Below are positions 1 through 64,000 of a stretch of DNA of 64,000 nt, piece by piece. The stretch is taken from the NCBI RefSeq assembly GCF_054482595.1, contig NZ_CM137008.1; one strand, 5' to 3'. How positions within the stretch are numbered: position 1 is the stretch's first letter; the number at the start of each line of letters is the position of its first letter. The notes beneath the pieces were generated by a model. It did no database searches and was not told where the DNA came from. It saw only the letters and a list, made by a program, of their open reading frames with translations. Both the position numbers and the translations under genes were made by a program.

Positions 1-819
1 GACCATCCGAACCCTTTAGCCGCACGCCAGGCTATTTGCGACATATTCCTTAAACGCATCGTTAAAGGGAAAGGGCTGGATGTCATTGTTGATAAAACAG
101 GCGAAGAACCAATGCCGACACCATGGACGGTCTTTGAACTGGTCAAGGCAATCAGTAACGTCGATCACAGCTGGAAAGAGTTCATGCTGATCGACATGGG
201 CGGCGCAACCACCGATGTTTATTCCGCCTGTGCCAACACGCTCTCGCCCGACACCGTTTTACACGGCGTACCGGAACCCTTCGTAAAACGGACGGTGGAA
301 GGCGATCTGGGAATGCGCGTCTCGGCAGTGGTGGTTGGTGAAAGTGCGAAAGAGTTAGTCAATGTGAATTTTGCTCAGCAACCCGCACAGCTGGACGCTT
401 TTTATCATTACCTCCGTCATCTAGTCGCTCATCCCGACTACTTACCCGCAAATGCAGAAGAGAAATATTTCGATACCGTCCTGGCCGGACTGTGTGTGGG
501 TTATGCCACCGAAAGACATGCGGGCACCAAAAAAGAGGTCTGCACCTGCGTCGGCAATGTCGATTTACAGATGGGACGTGACCTGACAACCGTGCGTAAA
601 GTCGTCGGATCCGGCGGATGGCTCTCGCGTGCCAGTCAGTTCGATATGCATCACTGGTTGAAATTCCGCGAGTTAAACGACGACGGTAAACGCATTCTCT
701 TACCGACCGAATTTGAATATTACCGCGATTCCCGGGGGCTATTACCACTGCTGGCAAACGTCGCCAGAGTCGATCCGCTGGCCGCCGCGCGCACCAGTAT
801 TCAATGCTTAACCCTATAA
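1..819 (+). CDS. glmL: Glutamate mutase-associated protein GlmL/MutL (reactivating chaperone-like), 5'-truncated by the window edge
   Basis: Frame 1 is open from nt 1 to the stop at 817-819 (the listed ORF begins at an internal Met at 112). It lies directly upstream of glmE in the conserved glmL-glmE-mal order known from Clostridium glutamate mutase operons. Confidence 0.7.
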   Translation, partial: DHPNPLAARQAICDIFLKRIVKGKGLDVIVDKTGEEPMPTPWTVFELVKAISNVDHSWKEFMLIDMGGATTDVYSACANTLSPDTVLHGVPEPFVKRTVEGDLGMRVSAVVVGESAKELVNVNFAQQPAQLDAFYHYLRHLVAHPDYLPANAEEKYFDTVLAGLCVGYATERHAGTKKEVCTCVGNVDLQMGRDLTTVRKVVGSGGWLSRASQFDMHHWLKFRELNDDGKRILLPTEFEYYRDSRGLLPLLANVARVDPLAAARTSIQCLTL

Positions 820-837
820 CAATTAAGGCTGCAATCA

Positions 838-2283
838 ATGGAACTTCGAAATAAGAAATTAACCCATGACGAATTCATGACCGAGCGGCAACAGGTACTG
901 AAAACCTGGGAAACCGGCAAGGATGTTGAAAACTTTGAAGATGGCGTTAAATACCAACAAAACATTCCTGAGCATAAACGCTTCTCTCATGCCCTGCTGA
1001 AAGCAGACAAGGAAGGTAACACCCTTAGCCAACCGCGCGCAGGTGTGGCGCTGATGGACGAACACATCGAACTACTGAAAACACTGCAAGAAGAGTGCGA
1101 TCTGCTGCCGAGCACTATCGATGCATATACCCGTCTGAATCGGTACGAAGAAGCGGCTGTAGGGATTAAAAAATCCATCGAAGCCGGAACCTCTAAACTG
1201 AACGGTTTACCGGTAGTTAACCACGGCGTCGCAGCTTGCCGTCGCCTCACCGAAACCCTGCAAAAACCGCTACAGATCCGCCACGGCACGCCAGATGCGC
1301 GTCTGCTGGCTGAAATCTCGATGGCCAGTGGCTTTACCAGTTATGAAGGCGGCGGCATTTCCTACAACATTCCGTATGCCAAACGCGTAACGCTGGAAAA
1401 ATCGATCCGCGACTGGCAGTACTGCGACCGTTTAATGGGGATGTATGAAGAACACGGGATCCGCATCAACCGCGAACCGTTTGGCCCACTAACAGGTACG
1501 CTGATCCCGCCGTTTATCTCGCACTCTATCGCGATAATCGAAGGCTTGCTGGCGCTGGAACAGGGTGTGAAATCTATCACCGTTGGTTATGGACAGGTCG
1601 GCAGCCTGACGCAGGATGTTGCGGCGATCCAGTCTCTGCGTGAACTTGCACACGAATATTTTCAGAGCTATGGCTATACCGACTATGAATTAAGTACCGT
1701 GTTTCACCAGTGGATGGGCGGCTTTCCGGAAGACGAATCGAAAGCGTTCGCTATTATCTCATGGGGCGCAGCCGTCGCGGGGATGTCTGGTGCCACCAAA
1801 GTCATCACCAAAAGTCCGCACGAAGCCTGGGGCATCCCGACTGCCGCTGCCAACATTCAGGGGCTGAAAGCCTCCCGCCAGATGCTCAACATGGTCAACG
1901 AGCAGAAATTCCCGCCGTGCCCTGCGGTTGAACTGGAAATTGAACTGATTAAGAGCGAGGTTCGCGCGGTACTGAATAAAGTGTTCGAACTGGGTAATGG
2001 TGATATTGCGCGCGGTACGGTGCTGGCATTTGAAGCGGGCGTACTGGATGTGCCGTTTGCGCCAGCCGCCTGCAACGCGGGCAAAATTCTTCCGGTCCGA
2101 GACAACACCGGCGCGATACGCGTACTGGAAGCCGGAGCCGTTCCATTGCCAAAAGATATTCTCGACCTCCACCACGATTACGTTGCGGAACGCGCACGCT
2201 TTGAAGGACGCCAACCGACATTCCAGATGGTTGTAGATGACATCAATGCTGTATCCCACAGTAAATTAATAGGAAGACCATAA
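838..2283 (+). CDS. glmE: Glutamate mutase E (epsilon, catalytic) subunit, methylaspartate mutase
   Basis: 481 aa; the translation aligns along its length with my recollection of Clostridium GlmE (MEL.NKK..., PRAGVALLDEHIELL, GGGISYN.PYAK, TVFHQWMGGFP.DESKAF, SFQMV.DDI.AV). Stop overlaps the mal start (TAATG). Confidence 0.9.
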   Translation: MELRNKKLTHDEFMTERQQVLKTWETGKDVENFEDGVKYQQNIPEHKRFSHALLKADKEGNTLSQPRAGVALMDEHIELLKTLQEECDLLPSTIDAYTRLNRYEEAAVGIKKSIEAGTSKLNGLPVVNHGVAACRRLTETLQKPLQIRHGTPDARLLAEISMASGFTSYEGGGISYNIPYAKRVTLEKSIRDWQYCDRLMGMYEEHGIRINREPFGPLTGTLIPPFISHSIAIIEGLLALEQGVKSITVGYGQVGSLTQDVAAIQSLRELAHEYFQSYGYTDYELSTVFHQWMGGFPEDESKAFAIISWGAAVAGMSGATKVITKSPHEAWGIPTAAANIQGLKASRQMLNMVNEQKFPPCPAVELEIELIKSEVRAVLNKVFELGNGDIARGTVLAFEAGVLDVPFAPAACNAGKILPVRDNTGAIRVLEAGAVPLPKDILDLHHDYVAERARFEGRQPTFQMVVDDINAVSHSKLIGRP

Positions 2284-3524
2284 TGAAAATAAAACAGGCT
2301 CTGTTCACCGCTGGCTACTCCTCATTCTATTTCGATGACCAGCAGGCGATAAAAAACGGAGCGGGTCATGACGGCTTTTTTTATACTGGGGAGCCGGTAA
2401 CACAGGGGTTTAACACCGTACGTCAGGCCGGGGAGTGCGTATCGGTACAGTTGATTCTGGAAAACGGCGCGGTCGCTGTAGGTGACTGTGCTGCCGTACA
2501 GTATTCTGGGGCAGGTGGTCGCGATCCACTGTTCCTCGCAGAGCACTTTATTCCGTTCCTCAACGACCATATCAAGCCATTACTGGTAGGCCGCGATGTG
2601 GATGCTTTCCTGCCGAATGCCCGTTTCTTCGACAAATTGCGTATTGACGGCAACTTGCTGCATACCGCCGTGCGCTACGGATTATCACAGGCGCTGCTTG
2701 ATGCTACCGCGCTGGCAACCGGCCGTCTGAAAACTGAAGTGGTCTGTGATGAATGGCAGTTGCCACGCGTGGCGGAATCCATTCCATTATTTGGTCAGAG
2801 CGGCGACGATCGATATATCGCCGTCGATAAGATGATCCTTAAAGGCATCGACGTGCTGCCCCATGCGCTGATTAATAACGTCGAAGAGAAGCTGGGCTTT
2901 AAAGGTGAAAAACTGCGCGAATATGTCCGCTGGTTGTCGGATCGCATTCTAAGCAAGCGCACCAGCGCACGCTACCACCCTACCCTGCACATCGATGTAT
3001 ACGGCACTATCGGTCTGATCTTCGATATGGATACGCTTCGCTGTGCGCAATACATCGCCAGCCTGGAAAAAGAAGCGCAAGGCCTGCCGCTCTACATTGA
3101 AGGGCCGGTCGATGCCGGTAACAAGCCCGATCAAATTCGCCTGCTGACCGCGATTACCAAAGAGCTGACGCGCCTCGGTTCCGGCGTGAAAATTGTGGCC
3201 GATGAATGGTGTAACACCTACCAGGATATTGTTGATTTCACTGATGCCGCCAGTTGTCACATGGTGCAAATCAAAACCCCGGATCTGGGCAGTATTCACA
3301 ACATCGTCGATGCGGTTCTTTACTGCAATAGCCACAGCATGGAAGCGTACCAGGGCGGCACCTGCAATGAAACTGATGTCAGTGCCCGCACCTGTGTCCA
3401 CGTCGCCCTTGCCGCTCGCCCCATGCGTATGCTGGTAAAACCAGGGATGGGCTTTGACGAAGGCCTCGATATCGTCTTCAACGAAATGAATCGTACTATC
3501 GCGCTGTTGCAGGCTAAGGATTAA
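2283..3524 (+). CDS. mal: 3-methylaspartate ammonia-lyase (methylaspartase)
   Basis: 413 aa, N-terminus MKIKQALFTAGYSSFYFDDQQAIKNGAGHDGF... matches enterobacterial methylaspartase (Citrobacter-type) as I recall it; enolase-superfamily length; 1-nt overlap with glmE. Confidence 0.9.
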   Translation: MKIKQALFTAGYSSFYFDDQQAIKNGAGHDGFFYTGEPVTQGFNTVRQAGECVSVQLILENGAVAVGDCAAVQYSGAGGRDPLFLAEHFIPFLNDHIKPLLVGRDVDAFLPNARFFDKLRIDGNLLHTAVRYGLSQALLDATALATGRLKTEVVCDEWQLPRVAESIPLFGQSGDDRYIAVDKMILKGIDVLPHALINNVEEKLGFKGEKLREYVRWLSDRILSKRTSARYHPTLHIDVYGTIGLIFDMDTLRCAQYIASLEKEAQGLPLYIEGPVDAGNKPDQIRLLTAITKELTRLGSGVKIVADEWCNTYQDIVDFTDAASCHMVQIKTPDLGSIHNIVDAVLYCNSHSMEAYQGGTCNETDVSARTCVHVALAARPMRMLVKPGMGFDEGLDIVFNEMNRTIALLQAKD

Positions 3525-3527
3525 CAA

Positions 3528-4898
3528 ATGGCTCGTTCTTTTAAAGTCTTATCGCCAACGGCAATCCTCGGGTATGGATTCCCGGAAGAGAGCTTCCGCA
3601 AAGCGATGGCAGAATCGCCCGATCTGATCGCCGTTGATGCAGGCTCTTCCGATCCAGGCCCCCACTACCTCGGGGCAGGCAAACCGTTTACCGATCGCGC
3701 AGGGGTCAAGCGCGATCTGCGCTATATGATCACCGCAGGCGTGCAAAATAATATACCGGTGGTGATCGGAACGGCTGGCGGTTCTGGTGCCGCACCACAC
3801 CTGGAGTGGTGCCGAGAAATAATTCATGAGATTGCCCGGGAAGAGCACCTCTCGTTCTCGATGGCGTTGATCCCGGCAGACGTTGACAAAGCCATCGTCC
3901 ACCAGGCGCTGGATAACGGCAAAATCACGGCGCTGGATTTTGTCCCGCCGTTAACCCACGACGCGATTGACGAAAGTACGTATATCGTCGCGCAAATGGG
4001 CATCGAACCCTTCCAGCGGGCGCTGAAAGAACGCGCGCAAGTGGTGCTGGGCGGGCGCGCTTACGACCCGGCCTGCTTTGCTGCGCTCCCGATCATGCAA
4101 GGCTTTGATGAAGGTCTGGCGCTGCATTGTGGGAAAATCCTTGAATGCGCGGCAATCGCCGCAACGCCCGGCTCAGGCTCTGACTGTGCGATGGGCATCA
4201 TTGATGACAACGGCTTTACGCTGAAGACATTTAATCCGAAGCGTAAATTTACCGAAACGTCAGCAGCTGCACACACACTGTATGAGAAATCCGATCCCTA
4301 CTTCCTGCCAGGACCTGGCGGCGTGTTGAACCTGAAAGGCTGCACATTTAAAGCAGTCAATGACGGCGAAGTCTACGTCAGCGGTTCTAAGCATGAAGAA
4401 ACGCCGTATGCCCTGAAACTGGAAGGTGCACGACGGGTGGGCTTCCGCTGTCTGACCATCGCCGGAACGCGCGACCCGATTATGATCGCCGGGATCGATA
4501 AAATCATCGATGAAGTCAAAACCAGCGTTTCGCGTAACCTGTCGCTCGACGATGACAGCATTCGCATCAATTTCCACCTGTACGGCAAAAACGGGGTGAT
4601 GGGAGACCATGAACCGATGCAAACTGCCGGGCATGAGCTGGGGATTGTCCTTGATGTAGTTGCACCGACCCAGGAAATTGCCAACAGCGTTTGCTCGCTG
4701 GTGCGCTCTACCATGCTGCACTACGGCTATGAAAACCGCATCGCTACCGCAGGTAATCTGGCGTTCCCGTTCTCCCCTTCTGATATCCAGGGCGGGCCGG
4801 TATACGAATTTTCCATATATCACCTGATTGAAGCCAACGACGCTCTGCGTTTTGATTTCCATATTGAACAGGTGACGCCAGAAGGAGTTCAGGCATGA
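3528..4898 (+). CDS. DUF1446 family protein (AtuA-like), function unknown
   Basis: 456 aa; motifs resembling the AtuA/DUF1446 family (GGRAYDPACFAALP..., GKILECAA); starts 4 nt after the mal stop with no promoter space. Family assignment is from memory, not a search. Confidence 0.6.
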   Translation: MARSFKVLSPTAILGYGFPEESFRKAMAESPDLIAVDAGSSDPGPHYLGAGKPFTDRAGVKRDLRYMITAGVQNNIPVVIGTAGGSGAAPHLEWCREIIHEIAREEHLSFSMALIPADVDKAIVHQALDNGKITALDFVPPLTHDAIDESTYIVAQMGIEPFQRALKERAQVVLGGRAYDPACFAALPIMQGFDEGLALHCGKILECAAIAATPGSGSDCAMGIIDDNGFTLKTFNPKRKFTETSAAAHTLYEKSDPYFLPGPGGVLNLKGCTFKAVNDGEVYVSGSKHEETPYALKLEGARRVGFRCLTIAGTRDPIMIAGIDKIIDEVKTSVSRNLSLDDDSIRINFHLYGKNGVMGDHEPMQTAGHELGIVLDVVAPTQEIANSVCSLVRSTMLHYGYENRIATAGNLAFPFSPSDIQGGPVYEFSIYHLIEANDALRFDFHIEQVTPEGVQA

Positions 4899-5212
4899 AA
4901 CAGTCAATTGTCTCACTGGCGCAAGTCATTCGTTCGAAAAATGCCGGACCTTACGAACTGGTTTTAGATATTTTATTTAAAACGAAAGAAAACTATGAGC
5001 GAGTTAAATCATCAGGGCAATTAACCCCAGAACTGATTGCGCGCTTATATCATGTTGAACCTGACTTTATTCATCGTATTGTCTGGTTTGATCCTTCTAA
5101 CGCAGTAAAAATCGTCATGCCACGAGATATTATCTCCGGGAATGTAGGTGACAATGATGTCTATGGTGCACAGCAACATGCACCTTTATTAAATATGAGT
5201 TTCGATTTGTAA
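4895..5212 (+). CDS. DUF4387-like small protein, usual partner of DUF1446/AtuA-like proteins
   Basis: 105 aa; start ATG overlaps the stop of the upstream DUF1446 gene (ATGA), implying translational coupling; motif IRSKNAGPYELVLDI... resembles DUF4387 as recalled. Confidence 0.55.
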   Translation: MKQSIVSLAQVIRSKNAGPYELVLDILFKTKENYERVKSSGQLTPELIARLYHVEPDFIHRIVWFDPSNAVKIVMPRDIISGNVGDNDVYGAQQHAPLLNMSFDL

Positions 5213-5295
5213 AAATCCGAATACTTTTAGCCAACTGACATCCCGTCACTTATTGCAGTTCAACACTTCAGCTATTTGTAAGGTTGTAATAGCAG

Positions 5296-5327
5296 GTAGA
5301 TGCCTGAATCTCTATTCAGGCATCTAC
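5296..5327 (+). terminator. Perfect 14-bp-stem hairpin (gtagatgcctgaat-ctct-attcaggcatctac) followed by a U-rich tract; putative terminator/attenuator
   Basis: Read directly from the sequence between the DUF4387 stop (5212) and the transporter start (5373); arms are exact reverse complements. Confidence 0.5.
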
Positions 5328-5372
5328 TTCTCCTGATTCTGATTTATCGCCGTGCACCTGATGGAGGAAAAA

Positions 5373-6653
5373 ATGAAGACAATAAGTTTAACCACGATGA
5401 TTCTTTTGGCGCTGGTACTTGGAATGATTATCGGCGTAGTGCTCAATAACACTGCTTCACCGGAAACCGCAAAACTCTATGCGCAAGAAATATCGATATT
5501 CACGACGATTTTCTTACGACTGATAAAAATGATTATCGCTCCGTTAGTGGTCTCTACCCTGGTGGTAGGTATTGCTAAAATGGGCGATGCCAAAGCCCTT
5601 GGTCGTATTTTTTCTAAAACACTCTTTTTATTTATTTGCGCCTCATTGCTGTCAATTGCCTTAGGCTTGATAACGGTAAATTTCTTCATGCCAGGTACAG
5701 GAATTAATTTTGTTGCACACGGTGCCGAAACCACCGGAGTGGTCGCGGCAGAACCCTTTACGCTAAAAGTATTTATTTCGCATGCTTTCCCCACCAGCAT
5801 TGTCGATGCCATGGCGCACAATGAAATTTTGCAAATCGTGGTGTTCTCAATTTTCCTCGGCTGTAGCCTGACGGCGATTGGCGAGAAAGGCAGCGCCATC
5901 GTTCACGCCTTAGATTCGCTGGCACATGCCATGTTAAAGCTGACTGGCTACGTCATGCTCTTCGCTCCCCTGACCGTATTCGCTGCTATTTCAGCATTGA
6001 TTGCTGAACGAGGACTGGCAGTTATGGTGAGCGCCGGGATCTTTATGGGTGAATTTTATTTCACCATGTTATTACTTTGGGTGCTGCTTATCGGTCTGGC
6101 CATCGTTTATGTCGGCCCCTGCATCAGACGCCTGACCCGCGCCCTTTCGGAACCCGCCCTGCTGGCATTTACCACATCCAGTTCTGAAGCGGCTTTTCCG
6201 GGAACGCTTGAAAAACTGGAGCAATTTGGCGTTTCCCCCAAAATTGCCAGCTTTGTCTTACCCATTGGCTACTCATTTAATCTCGTTGGATCAATGGCCT
6301 ACTGCTCCTTCGCTACAGTTTTCATCGCCCAGGCCTGCAATATCCATTTATCCATCGGTGAACAAATCACCATGCTGTTGATCCTGATGTTGACCTCGAA
6401 AGGAATGGCTGGCGTACCACGCGCCTCAATGGTGGTTATCGCCGCCACGCTCAACCAGTTCAATATTCCGGAAGCGGGGCTGATCTTGCTGATGGGCGTT
6501 GATCCGTTCCTTGATATGGGGCGTTCCGCGACAAACGTCATGAGCAACGCAATGGGCGCTGCGATGGTGAGTCGGTGGGAAGGCGAACATTTCGGCGAGG
6601 GCTGTCGGGGTAAAGCATTAAAACCCAATGAATCGAACGTTGCTCTGCCCTGA
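5373..6653 (+). CDS. Dicarboxylate/amino acid:cation symporter (DAACS family; GltP/DctA-like), probable glutamate or C4/C5-dicarboxylate uptake
   Basis: Hydrophobic multi-TM translation typical of the GltP/DctA family. I chose ATG 5373 (MKTISL...) because GGAGG at 5363-5367 sits 5 nt upstream; the listed ORF starts at GTG 5352. Confidence 0.75.
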   Translation: MKTISLTTMILLALVLGMIIGVVLNNTASPETAKLYAQEISIFTTIFLRLIKMIIAPLVVSTLVVGIAKMGDAKALGRIFSKTLFLFICASLLSIALGLITVNFFMPGTGINFVAHGAETTGVVAAEPFTLKVFISHAFPTSIVDAMAHNEILQIVVFSIFLGCSLTAIGEKGSAIVHALDSLAHAMLKLTGYVMLFAPLTVFAAISALIAERGLAVMVSAGIFMGEFYFTMLLLWVLLIGLAIVYVGPCIRRLTRALSEPALLAFTTSSSEAAFPGTLEKLEQFGVSPKIASFVLPIGYSFNLVGSMAYCSFATVFIAQACNIHLSIGEQITMLLILMLTSKGMAGVPRASMVVIAATLNQFNIPEAGLILLMGVDPFLDMGRSATNVMSNAMGAAMVSRWEGEHFGEGCRGKALKPNESNVALP

Positions 6654-6760
6654 GGGGGATCTTAAGCAATCAGAAGCCAATGACTACGCATTTTTATAAG
6701 CCGGATCATGAAGTTAGACGGCAATTAAGTAACACTAACGTTTAAGGTGAAAAGTGAAAT

Positions 6761-8413
6761 ATGTCCAAACCATTTATCTGGCAAGAACCGTTTCTACAAA
6801 ATAAAGACGGTACAGAATATACATTAATTAGCGATCAGCATATTACAGTAACGGAATTAGACGGCGAAGAAGTGATAAAAATTGCTCCTGAAGCATTAAC
6901 GCTGCTTGCCCGGCAGGCATTTTATGAAGCCTCTTTTTTCTTACGTTCCGCTCATTTGCAACAGGTCGCCAGCATTCTTAACGATCCGCAGGCCAGTAGT
7001 AATGATAAATACGTTGCGTTGCAGTTATTACGTAATGCTGAAGTCTCAGCAAAAGGGGTATTACCCAACTGTCAGGATACCGGCACCGCAACTATTATTG
7101 CCAGTAAAGGGCAACAGATATGGACCGGAGGTAACGACGCCGAAGCCTTAAGCAAAGGCATTTACACCACTTTTCAGGAAAATAATCTGCGCTTTTCACA
7201 AAATGCGCCGCTGGATATGTATACCGAAGTCAATACGCAAACCAATCTCCCGGCGCAGATTGATATCAGCGCTGTCGCTGGTGATGTGTACCATTTTCTC
7301 TGTGTTAATAAAGGGGGCGGCTCCGCCAATAAAGCCGCGCTTTATCAGGAAACCAAATCCTTATTGCAACCAGAAAAACTGACCGCATTTTTAATCGAAA
7401 AAATGAAATCGCTGGGCACCGCTGCCTGCCCGCCTTACCACATCGCCTTTGTCGTCGGAGGGCTTTCAGCCGATCAAACCTTAAAAGTTGCCAAGCTGGC
7501 CTCAACGAAATATTACGACAATTTGCCCACCAGCGGAAACGAGCAGGGACAAGCATTCCGTGATATTGAGCTGGAAAAAGCGTTGCTCGAGGCCAGTCAG
7601 CAATTTGGTATTGGTGCACAATTTGGGGGGAAATATTTCGCTCATGATATTCGCGTCATTCGTCTGCCGCGTCACGGTGGCTCTTGCCCGATAGCTATGA
7701 CGCTCTCCTGTTCTGCCGATCGCAATATCAAAGCAAAAATTAACAAACACGGTATCTGGCTGGAAAAACTCGAACACAATCCGGGGCAATATATTCCAGC
7801 CTCATTGCGGGAAGAAAATCACGCGCAACATGTACAACTGGATCTAAACCGTCCGTTGCGTGACGTGATGCTGGATCTCGCCAGATTACCGGTAGGTACC
7901 CGCGTGTCGTTAAGTGGTCCCATCGTAGTGGCGCGCGATATCGCCCACGCCAAAATAAAAGCGCGGCTGGATAGCGGCGAATCGATGCCGGAGTACCTGA
8001 AGCATCATATTGTCTATTACGCTGGCCCGGCGAAAACACCGGAGAACATGGCCTGCGGTTCACTGGGTCCAACCACGGGCGGTCGAATGGACGGTTATGT
8101 CGATACCTTCCAGGCAGCTGGCGGCAGTCTGGTGATGTTATCGAAAGGTAACCGCAGCCAGCAGGTCACCGATGCCTGTCACAAACATGGCGGCTTCAAT
8201 CTGGGAAGTATTGGCGGTGCAGCTGCGTTACTGGCGCAAGAATATGTCAAAAGTCTGCGTTGCCTGGAATACCCGGAGCTGGGTATGGAAGCGGTGTGGA
8301 TGATGGAAGTGGAAAATCTGCCCGCATTCATCCTGGTAGATGATAAAGGCAATAATTTCTTTAGTCAGTTTGAGCAGCAACATCGCTGCGCCAGTTGCCC
8401 TGCGGGACATTAA
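6761..8413 (+). CDS. fumD: Class I (Fe-S) fumarate hydratase family protein, likely mesaconase/fumarase FumD
   Basis: 550 aa; N-terminal half with Cys-containing motifs (PNCQDTGTA) and C-terminal half typical of FumA/FumB-type hydratases; sits in the methylaspartate cluster, where mesaconate hydration is the expected next step. Confidence 0.8.
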
Positions 8414-8422
8414 GGAAAATGA

Positions 8423-9025
8423 ATGGAAGCGCGAATTTCAACTGAACGGCATGTGCAGCGCCAACAGAAATTGAAGGAACAGGTCGATACGCGCGTCGCA
8501 GCGGCGATAGAGAAAAAAGGGATCTTGATTGTTTTCACCGGCAACGGCAAAGGGAAATCCACTGCCGCGTTTGGTACTGTGACGCGCGCGGTGGGTCATG
8601 GCAAAACGGTGGGGGTTGCGCAGTACATCAAGGGGCAATGGGACAACGGCGAATACAACCTTCTCCAGCCGCTGGGGGTTGAGTTTCATATAATGGGAAC
8701 CGGTTTTACCTGGGAGACTCAGAACCGGCAAGCGGATATCGACGCGGCGAAAGAGATCTGGTCGGAAAGCAAACGGATGCTGGCTGACAAGCGTTACGAC
8801 TTAGTGGTGCTTGATGAGCTGACCTATATGCTGGCTTACCATTATCTGGATACCGAAGAAGTGATCGCTTCTCTGCAAAACCGCCCGGCACAACAAAGTG
8901 TCATTGTCACCGGACGCGGTTGCCACAGTCAGATATTAAAAATGGCGGATACGGTAAGCGAAATCCGCCCCGTCAAACATGCTTTTGATAACGGCATACA
9001 GGCCCAGCCGGGTATCGACTGGTAA
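8423..9025 (+). CDS. ATP:cob(I)alamin adenosyltransferase (CobA/BtuR family)
   Basis: 200 aa; P-loop region IVFTGNGKGKSTAAFG and overall similarity to BtuR/CobA as recalled; SD AAGGA upstream; 9 nt after the fumD stop. Confidence 0.8.
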   Translation: MEARISTERHVQRQQKLKEQVDTRVAAAIEKKGILIVFTGNGKGKSTAAFGTVTRAVGHGKTVGVAQYIKGQWDNGEYNLLQPLGVEFHIMGTGFTWETQNRQADIDAAKEIWSESKRMLADKRYDLVVLDELTYMLAYHYLDTEEVIASLQNRPAQQSVIVTGRGCHSQILKMADTVSEIRPVKHAFDNGIQAQPGIDW

Positions 9026-9032
9026 TAACTGC

Positions 9033-9051
9033 GCCTGGCATCCCGCCAGGC
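9033..9051. terminator. Short hairpin (gcctgg-N7-ccaggc) between the convergent stops of the adenosyltransferase gene and the LysR gene; possible bidirectional terminator
   Basis: Inverted repeat read from the sequence; the flanking U-tract is weak. Confidence 0.35.
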
Positions 9052-9058
9052 ACAGGTT

Positions 9059-9964
9059 TTACATCTCCTGCGGTACGACCGATTTCGCCAGCATCCATTC
9101 ACGAAATTGCTGCAAGTGCGGTGAGTCAGACTTCTCTTCCTGCCACGTCATAATAAAACGATTACCGGTACGAATAGGCACATCACAGGGGATCACCATA
9201 TCGCCACTATCCAAATCATGTTGAATAGCGAACCGTGGTAACAGCGCCACGCCGAGATTAGAGCGCACGGCGGCAATCAGCATTGAAAGCAAATCGAAAC
9301 GTGGTCCGTTATTGACCAGCGGACTGCTAACGCCAGATAAAGCAAACCACTCTTCCCAGCCAGTAATACGGGTGCTTTGATGCAGAAGCGGTAACTCAGT
9401 AAGCAGTTCTGCCACTGACAGCTTTTGATCGGACATTGCAAGCAAACTGCCGCTGCATACCGGCAAAATCTCCTCATCAAAGAGATATTCTACTTCCGCC
9501 CAGGGCGCGCAAAAATTTTCGCGCATAATGACAGCATCGTACTCCCGATTAAGAAAATCGCCGTTATTAGCTAAAGAATGAATATTAACAATAATATCGG
9601 GATGTAACTTTGTGAATTCATGTAAATTTGGGATCAACCAGTGGGTACTAAAAGTAGGATTAACGGCAAGTTCAATAACCTGAACCGTAGGCTGCCAGGT
9701 CATAATGGTATTGGTATCGCGTTCCAGCTTATTTAATGTTTCTTTTACTATCCCCAGGTAATACTTCCCTGTATCATTAAGAAAAATGCGTTTTTTAGAG
9801 TGTGAAAATAACGGAGTACGTAAAAATTCCTCCAGCGCACTTACTTGTCTGAATACTGCACTTTGGGTTAACGCTAACTCCTCTGCCGCTCTGGTATAAC
9901 TTTCATGACGTGCGACGACCTCAAAAGTCACCAGCAGTTCCGTTTTAGGTATTTTCCCTCGCAT
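9059..9964 (-). CDS. LysR-family transcriptional regulator
   Basis: 301 aa; N-terminal HTH typical of LysR-type regulators (FEVVARHESYTRAAEELALTQSAVFRQVSALEE) and a C-terminal substrate-binding-like domain. Confidence 0.85.
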   Translation of the reverse strand: MRGKIPKTELLVTFEVVARHESYTRAAEELALTQSAVFRQVSALEEFLRTPLFSHSKKRIFLNDTGKYYLGIVKETLNKLERDTNTIMTWQPTVQVIELAVNPTFSTHWLIPNLHEFTKLHPDIIVNIHSLANNGDFLNREYDAVIMRENFCAPWAEVEYLFDEEILPVCSGSLLAMSDQKLSVAELLTELPLLHQSTRITGWEEWFALSGVSSPLVNNGPRFDLLSMLIAAVRSNLGVALLPRFAIQHDLDSGDMVIPCDVPIRTGNRFIMTWQEEKSDSPHLQQFREWMLAKSVVPQEM

Positions 9965-10530
9965 AATGCCGTCCCTTAAAAATAGTTTAAACCATCAAAA
10001 ATACATTACTTATTACGAAGTAATGGTAACCAAAGCAGCAATAAATAATTTATAAGAATCATGATTGACATTTATAAACCAGTAAGGCTGGCGTGACAAA
10101 TATCTTAATCAGATAATAATAATCCGAAAAGCACAGCGCCTTTCGAATTATCCGGAATCACATTAAGTGAAAATTATTAAATTGATATCATTTATCATAT
10201 CTGTGGATATTATGATAAACAATCAACAAAGATTTTATTTTTGATTTATAGCATATCCATCTAAGAATTTTTGCGATGCTGCAATATCCGGGGTAAAGAC
10301 CCGATCCTGGCTGACAAATGGCACGACTTGACGAAAAGCGGTGAACATCGCTTTTGTTGATTTACTTAACGCTACGGTCAAACGCTGGGAAGCCAGTGCA
10401 TCAGGTAACGATTCGAAATTCGCCGTCGTTCTTATTCGTGGCTTGCGGTCGGTCGCGGCAATCCACAGTGGCTGTGGTCATGCAGTCAAGCCTGCAGTCA
10501 GATTTCGACCGTGGTTAACCGTTTAAGACA

Positions 10531-10557
10531 TAAAAAAGGCCATCATACGATGGCCAA
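10531..10557 (-). terminator. Intrinsic terminator of the sdh-suc operon
   Basis: GC hairpin followed by a U-run on the minus strand (A-run 10532-10537 on plus). Confidence 0.7.
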
Positions 10558-10630
10558 CCATGTCGAAACCGACAGCCCTTCGCCATTCCTGTAGAGGGAA
10601 GCGGCGAGGGCTATTTCTTATTACAGATAT
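10531..10630 (-). ncRNA. sdhX: sucD 3'UTR-derived sRNA (SdhX/RybD-like), ending at the sucD intrinsic terminator
   Basis: About 100 nt between the sucD stop (10631-10633) and a terminator hairpin (ggccatc-atacg-atggcc, 10538-10556) with a U-run on the minus strand. That SdhX is made from the sucD 3'UTR is established knowledge; identity was not verified by alignment. Confidence 0.5.
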
Positions 10631-11500
10631 TTATTTCAGAACAGTTTTCAGTGCTTCACCGATATCCGCCAGGCTGCGAACGGTTTTCACGCCTGCGGCT
10701 TCCAGAGCAGCGAATTTCTCATCCGCAGTCCCTTTCCCACCGGCAATGATGGCACCCGCGTGGCCCATACGTTTGCCTTTCGGCGCAGTCACACCAGCGA
10801 TGTAACCCACAACTGGCTTGGTAACGTGCTCTTTGATGTACGCAGCTGCTTCTTCTTCAGCGCTACCGCCGATCTCACCGATCATCACGATCGCTTCGGT
10901 CTGCGGATCTTTTTCGAACATTTCGAGAATGTCGATAAAGTTAGAGCCAGGGATCGGGTCACCGCCGATACCGACACAGGTCGACTGACCGAAACCGTAA
11001 TCCGTGGTCTGTTTAACCGCTTCATAGGTCAGTGTACCGGAACGGGAAACGATACCCACTTTACCCGGTTTGTGAATGTGACCCGGTTGGATACCAATTT
11101 TGCATTCACCCGGGGTGATAACGCCTGGGCAGTTCGGGCCGATCATACGAACGCCGGCTTCATCCAGTTTCACTTTCACAGTCAGCATATCCAGCGTCGG
11201 GATGCCTTCAGTGATGGTGATAATCAGTTTGATGCCTGCGTCGATGGCTTCCAGAATGGAGTCTTTGCAGAACGGTGCTGGTACGTAGATAACAGAAGCG
11301 GTAGCGCCAGTAGCAGCAACAGCTTCACGCACTGTGTTGAACACCGGCAGGCCGAGGTGGGTAGTACCGCCTTTACCTGGGGTTACGCCGCCAACCATTT
11401 TAGTGCCGTATGCAATGGCCTGTTCTGAGTGGAAAGTCCCCTGGCTACCGGTAAAGCCCTGGCAGATAACCTTGGTGTTTTTATCAATTAAAATGGACAT
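10631..11500 (-). CDS. sucD: Succinyl-CoA synthetase alpha subunit
   Basis: 289 aa, translation matches E. coli SucD as recalled ([45 protein letters not shown]...). Confidence 0.97.
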
Positions 11501-12666
11501 TATTTCCCCTCCACTGCGGCAACAACCTGCTGAGCTGCATCCGTCAGACCTTTTGCTGCAATAATATTCAGGCCGCTGTCAGCCAGTTTCTTCGCGCCGA
11601 GTTCGGCGTTGTTACCTTCCAGACGTACCACGACCGGTACGTTAACACCCACTTCCGCTACCGCGCCGATGATACCGTCAGCGATCAGGTCGCAACGAAC
11701 GATACCGCCGAAGATGTTAACCAGAACGGCTTTCACTTTGTCGTCAGAGAGAATGATTTTGAACGCTTCGGTTACACGTTCTTTGGTTGCGCCGCCGCCA
11801 ACGTCCAGGAAGTTAGCCGGTTCGCCGCCGTGCAGTTTAACGATGTCCATCGTACCCATCGCCAGACCTGCGCCGTTAACCATACAACCGATGTTACCGT
11901 CCAGCGCAACGTAGTTCAGTTCCCACTGTGCAGCCTGTGCTTCACGTGAATCTTCCTGCGACTGGTCACGCATTTCGCGCAGATCAGGCTGGCGGAACAG
12001 TGCGTTGCCATCAGCGCCCAGTTTGCCGTCGAGGCAAATCAGATCGCCCTGTTTGGTAATGACCAGCGGGTTGATTTCGATCAGCGCTAGGTCGCGCTCC
12101 AGGAAAATGGTCGCCAGGCCCATGAAGATTTTGGTGAACTGCTGAACCAGTTTACCTTCCAGACCCAGTTTGAACGCCAGCTCGCGTCCCTGATACGGCA
12201 TCGGGCCAGTCAGCGGATCAAGCGCAACTTTATGGATCAGGTGCGGAGTTTCTTCCGCCACTTTTTCGATTTCCACGCCGCCTTCGGTGGAGGCCATAAA
12301 GACCACACGACGGGAACTACGGTCTACAACGGCACCGAGATACAGCTCTTTAGCGATATCGGTCGCTGCTTCAACCAGAATCTGGTTAACCGGTTGGCCA
12401 TTGGCATCTGTTTGATACGTTACCAGACGCTTGCCGAGCCAGTTTTCTGCAAAAGCACGGATGTCTTCTTTGCTGTTTACAACTTTCACACCGCCCGCTT
12501 TACCGCGGCCACCAGCGTGAACCTGACATTTCACTACCCACGGACCGGCACCGATTTTTGAAGCGGCTTCTTCTGCTTCGCGCGGAGTAGTACAGGCATA
12601 ACCCACCGGTGCTGGTAAGCCATAGCGGGCAAACAGTTGTTTTGCCTGATATTCATGTAAGTTCAT
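11500..12666 (-). CDS. sucC: Succinyl-CoA synthetase beta subunit
   Basis: 388 aa, [61 protein letters not shown]...; 1-nt overlap with the sucD start. Confidence 0.97.
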
Positions 12667-12750
12667 GTGTTCTGTCCATCCTTCAGTAATCGTTATCTTT
12701 TAAACCGTAGACCGAATATTTCGTATCGCTCCCGGGTATTGTCGGTCACC

Positions 12751-12990
12751 CGTAGGCCTGATAAGACGCGCAAGCGTCGCATCTGGCATCGCTTGTCGGA
12801 TGCGGCGCAAGCGCCTTATCCGACCTACATCGGTGCTCCCCGTAGGCCTGATAAGACGTGTAAGCGTCGCATCAGGCATCGCTTGTCGGATGCGACGCGA
12901 GCGCCTTATCCGACCTACATCGGTGCTTCCCGTAGGCCTGATAAGACGCGTTAAGCGTCGCATCAGGCTTCAATTGCCGGAGAAGGCGAT
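12751..12990. repeat. Tandem ~90-bp BIME/REP array (about 2.5 copies) in the sucB-sucC spacer
   Basis: Unit starts at 12751, 12841 and 12931 (cgtaggcctgataagacg...); each unit holds REP-type palindromes (gcctgataagacg / cggatgcggcg...cgccttatccg). Confidence 0.85.
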
Positions 12991-13031
12991 AATGTCTTAC
13001 CCGGTCTACAGTGCAGGTGAAGCTTAAACTA

Positions 13032-14249
13032 CTAAACGTCCAGCAGCAGACGTGTCGGATCTTCCAGCAACTCTTTGATCGTTACCAGGAAGCCCACGGA
13101 TTCGCGACCATCGATCAGACGGTGATCGTAGGACAGCGCCAGATACATCATCGGCAGGATCTCAACCTGACCATTCACAGCCATCGGACGATCTTTGATA
13201 GCGTGCATACCCAGAATTGCGCTCTGCGGCGGGTTGATGATCGGCGTAGACATCAGGGAACCGAACACACCACCGTTGGTGATGGTGAAGTTACCACCGG
13301 TCAGATCTTCAACCGTCAGCTTGCCGTCACGGCCTTTAACTGCAAGCTCTTTGATTTTCTTCTCGATGTCTGCCATGCCGAGGGTATCGACATCACGCAG
13401 TACCGGCGTCACCAGGCCGCGCGGCGTAGAAACCGCCATGCTGACGTCGAAATAGTTGTGGTAAACCACGTCATCGCCGTCGATAGAAGCATTCACTTCC
13501 GGGTAACGTTTCAGGGCTTCAACCACCGCTTTCACGTAGAAGGACATAAAGCCCAGACGGATGCCGTGGCGTTTTTCAAACGCTTCACCGTACTGCTTAC
13601 GCAGATCCATAATCGGCTTCATGTTGACTTCGTTGAACGTGGTCAGCATGGCGGTGGAGTTTTTCGCTTCCAGCAGACGCTCTGCCACACGCTTACGCAG
13701 GCGAGTCATCGGGACACGTTTTTCACTACGTGCAGCCAGAGCCGGTTGCGCTGCCGAAGCAGCCGCTGCCGGAGCAGACTCTTTCGCCGGGGCTTTCGCC
13801 AGATGTTTTTCCACATCTTCACGGGTCAGACGACCACCCACACCGGTGCCTTTAATGGCGCTGGCGTCGAGGTTGTGTTCAGCCAGCAGGCGACGGATCG
13901 CCGGGCTTAACGCATCGTTGTTTTGCTCTTCCAGAGACGCCTGCTGGCGTTGCGCCGGTGTGGACGCTTTCTCTTCAGATTTGGCGCTGGTTTCTTTACC
14001 GGCGCTGTTGCCTTCACGCAGGCGACCAAGGATCTGACGAGACGTTACCGTTGTACCTTCATCTTCCAGAACCGCATCCAGAATGCCGTCTGCTGATGCC
14101 GGTACTTCCAGTACCACTTTGTCAGTTTCGATTTCTACCAGCACTTCATCACGTACGACTGCGTCGCCGGGTTTTTTATGCCAGGTTGCGACGGTGGCAT
14201 CGGCTACGGATTCAGGCAGGTCAGGGACCAGAATATCTACGCTACTCAT
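13032..14249 (-). CDS. sucB: 2-oxoglutarate dehydrogenase E2 (dihydrolipoyl succinyltransferase)
   Basis: 405 aa, lipoyl domain N-terminus ([29 protein letters not shown]...) and catalytic C-terminus. Confidence 0.97.
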
Positions 14250-14263
14250 TGTGTATCCTTTAT

Positions 14264-17065
14264 TTATTCGACGTTCAGCGCGTCATTAACCAGATCTTGT
14301 TGCTGTTTCTGGTGAACGGACATATACCCTACCGCCGGAGAGGCGGAGGCCGGGCGGCCTGCATAACGCAGAGAAGCCCCAAACGGAATCACTTCACGGA
14401 AATGATGCTGGCTGCAGTACCATGCGCCCTGGTTGAGCGGCTCTTCCTGGCACCAGACAAAATCCTTGACGTGAGCAAACTGCTGCAACACTTCCTGCAT
14501 CGCTTTATGCGGGAACGGGTAGAGTTGCTCGATACGCACAATGGCGACATCGTGTTGATTGTTCTTACGACGTTGTTCCAGCAGGTCGTAATAAACCTTA
14601 CCAGAACACATCACTACGCGCTTCACGCCCTTCGGATCAAGCTCGTCGATTTCACCGATGGCTGGCAGGAAGGTGCCGTTCGCCAGTTCTTCGAGGCTGG
14701 AAACCGCCAGCGGATGACGCAGCAGGGATTTCGGCGACATCACGACCAGCGGACGACGCATCCCGCGCAGCGCCTGACGACGCAGCATGTGGTAAACCTG
14801 TGCCGGGGTAGACGGTACGCACACCTGCATGTTTTGCTCAGCACAAAGTTGCAGATAACGTTCCAGACGCGCGGAGGAGTGCTCCGGCCCCTGCCCTTCG
14901 TAACCGTGCGGCAGCAACATCACCAGGCCACACATCCGGCCCCATTTCTGCTCGCCAGAGGAGATGAACTGGTCGATAACCACCTGTGCGCCGTTGGCGA
15001 AGTCACCGAACTGCGCTTCCCAGATGGTCAGGGTGCGTGGTTCTGCGGTGGCATAACCGTATTCAAACGCCAGCACGGCTTCTTCAGAAAGTACGGAGTC
15101 CCAGACACGGAACGCGCCCTGGCCGTTATGGATGTGTTGCAGCGGCGTGTAAGTGGAACCGTTAGACTGGTTGTGGATCACCGCGTGGCGGTGGAAGAAG
15201 GTACCGCGACCGGAGTCTTCACCCGACAGGCGAACCGGAATGCCTTCATCAACCAGCGTGGCGTAAGCGAGGTTTTCCGCGCCGCCCCAGTCGAACAGTT
15301 TCTCACCGGCTGCCATTGCCTGGCGATCGCCATAAATCTTGGCAACGCGAGACTGCATTTCAACTGCTTCCGGCACCGTGCTGATGCGTTTCGCCAGCTC
15401 CTGCAGGCGCTTCATCTCAACTTTGTTCGGGTACTCTTCGTCCCATTCGTGGTTGAGATACGGCGACCAGGTGAAAGAGTGCATGTTCATCGGACGCCAC
15501 TCTGCCACTACGCAATCGCCAGCATCCAGCGCATCGCGGTACAGGTTAACCATCTCGGTGGCATCTTCCAGCGTCGCCACTTTTTCCTGCTCCAGCTTGT
15601 CAGCATAGATTTTGCGCGGCGTCGGATGTTTTTTGATTTTCTGATACATCAGCGGCTGGGTTGCGCTCGGCTCGTCGGCTTCGTTGTGGCCGTGACGGCG
15701 GTAGCACACCAGGTCGATGAAGACATCACGTTTAAAGGTGTTACGGAAATCGAGCGCCAGACGGGTCACAAAGGCAACGGCTTCCGGATCATCCGCGTTA
15801 ACGTGGAAAATCGGTGCCTGAACCATCTTACCGATATCAGTACAGTACGGTGTAGAACGAGCATCCAGCGGATTAGAGGTGGTGAAACCAACCTGGTTGT
15901 TGATAACGATACGTACCGTACCGCCAACTTCATAACCACGCGCTTTCGACATGTTCAGAGTTTCCTGAACCACGCCCTGCCCGGTCACTGCGGCGTCACC
16001 GTGGATGGTGATTGGCAGCACTTTGTTGCTGCTCGGCTCATCAAGTCTGTCCAGACGGGCACGAACAGAACCGATAACTACCGGGCTTACAATCTCAAGG
16101 TGAGACGGGTTAAACGCCAGCGCCAGGTGCACCAGGCCGCCATCGGTCTGGAAGTCAGACGAGAAGCCCATGTGGTATTTCACGTCACCCGTGCCGAGGT
16201 GTTCTTTATGTTTACCGGCAAACTCGTCGAACAAGTCTTGCGGTTTTTTACCCAGCACGTTCACCAGCACGTTCAGACGACCACGGTGCGCCATCCCGAG
16301 AACCACTTCGCGGGTGCCGCTGTTGCCAGCGTGGCGAATCATCTCTTTAAGCATCGGGATTAACGCGTCACCGCCTTCCAGCGAGAAGCGTTTTGCGCCA
16401 GGGAATTTTGCGCCGAGGTAACGTTCAAGGCCTTCAGCGGCGGTCAGTTCGCTTAGGAAGCGTTTTTTCTCTTCGCTATTGAAAGTCGCGCGACCAGACT
16501 CGATACGCTGTTGGATCCAGCGTTTTTCTTCGGTGCTGGTGATGTGCATATACTCGGCACCAATCGGGCCGCAGTAGGTTTGCTTGAGGGCTTCCAGCAG
16601 CTCGCCGAGTTTCATGGTTTCTTTGCCGCTGGCAAATGAACCAACGTTGAAGGTCTCCTGGAAGTCTGCTTCTGTCAGATCGTGGAAAGACGGATCCAGA
16701 TCGGCCACTTTATCTTGCTGCCACAGTCCCAGCGGATCGAGATTCGCATGCTGGTGACCACGGAAGCGGTATGCGTTAATGAGCTGCAGGACTTTTACCT
16801 GCTTCACATTGGTGTCAGGGTCGGAGATCGTTGAAGAGTAACGTGAAGCGTCTTTCGCCAGGCGGCGGAAATATTCACGCGTTTGAGAGTGGAATTGATC
16901 CGGTTTGACTCCCGTACCAGGTAACTGCTGGAACGTCGAACGCCAGTTAGCGTCAACCGAGTCAGGATCGGTTAAGAAGTCTTCATAGAGCTGTTCTATC
17001 CAGCTCTGGTTTGCGCCAGAGAGGTAAGAAGAGTCCAACCAGGCTTTCAAAGCGCTGTTCTGCAT
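14264..17065 (-). CDS. sucA: 2-oxoglutarate dehydrogenase E1 component
   Basis: 933 aa, [50 protein letters not shown]... Confidence 0.97.
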
Positions 17066-17239
17066 CGTGATCCCTTAAGCATCTTTTTTATGCTTACTTC
17101 GCCGTGGATACTACCACGCACAGTGATGTGCGTGCCGGGGTTCACTTGCGAGCTCTTGTCTACGTAGTGGCTCGCGAAGGAACCTTTAAAAACTGTCTTA
17201 GTGTCAGGGGCAGTTTTTAAAGATTTCCTGCATTTCTTT

Positions 17240-17365
17240 GTTACGCCTGATGCGCTGCGCTTATCAGGCCTACGGGTAATGACTTGTAGGCCGGATAAGG
17301 CGTTCACGCCGCATCCGGCACTGGTTGCCTGATGCGACGCTTGCGCGTCTTATCAGGCCTACGGT
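17240..17365. repeat. REP/BIME palindromic elements in the sdhB-sucA intergenic region (which also carries the internal suc promoter)
   Basis: Several gcctgatgcg...cttatcaggcctac and ggccggataaggcgttcacgccgcatccggc palindromes. Confidence 0.8.
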
Positions 17366-18082
17366 TTACGCATTACGTTGCAACAACATCGACTTGATAT
17401 GACCGATGGCGCGCGTCGGGTTCAGCCCCTTCGGACATACACTGACGCAGTTCATGATGCTGTGACAGCGGAATACACTGAATGCATCGCTCAAACCGTC
17501 GAGGCGGCTGTCAGTCTCGGTATCACGGCTATCGATCAGAAAACGATATGCCGCTAACAAGCCTGCCGGGCCGATAAACTTATCGGGATTCCACCAGAAA
17601 GACGGACAAGAGGTTGAACAACATGCGCAGAGAATACATTCATACAGCCCGTCGAGTTTTTCGCGCTGCTCTGGCATCTGTAAATGCTCGCGAGCTGGCG
17701 GATTTTGTTCATTATTCAACAGGTAAGGCTTAATTTTCTCATATTGCGCATAGAATTGTCCCATGTCTACCACCAAATCGCGGATCACCGGTAAACCTGG
17801 CAGAGGGCGAATCACAATCTTCTTGCCCGGCTGGTTGAGTGCCGAAATCGGGGTAATACAGGCCAGACCATTCTTGCCGTTCATGTTCAGACCGTCGGAA
17901 CCGCACACACCTTCACGACAGGAGCGACGGAACGACAGGCTGGGATCTTTCTCTTTCAGCTGGATAAGCGCATCCAGCAGCATCATGTCGCGACCTTCAT
18001 CCGCTTCCAGGGTGTAATCCTGCATACGCGGAGCATCATCAACATCCGGGTTATAACGATAAATTGAAAACTCGAGTCTCAT
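17366..18082 (-). CDS. sdhB: Succinate dehydrogenase iron-sulfur subunit
   Basis: 238 aa, MRLEFSIYRYNPDVDDAPRMQDYTLEADEGRDMMLLDALIQLKEKDPSLSFRRSCREGVCGSDG... Confidence 0.97.
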   Translation of the reverse strand: MRLEFSIYRYNPDVDDAPRMQDYTLEADEGRDMMLLDALIQLKEKDPSLSFRRSCREGVCGSDGLNMNGKNGLACITPISALNQPGKKIVIRPLPGLPVIRDLVVDMGQFYAQYEKIKPYLLNNEQNPPAREHLQMPEQREKLDGLYECILCACCSTSCPSFWWNPDKFIGPAGLLAAYRFLIDSRDTETDSRLDGLSDAFSVFRCHSIMNCVSVCPKGLNPTRAIGHIKSMLLQRNA

Positions 18083-18097
18083 TTTCCTGTCTCCGCA

Positions 18098-19864
18098 TTA
18101 GTAAGTACGAATCTTCGGCGGGAATGCCGGGCGCAGTTTCGGTTCCATGTTGACGCTTCGGCGCGTCATGGATTCCGACTCTGGCAGATACAGGGAGTGG
18201 CACAGCCAGTTTTCATCATCGCGATCCGGGAAGTCGAAGCGGCTATGTGCGCCACGGCTTTCGGTACGGAAGTTGGCAGAAACAGCCGTTGCATACGCCG
18301 TTTCCATCAGGTTATCCAGTTCCAGACACTCAACGCGCTGGGTGTTGAACTCGCTGGAAGTGTCATCCAGACGGGCATTTTTCAGACGCTCGCGGATAAC
18401 TTTCAACTGCTCAAGCCCTTTCGCCATCGCATCACCTTCACGGAAGACCGAGAAGTTATGCTGCATACATTCTTGCAGCGCTTTACGGATCGCAACCGGA
18501 TCTTCACCGTTACGGTTGTTGTTCCAGCGGTTCAGGCGATCCAGAGACGCTTCTACATCAGACTCGCTGGCATCGCGCAGTGCGCCCTGCTCGGCGATAG
18601 ACTCTTGCAGATGCAGGCCAGCAGCGCGACCAAAGACCACCAGGTCCAGCAGCGAGTTACCGCCAAGACGGTTAGCGCCGTGTACCGATACACAGGCAAT
18701 TTCACCCACCGCGAACAGCCCCGGAACAACCACATCTTCGCCTTTCTCATTCACAGTCAGCGCCTGACCGGTAACTTTGGTCGGAATACCGCCCATCATG
18801 TAGTGACAGGTTGGGATAACCGGAATCGGCTCTTTCACCGGATCAACGTGAGCGAAGGTACGGGAAAGCTCCAGGATACCCGGCAGACGGGATTCGAGAA
18901 CTTCTTTACCCAGGTGATCGAGTTTCAGTTTCGCGTGTGGCCCCCACGGACCATCACAGCCGCGACCTTCACGGATTTCGATCATGATGGAACGCGCCAC
19001 CACATCACGGCCCGCCAGGTCTTTGGCGTTCGGCGCATAACGCTCCATAAAGCGTTCGCCATGTTTGTTCAGCAGATAACCGCCTTCACCACGGCAACCT
19101 TCGGTGACCAGTACGCCCGCACCGGCAATGCCGGTCGGGTGGAATTGCCACATTTCCATATCCTGCACCGGTACGCCTGCGCGGATAGCCATGCCGACAC
19201 CGTCGCCAGTGTTAATGTGGGCGTTAGTGGTGGACTGATAAATACGCCCTGCCCCGCCAGTCGCCAGCACGGTAGCGCGGGCTTTGAAATAAACCACTTC
19301 ACCGGTTTCGATGCACAGTGCGGTACAACCCACCACCGCGCCATCCTGGTTTTTCACCAGATCCAGCGCATACCACTCGGAGAAAATGGTGGTGTGGTTT
19401 TTCAGGTTCTGCTGATAAAGCGTGTGCAACAGTGCGTGACCGGTACGGTCAGCCGCTGCCGCAGTGCGTGCCGCCTGCTCGCCGCCGAAGTTTTTCGACT
19501 GACCGCCAAACGGACGTTGATAGATACGACCATCATCGAGACGCGAGAACGGCAGGCCCATGTGTTCGAGTTCCAGAATCGCTTCCGGCCCGGTTTTACA
19601 CATATATTCAATCGCGTCCTGGTCACCGATATAGTCCGACCCTTTCACGGTGTCGTACATATGCCATTCCCAGTTATCTTCATGGGTATTACCCAGCGCA
19701 ACGGTAATGCCGCCTTGCGCAGAAACGGTATGGGAACGGGTCGGGAAGACTTTAGAGAGCAGCGCACAGGTCTGGCCGCTCTGGGAAATTTGCAGCGCCG
19801 CGCGCATACCTGCGCCGCCGGCACCAATCACAACTGCATCAAATTCTCTGACTGGCAATTTCAT
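18098..19864 (-). CDS. sdhA: Succinate dehydrogenase flavoprotein subunit
   Basis: Start set at [23 protein letters not shown]... (588 aa, matching E. coli SdhA as recalled); the listed ORF adds 4 upstream codons. The start ATG overlaps the sdhD stop. Confidence 0.96.
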
Positions 19865-20211
19865 CACACACCCCACACCACAACGAATCCATAAATCACG
19901 TAAACCACCAGTGCAACGACAATCACCAGTTGCAGCATCAGGCGCAAAGCCAGCGGTTTAACGTAGTCGGTCAACACCTGCCACATGCCGATCCAGGCAT
20001 GGATCAAGATAGAAAACAGCGCCAGCAGGGTGAACACTTTGGTGAACGCAGAGGCGAAGAAACCGATCCAGACTTCATATGTCAGCTCGCCACTGGTGGC
20101 GAAAAAACCGACCATATAAATGATGTAGAGCGTCAGGACGATAGCGGTAGCGCGAACGAGGATGAAATCATGTACGCCATTGCGTCCTAATGCGGAGGCG
20201 TTGCTTACCAT
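19864..20211 (-). CDS. sdhD: Succinate dehydrogenase membrane anchor subunit
   Basis: 115 aa hydrophobic protein; position and overlap in the sdhCDAB operon. Confidence 0.95.
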
Positions 20212-20594
20212 ACGAGGACTCCTGCGAGAAGTGAAAGCACGACAGTAATAACAAAGGAGATTTTGGCGGAGCGTTTACCCGCTTCGAATGTTTCTTCCAG
20301 ATAGCCAAAATCCATCATCATGTGGCGAATACCTACGACGACGTGATACGCCAGAGCGGTAAGGATGCCCCACATGATAAATTTGACGAAGAAGCTGCCC
20401 ATAATCGCGGAAGCTTGCTCGAAACCTTCAGGGGAAGAGAGGCTGGTACCCAGAAGCCACAGCAGGATACCCACTGCAACAAAGGTGATCACACCGGAAA
20501 CGCGATGGAGAATGGACGCTATCGCCGTGATGGGGAACCGGATGGTCTGTAGGTCCAGATTAACAGGTCTTTGTTTTTTCACATTTCTTATCAT
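20205..20594 (-). CDS. sdhC: Succinate dehydrogenase cytochrome b556 subunit
   Basis: Start set at [34 protein letters not shown]... (129 aa); the listed ORF adds 5 codons upstream. Confidence 0.93.
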
Positions 20595-21302
20595 GAATAA
20601 CGCCCACATGCTGTTCTTATTATTCCCTGGGGACTACGGGCACAGAGGTTAACTTTCTGTTACCTGGAGACGTCGGGATTTCCTTCCTCCGGTCTGCTTG
20701 CGGGTCAGACAGCGTCCTTTCTATAACTGCGCGTCATGCAAAACACTGCTTCCAGATGCGAAAACGACACGTTACAACGCTGGGTGGCTCGGGATTGCAG
20801 GGTGTTCCGGAGACCTGGCGGCAGTATAGGCCGTTCACAAAATCATTACAATTAACCTACATATAGTTTGTCGGGTTTTATCCTGAACAGTGATCCAGGT
20901 CACGATAACAACATTTATTTAATTTTTAATCATCTAATTTGACAATCATTCAACAAAGTTGTTACAAACATTACCAGGAAAAGCATATAATGCGTAAAAG
21001 TTATGAAGTCGGTATTTCACCTAAGATTAACTTATGTAACAGTGTGGAAGTATTGACCAATTCATTCGGGACAGTTATTAGTGGTAGACAAGTTTAATAA
21101 TTCGGATTGCTAAGTACTTGATTCGCCATTTATTCGTCATCAATGGATCCTTTACCTGCAAGCGCCCAGAGCTCTGTACCCAGGTTTTCCCCTCTTTCAC
21201 AGAGCGGCGAGCCAAATAACAAACGGGTAAAGCCAGGTTGATGTGCGAAGGCAAATTTAAGTTCCGGCAGTCTTACGCAATAAGGCGCTAAGGAGACCTT
21301 AA
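20595..21302. promoter_or_regulatory. Divergent gltA / sdhCDAB control region
   Basis: 708-bp AT-rich non-coding spacer between the divergent gltA and sdhC starts. That this region carries the gltA and sdh promoters with ArcA/CRP/Fnr/Fur control is established knowledge; individual sites were not mapped here. Confidence 0.7.
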
Positions 21303-34844: not shown

Positions 34845-36263
34845 TTATTTCCCCTTCCGCGCCGCCTCATACGCTGCCAACGTTTGTACTCTCGCCTCTT
34901 TGTGCTCGACTATCGGTTGCGGATAATCCAGCTTCACACCTGCTTTCTCAGCCCACTTCCACGGCTCATGCACCGATTTCCCCGGTACATTGCGCAGTTC
35001 CGGTAGCCACTGGCGGATAAACTCGCCTTCGCGGTCAAATTTCTCGCCCTGGGTTGTCGGGTTGAAAATACGAAAATACGGCGCTGCATCAGTACCCGTA
35101 GAAGCCGCCCACTGCCAGCCACCGTTATTGGCTGCCGAATCACCATCAATCAGCTGCGACATGAAATATCGCTCGCCTTCGCGCCAGTTGATCAACAAAT
35201 CTTTCACCAGAAAACTGGCTGTAATCATCCGTAGCCTGTTATGCATCCAGCCAGTGCTGTTAAGCTGACGCATGGCAGCATCGACAATCGGGTATCCCGT
35301 TTTGCCTTCCTGCCAGGCCTGTAAATGTGCGGGATTGCTCTGCCACTGCACACGATCCGTCCAGGCAATAAATGGACGATGTTTACACAACGAGGGGTGA
35401 TACGTTATCAGGTGACGGTAAAACTCGCGCCAGATCAGCTCATTAAGCCAGACACTACCGGCCCCACCGTCCAGCGCCTGCGGCTGTTCCGCCAACAGGC
35501 GATGCAAACACTGGCGAGGTGATAACCCGCCCGTTGCCAGGCTGGCGGACAAACGGCTGGTGCCTTCCACTGCCGGAAAATCTCGTTGTTGCTCATACTC
35601 TCCGGCACCGTTCTGGCAAAACTGGCGTAATTGCGCAATCGCCGCTTTTTCTTCCACCGGGAAATGCGCAGTATCGAAAGACTGACGAGGATAATTTAGC
35701 GTAATGGATGGCGCGGGCTTTATCGATCCGCTACTACGAACTTTTGGTGCAGCGACGCACTCCGGCATCCCTTCCCGCAGCCGTTTCAGCCAGGCATTCT
35801 TAAAAGGCGTAAAGACTTTGTACATCTCGTGATTGCCAGTCATCACCGCCCCCGGCGGCAGGATCACGCTGTCATCAAATCCTTCACACACCACGTTACG
35901 CAGCGCTCTTTCAACGTCCACATCCCGCGCCCGCTCATTCACCTCATACTGATAGTTATAAAAAAGATGAGTAACGCTGTTTTCCGCGCACACCTGTTTA
36001 ACTAATTCGACGCTGGCGACAAAGTCATCCACTTCACGGAACAATAAAGGAATACCTTTTTCCGCCAGCGCGATTTGTAGCCCGTTCAGTTGAGCATTGA
36101 TAAGTTCAGCCTGACGCGGCGACATATTATGCGCCGCCCACTGGCGTGGTGTAGCGATATACAACGCCAGCACGCGTGCAGACGAATTGCGGCAGGCGGC
36201 AGCCAGCGCGAGATTATCGTGCAGACGTAAATCCTGGCGAAACCAGACCAGATGGGTAGTCAT
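34845..36263 (-). CDS. phr: Deoxyribodipyrimidine photolyase
   Basis: 472 aa, MTTHLVWFRQDLRLHDNLALAAACRNSSARVLALYIATPRQWAAH... Confidence 0.96.
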   Translation of the reverse strand: MTTHLVWFRQDLRLHDNLALAAACRNSSARVLALYIATPRQWAAHNMSPRQAELINAQLNGLQIALAEKGIPLLFREVDDFVASVELVKQVCAENSVTHLFYNYQYEVNERARDVDVERALRNVVCEGFDDSVILPPGAVMTGNHEMYKVFTPFKNAWLKRLREGMPECVAAPKVRSSGSIKPAPSITLNYPRQSFDTAHFPVEEKAAIAQLRQFCQNGAGEYEQQRDFPAVEGTSRLSASLATGGLSPRQCLHRLLAEQPQALDGGAGSVWLNELIWREFYRHLITYHPSLCKHRPFIAWTDRVQWQSNPAHLQAWQEGKTGYPIVDAAMRQLNSTGWMHNRLRMITASFLVKDLLINWREGERYFMSQLIDGDSAANNGGWQWAASTGTDAAPYFRIFNPTTQGEKFDREGEFIRQWLPELRNVPGKSVHEPWKWAEKAGVKLDYPQPIVEHKEARVQTLAAYEAARKGK

Positions 36264-36769
36264 AAAACTCCTGAATGGCGCAAGTTAATCACACGCGGCC
36301 AAAGTTCGAAATAACGCTGCCCTGAAAGCCAGGCGTCAGGATAAAGCGCCATATAGTGTTTGATACGCATCAGCGGCGCAAGAAGCGGTTGCTCGCCACG
36401 GCGATAACTGTCGATAAGCGCTGCCAGCTGCTGGCGTTCTGTGGAATCAATATGCGGGCGAAAATAACCCTGAACGTGCATCAAAACGTTGGTGTGATCT
36501 CGCGGGTTGGCAGGATGAGAAAGCAAAACAATTACGCGTTGGTAGTACTGGTTGTAATAGTCATCCAGATTTTGCCACCGATGAATATCAGCCACAAACG
36601 GGCCAAGTTTGCGGTATTCCGGCTGGGAATGCGCCAGAAAGACGAGTTTATAGCGGCTGTGATAATCGAGAAGCGCCCCGCGCGTTAAGCCTCGCTCTTT
36701 AAGACGGTGTAACTCCTGCAAAGCAAAAATGCGGATAAGGGTGCTGTCATCAAATCGTTGTAGATTCAT
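36260..36769 (-). CDS. ybgA: DUF1722 protein, co-transcribed with phr
   Basis: 169 aa; 4-nt overlap with the phr start. Confidence 0.9.
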   Translation of the reverse strand: MNLQRFDDSTLIRIFALQELHRLKERGLTRGALLDYHSRYKLVFLAHSQPEYRKLGPFVADIHRWQNLDDYYNQYYQRVIVLLSHPANPRDHTNVLMHVQGYFRPHIDSTERQQLAALIDSYRRGEQPLLAPLMRIKHYMALYPDAWLSGQRYFELWPRVINLRHSGVL

Positions 36770-36942
36770 TACTGCTCCTGAACGGTTTACAGGAGTAAGT
36801 GTAGACGATGGTAAATGAATTTTGTGGGGTTATGCTTTCTTCCCTACCAAGCTGTTATATCCAGTTCAAAAACAATCATTTTACATCATCATCAAAGCAG
36901 CGAATACTTGACCGATTGGTAGTACCGCTGCATATTTCACCA

Positions 36943-37200
36943 TCAATTATATTTTATAATTTGTTGTATTGCTGACTTTATATTGCCAATGACATCCTCA
37001 TCATTAAATTCATTTAATATATTTTTTAGAATAGGATGTAGTTTAATATCACCTAAAATACCTGCCAAAATAATAACTTCATCAAAAATTATGTTTTTTT
37101 GCAGTTCATAAATTATAGCAGTTATAACACGATTATCTTTTCTTTCTGCCAGTCCGCTTATAGCTTCAATTCTGGCACAATCATTCTTATCTGTCAGCAT
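36943..37200 (-). CDS. Hypothetical 85-aa ORF with HEAT/PBS-lyase-like repeat character; possibly a gene fragment
   Basis: AT-rich ORF just downstream of the H-rpt transposase gene; repeat-like segments (ARIEAISGLAERKDNRVITAIIYELQ). Weak support. Confidence 0.3.
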   Translation of the reverse strand: MLTDKNDCARIEAISGLAERKDNRVITAIIYELQKNIIFDEVIILAGILGDIKLHPILKNILNEFNDEDVIGNIKSAIQQIIKYN

Positions 37201-37212
37201 TCCAGGGCAAGA

Positions 37213-38349
37213 TTACGAAAGCCCGCTCCCCGCAAGGACTGACGCCAGATAGTTTCTGTCCATGGCTGCTTTTCGCATCTTACGTCTTAACCCTGCCTTG
37301 AATACCTTATCATTCGTCAAAATATTAATAGCAATGTGCCGTATCCCTGAAAATAATTCTGCTGCATTTCCTCTTCTTATTTTGCAGTCGTCTTCATTCA
37401 TTACCACGTCCAGACGCCAGTGCAGCTTATTCTCCACGTGCCAGTGGTTTCGGATTGCTGTGGCGAACTTCTCTGCGGTTAAATCAGCAGAACTGATATA
37501 ATATCTGACCGTCATTTCTGGCTCTTTCTTTTGTTCTGCTATTATGGACCGAAAGGAGACTGCCACGCATAATTTCTTCAGCCCTTTCCATTCAAACGTG
37601 AAATCAATAAGTTCATCAGGGACATCGCAAACATTATGAAGACGGATCTCTTCTCTGCCGTGACTCTTTTCACTCATTGCGTAACTGTCATGCTCTGGAT
37701 TATTTAATTCTTTCAGTGGAAATTTTTCCTCAAAGGCTTTATTAAGCCGCCCCTGATTTCCTTTTACAGCGAATAAATAATCACCGCCCTGTTTTTGTAT
37801 CTTCTCTGCGATATCTTTCTGGCAACCCATCGCATCAGTTGTGATAATTTTTCCTTTAATATCCAGCATGTTAAGAAGTTCAGGGATAGCTGTAATCTCA
37901 TTAGATTTCTCATCCGTCTTGATCTGTCCGATGACCAGACTGTGCATTGTTGAGAACGCACTAATGACATGAATCGCTCCCCTGCGGCGACTCTTGTCAT
38001 AAGAGTGCCGGAGCGTTTTTCCATCAATTGCAATGACGTCTTTATCATCTGAAGAATGGCAGTCACGCATCCAGTTAATAAAGCACTCGTGAAATTTTGC
38101 AGGACTGATACAGGATACAACTCTGGCAATGGTATCGTGAACAGGAATACCATTTTCAAAATCACCATATTGCTTCAAAAAATCGAGATGTGTTTCCCCA
38201 AAATCCTCTATATCTTCCCAGCCTTCTGCACCAGAAATAACGGCACAAATAGTCAACAGTAGAATATCCGATAATTTATGCTCCACTTTCCAGGCTTGTC
38301 TGTAATCAGGGATAATAGAAATATGTTCCATCAATTTTTTAAGTTCCAT
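37213..38349 (-). mobile_element. H-rpt (H repeat-associated) element of an Rhs locus: intact 378-aa ISAs1-family transposase-like ORF
   Basis: 378 aa, [64 protein letters not shown]... matches the YhhI/H-rpt protein family; element ends not determined. Confidence 0.85.
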
Positions 38350-38987
38350 TTTGTTCTCCTTAATTATGTAAGGAGTATTTGATCATGTATAAGCAATAAA
38401 AAACAGCTTCAGGTAATGAGGAATATCTCAATTTTTAAACATAAAATGCGAATTATTTAGTACAAAAAGTGAACTTCTGATGATCTTTCCCTGTGATTGC
38501 TTCCCGTTTCCCGATACGGCGGCGCGGGGAGTCATAAAGGTAAGAAATTTCCAGCAGTACAGCGTCCTATTGTTCACGGCGGTAATGCACCAACCAGTAT
38601 TGGCTATCGTAGTGATAACCGTGTAACCTGCCGCCGCATCGCGTATCTAATGTTCATTCTTTTCCATAAACCGTCCGTACACATTGTGATAGTAAAAATA
38701 CAATACATCTTCGCTGATGCGGTTATTCTGCTGCATGTGGGGAGCGCCGAATACTGCTCCCGGTATGGCCAGTAATTACTATTTAGTACGACGTTAGGGG
38801 GAGTCACTTAATCTCACAGATACTTCAAGTAACAGATGAAAATCGCTCCTGAAATGAAAAAAGAAATTTTTTTGAATGTGTTCCTGTCAAATCAAGTGGT
38901 TTTTTCGTCGATATGTAGAGTCATATTGTACACAAAATTGTTACGAAACACACCTTGGTAAAATATTTGAATCGACTGTACAGTGGA

Positions 38988-39290
38988 TTATTTTGTGTGT
39001 ATTACATTCAACACTTGCCCATCTTTTTTCGCTATTAGTATTGTAAAATTTCCTCCTAAAGTCTTCGGTTGTTTTCCCTCGATTTTCCAACAATTATTGT
39101 CATCTGTAATACTATATGGTTTCTGAAATTCTGCTTTTTCTTTCCCGTATACATATTTAATGTAAACATATGATAATTCCAAAGCCATTTCACGACTATT
39201 TACTAAAATTTCCACTGGATTTTCTTTTCCAAATACTTGTTATGATATTGTAAACAATATCATAATAAGTAATATTAGTGAGTTTCTCAT
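38988..39290 (-). pseudogene. Small secreted-protein ORF interrupted by an in-frame TAA at codon 17 (plus-strand 39240-39242)
   Basis: From ATG (39288-39290, minus strand) the frame reads MRNSLILLIMILFTIS-TAA-QVFGKENPVEILVNSREMALELSYVYIKYVYGKEKAEFQK...HTK. A signal-peptide-like N-terminus continues in the same frame across a single stop. Confidence 0.5.
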
Positions 39291-39458
39291 GTTCTACACC
39301 TATCGAATCTCAAAAGCTGTGGGTAAAACATTACATTCAGAATATATGATATTCTTACCATCGGAATCCATTTTTCCAAATCGACCTTCTGGTGTACCTG
39401 GATATCCATTAAGAACATGTTTTTCCGAATGGTTAATTTATTCTCTCAGGAAGATGTT

Positions 39459-40028
39459 TTATTTTTCTTCACTACGAAGCAGTTCATGCTGTATTTTTGT
39501 TAAACATTCGTAAGACTCATCTTTGTTCGGGAGATGTGCTGTCATTCGAGCATAAGTTGGCTTCTCATCTTTAAAATATTTAACCATGATTGAATTATCA
39601 AGGACTGCCAACAACTGAGCTGGATCACTGCTCTTTTTTTGATAGATACCCGCTCTTATATAACTTCTAAACCGATCGCCGAGAAACGCCGTTTTTTCTG
39701 CTGTATTTATCAACTCCTGCAACGTTCCTTTGATGGCATGATTTTCATTAAGGCGTAGTGACCCGACACGAATTAAGAGTCTCGCCCCGCTTGATGTGAA
39801 TTTATTATTTTTACATGTACCCAGTTCTGTTTGCCAATAATACTCACCGATGTCCTCATTCTGATACCATCTCCACATGGCTTTATTATTTAAGACAGGA
39901 AACGCGGAAAAAATAGTACCCTTAGCGAAAATAGTAAAACAATCATGATCTTTAGCTTGTATTTCGCAATCAGCTATAACACCAAAATTAACAAATATCA
40001 TCAGCAAAAAGAACAAAACTCTTTTCAT
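39459..40028 (-). CDS. Putative Rhs immunity protein (periplasmic; signal peptide)
   Basis: 189 aa, [19 protein letters not shown]|DCEIQ...; its ATG overlaps the rhs stop (ATGA); AT-rich like the Rhs C-terminal tip. It may correspond to K-12 ybfC, but this was not verified. Confidence 0.65.
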
Positions 40029-43000
40029 TTTCTTATTCCTCTCGATGTTCTCTGTTTCATTTTAGCTAAAATTTCACCCAAATCATCTATCCCTGCTGTT
40101 GCTGGCCCATCGGGTTTATTAATGTCTGGGAATAAATAGGGTTCTGCACAAGTATATCCTGGTGGTAATTGAGTTGTTGGCCAATTTGTCTGTGGCAGGT
40201 AATCACTTGCTGTCTTTGTATCCATCCCTGGATACTGGGGATCATCCTGTGGCGTACAAGTCAGATTTGGTTTTACCCACTTCCTGCAATACAGTGTGTA
40301 GTCGTAAGGGCTTAATGCTCTGAAGAATGTTTTGAAAACATTAGGCGCACTACTGGCCTGGTCAATAGGATATGGCAGTCTTAATTGTTTCGCTATGTCT
40401 GGCAATTTACTTGGATCGGGCGTAGGCGGTTTGTTGGGTCTCGCTCCATATCCGCCATTATTTAAGTGTCCATATTTTGATGCCAGTCCCATTGAATCTA
40501 TATACTGAACCGGATTCAACGGATACTGATAAAAATTCCATCCCCCCTTCAGTCCAATCGGATCCTGAGTGATATACCTCCCCTGCAGCGGGTCATAATA
40601 GCGGTGGCGGTTGTAATACAGGCCGGACTCCTCATCATACTGCTGACCCGGCAGGCGGATGAGCTGCTGCAGCTGGTGCGGGTTCTCTTCATTCAGCTGG
40701 TTACCCCATTCATCGTATTCTGCGTACCACGCTGTTGTCCCTTCCGTGCTGATAAGCGCCAGCGGCAGGCCGCGATGGTCGCAGTGGTACAGGTGGATTT
40801 TTCGCGCCGGCGTGTACACCGGGTCCATCTGGTTTTGCATCTGCTTCACCGTCAGGCCGCACGATGCCAGCCAGCGGCGGCTTTCCTCACTCACCCGGTC
40901 AGCCAGGATTTCACTTTCCAGCCGGTCGAGCATCTGCACCAGCACCGGCGGGAACACCACACTGCCACCGTCTTCACCGCCGGACTGCTGAAGGGCATCC
41001 GCCAGGCTGCGGCGCTGCGTTCTGGCCAGTTCACCGGTGGCAGTTTCAACTCTGATGAGTGGTGTGAAGCTCCCCGGCTGATAAATCGTCTGGATGCGGG
41101 TTCTGTCGTTCTGTATCGTGGTCAGGCGGTCGCCATCCCAGCCGTACCAGGTCACTTGCGGTTTCCGTGACAGCGACATCCAGCCCGTCAGGTCCCGTTC
41201 ACGTCGCCATACCCGTTTTGCCACCCTGCGGCCCAGCGGGTCGTAAAGATAGCGGCTTTCGACCAGCGGCTCTGCATATTGTGTCCGCGTGTAGTGCACC
41301 AGCCGGTGCTGACTGTCGTAATGGTACCGGTGGGTGCGCTCATCATCCGTGCGGATAACCCCTTCCGGGATGAGGTCGGTTTTCTCTGTCAGTCTGCCGT
41401 GACGGTCATACCGGTAAAGATAGTGCGCGTCACGGGCGATACGGTTATCCGGCCACATGCTGAGGGTGCTGTCCGGGTGCAGCTCCGGGTCGGGCAGGCG
41501 GTTACCTGCCGGGTCCGTGGCATACGGGATGCGGATATCAAGGTTCGCTGCCGTGGTGTGAACGCCGGTCAGCCTGCCGGAGTCGCTGTAGCTGTAACTC
41601 CGGGTATGGCGCGGGCTGCTGATGCGGATGAGTTCGCCGTTGTCGTTCCAGGTGTAATCGCGGTCAGACTGCAGGCTGTTCAGGTGCTGGCTCTGTAACT
41701 GCCCGGCAGGGGTATAAGCGGTGGTGAGTTCATAATGGCCGAAGCTGCGCAGCGTTTCCCGGTGCAGGCGGTCGCGGGTGAAATCCACCAGCGGTGTGTC
41801 GCCGAGCTTCATGCCTGACAGCCAGCCGCTGCCGTAGGTCAGCCATTCCACGGCGGGCAGGCTGTCCGGTATACAGCGGTTCGCCAGCCCCTGCGCGTTG
41901 TAAGCGTGTCTGGTCTCATGCTGCCAGAGCAGTGCTTCCGTCTGCGGGTGATGCACCGTCTGACGCTCACCGGTCAGGCGGCCTTTCTCATCATACCTGT
42001 AATGCACCGCTACCCGGTGCCCTTCGCTGATATGGCTGATGTCTGTCAGCCAGCCACGTTCGTCATACCGCCACCGCTCTGCGGTTTCACCCTTCACGGT
42101 GCGGTGCGTGAGGCGGTCTGCTTCGTCATAGTGCCAGTGGGTGACCAGACCCTCATCCTCGCTGCGGATAAGTTTGCCGGTCAGGTCGTGGTGATAATGC
42201 TGTGTGCGGCCGTCAAAGCCGGTTTCCTGTATCAGCCGGTCGAGTACATCGTAACGGAAGGTGGTGTGGCTGCCGTTTTCACTGGTCAGGCGGATGACCC
42301 GTCCGGCAGCATCGTATTCCATACTGCGCGTCAGACCGCCCTGCGTGGTACGGATGGCCTTTCCCCACGCATCGTACTGTGTCCCGTTTCTGCTGCCGTC
42401 CGGAGCAATGACGGCGGTCAGGTCACCGGCGGCGTTGTATTCATACCGCATTTCATGGCCCTGCATGTCTTTCACGGCAATTAACCGTCCACGGCTGTCG
42501 TATGCGCGGTACTGACTCAGCCCTTCCTCGCGGTGCACCGCCGTCATCTGCCCGAAACGGTCATGGTCATAACGGGTTACATAACCGGAACAGTCGGTGA
42601 AGCTCAGCAACTGGCCGTAACGGCTCCACGTCATGGTTTTCCGGCTGCCGGTGGCATCGTCCGTTGCGCAGGGTAAGTCACTGTGTGGATTATCATAACG
42701 GTAGCGGGTGATATCGCCGTCAGGGGCGGTTTCCTGAATCAGACGGCCGGATTCATCATATTCCCGGCGCATTTCCAGCCCGTCAGGCCCGGTGGCTGAC
42801 GTTAACTGGCTGTGGTGGTTATAGTAAAATGCCGATGCCCTGCCATCCGGTGTGGTGATGCGCGTGATGAGTCCCGTCACCACATCCGGGCTGTATTCTG
42901 TTGTCCGGCCTGCGGCATCCGTCTGTGCCTTAAGCCTGCCCACCGCATCAAACTGACTCTGCGTGACGCTGCCGTCCGCGTGTTCCTTTTTCACCACCCG

Positions 43001-44224
43001 CTTCAGCCCGCCTTCGCCCTGCGTGTGCAGCACTTCACGGCGGTCCAGGCTGTCGGTGATGGTGATGCGGTTTTGCTCATAACAGTAGGTGTAGCTTAAG
43101 CCCGCCGGGTTAAGCTGCTCTGTCACCCGCCCGTCGCTGTCGTAACGGTAACGGATTTCCGGTCGGCCCGTGTGACGGTGCGCCACCATCCGGCCCCGGT
43201 ATTTATCATCGTAAGTAAAGCTGCGCACCTGTGTATTGCTGCGGTCATACACCGCCGCCAGTTCGCCGCGTGGCGTCCAGCCATAGCGCACCAGCGGCGC
43301 GGCTGGCAGGTTGTCCGGGTATTCCGGGTCGTGCGTCAGCCACACGGCAGACAGACGGATGCCGTTGTCCCGGCCATATTCGGTGTAACCCGGCAGGGTA
43401 TCAGGAAAAGCGGACGGTTCCGTCCCGCCGGAAGAGGCCTGCTGCCGGGCTTCTTCTGCCCGCTGCGCCTGCGTGGTCAGTACCAGCCGGAAGTGACGCC
43501 CGGCACCATCCGTCACGCCGGTGATTTCGCCGCTGAATTCACCGGCGGCTTCGCGGTGGAACGTCTGTGTGCGCCCGAAGCGGTCCACCAGCCCGGTCAG
43601 TACCCGGTACGGCGGCAGCGGCGCAGGCAGCACCTCATCCGCTTCCGGCACCCGCTCACACCAGCCGAGCAGCCACCACGGCCCCTGCGGACTGTTTGTC
43701 GCCAGATAACGATGCGGACTTAAGCGGAGTTCTTCCGGCAGCGCCTGCCAGAGTGCGGCCAGCCGGTGACCTTCATCCAGTTTCGCCACGCCGCCGCGCA
43801 CCAGCCACAGTGACTCGCTGCGGCTGTAACCGTCCTCACCGGGAAACAGGTGCTCAAAATACAGGCTTCTGCCGCCGTTATCACTGAGTATCAGTGTGTT
43901 ATCGCGCAGCTGTAAGCGGATATCCGCAGGCATTTTCCAGCCGGGGCCGAGGCTCCCCACCGGCGCGGGCGTTTTTGTCCGGTAACTGCTGTAGGTGCGG
44001 GAGAGAATGAACGGCAGCGGGGCGGGCAGGGCGATGTCGGTTTCACCGGGAAGGACCTTTGCACCGAGCAGCGGATTGACCGGATGGCCGGACGTCACCC
44101 CGCCGGGGCACACCGAACAGGCCACGCCGGTGGGGGCACCAATACGTACCCCGGCTGAACCCTGGACAATGCTACCGCCATACTGCGTCATGTCGCCCTG
44201 ACGCGCCGCCGGTTTTCCGCTCAT
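40025..44224 (-). CDS. rhsC: Rhs family protein (RhsC-type): PAAR-like N-terminus, YD-repeat shell, variable C-terminal toxin tip
   Basis: 1399 aa, [42 protein letters not shown]...; many YD/RYxYD repeats; core ends near ...[16 protein letters not shown] (40484-40498), followed by a 152-aa AT-rich tip (40028-40483). Confidence 0.93.
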
Positions 44225-44466
44225 CTGCTCATCCTTGTATTATCGGGTTATTTGTCCGCTGACAGGCAAAACCCTACAGATTTATAAGAAAGCCTTAAGT
44301 GAGATATCCGTCAGATAGAAACAATTAGGAAAATATTTATATATATTTCATGAATATATGTTTCGATTGGTATAACGGTGTCTAAATATTCCTCTGAACA
44401 TCTTCCTGATACAAAAAACCGCCAGCGTTTCCGCTGGCGGTTTTCAATGTATTCAGAACTCAGCAA

Positions 44467-44673
44467 TCAATAAAAATCACCGGTTGCCTTTTCGGCCTGA
44501 TCCATCCACACCGGTTTATCGCTGGTTTTCGACCAGACGCGATGCAGGTAGCTGTAAAAGCGGGCGCGGTCTTTCCAGAAAAGCATGAAAGGCAGCGCCA
44601 GAACGCCCGCTGCAACCGCATAAGTACGGCGTAAAAAGATAAGCCATGCTGGATATTCTCTGTAGAGTTCCAT
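44467..44673 (-). CDS. ybfA: DUF2517 small protein
   Basis: 68 aa, [68 protein letters not shown]. Confidence 0.9.
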
Positions 44674-44885
44674 ACTTTTCTCCCCCTTTTGTATCTACCC
44701 GGTGAATGGCACCGGAAAATGAATTTGTTTATCTGATGAAAATAGTACCGCCTTTTGTGTAATTTTACTACTCATCCGACCACTTATTTTTGCTTATTGA
44801 TGGTTTATTTACATTCACCCTGTAATTAAGTTACACAAAAGTTAAATTAATACTAAACATTAGTTAAATCATGGCTTTTGCCATT

Positions 44886-44908
44886 TTTATACTTTTTTTA
44901 CACCCCGT
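44886..44908 (+). promoter_or_regulatory. KdpE response-regulator binding site in the kdpFABC promoter
   Basis: TTTATA-N5-TTTACA direct half-sites within catttttatactttttttacaccccg, about 80-100 nt upstream of kdpF; matches the KdpE operator as I recall it. Confidence 0.65.
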
Positions 44909-44984
44909 CCGCAGATTTTTGCGAAATCTTTGCAGCCAGAATTCTACCCTTCCGGTATCACTTTTAGGCCACTGGAGGTGCACT

Positions 44985-45074
44985 GTGAGTGCAGGCGTGA
45001 TAACCGGCGTATTGCTGGTGTTTTTATTACTGGGTTATCTGGTTTATGCCCTGATCAATGCGGAGGCGTTCTGA
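44985..45074 (+). CDS. kdpF: K+-transporting ATPase small subunit KdpF
   Basis: 29 codons from a GTG start: (M)[28 protein letters not shown]; stop overlaps the kdpA ATG (TGATG). Confidence 0.85.
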
Positions 45075-46747
45075 TGGCTGCGCAAGGGTTCTTACTGATC
45101 GCCACGTTTTTACTGGTGTTAATGGTGCTGGCGCGTCCTTTAGGCAGCGGGCTGGCGCGGCTGATTAATGACATTCCTCTTCCAGGTACAGCGGGCGTTG
45201 AACGCGTACTCTTTAGCGCGCTTGGCGTCTCTGACCGTGAGATGAACTGGAAGCAGTATCTCTCAGCCATTCTTGGCCTGAATATGCTGGGGCTGGCGGT
45301 GCTGTTTTTTATGTTGCTCGGTCAGAACTATCTGCCGCTTAATCCGCAACAACTGCCGGGGCTGTCGTGGGATCTGGCGCTGAATACCGCCGTCAGCTTT
45401 GTCACCAATACCAACTGGCAAGCTTACAGCGGTGAAACCACGTTGAGCTATTTCAGCCAGATGGCGGGTTTAACGGTGCAAAACTTTCTTTCTGCCGCCA
45501 GCGGGATTGCGGTGATTTTTGCCCTCATCCGCGCGTTTACCCGCCAGAGCATGAGCACACTCGGGAATGCCTGGGTCGATCTGCTACGCATCACGTTATG
45601 GGTGCTAGTCCCTGTGGCGTTGTTGATCGCACTGTTTTTTATTCAACAAGGTGCGCTGCAAAACTTTCTGCCCTATCAGGCAGTGAATACCGTTGAAGGA
45701 GCGCAACAGCTGTTACCCATGGGGCCAGTAGCTTCTCAGGAAGCGATCAAGATGCTCGGTACTAACGGCGGTGGCTTCTTTAATGCCAACTCGTCGCATC
45801 CGTTTGAAAACCCAACCGCACTGACCAACTTCGTGCAGATGCTGGCGATCTTCTTGATCCCAACAGCGCTGTGCTTTGCCTTTGGTGAAGTGACGGGCGA
45901 TCGCCGCCAGGGGCGCATGTTGCTGTGGGCGATGTCAGTGATTTTTGTCATCTGCGTAGGCGTGGTGATGTGGGCAGAAGTTCAGGGTAATCCTCATCTG
46001 CTGGCGCTCGGCGCAGACAGCAGCATCAATATGGAAGGTAAAGAGAGCCGTTTCGGCGTGCTGGTCAGTAGCCTGTTTGCGGTCGTGACTACGGCGGCGT
46101 CCTGTGGCGCGGTGATTGCGATGCATGATTCGTTTACCGCTCTCGGTGGCATGGTGCCGATGTGGCTGATGCAAATTGGTGAAGTGGTATTCGGCGGTGT
46201 CGGTTCTGGTCTTTACGGCATGATGCTGTTTGTCCTGCTGGCGGTGTTTATTGCCGGGCTGATGATTGGTCGTACACCGGAATATCTGGGTAAAAAAATC
46301 GACGTACGTGAGATGAAACTGACTGCACTGGCGATTCTGGTCACCCCGACGCTGGTGCTGATGGGCGCGGCGCTGGCAATGATGACCGACGCCGGACGTA
46401 GCGCCATGCTCAACCCTGGCCCGCATGGTTTTAGCGAAGTGCTGTACGCCGTGTCATCCGCCGCTAACAACAACGGCAGCGCCTTTGCCGGATTAAGCGC
46501 CAACTCTCCGTTCTGGAACTGTTTACTGGCGTTCTGCATGTTTGTCGGTCGCTTCGGGGTGATTATCCCGGTGATGGCAATTGCCGGTTCGCTGGTGAGT
46601 AAAAAGAGCCAACCCGCCAGCTCCGGCACGCTGCCAACGCACGGCCCGCTGTTTGTTGGCCTGTTAATCGGCACCGTGTTGCTGGTTGGCGCACTGACCT
46701 TTATCCCTGCCCTGGCGCTTGGTCCGGTGGCGGAATATCTCTCCTGA
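45074..46747 (+). CDS. kdpA: K+-transporting ATPase subunit A
   Basis: 557 aa from [38 protein letters not shown]...; the listed ORF is extended upstream. Confidence 0.96.
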
Positions 46748-46769
46748 TGATATTGAGTGAGCACTGAAT

Positions 46770-48818
46770 ATGAGTCGTAAACAACTGGCGCTATTCGAAC
46801 CAACACTTGTCGTTCAGGCGCTGAAAGAAGCGGTGAAAAAATTAAACCCGCAGGCGCAATGGCGCAATCCGGTGATGTTTATCGTCTGGATCGGCAGTCT
46901 GCTGACCACCTGTATTAGCATCGCGATGGCAAGCGGTGCGATGCCCGGCAATGCGCTGTTTAGCGCGGCCATTAGCGGTTGGCTGTGGATCACCGTACTG
47001 TTCGCTAATTTCGCCGAGGCGCTGGCAGAAGGCCGCAGTAAAGCGCAGGCCAACAGTCTGAAAGGGGTGAAAAAAACTGCTTTTGCTCGCAAGCTGCGCG
47101 AACCGAAATATGGCGCTGTGGCAGACAAAGTTCCTGCCGATCAACTGCGTAAAGGTGACATCGTGCTGGTAGAAGCTGGCGATATTATCCCCTGCGATGG
47201 TGAAGTCATTGAAGGCGGCGCATCGGTCGATGAAAGCGCCATCACCGGGGAATCGGCACCGGTGATCCGTGAATCCGGTGGCGATTTTGCCTCCGTCACT
47301 GGCGGCACGCGTATTCTTTCTGACTGGCTGGTGATTGAGTGTAGCGTTAACCCCGGCGAGACATTTCTGGATCGGATGATCGCGATGGTGGAAGGCGCAC
47401 AGCGACGTAAAACGCCGAACGAGATTGCCCTGACCATCCTGCTGATTGCCCTGACTATCGTCTTTTTACTGGCAACCGCCACGCTGTGGCCGTTTTCTGC
47501 GTGGGGCGGTAATGCAGTCAGTGTAACGGTACTGGTGGCGCTGCTGGTCTGTCTGATCCCAACCACTATTGGCGGCCTGTTGTCAGCGATCGGCGTCGCC
47601 GGGATGAGTCGGATGCTGGGCGCGAATGTGATTGCCACCAGCGGACGTGCAGTTGAAGCGGCAGGTGACGTTGACGTTCTGCTGCTGGATAAAACCGGCA
47701 CCATCACACTCGGTAACCGTCAGGCATCGGAGTTTATCCCTGCGCAGGGCGTGGATGAAAAAACGCTGGCTGACGCCGCACAACTGGCTTCGCTGGCTGA
47801 TGAAACGCCGGAAGGCCGCAGTATTGTGATCCTCACCAAGCAGCGTTTTAACCTGCGCGAGCGCGATGTGCAGTCGCTCCATGCCACCTTTGTACCGTTT
47901 ACTGCGCAAAGCCGGATGAGCGGGATCAACATCGACAACCGCATGATCCGTAAAGGTTCTGTCGATGCCATTCGCCGCCATGTTGAGGCTAACGGTGGTC
48001 ACTTCCCTGCCGATGTTGATCAAAAAGTCGATCAGGTTGCGCGTCAGGGGGCCACGCCGCTGGTGGTGGTGGAAGGTTCTCGTGTGCTGGGCGTTATTGC
48101 GCTGAAAGATATCGTTAAAGGCGGCATTAAAGAACGCTTCGCGCAACTGCGCCAAATGGGCATTAAAACGGTGATGATTACCGGCGATAACCGTCTGACT
48201 GCCGCCGCGATAGCTGCAGAAGCGGGCGTCGATGATTTCCTCGCCGAAGCGACACCGGAGGCCAAGCTGGCATTGATTCGTCAGTATCAGGCGGAAGGTC
48301 GTTTGGTAGCGATGACCGGCGACGGCACCAACGATGCTCCGGCGCTGGCGCAAGCAGATGTCGCGGTGGCGATGAACTCCGGTACTCAGGCGGCGAAAGA
48401 AGCGGGCAATATGGTGGATCTCGACTCTAACCCGACCAAGTTGATCGAGGTGGTGCACATTGGCAAACAGATGCTGATGACCCGTGGCTCGCTGACCACC
48501 TTCAGCATTGCCAACGATGTGGCGAAATACTTCGCCATTATTCCGGCGGCGTTCGCGGCAACGTATCCGCAGTTAAATGCGCTGAACATCATGCGCCTGC
48601 ATTCGCCCGACTCCGCCATTCTCTGTGCGGTCATTTTCAACGCCTTGATTATCGTCTTTTTGATTCCCCTGGCGTTAAAAGGTGTGAGTTATAAACCGCT
48701 TACCGCTTCTGCCATGTTGCGCCGTAAGTTATGGATTTACGGTCTGGGTGGGCTGCTGGTGCCGTTTATTGGTATCAAAATCATTGATTTACTGCTGACC
48801 GTTTGCGGTCTGGTGTGA
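46770..48818 (+). CDS. kdpB: K+-transporting P-type ATPase subunit B
   Basis: 682 aa, P-type ATPase motifs ([23 protein letters not shown]). Confidence 0.97.
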
Positions 48819-48826
48819 GGTTTACC

Positions 48827-49399
48827 ATGCGTGGATTACGTCCGGCGTTATCGACATTTATCTTTCTGTTATTGATTACTGGCGGCGTTTACCCGCTGCT
48901 GACCACCGCGCTGGGGCAATGGTGGTTTCCCTGGCAGGCCAACGGTTCGTTGATCCGTGAAGGTGATACGGTGCGCGGTTCGGCATTAATCGGGCAGAAT
49001 TTTACCGACAACGGCTATTTTCAGGGTCGCCCGTCGGCAACGGCAGAAATGCCCTATAATCCACAGGCTTCTGGCGGGAGCAATCTGGCAGTCAGTAACC
49101 CGGAGCTGGATAAACAGATAGCCGCACGCGTTGCCGCATTACGGGCCGCTAACCCGGATGCCAGCACGAGCGTTCCGGTTGAACTGGTGACGGCATCGGC
49201 AAGCGGGCTGGACAATAACATCACCCCACAAGCGGCGGCCTGGCAGATCCCACGCGTAGCGAAAGCGCGTAATCTCAGCGTTGAACAGCTCACGCAACTG
49301 ATCGCAAAATACAGCCAACAACCACTGGTGAAATATATCGGCCAGCCGGTCGTCAACATTGTCGAACTCAATCTGGCGCTGGATAAACTTGATGAATAA
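48827..49399 (+). CDS. kdpC: K+-transporting ATPase subunit C
   Basis: 190 aa from [27 protein letters not shown]...; the listed ORF is extended upstream. Confidence 0.93.
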
Positions 49400-52076
49400 C
49401 GAACCCTTACGTCCCGACCCCGATCGTCTGCTGGAACAAACTGCCGCGCCGCATCGGGGGAAGCTGAAAGTTTTCTTCGGTGCCTGTGCAGGCGTCGGGA
49501 AGACCTGGGCGATGCTGGCGGAAGCCCAGCGACTGCGGGCGCAAGGGCTGGATATTGTGGTTGGCGTGGTAGAAACCCACGGGCGGAAAGATACCGCCGC
49601 AATGCTGGAAGGGCTGGCTGTTCTGCCGCCAAAACGCCTGGCGTACCGTGGGCGGCACATCAGCGAGTTTGATCTCGATGCTGCCCTCGCCCGCCGTCCG
49701 GCGCTGATCTTAATGGACGAACTGGCGCACAGTAATGCGCCAGGTTCTCGTCATCCTAAACGCTGGCAGGATATCGAAGAACTGCTGGAAGCTGGCATTG
49801 ATGTTTTCACAACCGTCAACGTTCAGCATCTGGAAAGTCTGAATGATGTGGTCAGCGGCGTCACCGGAATTCAGGTACGGGAAACCGTGCCCGATCCTTT
49901 TTTCGATGCCGCCGACGACGTGGTGCTGGTGGACTTGCCCCCGGACGATCTGCGCCAGCGGCTGAAAGAAGGCAAAGTCTATATTGCCGGGCAGGCGGAG
50001 CGCGCCATTGAACATTTTTTCCGCAAAGGCAATCTGATCGCCCTGCGCGAACTGGCACTGCGCCGTACTGCCGATCGCGTTGATGAGCAAATGCGCGCCT
50101 GGCGGGGGCATCCTGGCGAAGAGAAAGTCTGGCACACGCGCGACGCGATCCTTTTATGCATCGGCCATAACACCGGCAGTGAGAAACTGGTCCGCGCGGC
50201 GGCGCGGCTGGCGGCGCGGCTGGGTAGCGTCTGGCACGCGGTGTATGTTGAAACCCCTGCCCTGCATCGCTTACCGGAGAAAAAACGTCGGGCAATTCTC
50301 AGCGCCTTACGTCTGGCGCAGGAGCTGGGCGCGGAGACGGCAACACTTTCTGATCCAGCGGAAGAGAAAGCGGTAGTGCGTTATGCCCGTGAACATAATC
50401 TCGGCAAGATTATTCTCGGTCGCCCAGCCTCGCGCCGCTGGTGGCGTCGGGAAACGTTTGCTGACCGACTGGCGCGCATCGCCCCCGATCTCGATCAGGT
50501 GCTGGTCGCGCTTGATGAACCACCCGCCCGCACGATTAACAACGCGCCGGATAGCCGCTCTTTTAAAGACAAGTGGCGGGTACAGATTCAGGGATGCGTG
50601 GTTGCCGCCGCGTTATGCGCCGTTATCACCTTAATTGCCATGCAGTGGCTGATGGCGTTTGATGCCGCCAACCTGGTGATGCTGTATCTACTTGGCGTGG
50701 TGGTGGTGGCGCTATTTTATGGACGCTGGCCTTCGGTGGTTGCTACCGTCATTAATGTGGTGAGTTTCGATCTCTTTTTTATCGCCCCACGCGGCACGCT
50801 CGCCGTCTCTGATGTGCAATATCTGCTGACCTTCGCGGTGATGTTAACCGTCGGGCTGGTGATCGGGAACCTTACTGCGGGTGTGCGTTATCAGGCACGG
50901 GTAGCCCGTTACCGCGAGCAACGCACACGGCACTTATATGAAATGTCGAAAGCTCTGGCGGTGGGCCGCAGTCCGCAGGACATCGCCGCCACCAGCGAAC
51001 AATTTATTGCCTCCACGTTTCATGCCCGCAGTCAGGTGTTGTTGCCCGATGACAACGGTAAATTGCAGCCGTTAACACATCCGCAAGGAATGACGCCGTG
51101 GGACGATGCCATCGCGCAGTGGAGTTTTGATAAAGGCCTGCCTGCGGGTGCGGGCACCGACACGTTACCCGGCGTGCCGTACCAGATTTTGCCGTTAAAA
51201 AGCGGTGAGAAAACCTACGGGTTGGTGGTGGTGGAACCGGGGAATCTGCGCCAGTTGATGATCCCGGAACAGCAGCGCCTGCTGGAGACGTTTACGCTGT
51301 TAGTCGCCAATGCGCTTGAGCGGCTGACGCTGACCGCCAGCGAAGAACAGGCGCGGATGGCAAGCGAACGTGAACAGATCCGCAACGCCCTGCTGGCGGC
51401 GCTTTCGCATGATTTACGCACTCCGCTCACGGTGTTGTTCGGTCAGGCAGAAATCTTAACGCTCGATCTGGCAAGCGAAGGATCACCCCACGCCCGCCAG
51501 GCCAGCGAGATTCGTCAGCATGTGCTGAACACTACCCGACTGGTGAATAATCTACTGGATATGGCGCGAATTCAGTCCGGCGGCTTTAATTTGAAGAAAG
51601 AGTGGTTAACGCTGGAAGAAGTAGTCGGCAGCGCGCTGCAAATGCTGGAACCGGGTTTATCGTCGCCCATCAATCTTTCTCTGCCAGAACCGCTGACCTT
51701 AATCCACGTTGACGGGCCACTCTTTGAACGGGTGCTGATTAATTTGCTGGAGAACGCAGTGAAATATGCGGGTGTGCAGGCCGAAATTGGTATCGATGCC
51801 CACGTTGAGGGCGAAAATCTACAACTGGATGTCTGGGATAACGGCCCCGGACTTCCGCAAGGCCAGGAGCAGTCGATTTTTGATAAGTTTGCTCGTGGGA
51901 ATAAAGAGTCGGCAGTCCCGGGTGTAGGGCTTGGGCTGGCAATTTGTCGGGCGATTGTGGATGTACACGGCGGCACCATTACCGCGTTCAACCGACCGGA
52001 AGGTGGTGCCTGTTTTCGTGTTACACTTCCCCAGCAAACCGCTCCTGAACTTGAAGAATTTCATGAGGATATGTGA
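49392..52076 (+). CDS. kdpD: Sensor histidine kinase KdpD
   Basis: 894 aa from [42 protein letters not shown]...; overlaps the kdpC end by 8 nt. Confidence 0.96.
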
Positions 52077-52750
52077 CAAACGTTCTGATTGTTGAAGATG
52101 AACAGGCTATTCGTCGCTTTCTGCGCACGGCGCTGGAGGGCGACGGGATGCGCGTCTATGAGGCCGAAACGCTGCAACGCGGCTTGCTGGAGGCGGCTAC
52201 CCGTAAGCCAGATTTGATTATTCTCGATCTTGGCCTGCCCGATGGTGATGGGATTGAGTTTATCCGCGACCTGCGCCAGTGGAGCGCGGTGCCGGTGATT
52301 GTGCTTTCCGCACGCAGCGAAGAGAGCGACAAAATCGCCGCGCTGGATGCCGGAGCGGATGATTATCTAAGTAAGCCGTTTGGCATTGGCGAATTGCAGG
52401 CCCGTCTGCGCGTCGCTTTACGCCGCCACTCCGCCACCGCCGCGCCCGATCCGCTGGTGAAATTCTCCGATGTTACCGTCGATTTAGCCGCCCGCGTGAT
52501 TCACCGGGGTGAGGAAGAGGTGCATCTCACGCCGATTGAGTTTCGCCTGCTGGCAGTGCTGCTCAACAACGCCGGAAAAGTGCTCACCCAGCGCCAACTC
52601 CTTAACCAGGTGTGGGGGCCAAACGCGGTCGAACACAGTCATTATTTGCGTATTTATATGGGACATCTGCGACAAAAACTGGAGCAAGACCCGGCCCGGC
52701 CTCGCCATTTTATTACTGAAACTGGGATTGGTTATCGGTTTATGCTTTAG
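52073..52750 (+). CDS. kdpE: Response regulator KdpE (OmpR family)
   Basis: 225 aa, [60 protein letters not shown]...; 4-nt overlap with kdpD. Confidence 0.96.
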   Translation: MTNVLIVEDEQAIRRFLRTALEGDGMRVYEAETLQRGLLEAATRKPDLIILDLGLPDGDGIEFIRDLRQWSAVPVIVLSARSEESDKIAALDAGADDYLSKPFGIGELQARLRVALRRHSATAAPDPLVKFSDVTVDLAARVIHRGEEEVHLTPIEFRLLAVLLNNAGKVLTQRQLLNQVWGPNAVEHSHYLRIYMGHLRQKLEQDPARPRHFITETGIGYRFML

Positions 52751-52761
52751 GGGCTGAATTG

Positions 52762-52858
<97 letters not shown>

Positions 52859-52870
52859 AGTCATAAGTAA

Positions 52871-52901
52871 AAAAGGGCGATCTTGCGACCGCCCTTTTTT
52901 T
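52871..52901. terminator. Bidirectional intrinsic terminator shared by convergent kdpE and pgm
   Basis: aaaagggcg-(loop)-cgcccttttttt: a GC stem flanked by an A-run and a T-run. Confidence 0.75.
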
Positions 52902-52912
52902 ATTTAATGTGT

Positions 52913-54553
52913 TTACGCGTTTTTCAGAACTTCGCTAACAATCTCAACCGCTTCTTTCTCAATCTGCTTGCGATGTTCTTCACCGAGGAAGCTTTCGCAG
53001 TAGATCTTATATGCGTCTTCCGTGCCTGACGGACGCGCGGCGAACCAGCCGTTGTCAGTCATCACTTTCAGACCGCCAATAGAAGCACCGTTGCCCGGAG
53101 CAGCAGTCAGGCGCGCGGTGATCGGGTCACCAGCCAGGGTGCTGGCGCTCACCATTTCCGGAGACAGCTTAGACAGCGCCGCTTTTTGTGCGGAAGTCGC
53201 AGCTGCCTGCAAACGGTTGTAGCTCGGCGCACCAAAGCGTTTTGCCAGTTCGTTGTAGTGTTCCTGCGGGTTCTTACCGGTGACAGCGGTGATTTCCGCC
53301 GCCAGCAGACACATGATGATGCCGTCTTTGTCGGTGGACCACGGCGTGCCGTCGAAACGCAGGAAGGAAGCCCCTGCGCTCTCTTCGCCGCCAAAGCCGA
53401 AGCTGCCGTCGAACAGACCATCAACAAACCATTTGAAACCTACCGGGACTTCTACCAGTTTACGGCCCAAGTCGTTGACCACACGGTCGATCATCGCAGA
53501 AGAAACCAGCGTTTTACCAACGGCAACATCTTTGCCCCACTGCGGACGATGCTGGAACAGGTAGTTGATTGCCACCGCCAGGTAGTGGTTCGGATTCATC
53601 AAACCTGCCGGAGTGACGATACCGTGACGGTCATAATCCGGGTCGTTAGCAAACGCCAGATCGAACTTATCACGCAGTGCCAGCAGGCCCGCCATCGCAC
53701 ACTCGGAGGAGCAGTCCATACGGATCGCGCCGTCTTTATCAAGGTGCATAAAGCGGAAGGTTTGATCGACCTGATCGTTAACGATGGTCAGGTTGAGGTT
53801 GTAATACTCGCCAATACGCTTCCAGTATTCGATACCGGAACCGCCCAGCGGATCAACGCCAAGCGTCAGGCCCGCTTTCTGAATCGCCGCCATATCAACG
53901 ATATCGGCCAGCCCTTCCACGAACGGCTGCACCAGATCCTGCTCTTTCACATGACCGGATGCCATCGCTTCGTCGAGGGAGATACGCTTCACGCCTTTCA
54001 GGCCATCGGCCAGCAGTGCGTTGGCACGATCTTCCACCACTTTAGTGACGTTGGTATCAGCCGGGCCACCATTTGGCGGATTGTACTTGATACCACCATC
54101 TTCCGGCGGGTTATGGGACGGTGTAATCACGATACCGTCTGCCAGCGGGCCACCTTTTTTATTGTGAACCAGGATGGCATTGGAAACGGCAGGCGTCGGG
54201 GTGAAGCCATTGTTTTCCTGCACAATAACATCTACGCCGTTCGCTGCCAGCACTTCCAGAACGGAAATAAATGCAGGTTCGGACAGGGCGTGAGTATCTT
54301 TACCCACATAGCAAGGGCCAGTGATGCCGTTTTTCGCACGTTCTTCAGCAATTGCCTGAGCGATCGCCAGAATGTGCGGCTCGTTAAAGCTGTGGCGCGC
54401 TGCACTGCCACGGTGACCGGAAGTACCGAATTTCACCGCGTGCTCCGCATTCCCTGCTTCTGGTTTCAGTACATAATATTGCGCCGTCAGTTGGGCGACG
54501 TTAATCAAATCACTCTGTTGTGCAGGTTGGCCTGCACGATTGTGGATTGCCAT
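52913..54553 (-). CDS. pgm: Phosphoglucomutase
   Basis: 546 aa from [51 protein letters not shown]...; the listed ORF is extended upstream. Confidence 0.96.
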
Positions 54554-54578
54554 TGCTTTGTCCTTTGTCTGCAACGTT

Positions 54579-55124
54579 TTAGATAGTTCCGCAAACCTTC
54601 TCAATCAATTCCGCCGGGAATTGCATCGACTGCATGATGTGTTCGATCATGCTGCATTTACGGCCGGTGTTGGTGTTGGTGATCACCCAATACGGCGTGC
54701 CTGGCACATGTTTCGGCTTGGTCTGATTACCATTTTTCAGCAGCGTTTGTTCATCTGCCGCAAAGTAAACGCGTGTACGACCGTGCAACGATTCCGTTGC
54801 TTCGGCAAACGCCTGGGCGTCAAGAGAATATAGTGTAGACAACAGCAGCATAAAGCGATTGACCGCTCGCTTTTGCTCTGCGTATTCATCCGAAAGCAGA
54901 AGTTCACGCATTGCGCGAACCTTGTCTTTAATCGTTTTGACCGGCTTCGCTTCGACGATAGCAGGTGACGCAACGCGAACCTCTTTCGTCACCGGAGCAG
55001 CAGGCTGTGATGCGGCGGAAAATTTCAACATACGCCGTAAAATGTCGGATGCGCTCTCGCCGATATGCTTAGTGTGGCTGGCAATATAGCTGTAGAGTTC
55101 ATCATCAACTTCAATCGTTTTCAT
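54579..55124 (-). CDS. seqA: Replication-initiation negative regulator SeqA
   Basis: 181 aa from [35 protein letters not shown]... Confidence 0.96.
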
Positions 55125-55308
55125 CTTAATCCAGTGCAGTGTCTTAGCTGAATACAAGTCGCCAGGAGTATATGAATAAATCCCGGCAGCGGATAGCGTC
55201 AAGCCTGGCTTGCAGAAAAACTCGGAATAAACCTTATTTGTTGCAGCCCTGTGGCACAATGGTCAACATAATACCCTAACCCGACAACGCGAAAAAAAGA
55301 ACTTTGCC

Positions 55309-56073
55309 ATGAAATTGAATATCCGCGCGCAAACTGCACAAAACCAGCACAATAATTCTCCCATCGTTCTTGTCCATGGTCTGTTTGGCAGCCTCGACAA
55401 CCTTGGCGTACTGGCTCGCGATCTGGTAAACGATCACAATATCATCCAGGTTGATATGCGTAACCACGGTCTTTCACCGAGAGATCCGGTAATGAATTAC
55501 CCGACGATGGCGCAGGATCTTGTTGATACCCTGGATGCACTGCAGATCGACAAAGCAACATTTATCGGTCACTCCATGGGCGGTAAAGCGGTAATGGCAC
55601 TTACTGCACTGGCCCCCGATCGCATCGATAAACTGGTGGCGATCGATATCGCACCGGTCGACTATCACGTACGCCGTCATGATGAGATTTTCTCGGCTAT
55701 CAACGCGGTCAGTGAATCGGACGCACAAACTCGCCAGCAAGCAGCAGCAATAATGCGCCAGCATCTTAATGAAGAAGGGGTGATTCAGTTTCTGTTGAAA
55801 TCTTTTGTTGACGGGGAGTGGCGCTTTAACGTGCCGGTATTGTGGGATCAGTATCCGCATATTGTGGGTTGGGAGAAAATCCCGGCATGGGATCACCCTG
55901 CCCTGTTTATCCCTGGTGGTAATTCTCCGTATGTTAGCGAGCAGTACCGTGATGATTTACTGGCACAATTTCCACAGGCACGGGCGCATGTGATTGCAGG
56001 CGCGGGTCACTGGGTCCATGCTGAAAAACCGGATGCGGTATTACGCGCTATCCGTCGCTATCTCAATGATTAA
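55309..56073 (+). CDS. ybfF: Alpha/beta-hydrolase esterase
   Basis: 254 aa, HGLFGS and GHSMGG motifs. Confidence 0.93.
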   Translation: MKLNIRAQTAQNQHNNSPIVLVHGLFGSLDNLGVLARDLVNDHNIIQVDMRNHGLSPRDPVMNYPTMAQDLVDTLDALQIDKATFIGHSMGGKAVMALTALAPDRIDKLVAIDIAPVDYHVRRHDEIFSAINAVSESDAQTRQQAAAIMRQHLNEEGVIQFLLKSFVDGEWRFNVPVLWDQYPHIVGWEKIPAWDHPALFIPGGNSPYVSEQYRDDLLAQFPQARAHVIAGAGHWVHAEKPDAVLRAIRRYLND

Positions 56074-56212
56074 CGCAACTGATTAAAAACCCAGCGTCCG
56101 CGTCGCTTTCCGCGCGTGGGCGTTGGCGTGACTCATCGCGCTGATGTATTATGGCGCGCTATCCATCCGGGCAGAGGCCTGGCTGATTGTTTCCCCCGAA
56201 GTCACCAAGATC

Positions 56213-56506
56213 ATGGCCAAAGAACAAACGGACCGTACGACATTAGATCTGTTCGCGCACGAGCGTCGACCGGGACGACCGAAAACAAATCCGCTTTCGC
56301 GCGATGAACAGCTGCGTATTAATAAACGCAACCAACTAAAACGCGACAAAGTACGTGGCCTTAAGCGTGTCGAACTGAAGCTGAACGCGGAAGCTGTCGA
56401 GGCGCTGAACGAGCTGGCGGAATCGCGCAATATGAGCCGTAGCGAACTGATCGAAGAGATGTTAATGCAGCAACTGGCGGCGCTGCGTAGTCAGGGCATC
56501 GTTTAA
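56213..56506 (+). CDS. ybfE: CopG/RHH-family DNA-binding protein (LexA-regulon member in K-12)
   Basis: 97 aa from [41 protein letters not shown]...; the listed ORF is extended upstream. Confidence 0.85.
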
Positions 56507-56645
56507 ATTTCCACTTTCATGTAGCACAGTGTGCAGTCCTGCTCGTTTGCTGATTCCGCAAGACTGCCTGTTCTGCTATGATTGCCTTTATCCGTGGGCA
56601 ATTTTCCACCCCCATTTCAATAAGTTTCAAGAGGTTATTTCACTC

Positions 56646-57176
56646 ATGGCTATCACTGGCATCTTTTTCGGCAGCGACACCGGTAATACCGAAAATATCG
56701 CAAAAATGATTCAAAAACAGCTTGGTAAAGACGTTGCCGATGTCCATGACATTGCAAAAAGCAGCAAAGAAGATCTGGAAGCTTATGACATTCTGCTGCT
56801 GGGCATCCCAACCTGGTATTACGGCGAAGCGCAGTGTGACTGGGATGACTTCTTCCCGACTCTCGAAGAGATTGATTTCAATGGCAAACTGGTTGCGCTG
56901 TTTGGTTGTGGTGACCAGGAAGATTACGCCGAATATTTCTGCGACGCATTGGGCACCATCCGCGACATCATTGAACCGCGCGGTGCAACCATCGTTGGTC
57001 ACTGGCCAACTGCGGGCTATCATTTCGAAGCATCAAAAGGTCTGGCAGATGACGACCACTTTGTCGGTCTGGCTATCGACGAAGACCGTCAGCCGGAACT
57101 GACCGCTGAACGTGTAGAAAAATGGGTTAAACAGATTTCTGAAGAGTTGCATCTCGACGAAATTCTCAATGCCTGA
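56646..57176 (+). CDS. fldA: Flavodoxin 1
   Basis: 176 aa from [63 protein letters not shown]... Confidence 0.97.
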
Positions 57177-57381
57177 TGTGATGCGGCGTAGACTCATGTC
57201 TACGCCGTATTAATAGATAATGCCAATCAAAATAATTGCTACAAATTTGTAACTTTTGCTGTTGTACCTGTACAATGTCCCGGTGTTCAAGTGGCCTTGC
57301 CGTTGTAAATGTAAGCTGTGCCACGTTTTTATTAACAATATTTGCCAGGGACTTGTGGTTTTCATTTAGGCGTGGCAATTC

Positions 57382-57399
57382 TATAATGATACGCATTAT
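57382..57399 (+). promoter_or_regulatory. Fur box in the fur/uof promoter region (autoregulation)
   Basis: ataatgatacgcattatc matches the consensus ataatgataatcattatc at 16 of 18 positions. Confidence 0.6.
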
Positions 57400-57472
57400 C
57401 TCAAGAGCAAATTCTGTCACTTCTTCTAATGAAGTGAACCGCTTAGTAACAGGACAGATTCCGCATGACTGA
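57386..57472 (+). CDS. uof: uof leader peptide, translationally coupled to fur
   Basis: 28 codons, MIRIISRANSVTSSNEVNRLVTGQIPHD, ending 8 nt inside fur; matches the known upstream-of-fur ORF as recalled. Confidence 0.7.
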   Translation: MIRIISRANSVTSSNEVNRLVTGQIPHD

Positions 57473-57911
57473 TAACAATACCGCCCTAAAGAAAGCTGGC
57501 CTGAAAGTAACGCTTCCACGTTTAAAAATCCTGGAAGTTCTTCAGGAGCCGGACAACCATCACGTCAGTGCGGAAGATTTATACAAACGTCTGATCGATA
57601 TGGGTGAAGAAATTGGTCTGGCTACGGTATATCGCGTACTGAACCAGTTTGACGACGCTGGTATCGTCACCCGCCACAATTTTGAAGGCGGTAAATCCGT
57701 ATTTGAACTGACACAGCAACATCACCACGATCACCTGATCTGCCTCGACTGCGGCAAGGTTATCGAATTTAGTGATGATTCCATCGAAGCGCGTCAGCGT
57801 GAAATTGCCGCAAAACATGGCATTCGCCTGACTAACCACAGTCTCTATCTTTACGGTCACTGTGCCGAAGGCGATTGCCGCGAAGATGAGCACGCGCACG
57901 AAGGCAAATAA
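57465..57911 (+). CDS. fur: Ferric uptake regulator
   Basis: 148 aa, MTDNNTALKKAGLKVTLPRLKILEVLQEPDNHHVSAEDLYKRLIDMGEEIGLATVYRVLNQFDDAGIV... Confidence 0.98.
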   Translation: MTDNNTALKKAGLKVTLPRLKILEVLQEPDNHHVSAEDLYKRLIDMGEEIGLATVYRVLNQFDDAGIVTRHNFEGGKSVFELTQQHHHDHLICLDCGKVIEFSDDSIEARQREIAAKHGIRLTNHSLYLYGHCAEGDCREDEHAHEGK

Positions 57912-57930
57912 GCCAGTCTGAACGAGAAAA

Positions 57931-57954
57931 GCCAACCTGCGGGTTGGCTTTTTT
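57931..57954. terminator. Bidirectional intrinsic terminator between fur and chiQ
   Basis: gccaacc-tgcg-ggttggc hairpin with a T6 run on plus and an A-run upstream. Confidence 0.8.
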
Positions 57955-57994
57955 ATGCAAGGGAAATAAGAAAAGCGAGAGTTACAGCTCTCAC

Positions 57995-64000: not shown

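Follow-up and report, generated by a model that had tools for sequence, protein, structure and literature searches.

Gene content of the RhsC locus

The window analysed in this study is a stretch of 64,000 nucleotides from contig NZ_CM137008.1 (assembly GCF_054482595.1). The region around the element described here was recognized as the E. coli RhsC locus, lying on the minus strand, on the basis of the list of open reading frames (ORFs), of annotated genomes that are 100% identical (for example, strain XH990) and of the K-12 map. Read along that strand, the order is kdp, ybfA, rhsC, ybfC, small AT-rich ORFs, a 378-aa ORF, an 85-aa ORF, ybgA, phr and dtpD. The 378-aa ORF is the transposase gene of a complete ISEc1 (H-rpt) element, of which the window holds one copy only. 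Coordinates of all features are listed in Table 1.

The initial annotation had described the flanks of the transposase gene as AT-rich, which agrees with the base composition: GC content was 0.31 at positions 36800-37199 and 0.31-0.39 at 38800-40000, compared with 0.60-0.68 in the rhs core. The small AT-rich genes and fragments of tips that follow the main rhs gene form an array of displaced Rhs tip/immunity modules, with homologues that are attached to full rhs genes elsewhere; a YhhH-like NTF2 ORF, a toxin-tip pseudogene and a yibA-like remnant are all present in it.

Over window positions 39420-44224 (minus strand), a full-length rhsC joins the K-12 rhsC core (96.6% identity, to window position 40487) to another C-terminal tip, the one which K-12 carries in the orphan pseudogene ybfO and which is followed by ybfC (97.7% identity over 41530-39420). 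The rhsC tip of K-12 itself and ybfB are absent from the window. The two rhsC genes clearly illustrate how tips are displaced or reloaded from strain to strain. At the other side of the region, the intergenic space between dtpD and phr contains an Rfam match to the ES036 (CssrF) sRNA (34740-34782, minus strand; 73 bits against a gathering score of 37.6). A scan for promoters and terminators returned 10 sites, roughly the shuffled expectation (mean 6.1, sd 2.4), and none of them was taken as evidence.

Table 1. Features of the RhsC locus in the window, with their positions and the observations on which each assignment is based
Feature	Position	Strand	Basis or remark
rhsC	40025-44224	-	
ybfC	39459-40028	-	
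Orphan NTF2-fold immunity ORF, 75 aa, N-terminally shortened, YhhH-like	38988-39215	-	Pfam Imm-NTF2-2, 9e-21
Decayed frame, probably an orphan toxin tip, one internal stop (...GYTVITTIANTGWCITAVNNRTLYCWKFLTFMTPRAAVSGNGKQS)	38494-38800	-	Protein-like; absent from RefSeq annotation
Complete ISEc1 (H-rpt), ISAs1 family, 1291 bp	37203-38493	-	Homology limits against K-12 and Sakai copies
Left terminal inverted repeat CAGGGAAAGAT	38483-38493	-	First base of homology in all copies
AGGAG ribosome-binding site	38356-38360	-	6 nt before the transposase ATG
Intact 378-aa DDE transposase gene	37213-38349	-	Pfam and NCBIfam matches, YhhI identity
Right terminal inverted repeat ATCTTGCCCTG (reverse complement CAGGGCAAGAT)	37203-37213	-	Overlaps the transposase stop by 1 nt
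295-bp segment holding the yibA-like remnant	36908-37202	-	In 35 of 5,426 complete E. coli genomes
85-aa ORF, apparent 3' remnant of a yibA-family HEAT-repeat gene	36943-37200	-	PRK09687, YibA identity; 5' side cut by the ISEc1 right end
ybgA	36260-36769	-	

A complete ISEc1 element and its relatives

The initial annotation had left the ends of the element undefined. Here they were set by aligning the window with the copies in K-12 RhsB, RhsE and RhsC, O157 Sakai and E. coli B. In every comparison, homology starts at window position 38493 and stops at 37203, and the sequences outside these limits are unrelated between loci; the end coordinate given earlier, 38460, was 33 bp short of the true end. 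The orthologous 1291-bp stretch in O157 Sakai is annotated 'ISEc1 Family: ISAs1'. The two ends, CAGGGAAAGAT and CAGGGCAAGAT, have CAGGG termini and match as an inverted repeat at 10 of 11 positions. A repeat search with 8-nt seeds did not report this inverted repeat, whose longest exact run is 5 nt. A repeat of this length carries no significance by itself, and it is the comparison of copies that fixes the limits. Elements of the ISAs1 family, as described in ISfinder, are about 1.2-1.5 kb long and have short terminal inverted repeats that start with CAGGG, and both the size and the ends of the window element fit this description.

The family generates target-site duplications of 8-10 bp. We looked for such a duplication at the window copy and found none, the flanks (...GCAATCA| and |GAATGCT) sharing no repeat. 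None was found at the RhsB, RhsE, Sakai and E. coli B copies either (five copies inspected, including that of the window), and the ISEc1 flanks tabulated for another strain likewise show no target duplication (PMC6963479). The missing duplication is typical of ISEc1 copies and is no argument against membership in the ISAs1 family.

The transposase gene is intact. Its product combines in a single ORF the two Pfam domains that mark the family, DDE_Tnp_1_assoc (PF13808; 7e-34, residues 8-94) and DDE_Tnp_1 (PF01609; 5e-31, residues 102-343), and matches the NCBIfam ISAs1 family transposase profile NF033564 from the first to the last of its 314 positions, with a score of 417 bits (cut-off 70, E 4e-125). 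It is identical to K-12 YhhI at 374 of 378 residues (99%) without gaps, and the ORF is therefore full length, as had been proposed for this H-rpt transposase. D109, D172 and E306 are candidate catalytic residues, inferred from the motif. RefSeq labels the gene as an ISEc1 transposase; the feature is already known, annotated and ordinary.

At the nucleotide level, the element is 98.1% identical to both the K-12 RhsB H-rpt (yhhI) and the annotated ISEc1 at the same locus in Sakai, which identifies it as the same element as reference ISEc1. Identity is 97.75% to the E. coli B copy, 97.75% (97.7%) to the K-12 RhsE copy (ydcC) and 95.7% to ybfL. Divergence from the other full-length copies examined amounts to 1.9-2.3% (dS about 0.05-0.08) and includes several private substitutions, and variants are shared mosaically between ISEc1 copies. 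Comparison of the intact copies gave dS values of 0.05-0.08 and dN/dS ratios of 0.06-0.19 (dS 0.07-0.08 and dN/dS 0.06-0.10 for the window copy against other full-length copies). Substitution ratios of this kind show the imprint of purifying selection on the transposase protein among intact copies.

Comparison with copies at other Rhs loci put the intact ORF into perspective. The K-12 copies at RhsB (yhhI) and RhsE (ydcC) resemble the window copy in length (1291 bp), in their CAGGG termini, in the absence of a target duplication and in their orientation relative to the rhs gene, but they occupy different Rhs loci with different flanks and differ by about 2%, with private substitutions. Both carry intact 378-aa ORFs, and therefore an intact H-rpt gene is not unusual.

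At RhsC itself, the situation is different. The K-12 copies ybfQ, ybfL and ybfD, as well as their E. coli B equivalents, belong to the same element family and lie at the same ybfC-ybgA locus, but K-12 has three tandem degenerate copies there, namely a fragment of about 380 bp (ybfQ), a pseudogene (ybfL) and an internally deleted gene of 253 aa (ybfD), where the window has a single intact one. The fragmented K-12 copies mentioned in the initial annotation were thus found as described. We also looked for an identical intact K-12 copy at this position; all K-12 copies at RhsC are degenerate. In addition, K-12 RhsC has neither the yibA-like remnant nor the NTF2 and toxin-tip orphans of the window. 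O157:H7 Sakai comes closer, with a 1291-bp element at the same locus and the same upstream NTF2 immunity region (98.5% identity). However, its ISEc1 ORF is disrupted, and compared with the window it has about 480 bp more on the left, containing a DUF6258 gene, and has no 295-bp yibA-like segment on the right. Overall, the ISEc1 ORF at this locus is broken in K-12, E. coli B and O157, and intact in the lineage of the window.

Displaced Rhs modules on both sides of the element

On the left side, the element adjoins a decayed frame which is probably an unnamed orphan toxin tip and which the IS left end cuts two codons short of its stop. In E. coli B and Sakai, the frame runs on for these two codons and a DUF6258 gene comes next, a partner that is absent in the window; E. 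coli B additionally has an Rhs core fragment before its ISEc1. Both genomes continue into other DNA exactly at the left junction of the window. Further upstream lies the NTF2 ORF, 43% identical to the C-terminal half of K-12 YhhH and labelled 'NTF2 fold immunity protein' in RefSeq.

On the right side, the element adjoins the 85-aa ORF, which had been described as HEAT-repeat-like and, together with the AT-rich flanks, as a possible remnant of displaced cargo. Pfam gave no match for the ORF alone. On the other hand, it matched the NCBIfam model PRK09687 (YibA-type 'putative lyase') with an E-value of 1e-25 and 90.5 bits (cut-off 275), the match reaching from position 202 to position 283 of the 285-position profile, that is, as a fragment and not as a member protein. 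It is homologous to K-12 YibA, with 49% identity over 71 aa (YibA residues 200-270; E 1e-20). Relatives of 143-148 aa found by protein search carry the Pfam domains HEAT/HEAT_2, and a 202-aa reconstruction from longer relatives scored 210.6 bits with PRK09687 and matched the sequence of the YibA crystal structure (PDB 1OYZ) at 6e-41. In K-12, yibA (b3594) is the gene immediately after rhsA, and YibA has been reported to neutralise the growth inhibition caused by the C-terminal region of RhsA (PMC3150448). Together, the position of the NCBIfam match, the identity to YibA, the 1OYZ match and the reported RhsA-neutralising role of YibA identify the 85-aa ORF, by homology, as the tail of an Rhs immunity-type (YibA-family) gene and a truncated remnant of displaced Rhs cargo. 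Both earlier suggestions, the HEAT-repeat likeness and the displaced cargo, were therefore borne out, and the 'hypothetical protein' WP_000954499.1 of XH990, which is the product of this ORF, can be named accordingly as such a tail.

Although the ORF shares with YibA its occurrence in an Rhs locus, it corresponds to the last 30% or so of that protein, and its function is presumably lost. No cognate rhs tip lies directly upstream; that place is occupied by the IS. The ORF starts at an internal methionine 2 nt past the IS end, a residue conserved as M200 of YibA, and no Shine-Dalgarno sequence precedes its ATG. It lies in the frame of the transposase gene, four codons past the TAA stop of the latter (37201-37215, minus strand), which is probably a coincidence. 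The most likely status of the ORF is that of a non-functional leftover. In Sakai, where the 295-bp segment is missing, the right end of the IS joins window position 36907 directly.

Alleles of this region free of the IS were found in Logan assembly contigs (L007-L013), which share 88-91% identity with the window over the remnant and the first part of ybgA. In three of them (L007, L008 and L012), the gene adjoins ybgA and is continuous across the junction point (...CATTTATCA|GAATGCTGAC...). Even these IS-free alleles fall short of YibA at the 5' end, and they contain frameshifts or stops. The 5' half of the remnant gene had no match in the 5,426 complete E. coli genomes, which gave no filled and empty pair within the species, and it was also absent from the GTDB representative genomes in exact-pattern and peptide-pattern scans.

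A second yibA-family fragment directly abuts an ISEc1 end at K-12 RhsB, where the pseudogene yrhC (L003, 6888-7234) breaks off at the left end of the RhsB H-rpt. The two fragments contrast in most respects: yrhC is a 5' part (to about residue 115), lies left of the IS and is near-identical to K-12 yibA, whereas the window remnant is a 3' part (from residue 200), lies right of the IS and represents a divergent allele. One ancestral insertion into a single yibA was considered for both junctions and rejected, since the alleles are very different (near-identical to yibA versus 49% identity) and the breaks fall at different residues (about 115 versus 200). As Rhs tails contain few gene types, chance is a sufficient explanation for finding ISEc1 next to yibA fragments twice.

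The junctions at RhsC also vary between lineages. Comparison of the loci (L005, L006 and L002) placed the right end of ISEc1 near ybgA at window-equivalent position 37202 in the window, 36907 in Sakai and about 36858 in K-12 and E. coli B, all within about 350 bp. The left junctions are nested, with most of the flank kept in E. coli B, less in Sakai and least in the window. These series could reflect adjacent deletions anchored at the IS ends or independent events. The former reading, in which ISEc1 acts in place and such deletions eroded the orphan Rhs modules step by step, appears rather unlikely, as does a target preference behind the abutment to yibA fragments at two Rhs loci.

Origin and age of the arrangement

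ISEc1 is nearly universal in E. coli: it was found in 5,423 of the 5,426 complete genomes, which have up to 17 places with it (median 5). In contrast with this abundance stands its record on plasmids, where it was present in 25 of 72,556 records, several of them chromosome-sized. All four lineages compared here (the window, K-12, E. coli B and O157 Sakai) have ISEc1 at RhsC. The exact arrangement of IS and remnant was found in 35 of the 5,426 genomes, at 99-100% identity and from varied hosts; XH990 and O157:H16 Santai are two strains that have it. The corresponding count of the left junction was non-discriminating, because pieces up to about 560 bp apart were joined and O157-type loci were pooled with the window type.

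It is highly probable that the window contains an old, resident ISEc1 at the distal end of RhsC, whose right end lies in a yibA-family gene and for which the 85-aa ORF is a leftover. By analogy with other DDE/IS4-like elements, the DDE transposase would recognise and bind both CAGGG ends, cleave there and rejoin the element to a target. Next to ybgA, the right end would have come to lie inside a displaced orphan yibA-family immunity gene, of which the last 82 codons were left; the upstream part of this gene would have been lost, and the left end of the IS would have become joined to a different decayed toxin tip. Since the left flank is such a different orphan tip, the arrangement does not look like a simple insertion into one gene, and a flank deletion or a recombination between IS copies may be assumed to have occurred at least once after insertion, with insertion coming before deletion. 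In the lineage of the window, the transposase gene would be intact by chance, just like those at RhsB and RhsE of K-12. In practice, the main effect of ISEc1 here is structural, consisting of a truncated orphan immunity gene and a block of homology repeated at Rhs loci.

The initial annotation had taken the intact ORF as a possible mark of a more recently active element. A recent arrival would agree with the full-length ORF and its AGGAG ribosome-binding site, with the broken ORFs in the RhsC copies of K-12, E. coli B and Sakai, and with junctions that differ from lineage to lineage. Against it stand several private substitutions and the roughly 2% by which the copy differs from all others, an arrangement common to 35 genomes from varied hosts at 99-100% identity, and an ISEc1 at RhsC in all four lineages; the missing target duplication and the near-absence from plasmids point in the same direction, and K-12 has intact copies at RhsB and RhsE. 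Recent activity was thus not supported, and we regard it as very improbable. The evidence from sequence comparison indicates that the copies compared are old and that their protein is under purifying selection. Two observations count against reading them as entirely static, namely the up to 17 places in some genomes and the dN/dS ratios of 0.06-0.19, and the latter show that the protein has stayed functional, so that ISEc1 has likely been active in the past or is active on rare occasions. A previous report states that H-rpt has never been seen to transpose (PMC3032704).

Purifying selection among copies at three loci could also be expected if the transposase were domesticated or otherwise useful to the host, either as a portable homology block or as a nuclease, in both cases promoting the exchange and the erosion of Rhs tip/immunity cassettes and leaving nested junctions behind. 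The near-universal presence in E. coli, the orientation of the three K-12 copies examined (each like its rhs gene), the three right junctions within about 350 bp together with the nested left junctions at one locus, and the mosaic sharing of variants between copies would all be compatible with such a role. Nevertheless, the ORF is broken at RhsC in three of the four lineages, which argues against selection at the host level there, and ordinary deletions or independent insertions explain the junction series equally well; domestication appears very improbable. Even less credit can be given to a working small HEAT-repeat protein, for instance a minimal immunity factor, made from the 85-aa ORF by read-out from the IS. 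In favour of such a protein are the open frame beginning at a methionine conserved in YibA (M200), the transposase frame that it shares four codons after the stop, and its annotation as a CDS in RefSeq. On the other hand, the ORF covers 82 of 285 family positions (90 bits against the cut-off of 275) and has no Shine-Dalgarno sequence before its ATG, no cognate toxin is present, more than 99% of E. coli genomes lack the ORF, and its relatives in other contigs contain stops or frameshifts. This makes a functional product extremely unlikely, and the old resident element with a leftover of a yibA-family gene remains the preferred reading.

The element is the long-known Rhs H-repeat and has little significance beyond annotation. 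What our analysis adds is the exact limits of ISEc1 in the window and the identification of a 'hypothetical protein' as a YibA-type tail, and it offers a further small illustration of how displaced tip and immunity modules build up in Rhs loci and are worn away there. Should the junction series represent IS-anchored deletions, it would speak indirectly for activity of ISEc1, whose mobility has never been demonstrated.

Strain XH990, whose sequence does not differ from that of the window in the region described, has two further ISEc1 places, which were sought at other Rhs loci. The nikR-yhhJ interval of this strain contains no RhsB. Its RhsE locus (L016, 2,507,597-2,514,392) has no ISEc1 and contains a VgrG gene followed by the gene for a full-length RHS core protein, whereas RhsE of K-12 consists of a truncated rhsE and two H-rpt-type elements.

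Follow-up and report, generated by a model that had tools for sequence, protein, structure and literature searches.

An orphan immunity gene in the rhsC locus of Escherichia coli, a member of the Imm-NTF2-2 family, appears to be decaying, and we consider it probable that its export signal was lost to a stop codon written by a quasi-palindrome template switch. The gene is found in a 64,000-nucleotide stretch of contig NZ_CM137008.1 (RefSeq assembly GCF_054482595.1), referred to here as the window. A small N-terminal segment of signal-peptide type is interrupted by TAA at codon 17, the tip of the cognate toxin survives only as a 45-codon stump, and the interrupted allele recurs unchanged in 15 complete genomes. 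Here, we describe the gene and its neighbors, the segment that was broken, the mutational event that broke it, and the fate of the gene across the species.

An orphan immunity gene behind a toxin stump

The features of the region are as follows; all genes are on the minus strand.

36943–37200, minus strand: C-terminal fragment of a YibA-like HEAT-repeat protein, 85 aa (NCBIfam PRK09687)
37213–38349, minus strand: transposase gene of ISEc1 (ISAs1 family, "H-repeat"), which bounds the orphan region (ORF list)
38988–39290, minus strand: disrupted orphan immunity gene, Imm-NTF2-2 family, 100 codons plus stop, broken at codon 17
38988–39215, minus strand: residual 75-codon ORF from the GTG at 39215, with the whole NTF2-type domain and no signal segment
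39228–39290, minus strand: signal-peptide-type segment, codons 1–21 of the intact allele, cut after codon 16 by the stop
39234–39271, no strand assigned: quasi-palindrome with arms 39254–39271 and 39234–39251 (gene nucleotides 20–57) and 2 nt between them
39237–39239, minus strand: codon 18, CAA (ancestral TCA, Ser)
39240–39242, minus strand: nonsense codon 17, TAA in 15 complete genomes (ancestral CAC, His, from alignments and the outgroup paralogue)
39297–39301, minus strand: Shine–Dalgarno-like motif AGGTG, 6 nt 5′ of the ATG at 39290, overlapping the TAG of the stump
39300–39437, minus strand: 3′ stump of the cognate DUF4329/Tox-JAB-2 toxin, 45 codons plus TAG, INHSEKHVLNGYPGTPEGRFGKMDSDGKNIIYSECNVLPTAFEIR*
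39459–40028, minus strand: ybfC, presumed immunity gene of the main Rhs toxin (ORF list; RefSeq "protein YbfC")
40025–44224, minus strand: main Rhs core protein of the rhsC locus, 1399 aa (ORF list and annotation)

Read from the minus-strand ATG at 39290–39288, codons 1–16 encode MRNSLILLIMILFTIS; the TAA at 39242–39240 follows, and the same frame then continues for 83 codons (QVFGKENPVEILV...NVIHTK) to a TAA at 38990–38988. A preliminary description of this DNA had given the same frame, with ends at 39290 and 38988, and these coordinates are exact on re-reading; it was also right that one in-frame nonsense codon interrupts the gene. With the stop masked, residues 35–100 match Pfam family PF15631 (Imm-NTF2-2) with an E-value of 1.7e-20 and 73.4 bits, against a gathering cut-off of 26 bits, and the match covers profile positions 1–68 of 68. 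An NCBIfam scan of the repaired protein matched no family. In the alignment, the ORF 3′ of the stop keeps all conserved family residues (A36, Y48, G49, P58, W68, G72, G79, G80, I86, K88, G91, H98 and the terminal K), including the typical H-x-K end. The conserved Y and W of Imm-NTF2-2 were noted by Zhang et al. 2012 (PMC3482391), who assigned the family as the immunity protein of Tox-JAB-2 (= DUF4329) toxins. An intact 100-aa relative, P0005, is 85% identical.

Given the PF15631 match, together with uninterrupted 100-codon orthologues and paralogues that keep the N-terminal segment, the two halves around the stop belong to one gene. Comparison with orthologues thus settles a question that the preliminary description had posed: there is one gene here, not two independent ones, and the upstream signal segment is conserved.

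When the repaired protein was modeled with AlphaFold2 (mean pLDDT 90.7), residues 2–18 formed a helix, followed by a linker and by two helices packed on a four-stranded sheet. A Foldseek search of this model against the PDB gave no significant match, the best hits being PepSY-like lipoproteins with an E-value of 0.066, and on that basis no Imm-NTF2-2 member has a solved structure. The search thus gave no confirmation of the "NTF2 fold" label. The window gene resembles the family, to which the YbbC/YhhH-like proteins of E. coli belong, in size (~100 aa), in its N-terminal signal-type segment, in the conserved Y/W/GG/H-x-K residues, and in its position directly 3′ of a DUF4329 toxin end. It differs in the nonsense codon at residue 17 and in that no more than a 45-codon stump is left of the toxin.

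The stump frame ends 10 nt before the ATG at 39290. It aligns to the C-terminus of the full Rhs-DUF4329 protein of an active module (L006), whose last 45 toxin codons read ...INYSKKHVLNGYLGTPEGRFGKMDFDGKNIIYSECNVLPTTFEIR* and whose C-terminal region is PF14220 (DUF4329; E-value 7e-33). In L006 and L007, the intact immunity paralogue P0005 lies 10 nt 3′ of the full Rhs-DUF4329 protein. The identity of the stump rests on the L006 alignment, the 45 aa being too short to match in a Pfam scan. Similarity to the toxin begins only 45 codons before its stop, with no homology to the Rhs core; the 21 nt that separate this stretch from the stop of ybfC do not resemble the toxin. The stump also has no start codon and falls 3′ of the H[ST]H catalytic motif (HTH in L006). 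Because it lies 3′ of this motif and lacks the Rhs core, the stump cannot encode a toxin, and the unit is therefore an orphan immunity gene plus a toxin remnant. This bears out the earlier suggestion of an orphan immunity gene in an Rhs element: an Imm-NTF2-2 gene sits 10 nt past a DUF4329/Tox-JAB-2 stump. The overlap of the AGGTG motif with the stump stop codon is typical of a toxin/immunity junction. The gene is what remains of a toxin/immunity module, of whose Rhs toxin tip (DUF4329/Tox-JAB-2) no more than the final 45 codons survive.

On the minus strand, the genes run in the order ybfA, Rhs, ybfC, stump, immunity ORF, ISEc1, YibA-like fragment, ybgA, phrB. Rhs orphan arrays are well known from the Rhs and CDI literature, an example being ybfO-ybfC in the E. 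coli K-12 rhsC locus. The window module resembles such orphan modules in being sited 3′ of the main rhs gene and its immunity gene, in combining a toxin 3′ fragment with an immunity gene, and in lying near ISAs1/H-repeat elements. It differs from them in two ways: the toxin fragment lacks any similarity to the Rhs core, having no PxxxxDPxGL region, and the immunity gene is itself degenerate. Without Rhs core homology, the stump cannot return onto the main rhs gene by homologous recombination.

In K-12 and BL21, the tip found on the main Rhs protein of the window forms an orphan together with ybfC (ybfO-ybfC) behind another main tip (rhsC-ybfB); evidently, the orphan tip moved onto the main Rhs gene in the window lineage. 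The PF03527 RHS domain of the main Rhs protein stops ~220 residues before the C-terminus, and these last ~220 residues (window 40028–40700) contain no Pfam domain, only a sub-threshold OCRE match; a Pfam scan of YbfC likewise found no family. On the other side, the 85-aa ORF corresponds to the last ~82 residues of a YibA-like protein (PRK09687 positions 202–283 of 285, E-value 1e-25). We compared the ISEc1 region using the annotations of XH990, BL21, O157 and EC21Z-144. EC21Z-144 and similar genomes have a full yibA at the ISEc1 site, together with DUF6258, pentapeptide-repeat and second NTF2-immunity pseudogenes. These extra orphan genes in relatives imply that the window copy of ISEc1 marks a deletion of several orphan genes. 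A promoter and terminator scan of positions 38700–39700 found nothing over shuffled expectation.

The signal-type N-terminus and a possible site of action

Intact alleles start with MRNSLILLIMILFTISHSVFG, followed by KEN. By inspection, the segment divides into an n-region (MRN), an h-region (SLILLIMILFTI) and a c-region (SHSVFG, with SHS or VFG as the putative end of the signal); the cleavage site is thus a prediction. Sec-type signals were taken to have a positively charged n-region, an h-region of 10–15 residues, and small residues at −3 and −1, and inspection finds a charged n-region, a hydrophobic h-region and small residues at −3/−1. In the AlphaFold2 model, the N-terminal helix (residues 2–18) stands apart from the domain. 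Relatives keep the segment with conservative replacements (MRNSFISLILILFTISHSTFG, MKNSFISLALILFAISHSVFG and MNKLIFLLVSMLLVMSHFALS), as in P0005, P0006 and P0029.

A family-wide HMMER search returned 303 representatives at E ≤ 1e-3. Among the 103 representatives listed that are 85–170 aa long and start with Met (range P0029–P0170), 86 (~83%) have a signal-type hydrophobic N-terminal 10-mer, 13 of these with a lipobox-like motif, while 17 of the 103 have no signal segment. The maximum 10-residue Kyte–Doolittle window of the intact allele is comparable to that of the 86 signal-bearing members, which include YbbC-like and YhhH-like proteins of E. coli. Uninterrupted 100-codon alleles occur at the same locus in Res13-Sevr-PER07-33 and ES5, and intact forms also occur in the active module (L006–L009) and in more distant relatives (P0006 and P0029). 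The preliminary description had proposed a signal-bearing protein of ~100 aa, and both the intact alleles and the 86 of 103 representatives with such a segment point to the same conclusion. Judged from this distribution, the full-length, signal-bearing form is the ancestral one.

The intact gene would thus encode a 100-aa pre-protein consisting of a Sec-type signal segment and a small α+β domain. By analogy with the family, the exported protein would neutralize its cognate toxin by binding it. Published in silico studies label DUF4329 an RNase (PMC7216683, PMC10469887). The frequency of signal peptides among the immunity proteins (~83%) would place the target outside the cytoplasm, and DUF4329/Tox-JAB-2 toxins may act in the periplasm rather than as cytoplasmic RNases. 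YbfC also has a signal-peptide-type N-terminus (window 39960–40028), which likewise suggests that the main Rhs toxin of the locus acts in the periplasm.

A quasi-palindrome and the origin of the stop codon

Across the 101 nt spanning the stop, 15 independent complete genomes of E. coli show 100% identity; they come from humans, poultry, pigs, deer and water in various countries. The preliminary description had raised the possibility of a sequencing error at 39240–39242, and these 15 concordant genomes rule it out. The allele also appears in a protein-database entry (P0028) translated from a 104-kb NCBI contig, and related alleles have two consecutive TAA codons at this site. Of the stop codons, UAA is the one at which E. 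coli terminates translation most efficiently. That the TAA reflects a sequencing or assembly error, or that it is read through or recoded, is thus vanishingly unlikely.

All other lineages, as well as the outgroup paralogue of L006, have CAC TCA (His17-Ser18) at codons 17–18. The sense codon is hence CAC, not the TAT or CAA that had been guessed. Moreover, the stop did not arise by the single change that had been assumed: four of five consecutive bases are substituted in the window TAA CAA relative to the intact CAC TCA (39242 C>T, 39240 C>A, 39239 T>C and 39238 C>A), a change pointing to a multi-base, templated event, while the rest of the gene is ~98–100% identical between the window and other alleles in the alignment. 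A third version of these codons, TAA TAA, occurs in two complete genomes (TUM13936 and EC42405) and one metagenome contig.

Codons 17–18 lie in the 3′ arm of the quasi-palindrome. In the intact allele, 15 of the 18 arm positions are complementary, and the predicted DNA hairpin has a minimum free energy (MFE) of −4.9 kcal/mol. In the TAA TAA allele, complementarity is complete (18 of 18; MFE −13.0 kcal/mol), and the window allele is intermediate (17 of 18; MFE −9.8 kcal/mol). The outgroup L006 has the same 8-bp core stem. CAC TCA and TAA TAA differ at three positions, precisely the three at which the 3′ arm is mismatched, and each changed base is the exact complement of its counterpart in the unchanged 5′ arm. 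The window allele consists of these three templated changes plus one non-templated T>C at 39239. Position 39239 is T in both the intact and the TAA TAA alleles, and the T>C in the window is best explained by a subsequent point mutation, which converted the second stop to CAA.

This pattern carries the signature of a quasi-palindrome template switch, which would have made the stop in one multi-base step. During replication, the nascent strand would have folded back and copied the 5′ arm of the imperfect 18-nt inverted repeat; the three mismatched bases of the 3′ arm would have been replaced at once, converting CAC TCA to TAA TAA and creating a perfect palindrome. In the window lineage, the second stop would later have become CAA through the T>C change. 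The rhsC locus is, we assume from the K-12 map, co-oriented with replication; since the sense 3′ arm is the one that was converted, an intramolecular switch on the leading strand would be the simplest form of the event.

The alternative is that the clustered change arose from independent point mutations or from gene conversion. At least one ordinary substitution is needed in any case, the window allele being a 17/18 palindrome, and Rhs loci are recombination hotspots. There is also a conversion-like patch nearby. From position 26001 to its end, the window differs from XH990 (NZ_CP019359) at 13 of 38,000 bases; 8 of these 13 differences fall within 172 nt of the Rhs core gene (window 41977–42148), a cluster suggestive of gene conversion by another rhs paralogue. 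Against this alternative, three substitutions fall on exactly the three mismatches and each is complementary; by our own calculation, which is conditional on three substitutions within the 18-nt arm, the chance of matching the positions is ~1/816 and that of matching the bases is 1/27. Partial sets of the three changes are absent from all 845 genomes that carry the locus, in which the only alleles between the window and intact types are those of TUM13936 and EC42405, both with all three changes. The sequence flanking the clustered change is otherwise identical to the intact alleles, and nothing in the 64-kb window nearly matches the mutated arm except the complement of the other arm. No alternative template for the window-specific C at 39239 was found in the window either. 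These observations make an origin other than a template switch very improbable.

Template-switch mutagenesis at quasi-palindromes is established in E. coli, including with the lacZ QP5/QP6 reporters (PMC7202029). The window allele resembles known cases in that an imperfect repeat was perfected by a simultaneous, multi-base change of one arm. It differs from the reporters in being a natural polymorphism of wild genomes rather than a selected event, and from known quasi-palindrome mutations in creating a double stop in a signal peptide, in the later point change, and in its presence on two haplotypes. Mutations of this class were reportedly associated with quasi-palindromes by Ripley in 1982, and a quasi-palindrome hotspot in E. 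coli thyA is said to have been described by Viswanathan et al. in 2000 and by Dutra and Lovett in 2006.

Within ~230 nt on each side, the window allele has the haplotype of Res13 and ES5 (G at −153, T at +1 and T at +230), whereas the TAA TAA alleles have a BL21-type haplotype (A at −153, C at +1, i.e., the ACG start, and G at +230). The presence of the TAA alleles on two haplotypes calls for one of two histories, two firings of the hotspot or the exchange of a tract shorter than ~230 nt. The predicted intermediate, with an ATG start and TAA TAA, was not found in the complete genomes or in the metagenome scan, which gave a single match, of the TUM13936 haplotype with an ACG start. It is conceivable, if rather doubtful, that the site is a recurrent hotspot, with at least two independent silencings of export, and that signal loss was favored by selection. 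In other lineages, the signal has also been lost through an ACG start and through TAA at codon 28. If selection were at work, either the exported orphan immunity protein would be costly or a cytoplasmic NTF2-type domain would have another use.

Decay across the species and the residual ORF

The locus was found in 845 of 5426 complete E. coli genomes, with the following alleles.

Ancestral N-terminus: 12 genomes, 7 of them 100% identical over all 303 nt
TTA>TAA at codon 28: about 310 genomes, O157:H7 and relatives
ATG>ACG at the start codon: about 164 genomes (by subtraction), including B/BL21, C, ATCC 8739 and others
Open N-terminus with a 2-bp deletion, HTK* to HKIIHCSDDSNILPRCVS*: about 342 genomes
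Window-type TAA CAA: 15 genomes
ACG start plus TAA TAA: 2 genomes

The 2-bp deletion changes the conserved H-x-K end, and frameshifts within the domain are found in protein-database entries P0007, P0009, P0010, P0018, P0025 and P0027. As for the nearest known cognate toxin, megablast, sensitive to ~85% identity, found toxin-domain DNA of the L006 type in 0 of the 5426 complete genomes. Many independent lesions and the lack of a common cognate toxin are consistent with an orphan gene that is decaying, as it appears, under relaxed selection. Lineages other than that of the window would have gained their different lesions in the same way, and loss of function would probably have been neutral. Comparison of the orphan gene with its active-module paralogue gives a dN/dS of 0.33 (0.24 in the mature part), in keeping with an ancestral full-length form; comparisons within the set of orphan alleles are uninformative, with only 0–2 synonymous substitutions. 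In the O157:H7 strain 7.1_Anguil (L002), ybfC is frameshifted (2432–3002) and the ISAs1 transposase has an internal stop (4589–5725); the orphan region as a whole is decaying in the O157:H7 lineage.

With TAA at codon 17, a full-length exported protein would be impossible. The preliminary description had pointed out that the downstream part could be translated from an internal GTG, and RefSeq indeed annotates this 75-aa remainder: in the near-identical XH990 genome, PGAP names the residual ORF "NTF2 fold immunity protein" (WP_000404862.1). Re-initiation at the GTG, 8 codons past the stop, is possible in principle. Any 75-aa product, having no signal segment, would stay in the cytoplasm.

A different reading is that the gene is not inactivated at all, the 75-aa product from the GTG at 39215, or one made by re-initiation, being functional in the cytoplasm, with an N-terminus that is dispensable or whose loss is favored. 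The annotation of WP_000404862.1 is alike in five genomes (XH990, TUM13936, EC42405, Res13 and ES5), but PGAP also picks this GTG where the longer ORF is open. In EC21Z-144 and WP9-S17-ESBL-11 (L004/L005, 3246–3518), as well as in L012/L013, it uses the internal GTG despite an open upstream ATG. Since the GTG is chosen even where the 100-codon ORF is open, the annotation is no evidence as to the true start. Signals for translation initiation do not favor the GTG either: it has a weak GGA motif (−3.3 kcal/mol), and the AGGTG pairing of the ATG at 39290 is modest (−3.7 kcal/mol), so that the comparison of Shine–Dalgarno strength is uninformative, with both values within the background of random 20-mers (5th percentile, −6.2). 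The intact set of conserved residues past the stop and the 17 of 103 representatives without a signal segment would suit a functional cytoplasmic domain; set against this, the signal-bearing form is ancestral, accompanies the active toxin, and predominates in the family. Lastly, the ACG start, TAA at codon 17 and TAA at codon 28 are independent lesions that remove only the N-terminus and together account for ~58% of carriers. However, the clustering of three of the four major lesions in the first 28 codons is not significant by our calculation (p ~0.07 under a uniform expectation), and the frameshifted entries show that lesions also occur inside the domain. Taken together, a functional cytoplasmic remnant is unlikely, and decay of an orphan gene through loss of its export signal is the preferred explanation.

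The gene family, the DUF4329/Tox-JAB-2 pairing, orphan modules in Rhs loci, rearrangements linked to ISAs1 and mutagenesis at quasi-palindromes have all been described before. The allele is what sets this case apart, a natural template switch having placed two stop codons in tandem within a signal peptide. As gene decay the event is commonplace, although its mutational cause is unusually clear, and the allele offers a clean example from nature of a quasi-palindrome template switch creating a tandem stop codon. Such events mimic clusters of single-nucleotide polymorphisms (SNPs) and can mislead SNP-based phylogenies and estimates of dN/dS. The finding also bears on annotation. The 75-aa remnant is annotated as an ordinary protein in hundreds of genomes, its pseudogene status unflagged, and because RefSeq does so also in genomes with an open 100-codon frame, the authentic start and the signal peptide of the family are systematically missed in E. 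coli genomes. For the biology of the family, signal peptides across Imm-NTF2-2 argue that DUF4329/Tox-JAB-2 toxins may act outside the cytoplasm, against the common RNase label.

Follow-up and report, generated by a model that had tools for sequence, protein, structure and literature searches.

An intact rhsC-position Rhs gene with the YbfO tip, followed by ybfC, a pair that is orphaned in Escherichia coli K-12

The window, by which we mean the whole 64-kb stretch of DNA analysed here, almost certainly carries the YbfO-CT/YbfC module of E. coli K-12 on an intact Rhs gene. In the account that we propose, and which we regard as probable when taken as a whole, this is a polymorphic-toxin locus in rhsC position in the form in which the YbfO tip is attached. 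All features described below lie on the minus strand.

Results

The full-length Rhs gene (40025..44224; 1399 aa plus stop) was delimited from the open reading frame list, NCBIfam matches and locus synteny, and occupies the rhsC locus between kdp-ybfA and ybgA-phr, as judged by synteny with K-12, XH990 and O157:H7. By its sequence the product is an RHS element core protein of the Rhs YD-repeat polymorphic toxin class: NCBIfam model NF041261 (RHS_core) matches aa 1–1247 with 2637.2 bits (cut-off 2000), TIGR01643 YD repeats are found in six stretches (E 7e-43) and Pfam RHS_repeat matches too. The core also contains a DUF6531 domain (aa 46–123, 43856..44089; Pfam PF20148, E 3.8e-17) and a Rhs-associated core domain (aa 1170–1247, 40484..40717; TIGR03696, E 1e-22), inside which lie YYDP, QDPIGL and the demarcation motif; the latter, of the PxxxxDPxGL type, has S in place of P and M in place of L, and ends at aa 1247. 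Over the last ~95 core positions the core-end profile matches the solved T6SS Rhs effectors 8qjc, 7q97, 8cp6 (Tse5) and 7pq5 (Tre23) with E values of 1e-21 to 1e-31. The GC content is 61.6% in the core, 43.0% in the tip and 36.9% in ybfC, the mean for the window being 51.8%, and identity to K-12 rhsC breaks down at 40511–40496. An earlier note on this DNA, made from the letters alone, had described a GC-rich YD-repeat core followed by an AT-rich tip of 152 aa unrelated to it, and both descriptions, including the exact length, hold. It had also called the N terminus PAAR-containing. The PAAR tetrapeptide is literally there, within the N-terminal ~40 aa (44105..44224) and accompanied by one repeat-like segment, but the Pfam PAAR_motif match has an E value of only 0.21 (aa 2–20 against model positions 51–69 of 70) and the NCBIfam PAAR model does not match the Rhs protein, so that a PAAR domain is not demonstrated and the region is a PAAR-like fragment. 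Assignment to the PAAR-domain T6SS spike proteins was rejected on these same two results.

The tip (40028..40483) is that of K-12 YbfO (YbfO-CT; 151/152 aa identical), and consists of a Pro-rich linker (tip aa 1 to ~54) followed by a conserved toxin domain of ~100 aa (tip aa ~55–152, 40028..40321). In K-12 the order is rhsC, ybfB, ybfO (a pseudogene) and a ybfC of 189 aa, as the earlier note had stated, and positions 41530..39420 of the window are collinear with K-12 ybfO-ybfC at 97.7%. The K-12 genes ybfO (b0703) and ybfC (b0704) share with the window the ATGA junction and the position between ybfA and ybgA-phr; there, however, the tip stands on ~1 kb of core only, has no start and lies downstream of RhsC-CT/ybfB, whereas here it ends an intact 1399-aa gene and RhsC-CT/ybfB is absent. 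Between the tip and K-12 RhsC-CT there is no similarity (the best blastp hit has E 1.6), and neither RhsC-CT nor ybfB nor the spacer finds a match anywhere in the 64-kb window; the tip and the gene following it are therefore not K-12 rhsC-CT and ybfB, the identity that would have told against the earlier reading. The pair is a silent orphan in K-12 because the RhsC-CT/ybfB module and ~1 kb of core separate it from the core, and the suggestion that the present strain bears this same pair proved correct.

Immediately downstream, ybfC (39459..40028) encodes a predicted periplasmic immunity protein of 189 aa, identical to K-12 YbfC at 183/189 positions. The junction (40025..40043) has the form expected for translational coupling: a GAGAGGA Shine–Dalgarno sequence within the codons of the R-G-I-R-K tail (AGGA at 40037–40040, 8 nt upstream of the ybfC start) precedes AGA AAA TGA, in which the ybfC ATG (40028–40026) overlaps the Rhs stop by the 4 nt ATGA. 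The next gene thus begins in the Rhs stop codon, as had been claimed, and a AGAAAATGA-type overlap is also seen at two distant loci, L003 and L008. The predicted signal peptide (aa 1–19, 39972–40028) comprises K2-R3, a hydrophobic stretch with a Kyte–Doolittle 19-residue maximum of 2.09 at residues 5–23, and a putative cleavage site between V-I-A and D after an A19 that is near-invariant in the family alignment; the mature part is hydrophilic, and hydrophobic N termini occur in all eight divergent YbfC homologues. Cleavage was judged from these sequence features and their conservation, which support a Sec-exported periplasmic protein and agree with the earlier assignment of a cleavable signal peptide. 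Four invariant Cys were counted in the YbfC family alignment. Among the eight divergent members C30/C175 are present in 8/8, while C21/C72 are both present in four and both absent in four, a pattern that supports two covarying disulfide pairs, as would fit an oxidising compartment. The structure model (AF2, pLDDT 75, pTM 0.71) predicts an all-beta protein with a beta-sandwich mature part, and searches of Pfam-A, NCBIfam, PADLOC and PDB gave no significant profile or structure match. We considered whether YbfC might be a lipoprotein, given the Cys21 after the signal peptide, and rejected this: the lipobox [LVI][ASTVI][GAS]C is not kept, the position before Cys21 varies across the family (D, N, T, Y, A or S) and Cys21 itself is missing from 4/8 divergent homologues, covarying with Cys72.

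Seven distant homologues of the tip were found, with 27–47% identity over the toxin domain in alignment A3 and 51% in Delftia, and the domain is scattered over Enterobacteriaceae, lower-GC (42–46%) metagenome bacteria and Delftia. Directly after each of the seven comes a signal-peptide-bearing YbfC homologue (188–207 aa; blastp E values of 1e-30, 1e-11, 9e-25, 5e-27, 2e-6, 3e-26 and 3e-22), spaced by 0–4 nt or overlapping by up to 14 nt, and the adjacency holds down to ~22–32% immunity identity. L008 has an additional orphan YbfC-like copy, as is typical of immunity arrays, and VgrG adjoins the tip homologue at two of the seven loci, namely L003, where the homologue lies beside VgrG/DUF2169, and L015, a vgrG-rhs island of Delftia tsuruhatensis. 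The invariant residues of the toxin domain are S58, P59, C66, W69, C76, P107, C112, A130 and D134, three of them Cys; the tip homologue alignment has no conserved His, and the domain has no hydrophobic segment (maximum KD19 0.14). The remote-homology search proposed in the earlier note was carried out and gave no match for the tip, and hence no toxin fold, in Pfam, NCBIfam, PADLOC or PDB; we found no fold or family pointing to a catalytic mechanism, and the structure model is weak overall (pLDDT 66, pTM 0.40). Our literature search found no published experiment on tip toxicity or its neutralization by YbfC. Taken together, the synteny at all seven loci, the signal peptides and the Cys covariation support a cognate pair with a periplasmic immunity protein, much as had been supposed, and from these sequence comparisons we consider that the tip and YbfC very probably constitute such a toxin–immunity pair.

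In a set of 5,426 complete genomes of E. coli, 1,073, about a fifth and O157:H7 among them, have core, tip and ybfC in one contiguous arrangement, as scored by a contiguous match of at least 80% to a 2-kb core+tip query, while the tip and ybfC are carried by 3,505 of the 5,426 (~65%), the orphan form being commoner than the attached one (~2,400 against ~1,070 genomes). The same architecture occurs in XH990 (Rhs 99.8% identical at the amino acid level), in O157:H7 TW14359 (97.1%) and in E26 (96.0%), where it stands at the rhsA locus. An RhsC/RhsCI pair of O157:H7 was already described in silico in 2020 (PMC7216683); that RhsC (z0847 fused with z0851) and RhsCI (z0853), its proposed immunity protein, correspond to the present case in locus and architecture. 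The order there is likewise a 1399-aa Rhs, a ybfC overlapping its stop, an NTF2 immunity remnant and ISAs1, and the differences from the window are only allelic (one amino acid in the tip, 187/189 YbfC residues identical). In the passages of that report concerned with RhsCI, a weak TPR motif only (E 0.21) is given, and no signal peptide or periplasmic location is assigned. The attached form is thus real but common, known and already annotated, and since the arrangement occurs in ~1,070 complete genomes and appears in PMC7216683, the novelty implied by the earlier note was overstated.

Homology to K-12 stops at 39420. A short open frame here (39300..39437), whose translation ends in ...GYPGTPEGRFGKMDSDGKNIIYSECNVLPTAFEIR, probably represents what is left of the 3' end of an earlier toxin tip that was displaced, and is followed by the orphan remnant of an NTF2-fold immunity gene (38988..39290) that has an in-frame TAA at codon 17 and contains a 75-aa ORF starting from GTG (38988–39215); in XH990, O157:H7 and E26 it is annotated 'NTF2 fold immunity protein'. 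An intact ISAs1/H-repeat transposase gene (37213..38349; 378 aa, from the ORF list) closes the rhs array; it is annotated as ISAs1-like ISEc1 in XH990, and K-12 has ybfQ/ybfL/ybfD fragments in that place. The neighbours of the Rhs locus are ybfA/kdp and ISAs1/ybgA, and no vgrG, hcp, eag/eagR or other T6SS gene is found in the 64-kb window.

Discussion

Our working hypothesis is that the 1247-aa PAAR-like/DUF6531/YD-repeat core would form an Rhs shell enclosing the 152-aa tip, which autoproteolysis after ...IDSMGL would free. Tc and Rhs structures have established a role of the YYDP and QDPIGL motifs in tip autoproteolysis; here, autoproteolysis is an assumption made from the sequence, because the demarcation motif IDSMGL departs from DPxGL. 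The ~100-aa Cys-containing domain of the tip would then be an uncharacterized toxin acting in the periplasm or envelope of a neighbouring cell, delivered in a contact-dependent manner, most likely by a T6SS, and the translationally coupled ybfC would yield a Sec-exported, disulfide-bonded beta-sandwich protein that, in kin cells, binds the toxin in the periplasm and neutralizes it there. A Sec-signal periplasmic immunity protein is likewise a feature of the pairs Tse1/Tsi1, Tae/Tai, Tlde1/Tldi1 and Tge/Tgi. In periplasm-acting T6SS pairs the toxin is harmless in the cytoplasm of the producer. Reasoning back from the predicted periplasmic immunity protein, we think it rather likely that the target of the toxin is periplasmic as well.

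Among the Rhs tips that have been characterized, enzymes active in the cytoplasm, for instance nucleases or ADP-ribosyltransferases, are in the majority, and it might be argued that this tip too has a cytoplasmic site of action, or attacks the inner membrane from the cytoplasmic side, the hydrophobic segment of YbfC being an uncleaved anchor or YbfC an unrelated exported passenger. We found no enzymatic signature tying the tip to a periplasmic substrate, and the cleavage of YbfC is predicted from sequence features only, both of which would be compatible with such an explanation. It is nevertheless improbable in our view: a passenger would not be expected beside or overlapping 7/7 tip homologues while immunity identity falls to ~22–32%, nor as the extra orphan copy in L008, and the conserved small residue at −1 (A19), the Cys pairs that come and go together, as disulfides would, and the hydrophilic mature part argue for export and cleavage.

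As regards delivery, the solved T6SS Rhs effectors (Pseudomonas protegens RhsA, 7q97; P. aeruginosa Tse5, 8cp6; Photorhabdus Tre23, 7pq5; Salmonella bongori Rhs, 8qjb-d) have in common with the window protein the YD-repeat shell and the core/plug region, and a common logic would be expected, in which a C-terminal toxin is encapsulated and then released by autoproteolysis. They differ in having full PAAR or prePAAR-TMD N termini and genes beside vgrG and eag chaperones, while the window Rhs has a PAAR-like N terminus only, no nearby T6SS gene and an unrelated tip. For delivery by a T6SS in this strain we see the case as evenly balanced. K-12 retains four rhs genes and has no T6SS. It is conceivable, then, that the intact Rhs protein is an inert relic, undelivered for want of a cognate T6SS or VgrG, and that YbfC alone is useful, protecting against other strains. 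The lack of T6SS genes from the window would accord with this, as would the retention of ybfC in 3,505 genomes, mostly with a non-expressed orphan tip, and the statement in PMC7216683 that E. coli RhsA-D cannot be matched to a delivering VgrG, if they have one. On the other hand, the 4.2-kb ORF is intact and 96–99.8% conserved among strains, which is unlikely without selection, distant homologues lie in vgrG-rhs islands, and the missing T6SS genes concern 64 kb only; on balance we hold a relic to be rather unlikely, and prefer a functional toxin locus.

How the attached form arose may be explained in two ways. We propose that, in the window, the site taken up in K-12 by RhsC-CT/ybfB is in its 'unoccupied' state. 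According to this proposal, which we judge about as probable as not, the attached state is the older one and the K-12 array came later by C-terminal displacement, when a circular intermediate with ~1 kb of core inserted rhsC-CT/ybfB and pushed ybfO-ybfC downstream. The model of Jackson et al. (2009; PMC2935791) predicts that an orphan retains a piece of core of constant length, and K-12 ybfO, the homology of which begins at window position 41530 and so includes ~1.05 kb of core, fits that prediction. Moreover, the attached form is found in divergent backgrounds as diverged alleles (O157:H7, and E26 at another locus), and the same older NTF2 immunity remnants are found downstream not only in attached-form strains but also in BL21, which has the orphan form; the greater abundance of the orphan form speaks against it.

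Alternatively, and somewhat more doubtfully, the window may be derived, homologous recombination of the rhsC core with the ~1-kb ybfO core having deleted RhsC-CT/ybfB and re-attached the orphan tip. The two K-12 core copies (rhsC and ybfO) are 94–100% identical per 100 nt over ~1 kb, an ample substrate, and along this shared core the window combines rhsC-like with ybfO-like K-12 variants in mosaic fashion. [quoted passage not shown] The mosaic, however, shows no single clean breakpoint: the ybfO-like (O) and rhsC-like (C) SNPs alternate (O O C O C OOOOOOO CCCCCC OOO C ...) and 19 differences are private to the window, a pattern that better fits long independent divergence and gene conversion than a recent single crossover.

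The locus itself is of little importance, being a textbook case of Rhs tip/orphan dynamics, yet the tip attached and the tip orphaned at one chromosomal site provide a natural pair of states for the displacement/excision model. What is new is the set of seven distant tip homologues, each with a YbfC homologue, and the disulfide-type covariation of the YbfC cysteines. These flag YbfO-CT/YbfC as an uncharacterized toxin–immunity family present in ~65% of complete E. coli genomes, and one that may be addressed directly in K-12, which keeps an intact immunity gene. The predicted periplasmic action is unusual among Rhs tips. We tentatively suggest, with rather less confidence than for the pair itself, that the YbfO-CT tip is a small, scattered toxin domain without detectable sequence or fold relative, which has its own family of disulfide-bonded periplasmic beta-sandwich immunity proteins. 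If it does kill from the periplasm, YbfO-CT would be among the few Rhs-delivered toxins that target the envelope, and its mechanism would probably be new, either the binding or inhibition of some component of the envelope, or an enzyme of new fold that disulfide formation in the target cell would activate.

Identity and position of the tip and putative immunity genes

The Rhs ORF (1399 aa; 40025..44224, minus strand) and the 189-aa ORF of ybfC that follows it (39459..40028, minus strand) lie between kdpFAB-ybfA and ISAs1-ybgA-phr, and these neighbours mark the site as the K-12 rhsC position. In K-12 the order of genes at this site is rhsC (1397 aa), ybfB (108 aa), ybfO (an annotated pseudogene) and ybfC (189 aa), as the earlier note had stated. 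The 152-residue tip of the window's Rhs protein shares 151/152 residues with the K-12 YbfO C-terminus, and the 189-aa protein matches K-12 YbfC at 183/189; in sequence comparison neither had any likeness to RhsC-CT, the tip of K-12 RhsC, or to YbfB. In nucleotide alignment the window follows K-12 collinearly from 46000 to 40496, as far as the end of the rhsC core (96.9%), and from 41530 to 39420 along ybfO-ybfC (97.7%), while the K-12 segment comprising RhsC-CT, ybfB and spacer found no match across the whole 64-kb window. The suggestion that this strain carries, as the tip of an intact Rhs protein, the pair orphaned in K-12 is thus borne out: alignment places the tip and downstream gene with YbfO-CT and YbfC and not with RhsC-CT and YbfB.

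The large ORF is, by its domain content, a bona fide Rhs protein. Residues 1-1247 match the NCBIfam 'RHS element core protein' model at 2637 bits (curated cut-off 2000), with DUF6531 at aa 46-123 (Pfam), six YD-repeat stretches and a Rhs-associated core domain at aa 1170-1247, and a profile covering the core end matches the solved T6SS Rhs effectors 8qjc, 7q97, Tse5 (8cp6) and Tre23 (7pq5) with E values of 1e-21 to 1e-31. The YYDP and QDPIGL motifs, which are tied to autoproteolysis among T6SS Rhs effectors, are both present, the presumed cleavage motif here being the variant IDSMGL. The core/tip motif ends at residue 1247, leaving exactly 152 residues, and G+C content is 61.6% in the core, 43.0% in the tip and 36.9% in the 189-aa gene (51.8% for the whole window), so that the earlier description of the ORF, its tip length, the G+C contrast and the overlapping 189-aa gene was correct throughout. 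Its 'PAAR-containing N-terminus' stands only in part: the PAAR tetrapeptide is there, but we do not count the region as a PAAR domain because the Pfam PAAR_motif match covers 19 residues only (E=0.21). Residues 1-15 (44180-44224, minus strand) resemble AARxxDxxxH, the prePAAR motif seen in T6SS Rhs effectors; they are, however, followed by neither a transmembrane region nor a PAAR domain, and DUF6531 begins at aa 46.

The tip-ybfC junction

The Rhs gene ends ...CGA GGA ATA AGA AAA TGA and the ATG of the 189-aa gene lies at 40028-40026, so the two genes overlap by ATGA, with an AGGA Shine-Dalgarno sequence 8 nt upstream, within the last Rhs codons. The toxin tail R-G-x-R-K (40025-40043, minus strand) is specified by the same nucleotides as the immunity gene's Shine-Dalgarno sequence (GAGAGGA) and ATGA overlap, and both tail and overlap recur among tip homologues of only 27-47% identity. 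Conservation of the RG.RK tail may thus reflect translational coupling instead of toxin function, the DNA-level explanation being at least a partial one. A sigma-70-like site (CTGGCA-18-AATAAT; 40457-40486, minus strand) falls exactly on the core/tip junction and could allow the tip end and ybfC to be transcribed independently of rhs, which we regard as a lead only. Promoter and terminator counts were not above shuffled expectation (9 versus 5.4±2.4 and 7 versus 6.3±2.0), and for this reason we make no regulatory claim.

A small tip family with a conserved partner

Scans of the tip and YbfC against Pfam, NCBIfam and PADLOC gave no family match, finding only the Rhs core, and PDB sequence-profile searches returned nothing for YbfC and, for the tip, Rhs-core matches only, through the core columns of the alignment used; the toxin fold sought by remote homology was accordingly not found in any of these four resources. 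Searched exhaustively with HMMER, 1.84 billion representatives yielded only 28 relatives of the tip, located after the end of a Rhs core wherever N-terminal sequence was present, and a profile search added one homologue, from Delftia tsuruhatensis. Neither search revealed fusions to CdiA, LXG, MIX or other delivery modules, and the family appears to be very small with all members Rhs-linked.

Genomic context was examined for seven divergent homologues, whose identity to the toxin domain of the window is 27-47% in the tip-family alignment A3 (Delftia, 51%). In 7/7 of these loci the next gene encodes a YbfC homologue of 188-207 aa with a hydrophobic N-terminus (blastp E 2e-6 to 1e-30), the two genes overlapping by ATGA or by more, or being separated by 1-2 nt. 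One locus (L008, GCA_024809975.1) has a second, orphan YbfC-like gene directly after the first (4404-4976), and that of D. tsuruhatensis (L015) has a frameshifted orphan tip homologue (8630-9348; a 124-aa core end and a 115-aa tip) followed by a 197-aa YbfC homologue. The module adjoins VgrG at two loci, L003 (with DUF2169) and the vgrG-rhs island of L015. Co-inheritance this strict, down to ~22-32% identity of the downstream protein, is the usual mark of cognate immunity genes in genome comparisons, and the occurrence of a YbfC homologue beside the tip in all seven loci supports the reading of the 189-aa protein as a putative cognate immunity protein.

In the YbfC family K/R occupy positions 2-3, a hydrophobic core follows (KD19 2.09), and a nearly invariant Ala stands at -1, ahead of a variable residue and Cys21; this N-terminus has the features of a classical signal peptide, in agreement with the one predicted earlier for the 189-aa protein. 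A lipoprotein was ruled out, because D, N, T, Y, A or S precedes the cysteine and half of the divergent homologues have no Cys21. All 8 divergent YbfC sequences contain C30 and C175, and C21 and C72 are both present in 4/8 and both absent in 4/8; this is the pattern of two disulfide pairs, as expected for periplasmic folding.

Tip residues 1 to ~54 form a poorly conserved Pro-rich linker and conservation is confined to approximately the last 100 residues, in the blocks SPYDYtqYC.KW, a second Cys, PG.D.KT..DY.P, lP.GY.C.EPyyFPel and A.tAG.DD. Invariant across the 13-sequence tip alignment are S, P, C, W, C, P, C, A and D, and no histidine is conserved. A pore-forming or membrane-inserting toxin was rejected, the tip being without any hydrophobic segment, and both a classical pore-former and a His-dependent nuclease seem unlikely. 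We infer that the tip is a soluble, possibly disulfide-stabilized putative toxin acting on a periplasmic or envelope target.

Distribution and direction of rearrangement

The tip and ybfC module is present at >=80% coverage in 3,505/5,426 complete E. coli genomes, and a 2-kb query extending past the 5' end of the K-12 orphan was matched contiguously (>=80%) in 1,073/5,426, the sampled matches being nearly all single-piece and annotated 'RHS element core protein | ybfC'. In strain XH990 the Rhs protein is 99.8% identical and the downstream genes are the same, and at the same position O157:H7 TW14359 has a 1399-aa gene (97.1% aa identity, with one residue differing in the tip), ybfC, the NTF2 immunity remnant and ISAs1. 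An in-silico study of EDL933 (O157:H7) reports that in the corrected genome RhsC consists of z0847 joined to z0851, with confirmation by PCR, and names z0853 (ybfC) as the putative immunity gene RhsCI (PMC7216683). Our literature search for ybfO, ybfC, z0851, z0853 and RhsCI found this 2020 EHEC study as the sole report. Displacement of tips downstream as 'dissociated' fragments with shared core sequence is described by Jackson et al. (2009), where the kdpA-phr site is E. coli rhs position 5 (PMC2935791).

The K-12 orphan retains ~1.05 kb of core, with homology from window 41530, which would be the expected product of a single crossover with a circular intermediate of core fragment, RhsC-CT and ybfB; a crossover in the opposite direction would restore the form seen in the window. 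In SNP comparison the shared core of the window alternates between variants like those of K-12 rhsC and of ybfO and has 19 differences of its own, and the search against K-12 rhsC and ybfO gave no single recombination breakpoint, so this pattern does not decide between the two directions. We lean slightly to the window's form as the older, unoccupied state because this form is found, with diverged alleles, in distant backgrounds and because both forms are followed by the same older remnants.

These remnants comprise a short open frame ending ...SECNVLPTAFEIR* (39300-39437, minus strand), downstream of ybfC, and an NTF2-fold immunity gene (38988-39290, minus strand) with an in-frame TAA at codon 17 and a 75-aa ORF restarting at GTG. 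The whole of 38988-39437 is probably what is left of an older displaced tip/immunity module; similarity to K-12 ends at 39420, and versions of the remnant are kept in O157:H7, XH990, E26 and BL21. Beyond it lies an intact ISAs1/H-repeat transposase gene (378 aa; 37213-38349, minus strand), in place of which K-12 has decayed, duplicated ybfQ/ybfL/ybfD fragments; window 38497-37203 is ~96% identical to two K-12 segments. A 370-nt stretch absent from the K-12 rhsC locus (36833-37202) includes an 85-aa ORF (36943-37200, minus strand) that represents the C-terminal end of a HEAT-repeat protein of the YibA type (positions 202-283 of 285 in NCBIfam PRK09687, E 1e-25), and yibA is part of the rhsA locus in K-12 and E26. 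Strain E26 carries the tip/ybfC/NTF2 module at its rhsA locus (nikR-yibA), attached to the Rhs gene there. The module therefore moves between rhs loci, and its presence at that site, taken with the yibA fragment, indicates that rhsA and rhsC have exchanged sequence in the past beside the ISAs1 element.

Proposed mechanism and significance

The comparisons show an intact Rhs gene with the YbfO-CT tip, a translationally coupled, exported, disulfide-type partner conserved across lineages, and T6SS linkage in distant relatives. By analogy with Rhs family biology, our working hypothesis is that the tip would be enclosed in the YD shell, cut off after IDSMGL and brought by a T6SS spike into the periplasm of a neighbouring cell, with toxic effect there, and that YbfC in the periplasm of kin cells would bind and block it. 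The producer would have no need for cytoplasmic protection, since the target would not lie in the cytoplasm. The weak points of this delivery model are the absence of T6SS genes from the 64-kb window and the only PAAR-like N-terminus, and according to PMC7216683 the VgrG carrying E. coli RhsA-D, if any, is not assignable. The attached arrangement is not very unusual: it is a common variant, annotated and described before, of a familiar type of locus; the remaining interest lies in the uncharacterized toxin-immunity family and its predicted periplasmic action.

Follow-up and report, generated by a model that had tools for sequence, protein, structure and literature searches.

Proteins of the Rhs/TcC type release their C-terminal toxin tips by way of an internal aspartyl protease, which is built from two DPxGL motifs (PMC2935791; PMC6833914; PMC7170923; PMC8636562; PMC8765631). 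In Rhs1 of P. laumondii, 17 residues separate the motifs, D1338 is catalytic and the tip runs from A1343, after DPLGL (PMC8636562). RhsA of P. protegens, with the pair D1324/D1346, is cut at W1350 (PMC8765631), and TseI of A. dhakensis has the pair D1407/D1429 (PMC7170923); mutation of either aspartate leaves each of these two proteins uncleaved. The demarcation of core and tip was worded strictly as PxxxxDPxGL by Jackson 2009 (PMC2935791) and Poole 2011, and was extended by Lewis et al. 2019 to DP(I/L)GxxGGx5Yx8D(P/S)xG(L/W), 'most commonly I, P and L' (PMC6833914). The D(P/S)xG(L/W) consensus is restated in the paper on the structure of Tse15 (PMC11461821). A serine in place of the proline at the Rhs cleavage motif is already known, as part of this published consensus. 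The Rhs/TcC proteins that have been studied experimentally carry proline, whereas the protein described here, the cleavage of which is predicted, carries the minority residue serine.

The cleavage-site exception of Pei et al. 2020, 'RhsA of EDL933', was considered as a possible counterpart of this protein and rejected: it is Z5014, a protein without the second motif. E. coli EDL933 RhsA (Z5014) reads YPLNPVINVIRKLVDVFPRPFP, with the second DPxGL motif entirely absent (PMC7170923 supplementary file 6), a far stronger departure from the consensus than DSMGL.

The rhs gene and its predicted cleavage site

The DNA analysed is a stretch of 64,000 nucleotides from contig NZ_CM137008.1 (NCBI RefSeq assembly GCF_054482595.1), here called the window. 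It carries an E. coli rhsC locus, and the features that matter for the argument, all on the minus strand, are as follows.

40025..44224, minus strand: full-length rhs gene at the rhsC locus, 1399 aa (open reading frame list and translation)
40550..40564, minus strand: first motif DPxGL, D1221-P-I-G-L1225, with D1221 the predicted first catalytic aspartate (computed position; 22 residues before D1243)
40484..40513, minus strand: second motif PxxxxDSxGL, P1238-VQYI-D1243-S1244-M-G-L1247, with D1243 the predicted second catalytic aspartate (17 residues after the first motif)
40493..40495, minus strand: codon TCA of Ser1244, at a position that is usually Pro (CCA in K-12 RhsC; codon comparison)
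40481..40486, minus strand: predicted scissile bond between L1247 and A1248 (alignment with the mapped cleavage sites of Rhs1 and RhsA; NCBIfam core profiles end at L1247)
40028..40483, minus strand: C-terminal tip, predicted YbfO-type toxin domain, residues 1248-1399, 152 aa
39459..40028, minus strand: ybfC, predicted cognate immunity gene, 189 aa, with an N-terminal signal peptide; overlaps the rhs stop codon by 4 nt

The gene order is dtpD-phr-ybgA-(ISEc1)-(orphan NTF2 immunity gene)-ybfC-rhs-ybfA-kdpFABC, and the region is 99.8% identical to that of E. coli XH990, in which an equally similar (99.8% identical) 'RHS element core protein' lies between ybfA and ybfC. No T6SS or vgrG gene adjoins the rhs gene in the part of the window that extends to ybfA, nor does the annotation of XH990, the closest genome, show one there. 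Downstream of ybfC stands an isolated gene for a 75-aa 'NTF2 fold immunity protein' (38988-39215, minus strand), with no toxin fragment called before it, and after this an ISAs1-like ISEc1 (H-repeat) transposase (37213-38349, minus strand); K-12 has ybfQ/ybfL/ybfD at this position instead.

The encoded protein is laid out as a DUF6531 domain, YD repeats, the RHS core and the 152-aa tip. Pfam recognises DUF6531, eleven RHS repeats (RHS_repeat) and the RHS domain, whilst the NCBIfam model NF041261 ('RHS element core protein') matches residues 1-1247 from end to end with 2637 bits (cut-off 2000). The Rhs-associated core model TIGR03696 covers residues 1170-1247 with all 76 of its profile positions (80.4 bits, cut-off 32.5, E=1e-22). 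Both models stop exactly at L1247, the leucine of DSMGL, and the identification of DSMGL as the motif that ends the Rhs core is no chance match. At the other end of the protein, the literal tetrapeptide PAAR occurs at residues 5-8 (44201-44212, minus strand). Residues 48-55 (44060-44083, minus strand) read PVNPLLGA, to be set against the N-terminal cleavage motif PVxxxxGE of other T6SS Rhs proteins; the glutamate implicated in that cleavage is absent.

The first-pass annotation of this DNA had reported DSMGL at 40484-40498, and the reverse complement of these positions, GAT TCA ATG GGA CTG, does encode D-S-M-G-L as residues 1243-1247. Its assignment of the site to core/tip demarcation and autoproteolysis also holds, given the common end point of NF041261 and TIGR03696 at L1247 and the arrangement of DPIGL, 17 residues and DSMGL. 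Residues 1221-1247 match the extended motif, written as the regular expression DP[IL]G..GG.{5}Y.{8}D[PS].G[LW], exactly, and the strict PxxxxDPxGL form is not matched, as serine occupies the proline position. The likeness to the Rhs/TcC aspartyl autoprotease, DPxG-(18)-D(P/S)xG(L/W), lies in two aspartates 22 apart (D1221 and D1243, in DPxGL and DxxGL), in the 17 residues between the pentapeptides and in Gly-Leu before the cut. It extends to a sharp switch into an AT-richer, variable tip (core GC is 0.61-0.65, tip GC 0.44) and to an immunity gene directly downstream. Behind the predicted cut the tip begins ASKYGH. As far as the primary sequence goes, the site is canonical in both aspartates, in the 17-residue spacer, in Gly-Leu and in the small residue that follows the cut, and departs from the norm only in the residue after the second aspartate.

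Comparison with K-12

Whether RhsC of K-12 shares DSMGL had been left unanswered in the first-pass annotation, and the answer is divided: RhsC proper does not, and the K-12 orphan ybfO does. In K-12 MG1655 the order at the same locus is ybfA-rhsC-ybfB-ybfO(pseudogene)-ybfC. K-12 RhsC (b0700) is 89-100% identical to the window protein in each block of 100 residues as far as about residue 1200, and has the same locus and the same first DPIGL, but ends NPISNIDPLGL (GAT CCA TTA GGA TTA, that is DPLGL, at the position of DSMGL) and continues into an unrelated tip, downstream of which YbfB is encoded. When the codons of the two genes are compared, divergence sets in directly after YPLNP (residue 1238), five codons before the aspartate, so that the x positions of the motif and the serine belong to the exchangeable tip cassette and not to the conserved core. 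As part of that cassette, the serine travels with the tip wherever the tip goes.

The K-12 counterpart of the window's tip lies 1.4 kb downstream of RhsC, at the same locus. Along their final 478 aa, the window protein and K-12 ybfO (b0703) agree at 468 of 478 aligned residues, the tip being 98% identical; the 11-residue motif stretch is the same, as are ybfC (b0704) and its chromosomal location. The window thus bears the 'ybfO' tip on a full-length gene, whereas in K-12 the same module is a 5'-truncated orphan, displaced behind RhsC with its DPLGL tip and ybfB. The pair (window 40025-44224; K-12 locus L001, 3584-9654) offers a clean example of C-terminal displacement at a single locus.

The residue after the second aspartate among relatives

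That proline is the usual residue after the second aspartate was likewise part of the first-pass annotation, and this stands. Among the 150 best representatives of 50%-identity clusters, retrieved with the core end alone, about 130 have the motif, and these divide into 110 DP, 13 DS, 2 DA and one each of DV, DF, DT and DR; serine is the commonest alternative to proline. A query of core end and tip together, the matches to which are biased towards the query's own tip, gave 120 best matches, of which 97 have a recognisable motif (79 DP, 13 DS, 4 DA and 1 DQ). Proline is found in every solved Rhs structure among the matches listed. Because proline is so strongly preferred (about 85%), the position cannot be regarded as unconstrained. 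DS occurs with at least four unrelated tip families, one of which begins, after the cut, with VNSNLYPNDTEA.

Homologues of the window's tip itself, 72-76% identical, are present in Salmonella, Phytobacter and metagenome contigs. Salmonella enterica reads PVSWTDSMGL and Phytobacter ursingii PVSWIDSMGL; in one metagenome contig the serine is kept with a different codon (TCG against TCA). The homologue of S. enterica subsp. salamae reads IDPMGL, with the proline codon CCA, and that of a vgrG-linked Rhs from a metagenome reads IDALGL, with the alanine codon GCT. Members of the tip family at a greater distance (31-39% identical) have DAMGL, DAVGL or DPLGL. The codons of the homologous tips imply that proline, serine and alanine are exchanged for one another through single changes at the first codon position, within one toxin family on which purifying selection acts. 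In the vgrG-linked DALGL Rhs (JGI metagenome contigs L004, 429-7132, and L005), gene calling breaks the core up into many short genes, probably owing to frameshifts or assembly errors.

Frequency in E. coli genomes

Of 5426 complete E. coli genomes, 3572 carry the tip, and 3550, or about two thirds, match a 45-nt query with the serine codon at its centre. Megablast requires an exact word of 28 nt, and any such word within the 45-mer covers positions 18-28, which hold the Asp, Ser and Met codons; GAT-TCA-ATG is therefore exact in all 3550 genomes. The conserved core end just upstream is found in 18005 copies in 3882 genomes. DSMGL accounts for 3553 of these 18005, or roughly 20% of the detectable E. 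coli Rhs core ends, and occurs in about 91% of Rhs-bearing E. coli genomes. It is thus not the majority form in E. coli; a majority among functional E. coli Rhs proteins is what the first-pass annotation had named as speaking against its concern over the variant.

In 1073 genomes, O157:H7 and O55:H7 among them, the tip is contiguous with a full-length core and annotated as an intact 'RHS element core protein' CDS. The remainder, about 2470 genomes or some 70% of copies, have a displaced orphan behind another tip, as in K-12, and these orphan copies may be unexpressed. The count of full-length genes rests on a 1976-nt query, 80% coverage of which is reached only where the tip is contiguous with a full-length core. 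This coverage-based count was used in place of annotation names, which in small 'spread' samples gave inconsistent fractions of full-length genes and orphans (8/39; 6/11).

The tip and YbfC

The tip is variable, AT-richer than the core and directly followed by a small, co-conserved immunity gene, as is characteristic of Rhs toxin-immunity pairs. YbfC homologues with signal peptides follow the tip at all five loci inspected at the DNA level: the window's own, those of Phytobacter and S. salamae, and two on metagenome contigs. By the Nei-Gojobori method, the tip has a dN/dS of 0.22-0.41 and the immunity gene one of 0.14-0.26 (dS 0.5-1.2); between two serine-bearing lineages the value for the tip is 0.22. 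Toxin and immunity genes are under purifying selection, which shows that the toxin matters and not that its release is as efficient as with proline.

The family of tips is marked by an invariant SPYDYTxYCxKW, three cysteines and a terminal Arg-Lys. YbfC has a signal peptide and four cysteines, features which suggest that the toxin acts in the periplasm. Searches with Pfam and NCBIfam returned no match for the tip, YbfC or 13 homologues of the tip, and a profile search of PDB sequences with the tip was equally without a match. An AlphaFold2 model of the tip, built on a 13-sequence alignment, has a mean pLDDT of 60.6 and is confident only at residues ~60-120; Foldseek found no match to it in the PDB at E<=0.001. 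In the literature on ybfO/ybfC, no functional study was found, nor any published test of the toxicity of the tip or its neutralisation by YbfC.

Interpretation and rival explanations

Taken together, DSMGL is very probably a working, tolerated natural allele of the C-terminal autoprotease site of Rhs proteins. DSMGL would form the second half of the aspartyl autoprotease site (DPIGL, 17 residues, DSMGL), in which D1221 and D1243 are predicted to cut the chain after L1247, presumably with normal efficiency. Within the YD-repeat shell, the YbfO-type tip of 152 aa would thereby be freed, and in the producing cell YbfC would neutralise it. The position after the second aspartate is only partly conserved, and serine would be tolerated there.

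The first-pass annotation had raised the concern that an unusual form of the motif could alter release of the tip. Put as an explanation, serine would change autoproteolysis so that cleavage is slower, partial or conditional and release is tuned in a manner unlike that of DPxGL tips. Proline in about 85% of representatives and in all the solved Rhs structures listed suggests that it shapes the geometry of the active site, and the signal peptide on the immunity protein would be in keeping with a tip that may need release in a different compartment. Such a change is nevertheless unlikely, for proline, serine and alanine replace one another within a single tip family, with neighbouring residues and immunity gene unchanged, and serine accompanies at least four unrelated tips and so does not track any one toxin type. 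The published consensus includes serine without comment (PMC6833914; PMC11461821), the pair of catalytic aspartates and their spacing are intact, and the distribution of the variant lends the concern no support: serine is fixed in the tip of 3550 of 5426 genomes and persists in other genera, once despite a synonymous TCA/TCG change. A narrower version, in which serine or alanine after the second catalytic aspartate slows the autoprotease or makes cleavage conditional, such that some tips, the YbfO type included, stay attached until a later delivery step, is considered distinctly improbable.

Two further readings concern the integrity of the sequence itself. If the DSMGL tip were a decaying relic, its cleavage site disabled and the module kept mostly as a silent orphan, then the ~2470 of ~3550 E. 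coli copies that sit behind another tip, and the annotation of K-12 ybfO as a pseudogene, would find a ready explanation. However, the tip stands on an intact full-length gene in 1073 genomes and within an open reading frame in the window, tip and immunity gene alike have dN/dS values well under 1 at dS 0.5-1.2, and the D-S-M codons are the same in every one of the 3550 genomes, with serine retained through a synonymous change in a distant homologue; decay is thus very unlikely. A sequencing error or a mutation private to this strain would demand nothing more than a single transition, CCA to TCA, but has next to no chance of being correct and is refuted by the same 45-mer, which K-12 ybfO and 3550 independent complete genomes share.

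Implications for the Rhs family

Were the autoprotease indeed slowed or made conditional by these residues, the position occupied by proline, serine or alanine would be a natural tuning knob for toxin release, in a system whose YbfO-type immunity protein would be periplasmic. With DSMGL read as a tolerated allele, the significance of the variant is small and lies mainly in a caution for annotation. About 15% of related Rhs core ends escape the strict PxxxxDPxGL pattern, and since these include a tip that two thirds of complete E. coli genomes carry, D[PSA]xG[LW] is the safer pattern with which to delimit the tips of this family.

Follow-up and report, generated by a model that had tools for sequence, protein, structure and literature searches.

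The Escherichia coli kdpFABC promoter with its KdpE operator, and a candidate second KdpE-like box at the -35 position

The DNA under study is a 64-kb stretch, called here the window, and the positions given are those of this whole stretch. The kdpFABCDE operon downstream of the kdpFABC promoter is intact, and its genes are collected in Table 1 together with the divergent neighbour ybfA and the elements of the spacer that separates both transcription units. The products KdpF, KdpA, KdpB, KdpC, KdpD and KdpE all scored above the curated cut-offs of the corresponding NCBIfam equivalogs. The KdpE protein encoded in the window, which would be the one binding to the operator, is identical to a crystallised KdpE chain from the PDB at 223 of 225 positions, and has the phospho-acceptor D52 as well as R193, R200 and T215, the residues described as those contacting the DNA (PMC3264566).

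Table 1. Coordinates in the window of the kdp genes, their divergent neighbour and the elements of the spacer
Feature	Position	Strand	Basis
ybfA, divergent neighbour, 68 aa	44467-44673	-	ORF; RefSeq
ybfA-kdpF divergent intergenic spacer, 311 bp	44674-44984	.	ORFs; RefSeq
Difference from MG1655: 1-bp A indel	near 44717		
Difference from MG1655: C for T	near 44820		
Distal box of high affinity, as the minimal fragment bound by KdpE (3 bp + S1 + 5 bp + S2 + 1 bp)	44883-44903	+	identical to K-12; PMC3264566; nearly invariant in 24 Enterobacterales sequences
KdpE half-site S1, TTTATA	44886-44891	+	sequence; PMC3264566
KdpE half-site S2, TTTACA	44897-44902	+	sequence; PMC3264566
Difference from MG1655: T for C	44908		
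Candidate proximal box TTTGCG-N5-TTTGCA (b3 44918-44923, b4 44929-44934)	44918-44934	+	fixed-offset conservation; KdpE binding putative
Probable -10 hexamer TACCCT (TAnnnT)	44945-44950	+	conservation of T, A and final T (44945, 44946, 44950)
Transcription start zone, predicted	44953-44957	+	published numbering and conserved -10
Shine-Dalgarno GGAGG, 6 nt before the kdpF GTG	44974-44978	+	sequence; GGAGGTG kept across genera
kdpF, GTG start, 29 codons, TGA stop (45072-45074)	44985-45074	+	ORF; NF011332; RefSeq
kdpA, 557 aa	45074-46747	+	TIGR00680, E = 3.2e-301; RefSeq
kdpB	46770-48818	+	TIGR01497
kdpC	48827-49399	+	TIGR00681; start from the RefSeq annotation of the identical O157:H7 locus
kdpD, sensor kinase	49392-52076	+	NF007793; RefSeq
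kdpE, response regulator, operator-binding protein	52073-52750	+	NF007820, E = 4.4e-147

The genetic context was compared with that of an O157:H7 genome which is identical over 44866-44960, and where the gene order is RHS core protein, ybfA, kdpFABCDE and speFL-speF. By this context genome, the 1399-aa ORF at 40025-44224 (minus strand) corresponds to the RHS element core protein, in the position of rhsC in K-12; downstream of the RHS gene, the O157:H7 genome carries a frameshifted ybfC, a gene for an NTF2-fold immunity protein and an ISEc1 transposase. Just downstream of ybfA on the minus strand there is a perfect 9-bp hairpin at 44419-44441 (CCGCCAGCG-TTTC-CGCTGGCGG) with an A-run on one side and a T-run on the other, which looks like the ybfA terminator, though it was absent from the output of the terminator scan.

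The first gene of the operon had been described from the letters alone as a 29-codon kdpF initiated by GTG, whose stop overlaps the start of kdpA, and both points were confirmed. The GTG is found at 44985-44987, and the frame that it opens matches the KdpF equivalog NF011332 from end to end (residues 1-29 of 29, E = 9.6e-22, 76.7 bits against a cut-off of 56), and its product is a 29-aa hydrophobic peptide encoded directly upstream of kdpA and overlapping it. In the TGATG overlap, the TGA of kdpF and the ATG of kdpA (45074-45076) have the A at 45074 in common, and the RefSeq annotation of the identical sequence names both genes. That the first product is instead encoded by the 67-codon frame that is open from the ATG at 44871 (44871-45074) is hardly conceivable, since both the operator and the promoter come after this ATG, which would thus be absent from the kdp transcript, the coding-pattern conservation across genera begins at the GTG, with a conserved GGAGG before it, the equivalog covers precisely the 29 residues, and the RefSeq product is also of 29 aa.

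Almost certainly, the segment 44883-45076 comprises the promoter of the E. coli kdpFABC operon with its leader and kdpF, in essentially the K-12 form. The alignment of 44660-45080 with MG1655 (NC_000913.3) showed that the 421 nt differ by a 1-bp indel and two substitutions, three changes in all, which leave operator, core promoter, leader and kdpF untouched. The 30-bp KdpE probe from K-12, CATTTTTATACTTTTTTTACACCCCGCCCG, is found at 44882-44911 with 29 of its 30 bases, and the 21-bp minimal fragment with all 21, the single mismatch of the probe (T at 44908, C in K-12) being located 5 bp 3' of the minimal site. The locus is thus like the K-12 site kdpFABC_BS in its half-sites, spacer, minimal-site flanks, core promoter, leader, kdpF and kdpF-kdpA overlap, all of them identical, and also in having a divergent ybfA upstream and kdpABCDE downstream; it differs by the substitution just mentioned and by two changes further upstream in the ybfA-kdpF spacer. 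The position of the operator in this spacer is collinear with that of K-12, where the site is located around 50-70 bp upstream of the kdpFABC start. The crystal structures of KdpE bound to DNA, 4KNY and 4KFC, belong to the K-12 system.

The same region is spread through practically the whole species, as the 407 bases from 44674 to 45080 were recovered from 5423 of the 5426 complete E. coli genomes, in every case with kdpF and kdpA annotated over them, and the segment 44866-44960 was identical in 355 of these 5423. Among the most divergent E. coli alleles sampled, variation was found at 44873/44874, 44905, 44908, 44942, 44955 and 44966, the operator being invariant. The T at 44908 is a minority allele, common to O157:H7 PV15-279 and E. 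albertii.

A kdpFABC promoter with a KdpE operator is already known, and the preliminary description had recognised it by the motif TTTATA-N5-TTTACA at 44886-44902, coordinates that are exact when the sequence is read directly. The motif had been taken as the direct-repeat operator bound by phosphorylated KdpE, and this reading agrees base for base with the K-12 site published as half-sites S1 and S2 (PMC3264566); the alignment to the K-12 kdpFABC operator, which had been proposed as the test of that reading, was run and gave an essentially perfect match. Both half-sites are separated by the spacer CTTTT, and the motif is embedded in TTTTTATACTTTTTTTACA (wider context, CATTTTTATACTTTTTTTACACCCC), 83-99 nt upstream of the kdpF GTG. 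The exact motif occurs once in the window when both strands are considered, and in none of 100 dinucleotide-preserving shuffles. Allowing up to one mismatch it is still the single match in the 64 kb, yet 26 of the 100 shuffles yielded at least one, so that the significance of the operator is carried by the exact match, the position and the homology, and not by motif statistics alone. By itself, the operator motif is only moderately improbable.

These shuffle matches with one mismatch and the AT-rich character of the spacer are what could be said in favour of a motif that arose by chance in T-rich intergenic DNA and has no regulatory role. Such a reading has next to no probability and is, on the alignment and the conservation, already refuted: the exact motif was absent from the shuffles, the operator has the same sequence as the K-12 site, which was footprinted experimentally, and its distance to kdpA is fixed across the Enterobacterales, with the motif also present beyond them.

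Binding of KdpE and activation at this promoter, as published for K-12, would carry over to the window by identity of sequence. Narayanan et al. 2012 described two imperfect 6-bp direct repeats, S1 (TTTATA) and S2 (TTTACA), 5 bp apart and located inside a 23-bp DNase I footprint from -72 to -50 that is credited to Sugiura et al. 1992 (PMC3264566). According to the same work, a 21-bp fragment that includes 3 bp before S1 and 1 bp after S2 is enough for KdpE binding, with one DNA-binding domain per half-site and a Kd of 200-350 nM, and in EMSA dinucleotide transitions in TTTA abolish the binding, single changes leading to partial binding (PMC3264566). In a genomic SELEX, Shimada et al. 2018 obtained the kdpF/ybfA spacer as the single target of phosphorylated KdpE (PMC5934670). 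Choudhary et al. 2020 detected KdpE ChIP-exo peaks in the kdp promoter with signal-to-noise ratios (S/N) of 324 and 155, and a decrease of kdpA by around 12 log2 units when kdpE was knocked out, with KCl at 0.1 mM (PMC7657598).

The conservation of the operator outside E. coli was also studied. For this, genome contigs were scanned with the first 250 residues of KdpA, which yielded 80 loci. Among the Enterobacterales, 23 loci had enough upstream sequence, Pluralibacter being left out because of a contig end, and in 21 of them the pattern TTTAYA-N5-TTTAYA was found with at most one mismatch at 185-191 nt upstream of kdpA; the exceptions were Rosenbergiella and Yersinia aldovae, the box of the latter containing one inserted base pair. 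The operator of Yersinia aldovae reads TTTTTATTACTTTTTTTACA, the 1-bp insertion altering either S1 or the spacer, and compared with other Enterobacterales its leader also has around 30 bp inserted.

In a MAFFT alignment of the 330 nt upstream in 24 Enterobacterales sequences, the operator (44883-44904) was the longest nearly invariant block, and the best-conserved non-coding one. Other conserved blocks were TTTTT-C at 44916-44922, ATCTTT-C at 44926-44933, T-A-N3-T at 44945-44950 and the GGAGGTG before the start codon, and the gap-free spacing from S1 to the conserved blocks was the same in all but one genus. The box, often in the form CTTTAC-N6-CTTTAC, was also detected upstream of kdp in Moraxellaceae, Pseudomonas, Burkholderiales, Bacteroidota and a metagenome-assembled genome (MAG) of Bacillota.

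The preliminary description had extended the promoter over 44700-44984, and this span holds from about 44883 to 44984, where the recognisable elements of the kdp promoter and leader are found, and fails for 44700-44880, a segment that nothing ties to kdp regulation except a weak KdpE ChIP-exo peak (MG1655 729095-729106, S/N 15; PMC7657598) mapping to around 44700-44712. No KdpE-like motif was found at this spot, which is located around 30 bp upstream of the ybfA start. The upstream two thirds of the spacer are AT-rich and ybfA-proximal, with a GC content of 0.23-0.29 at 44750-44899; the AT-rich segment 44750-44880 is conserved only among close relatives in the upstream alignment, and presumably holds the ybfA promoter. 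The palindrome ATGGC-TTTT-GCCAT (44871-44884, plus strand) abuts the operator; Escherichia retains it, Citrobacter and Kluyvera do so in part, and some E. coli alleles carry the variants ATTAC and ATTGC. The palindrome was flagged as terminator-like by the scan, as was 45003-45019, and both hits were considered incidental, the first being a 5-bp palindrome beside the operator and the second lying inside kdpF. An Rfam search of 44200-45200 with E <= 1 returned only sub-threshold chance matches, with no known RNA element in the leader or the spacer.

Concerning the core promoter, the conservation points to TACCCT as the -10 hexamer of a promoter that would have no canonical -35. At +59 from S1, TAnnnT was found in 91% of the Enterobacterales loci and in 57% of the distant loci, compared to a median of 0% at other offsets, and the hexamer located 17 bp upstream of TACCCT is CGAAAT, which is no -35. 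This is the arrangement of activator-dependent sigma-70 promoters, in which a recognisable TAnnnT -10 goes together with a -35 that, at 16-18 bp, is poor or missing. A sigma-70 consensus scan of 44200-45200 found no promoter, as expected because the promoter is activator-dependent, and such a scan is uninformative for promoters of this type. As canonical -35 elements, both TTGCGA (44919-44924) and TTTGCA were rejected, their spacers to the conserved -10 being of 20 and 10 bp, respectively. TTCTAC (44942-44947), 17 bp after TTGCGA, was also rejected as a -10, as its first positions are unconserved across genera and 44942 varies within E. coli.

Regarding the transcription start, the published footprint at -72 to -50 (PMC3264566) and the half-sites numbered -67 to -62 and -56 to -51 on a promoter derivative (10.1101/256826) would put it at around 44953/44954, and the conserved -10 favours a start near 44957, so both predictions are 3-4 nt apart.

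With these elements, the operon would work as follows. Under K+ limitation KdpE would be phosphorylated by KdpD, as published, and a dimer of KdpE~P, bound head-to-tail to TTTATA/TTTACA upstream of a weak sigma-70 promoter, would activate transcription as it does in K-12. The mRNA would have a leader of around 30 nt with the GGAGG Shine-Dalgarno sequence, and translation would begin at the kdpF GTG, the 1-nt overlap in TGATG, typical of translational coupling, suggesting that kdpF and kdpA are coupled. The degenerate KdpE-like box at the -35 position may, in addition, take a second KdpE dimer that contacts the RNA polymerase.

Like S1/S2, this candidate proximal box is a direct repeat of the 6-5-6 type, and it starts 32 bp downstream of S1, around three helical turns. 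The period between b3 and b4 is 11 bp, b4 ends 10 bp upstream of TACCCT, and the box overlaps the -35 position. In the whole window, the pattern TTTRYR-N5-TTTRYR had just two matches, the distal and the proximal boxes, with 0.82 expected by chance.

The conservation of the proximal box was analysed by scanning offsets from S1 in 43 loci, 22 from Enterobacterales and 21 distant ones. Outside of the operator and its T-tract and half-site register shifts, +32 was by far the best offset for the KdpE pattern, with a mean of 2.64 mismatches in Enterobacterales and 3.95 in the distant loci against around 8 elsewhere (z = -6.4 and -9.8, respectively), z-scores that overstate independence because the anchor was the upstream member of a 32-bp pair in 7 of the 43 loci (three distant and four Enterobacterales) and because related distant loci, six from Burkholderiales and two from Pseudomonas, entered the statistics. 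Half-site-like pentamers were found at +32 in 95% of the Enterobacterales and 57% of the distant loci, and at +43 in 95% and 76%, compared to medians of 0-5% at other offsets. In this way, the distal box, a 15-bp linker, the proximal box, 10 bp and TAnnnT follow each other with unchanged spacing in taxa that range from Enterobacterales to Burkholderiales, Bacteroidota and Bacillota. Near-perfect KdpE boxes are placed at the 32-bp distance in Succinatimonas (TTTATAcaaaaTTTATA), the Bacillota MAG (TTTACCgcatcTTTACA) and Prolixibacteraceae (CTTATAaaaccCTTATA), and in GC-rich taxa the proximal half-site repeats the sequence of its distal counterpart together with the flanks, as in Pseudomonas, where CTTTACGCCC is found at both positions. 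In E. coli, the proximal hexamers TTTGCG and TTTGCA both have a G instead of the A of the KdpE pattern TTTA at position 4.

It is possible, though we hold it only as a tentative reading, that the kdpFABC promoter carries two KdpE boxes, the distal one at 44886-44902 and a degenerate proximal one at the -35 position. One of the published KdpE ChIP-exo peaks (MG1655 728873-728902; PMC7657598) maps to 44904-44933, thus to the linker and the proximal box, and the strongest one (MG1655 728827-728858; PMC7657598) maps to 44948-44979; at these places the ChIP-exo peaks cannot separate KdpE from cross-linked RNA polymerase. No description of a second KdpE box was found in the literature searched, a set outside of which Sugiura 1992 and Narayanan 2014 fall. 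The arrangement is conserved, KdpE binding to the proximal box is putative, and we consider this box a lead and not a result.

On balance, we incline slightly to the explanation that TTTGCG-N5-TTTGCA is not a KdpE site, and that it corresponds to core-promoter DNA, as a displaced -35 or a contact of alpha-CTD, or to curvature produced by phased T-tracts, KdpE acting solely from the distal box in a class I manner. This agrees with the published DNase I footprint, limited to the distal box at -72 to -50 (PMC3264566), with the 4/6 match of TTGCGA to the -35 consensus, and with the T-runs at 44884, 44893, 44916 and 44929, which are roughly in helical phase; likewise, RNA polymerase that was cross-linked together with KdpE could be the source of the ChIP-exo signal over 44904-44979. 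However, neither TTGCGA nor TTTGCA is at the right distance from the conserved -10 to serve as a -35, and the copy of the distal half-site and its flanks in GC-rich taxa such as Pseudomonas and the near-perfect boxes of Succinatimonas, the Bacillota MAG and Prolixibacteraceae speak against this explanation as well. Against it is also that KdpE bound to the distal sites of a promoter derivative made no contact with the RNA polymerase (10.1101/256826).

If KdpE~P does fill the proximal box, either cooperatively or only together with RNA polymerase, the activation would be of class II, like that of PhoB, and this action through the proximal box would explain why KdpE, bound to only the distal sites of an engineered promoter, made no contact with RNA polymerase in the failed cryo-EM attempt. 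The layout at 44918-44934 is that of class II sites, with tandem repeats of 11-bp period over the -35 and around 10 bp from the -10. The pmra-box bound by PmrA at pbgP has the same 6-5-6 direct-repeat layout; the box of PhoB at pstS extends from -41 to -25, compared to around -39 to -23 for the proximal box, and the pmra-box is located 4 bp further downstream (PMC10570014). Both the pho box and the pmra-box replace the -35 element, as the candidate proximal box does, and PhoB and PmrA contact sigma-70 there. By contrast with these two systems, occupancy by KdpE of the proximal box is so far putative, its half-sites in E. coli have G for A at position 4, and the only KdpE site defined experimentally is upstream of the -35 region. 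The situation also resembles that of OmpR at ompF and ompC, where a regulator of the same family acts from several tandem direct repeats that are placed in helical phase ahead of a weak promoter, but the OmpR sites are contiguous and end near -40, whereas here the boxes are separated by a 15-bp, G/C-rich and variable linker and the second one overlaps the -35.

The finding of the operator is the re-identification, at its normal place in the genome, of one of the best-characterised two-component-regulated promoters of E. coli, and as such it matters little, its value being that of a correct annotation and of a positive control for the scan. As to the structural side of the activation of RNA polymerase by KdpE, the only attempt to obtain a transcription-activation complex, carried out by cryo-EM with a promoter derivative, lost KdpE (10.1101/256826; PMC10570014). 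In this respect, a conserved box at the -35 position provides a concrete and cheap mechanistic hypothesis that could be of modest importance, and suggests the use of the native promoter over a derivative with a consensus -35 for structural work.

In Mycobacterium smegmatis, a 22-bp KdpE motif, CCGTAAAGAAACCATCAAGGCC, was reported as having no similarity to the E. coli site (PMC5401905). Its reverse complement, GGCC-TTGATG-GTTTC-TTTACG-G, is a 6-5-6 direct repeat resembling TTTAYR-N5-TTTAYR.

Follow-up and report, generated by a model that had tools for sequence, protein, structure and literature searches.

The fldA-uof-fur locus

The fur gene of the DNA examined here encodes a protein of 148 amino acids and lies at 57465-57911 on the plus strand, as given both by the list of open reading frames (ORFs) and by RefSeq. 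Upstream of it, on the same strand, the RefSeq annotation mapped onto the window (the whole 64-kb stretch of DNA that was analysed) places fldA, which encodes flavodoxin 1 (56646-57176). Between these two genes lies uof, a 28-codon upstream ORF annotated as the fur leader peptide, b4637 (57386-57472, plus strand), which is supported by the ORF list, by RefSeq and by alignment with K-12. It starts at the ATG at 57386-57388, stops at the TGA at 57470-57472 and encodes the peptide MIRIISRANSVTSSNEVNRLVTGQIPHD. The two reading frames share 8 nt (ATGACTGA), with the TGA of uof lying across codons 2 and 3 of fur. The sixth codon of uof, as read from the sequence, is TCA (57401-57403, plus strand), that is, a UCA codon in the mRNA, which according to the literature needs a MiaB-modified tRNA-Ser.

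This is a well-known region. All of the 311 positions shared with MG1655 across 57170-57480 of the window are identical, and the fldA-fur intergenic region together with the uof ORF shows 100% nucleotide identity to E. coli K-12 MG1655 (a K-12 coordinate is 768111 minus the window position). Since the leader is identical to that of K-12, the element is the known uof-fur control region. The initial annotation, which had been made from the letters alone and had named a lack of similarity to the K-12 uof-fur leader as what would refute it, is thus borne out by this alignment of the fldA-fur region, and its description of a 28-codon uof that starts at 57386 and overlaps the start of fur agrees with the sequence and the ORF list in position, codon count and overlap. 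Compared with uof-fur of E. coli K-12 (b4637/b0683), the locus is unchanged in its 28 codons, its 8-nt overlap and the UCA at codon 6; nothing differs, since what is seen is the K-12 locus as carried by another strain of the species. The K-12 annotation names uof the "RyhB-regulated fur leader peptide" (b4637) and gives fur as b0683, and the gene order ybfE, fldA, uof, fur, chiQ, chiP is common to the annotation tables of RM9872 and K-12 MG1655.

The region is also nearly universal in the species. By megablast, 57150-57520 is present in 5,424 of 5,426 complete E. coli genomes, 5,306 of the matching records have at least 99% identity to it, and the RefSeq features beneath the matches are fldA, "uof: fur leader peptide" and fur. 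The fldA-uof-fur region is absent in the other 2 of the 5,426 genomes, and at least one E. coli genome carries two copies of it, one of them on a plasmid.

The Fur box and the fur promoter

A Fur box, TATAATGATACGCATTATC, occupies 57382-57400 on the plus strand. It matches the 19-bp consensus GATAATGATAATCATTATC at 16 of 19 positions, and at 16 of 18 if positions 2-19 alone are counted, which is the sense in which the 16/18 of the initial annotation is valid. By hexamers, the agreement with the consensus is 5/6 for TATAAT, 4/6 for GATACG and 6/6 for ATTATC. In a motif scan with at most three mismatches allowed, this is the sole site in the 64-kb window, and none was found in 100 dinucleotide-preserving shuffles. 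Both the near-consensus box and its position over the uof ATG are therefore confirmed.

The box spans the -10 hexamer of the fur promoter, the uof ATG and the probable start of transcription. This promoter, Pfur (57359-57387, plus strand), consists of a -35 element TTTTCA (57359-57364), a spacer of 17 nt and a perfect -10 element TATAAT (57382-57387), and with 10 of 12 consensus positions it is the best sigma-70 match that the consensus promoter scan returned in the region. On its left side the Fur box begins with this -10 hexamer, whose fifth and sixth positions double as the A and T of the uof start codon. Among the matches listed for other Enterobacterales, TTTTCA lies at exactly 17 nt in 44 of 64 distinct promoters, and the spacer drifts; the retention of the -35 element despite this drift argues for Pfur as a genuine promoter of long standing.

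We infer that the Pfur transcript starts at approximately 57394-57396, inside uof and 3′ of its AUG. Because the uof ATG is embedded in the -10 element, transcripts from Pfur would begin within uof and lack its initiation codon, and uof coupling would consequently be confined to transcripts that start further upstream. These positions are consistent with published maps. The Fur box has been placed on the -10 of the promoter Pfur-a, and autoregulation of fur through the box is cited in the same work, which also maps one uof start site 5′ of the ORF and, inside the ORF, two start sites of fur (a and b) with OmpR sites around them (PMC7867234). Similarly, Puof has been described as giving rise to a uof-fur mRNA and Pfur, located inside the uof ORF, to a fur mRNA (PMC6191717). 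The fur operator of de Lorenzo et al. (1988), as it is cited in PMC7867234, likewise has the box over the Pfur -10, and in that account there is no difference from the present one.

The reading of the initial annotation is supported, and the coupling of uof and fur that it named is known from the literature. One point needs correction: it had put the Fur box and the uof overlap together as a single arrangement, and the box acts on the Pfur -10 element, at the level of transcription. The box serves Pfur as the operator for autorepression of transcription, and the translational coupling does not involve it. What can be added to the known operator is that the first two bases of the uof start codon, A and T, belong to its -10 hexamer. 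As two bases are shared in this way, start-codon mutations at any position other than G57388 also damage the promoter. G57388 is the sole base of the uof start codon that can be changed without altering the Pfur -10 hexamer.

Longer transcripts and the upstream promoter

Transcripts that contain the uof AUG may come from several sources. A candidate Puof lies at 57247-57276 (plus strand), with a -35 element TTGTAA (57247-57252), an 18-nt spacer and a -10 element TACAAT (57271-57276), and matches the consensus at 9 of 12 positions in the promoter scan. A transcript from this candidate would contain the uof AUG. The combination TTGTAAC-N-TACAAT, with a variable spacer, is present in 21 of 115 Enterobacterales loci among the matches listed, and its carriers include Salmonella, Citrobacter, Cedecea and Erwinia-type loci. 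Puof has been located 5′ of uof in two studies (PMC6191717, PMC7867234), and ybfE-fldA-uof-fur is reported to be co-transcribed, in an operon fed by three promoters (PMC4161252).

Directly 3′ of the fldA stop codon, at 57185-57206, there is a perfect 9-bp hairpin (GGCGTAGAC-TCAT-GTCTACGCC) that is not followed by a U run, and the terminator scan made no call for it. This agrees with reports that transcription continues from fldA into uof-fur.

The leader hairpin and the ribosome-binding block

Two elements of the leader are conserved downstream of the promoter. The first is a hairpin at 57417-57437 (plus strand; UCACUUC-UUCUAAU-GAAGUGA), which covers codons 11-18 of uof and was recognised by minimum free energy folding and by covariation. 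The second is a near-invariant ribosome-binding block, TAGTAACAGGACAGATTCCGCATGACTGA, at 57444-57472 (plus strand), defined by the invariant columns of a 31-genus alignment, in which it covers, counted from the fur ATG, approximately positions -21 to +8 (AGCAACAGGACAGATTCCGCATGACTGA). It includes the fur Shine-Dalgarno AGGA (57451-57454).

The hairpin is fixed in position rather than in sequence. Among the matches listed, which gave 63 distinct leaders, the best local hairpin has its 3′ end, relative to the fur ATG, at a median of -30 (interquartile range -33.5 to -28), and the mean z-score of the hairpin against mononucleotide shuffles is -1.84. At least eight unrelated stems form it at this position, for instance ACUUCC/GGAAGU, AGGCG/CGCCU in Serratia, AGGCU/AGCCU in Yersinia, CGCUCA/UGAGCG in Cedecea, GCCC/GGGC in Mangrovibacter and UCCCC/GGGGA in Tenebrionibacter. 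It is present in loci with every frame of the upstream ORF.

Covariation points in the same direction. In a MAFFT alignment of the E. coli-like clade, an 8-pair helix is paired in 89.9% of cells, compared with 32-50% for slid partners, and its covariation score exceeds that of all 500 shuffles. After realignment of the 73 loci (among the matches listed) with a covariance model, which by construction leans towards structure and leaves about one third of the sequences gapped through the helix, seven of the eight pairs are changed on both sides, 33 cells are compensated where 12.1 are expected (none of 500 shuffles being as high), and 83.8% of cells are paired against 26-47% in slid controls. RNAalifold, applied to MAFFT alignment A2, reported only an invariant mini-helix of 3 bp and missed the hairpin, because the stems of the different clades are out of register in that alignment; per-sequence hairpin detection and covariance-model realignment were used in its place.

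Taken over its full length, the short leader is not more stably folded than its shuffles (z = 0.24), so no global structure is claimed for it. With the Rfam covariance models, no match to the leader was obtained at an E-value of 1 or below. Matches to STnc370, STnc50 and isrD, well below their gathering scores, fall on the minus strand at the fur terminator. This intrinsic terminator, 3′ of fur at 57926-57955 (AAAAGCCAACC-TGCG-GGTTGGCTTTTTT), was read by eye and is not listed by the terminator scan. A second hairpin, at 57973-57996, is called on both strands and lies between the convergent genes fur and chiQ.

The upstream ORF across Enterobacterales

The loci compared, at least 120 from Enterobacterales, were collected by means of a degenerate DNA pattern on the N-terminus of Fur. 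In 73 of these loci, including those of Serratia, Yersinia, Edwardsiella and Hafnia, TATAATGA occurs 50-130 nt 5′ of fur. The ORF that begins at the embedded ATG occurs in all three frames relative to fur among these 73 loci, which are those of the matches listed. It is of the uof type, with 28-31 codons and an end 8 nt into fur, in 35 of the 73 (for instance in Escherichia, Citrobacter, Enterobacter, Kluyvera, Leclercia, Kosakonia and Phytobacter). In four, in Cedecea neteri and Mangrovibacter, it ends in an ATGA overlap; in another four, in Buttiauxella, Cedecea colo and Enterobacter sp. R1, it runs in frame into fur without a stop; and in the remaining 30 it stops 5′ of fur or differs in another way, as in Serratia, where MRRN is followed by a stop. 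Thus, among the matches listed, the core formed by the -10 element and the ATG is far more widespread than the uof frame, which is found in 35 of 73 loci that carry the core. In addition, the first codons of fur (ATGACTGA) give a TGA in both alternative frames, so any upstream ORF that reads through to fur ends at its start.

In the two Buttiauxella loci, Cedecea colo and Enterobacter sp. R1, the embedded ATG could yield a Fur protein with 22-23 additional N-terminal residues, predicted as MRRIHLNAHPDSERIVKQQDNFR-MTDNN... In the E. coli leader, a three-codon mini-ORF, ATGAAGTGA, is found in frame with fur at 57429-57437, where the hairpin has its loop and 3′ arm; its TGA corresponds to the stop of the 16-codon Salmonella ORF described below.

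Within the Escherichia-Citrobacter-Enterobacter-Kluyvera group, no stop interrupts the frame for 28-29 codons, and the difference in length between the -79 and -82 groups amounts to exactly one codon. The peptide itself shows little sign of constraint. Variability at the three codon positions is flat, both in the 28-codon uof group (0.134/0.090/0.134) and in the 29-codon group (0.161/0.186/0.157), and there is no third-position excess in either, which argues against protein-like purifying selection on the uof peptide. Among the matches listed, just 9 of 27 distinct uof-type ORFs have UCA as their sixth codon.

Salmonella departs from this group. In Salmonella diarizonae, the Fur box is identical to that of E. 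coli and a 1-nt deletion lies further 3′. The Salmonella-type set comprises S. diarizonae and ten further genomes with a 150-aa Fur variant, which as a query sequence we take to be that of S. enterica; the synteny of these ten is unlike that of E. coli. In all 11 of these genomes, the Fur box and the -10 element are identical to those of E. coli, and a single nucleotide is deleted in the loop of the hairpin (equivalent to 57424-57437 of the window), so that the frameshift coincides with the conserved structure. In each of the 11, the resulting upstream ORF is 16 codons long (MIRIILSAISVTSLMK) and, instead of overlapping fur, stops 27 nt short of it.

Yersinia and Serratia share the promoter region and mostly differ in the ORF. 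The fur region of Yersinia enterocolitica (PMC7867234) has the fldA-fur synteny and the positions of the Fur box and the -10 element in common with E. coli, and the loci of Yersinia and Serratia share the TATAATGAGACGCA core. Unlike in E. coli, no uof is reported for Y. enterocolitica (PMC7867234). Among the matches listed, the embedded-ATG ORFs of Yersinia and Serratia mostly have 4-14 codons and stop far 5′ of fur; Y. ruckeri is an exception among Yersinia, with a uof-type ORF of 31 codons.

Candidate pairing with RyhB

According to later papers, RyhB blocks initiation at uof and thereby lowers the synthesis of Fur. Pairing was examined with the RyhB sequence of MG1655. A candidate segment at 57404-57419 (plus strand) gives a restricted duplex of -11.9 kcal/mol, in which GAGCAA (57405-57410) would pair with RyhB U42-C47, including G44/C45, and UGUC (57415-57418) with RyhB 38-41. 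A longer candidate duplex reaches RyhB 60-77 and 57368-57392 of the mRNA. The restricted duplex around the start of uof (-24.4 kcal/mol) is not above background, with 30% of random 66-nt windows equalling it. When 30-nt windows were slid against the RyhB core, the best ones in the leader did not fall at the start of uof; they were 57526-57550, which is within fur, and 57257-57286. Scores as good as the best of them occurred in 3.7% of background windows. RNAduplex with full-length RyhB against the whole leader was uninformative, as it returned huge loops and scored no better than shuffles. Since the duplex scores lie within background, RyhB pairing with uof is not supportable by computation. 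In a published benchmark, the RyhB-uof model was likewise not predictable by any of the methods tried, and it overlaps the terminator stem of RyhB.

One study reports G44/C45 of RyhB as essential for the repression of uof/fur, gives RyhB "the same site" of action on the long and the short mRNA, and finds a decrease in the short fur mRNA with RyhB but none in the uof-fur mRNA (PMC6191717). The candidate segment is 3′ of the presumed Pfur start and therefore fits a site shared by both mRNAs. The lowering of the short fur mRNA alone fits poorly with a route that is purely mediated by uof. Just 5′ of K-12 ryhB, a gene that lies outside the window, TGAGAATGATTATTATTGTCTC resembles the Fur box of the ryhB promoter and would be the other half of a Fur-RyhB feedback loop.

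Proposed layers of control and alternative interpretations

In all probability, the segment is the native E. coli fur control region, in which two physically overlapping layers, one in the DNA and one in the RNA, operate at different levels. This uof-fur control region is already known and is annotated in RefSeq, and the DNA is that of an ordinary E. coli chromosome. Vecerek, Moll and Blasi, in EMBO J in 2007, reportedly described the RyhB-regulated translational coupling of uof and fur. In the model that follows, Fur binding, the uof-fur coupling and the effects of RyhB and MiaB are taken from the literature and are combined with the anatomy of the sequence, its identity to K-12, the geometry of promoter and box and the patterns of conservation, which are direct observations.

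At the level of DNA, iron-loaded Fur on 57382-57400 would block RNA polymerase at Pfur, producing a weak autorepression of fur, and Fur bound to the box may also act as a roadblock to transcription arriving from upstream. At the level of RNA, long transcripts, either from Puof or from fldA/ybfE read-through, would bring the uof AUG at 57386. Ribosomes on uof would then translate its 28 codons, passing the hairpin of the leader and the ribosome-binding block of fur, and termination at the UGA at 57470-57472, 5 nt beyond the fur AUG, would promote initiation at fur. When Fur is inactive, RyhB would be made and would pair with the 5′ part of uof, so that translation of uof, and hence of fur, would fall. 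Decoding of the uof UCA codon may also depend on MiaB, which is an iron-sulfur enzyme. Transcripts from Pfur would have to use the Shine-Dalgarno of fur directly.

A comparable arrangement is found in the control of thrL and ivbL by GcvB (PMC7534054), where a small RNA likewise blocks initiation at a short upstream ORF and lowers the downstream gene. In contrast to those leaders, which work by transcription attenuation, the uof-fur leader has no terminator, and the overlap of stop and start codons serves as the link.

Several of the results above count against the main reading: RyhB pairing is within background and was not predictable in the published benchmark, RyhB is reported to lower the short fur mRNA and not the uof-fur mRNA, the uof frame is kept, among the matches listed, in only 35 of the 73 loci with the core, and the peptide has no third-position excess in variability. 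In an alternative explanation, uof is mostly a by-product. Selection would act to keep promoter, hairpin and ribosome-binding block, the short Pfur transcript would be the source of most Fur, and coupling would be minor and specific to some lineages. Both ends of uof could indeed be borrowed, as its ATG is part of TATAATG (the -10 element plus a G) and its stop is supplied by the first codons of fur. The variable frame (35 uof-type, four ATGA and four in-frame loci of 73, among the matches listed), the flat codon-position variability, the Pfur start inside uof and the 16-codon Salmonella-type ORF, which in 11 of 11 genomes ends 27 nt before fur despite an identical Fur box, all suit this explanation. 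Nevertheless, we regard it as unlikely. Several later papers, PMC6191717 among them, summarise experiments according to which uof is translated in E. coli and fur translation is coupled to it and depends on it, and the frame is held open over 28-29 codons in the Escherichia-Citrobacter-Enterobacter-Kluyvera group, where the -79 and -82 groups are separated by exactly one codon.

A second alternative would be that the Fur-box match is a chance resemblance of an AT-rich -10 region and that Fur does not act at 57382-57400. The left end of the box is the TATAAT hexamer itself, and between genera its right half, ATTATC, varies more than the -10 element does. Even so, a match of 16/19 with a perfect ATTATC half-site, unique in 64 kb and not reproduced in 100 shuffles, at a box through which autoregulation of fur is established in the literature, makes this explanation very improbable. 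Lastly, an attenuation-type leader peptide of the trpL/hisL kind, controlling a terminator before fur, can be practically discarded: EcoCyc does place uof among the leader peptides and a conserved hairpin lies inside it, but the terminator scan found no terminator-like site between 57386 and 57465, the hairpin at 57417-57437 has ACCGCUUAGUAAC after it instead of a U run, and an alternative antiterminator pairing is not apparent in a leader whose overall z-score is 0.24.

Implications for fur regulation in Enterobacterales

Two consequences follow for work on this locus. The sharing of bases between the uof start codon and the Pfur -10 element bears on how uof start-codon mutants at the native locus are designed and interpreted, where changes at G57388 have to be distinguished from those that damage the promoter. 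Furthermore, the uof mechanism of E. coli is not automatically transferable to Salmonella or to other genera in which the upstream ORF ends elsewhere.

A broader interpretation is offered tentatively, and with more doubt than confidence. The fixed hairpin, approximately 30 nt before the fur AUG, and the ribosome-binding block of about 30 nt, both below Pfur, may constitute an ancestral conserved unit, on which the uof frame would be an overlay of the Escherichia-Citrobacter-Enterobacter-Kluyvera group that is out of register in Salmonella. If this is true, the coupling of RyhB, uof and fur would not be general even among close relatives and would be absent in Salmonella, and the hairpin would be an undescribed element of the fur leader, for which a platform for Hfq or small RNAs, mRNA stability and ribosome pausing are candidate roles.
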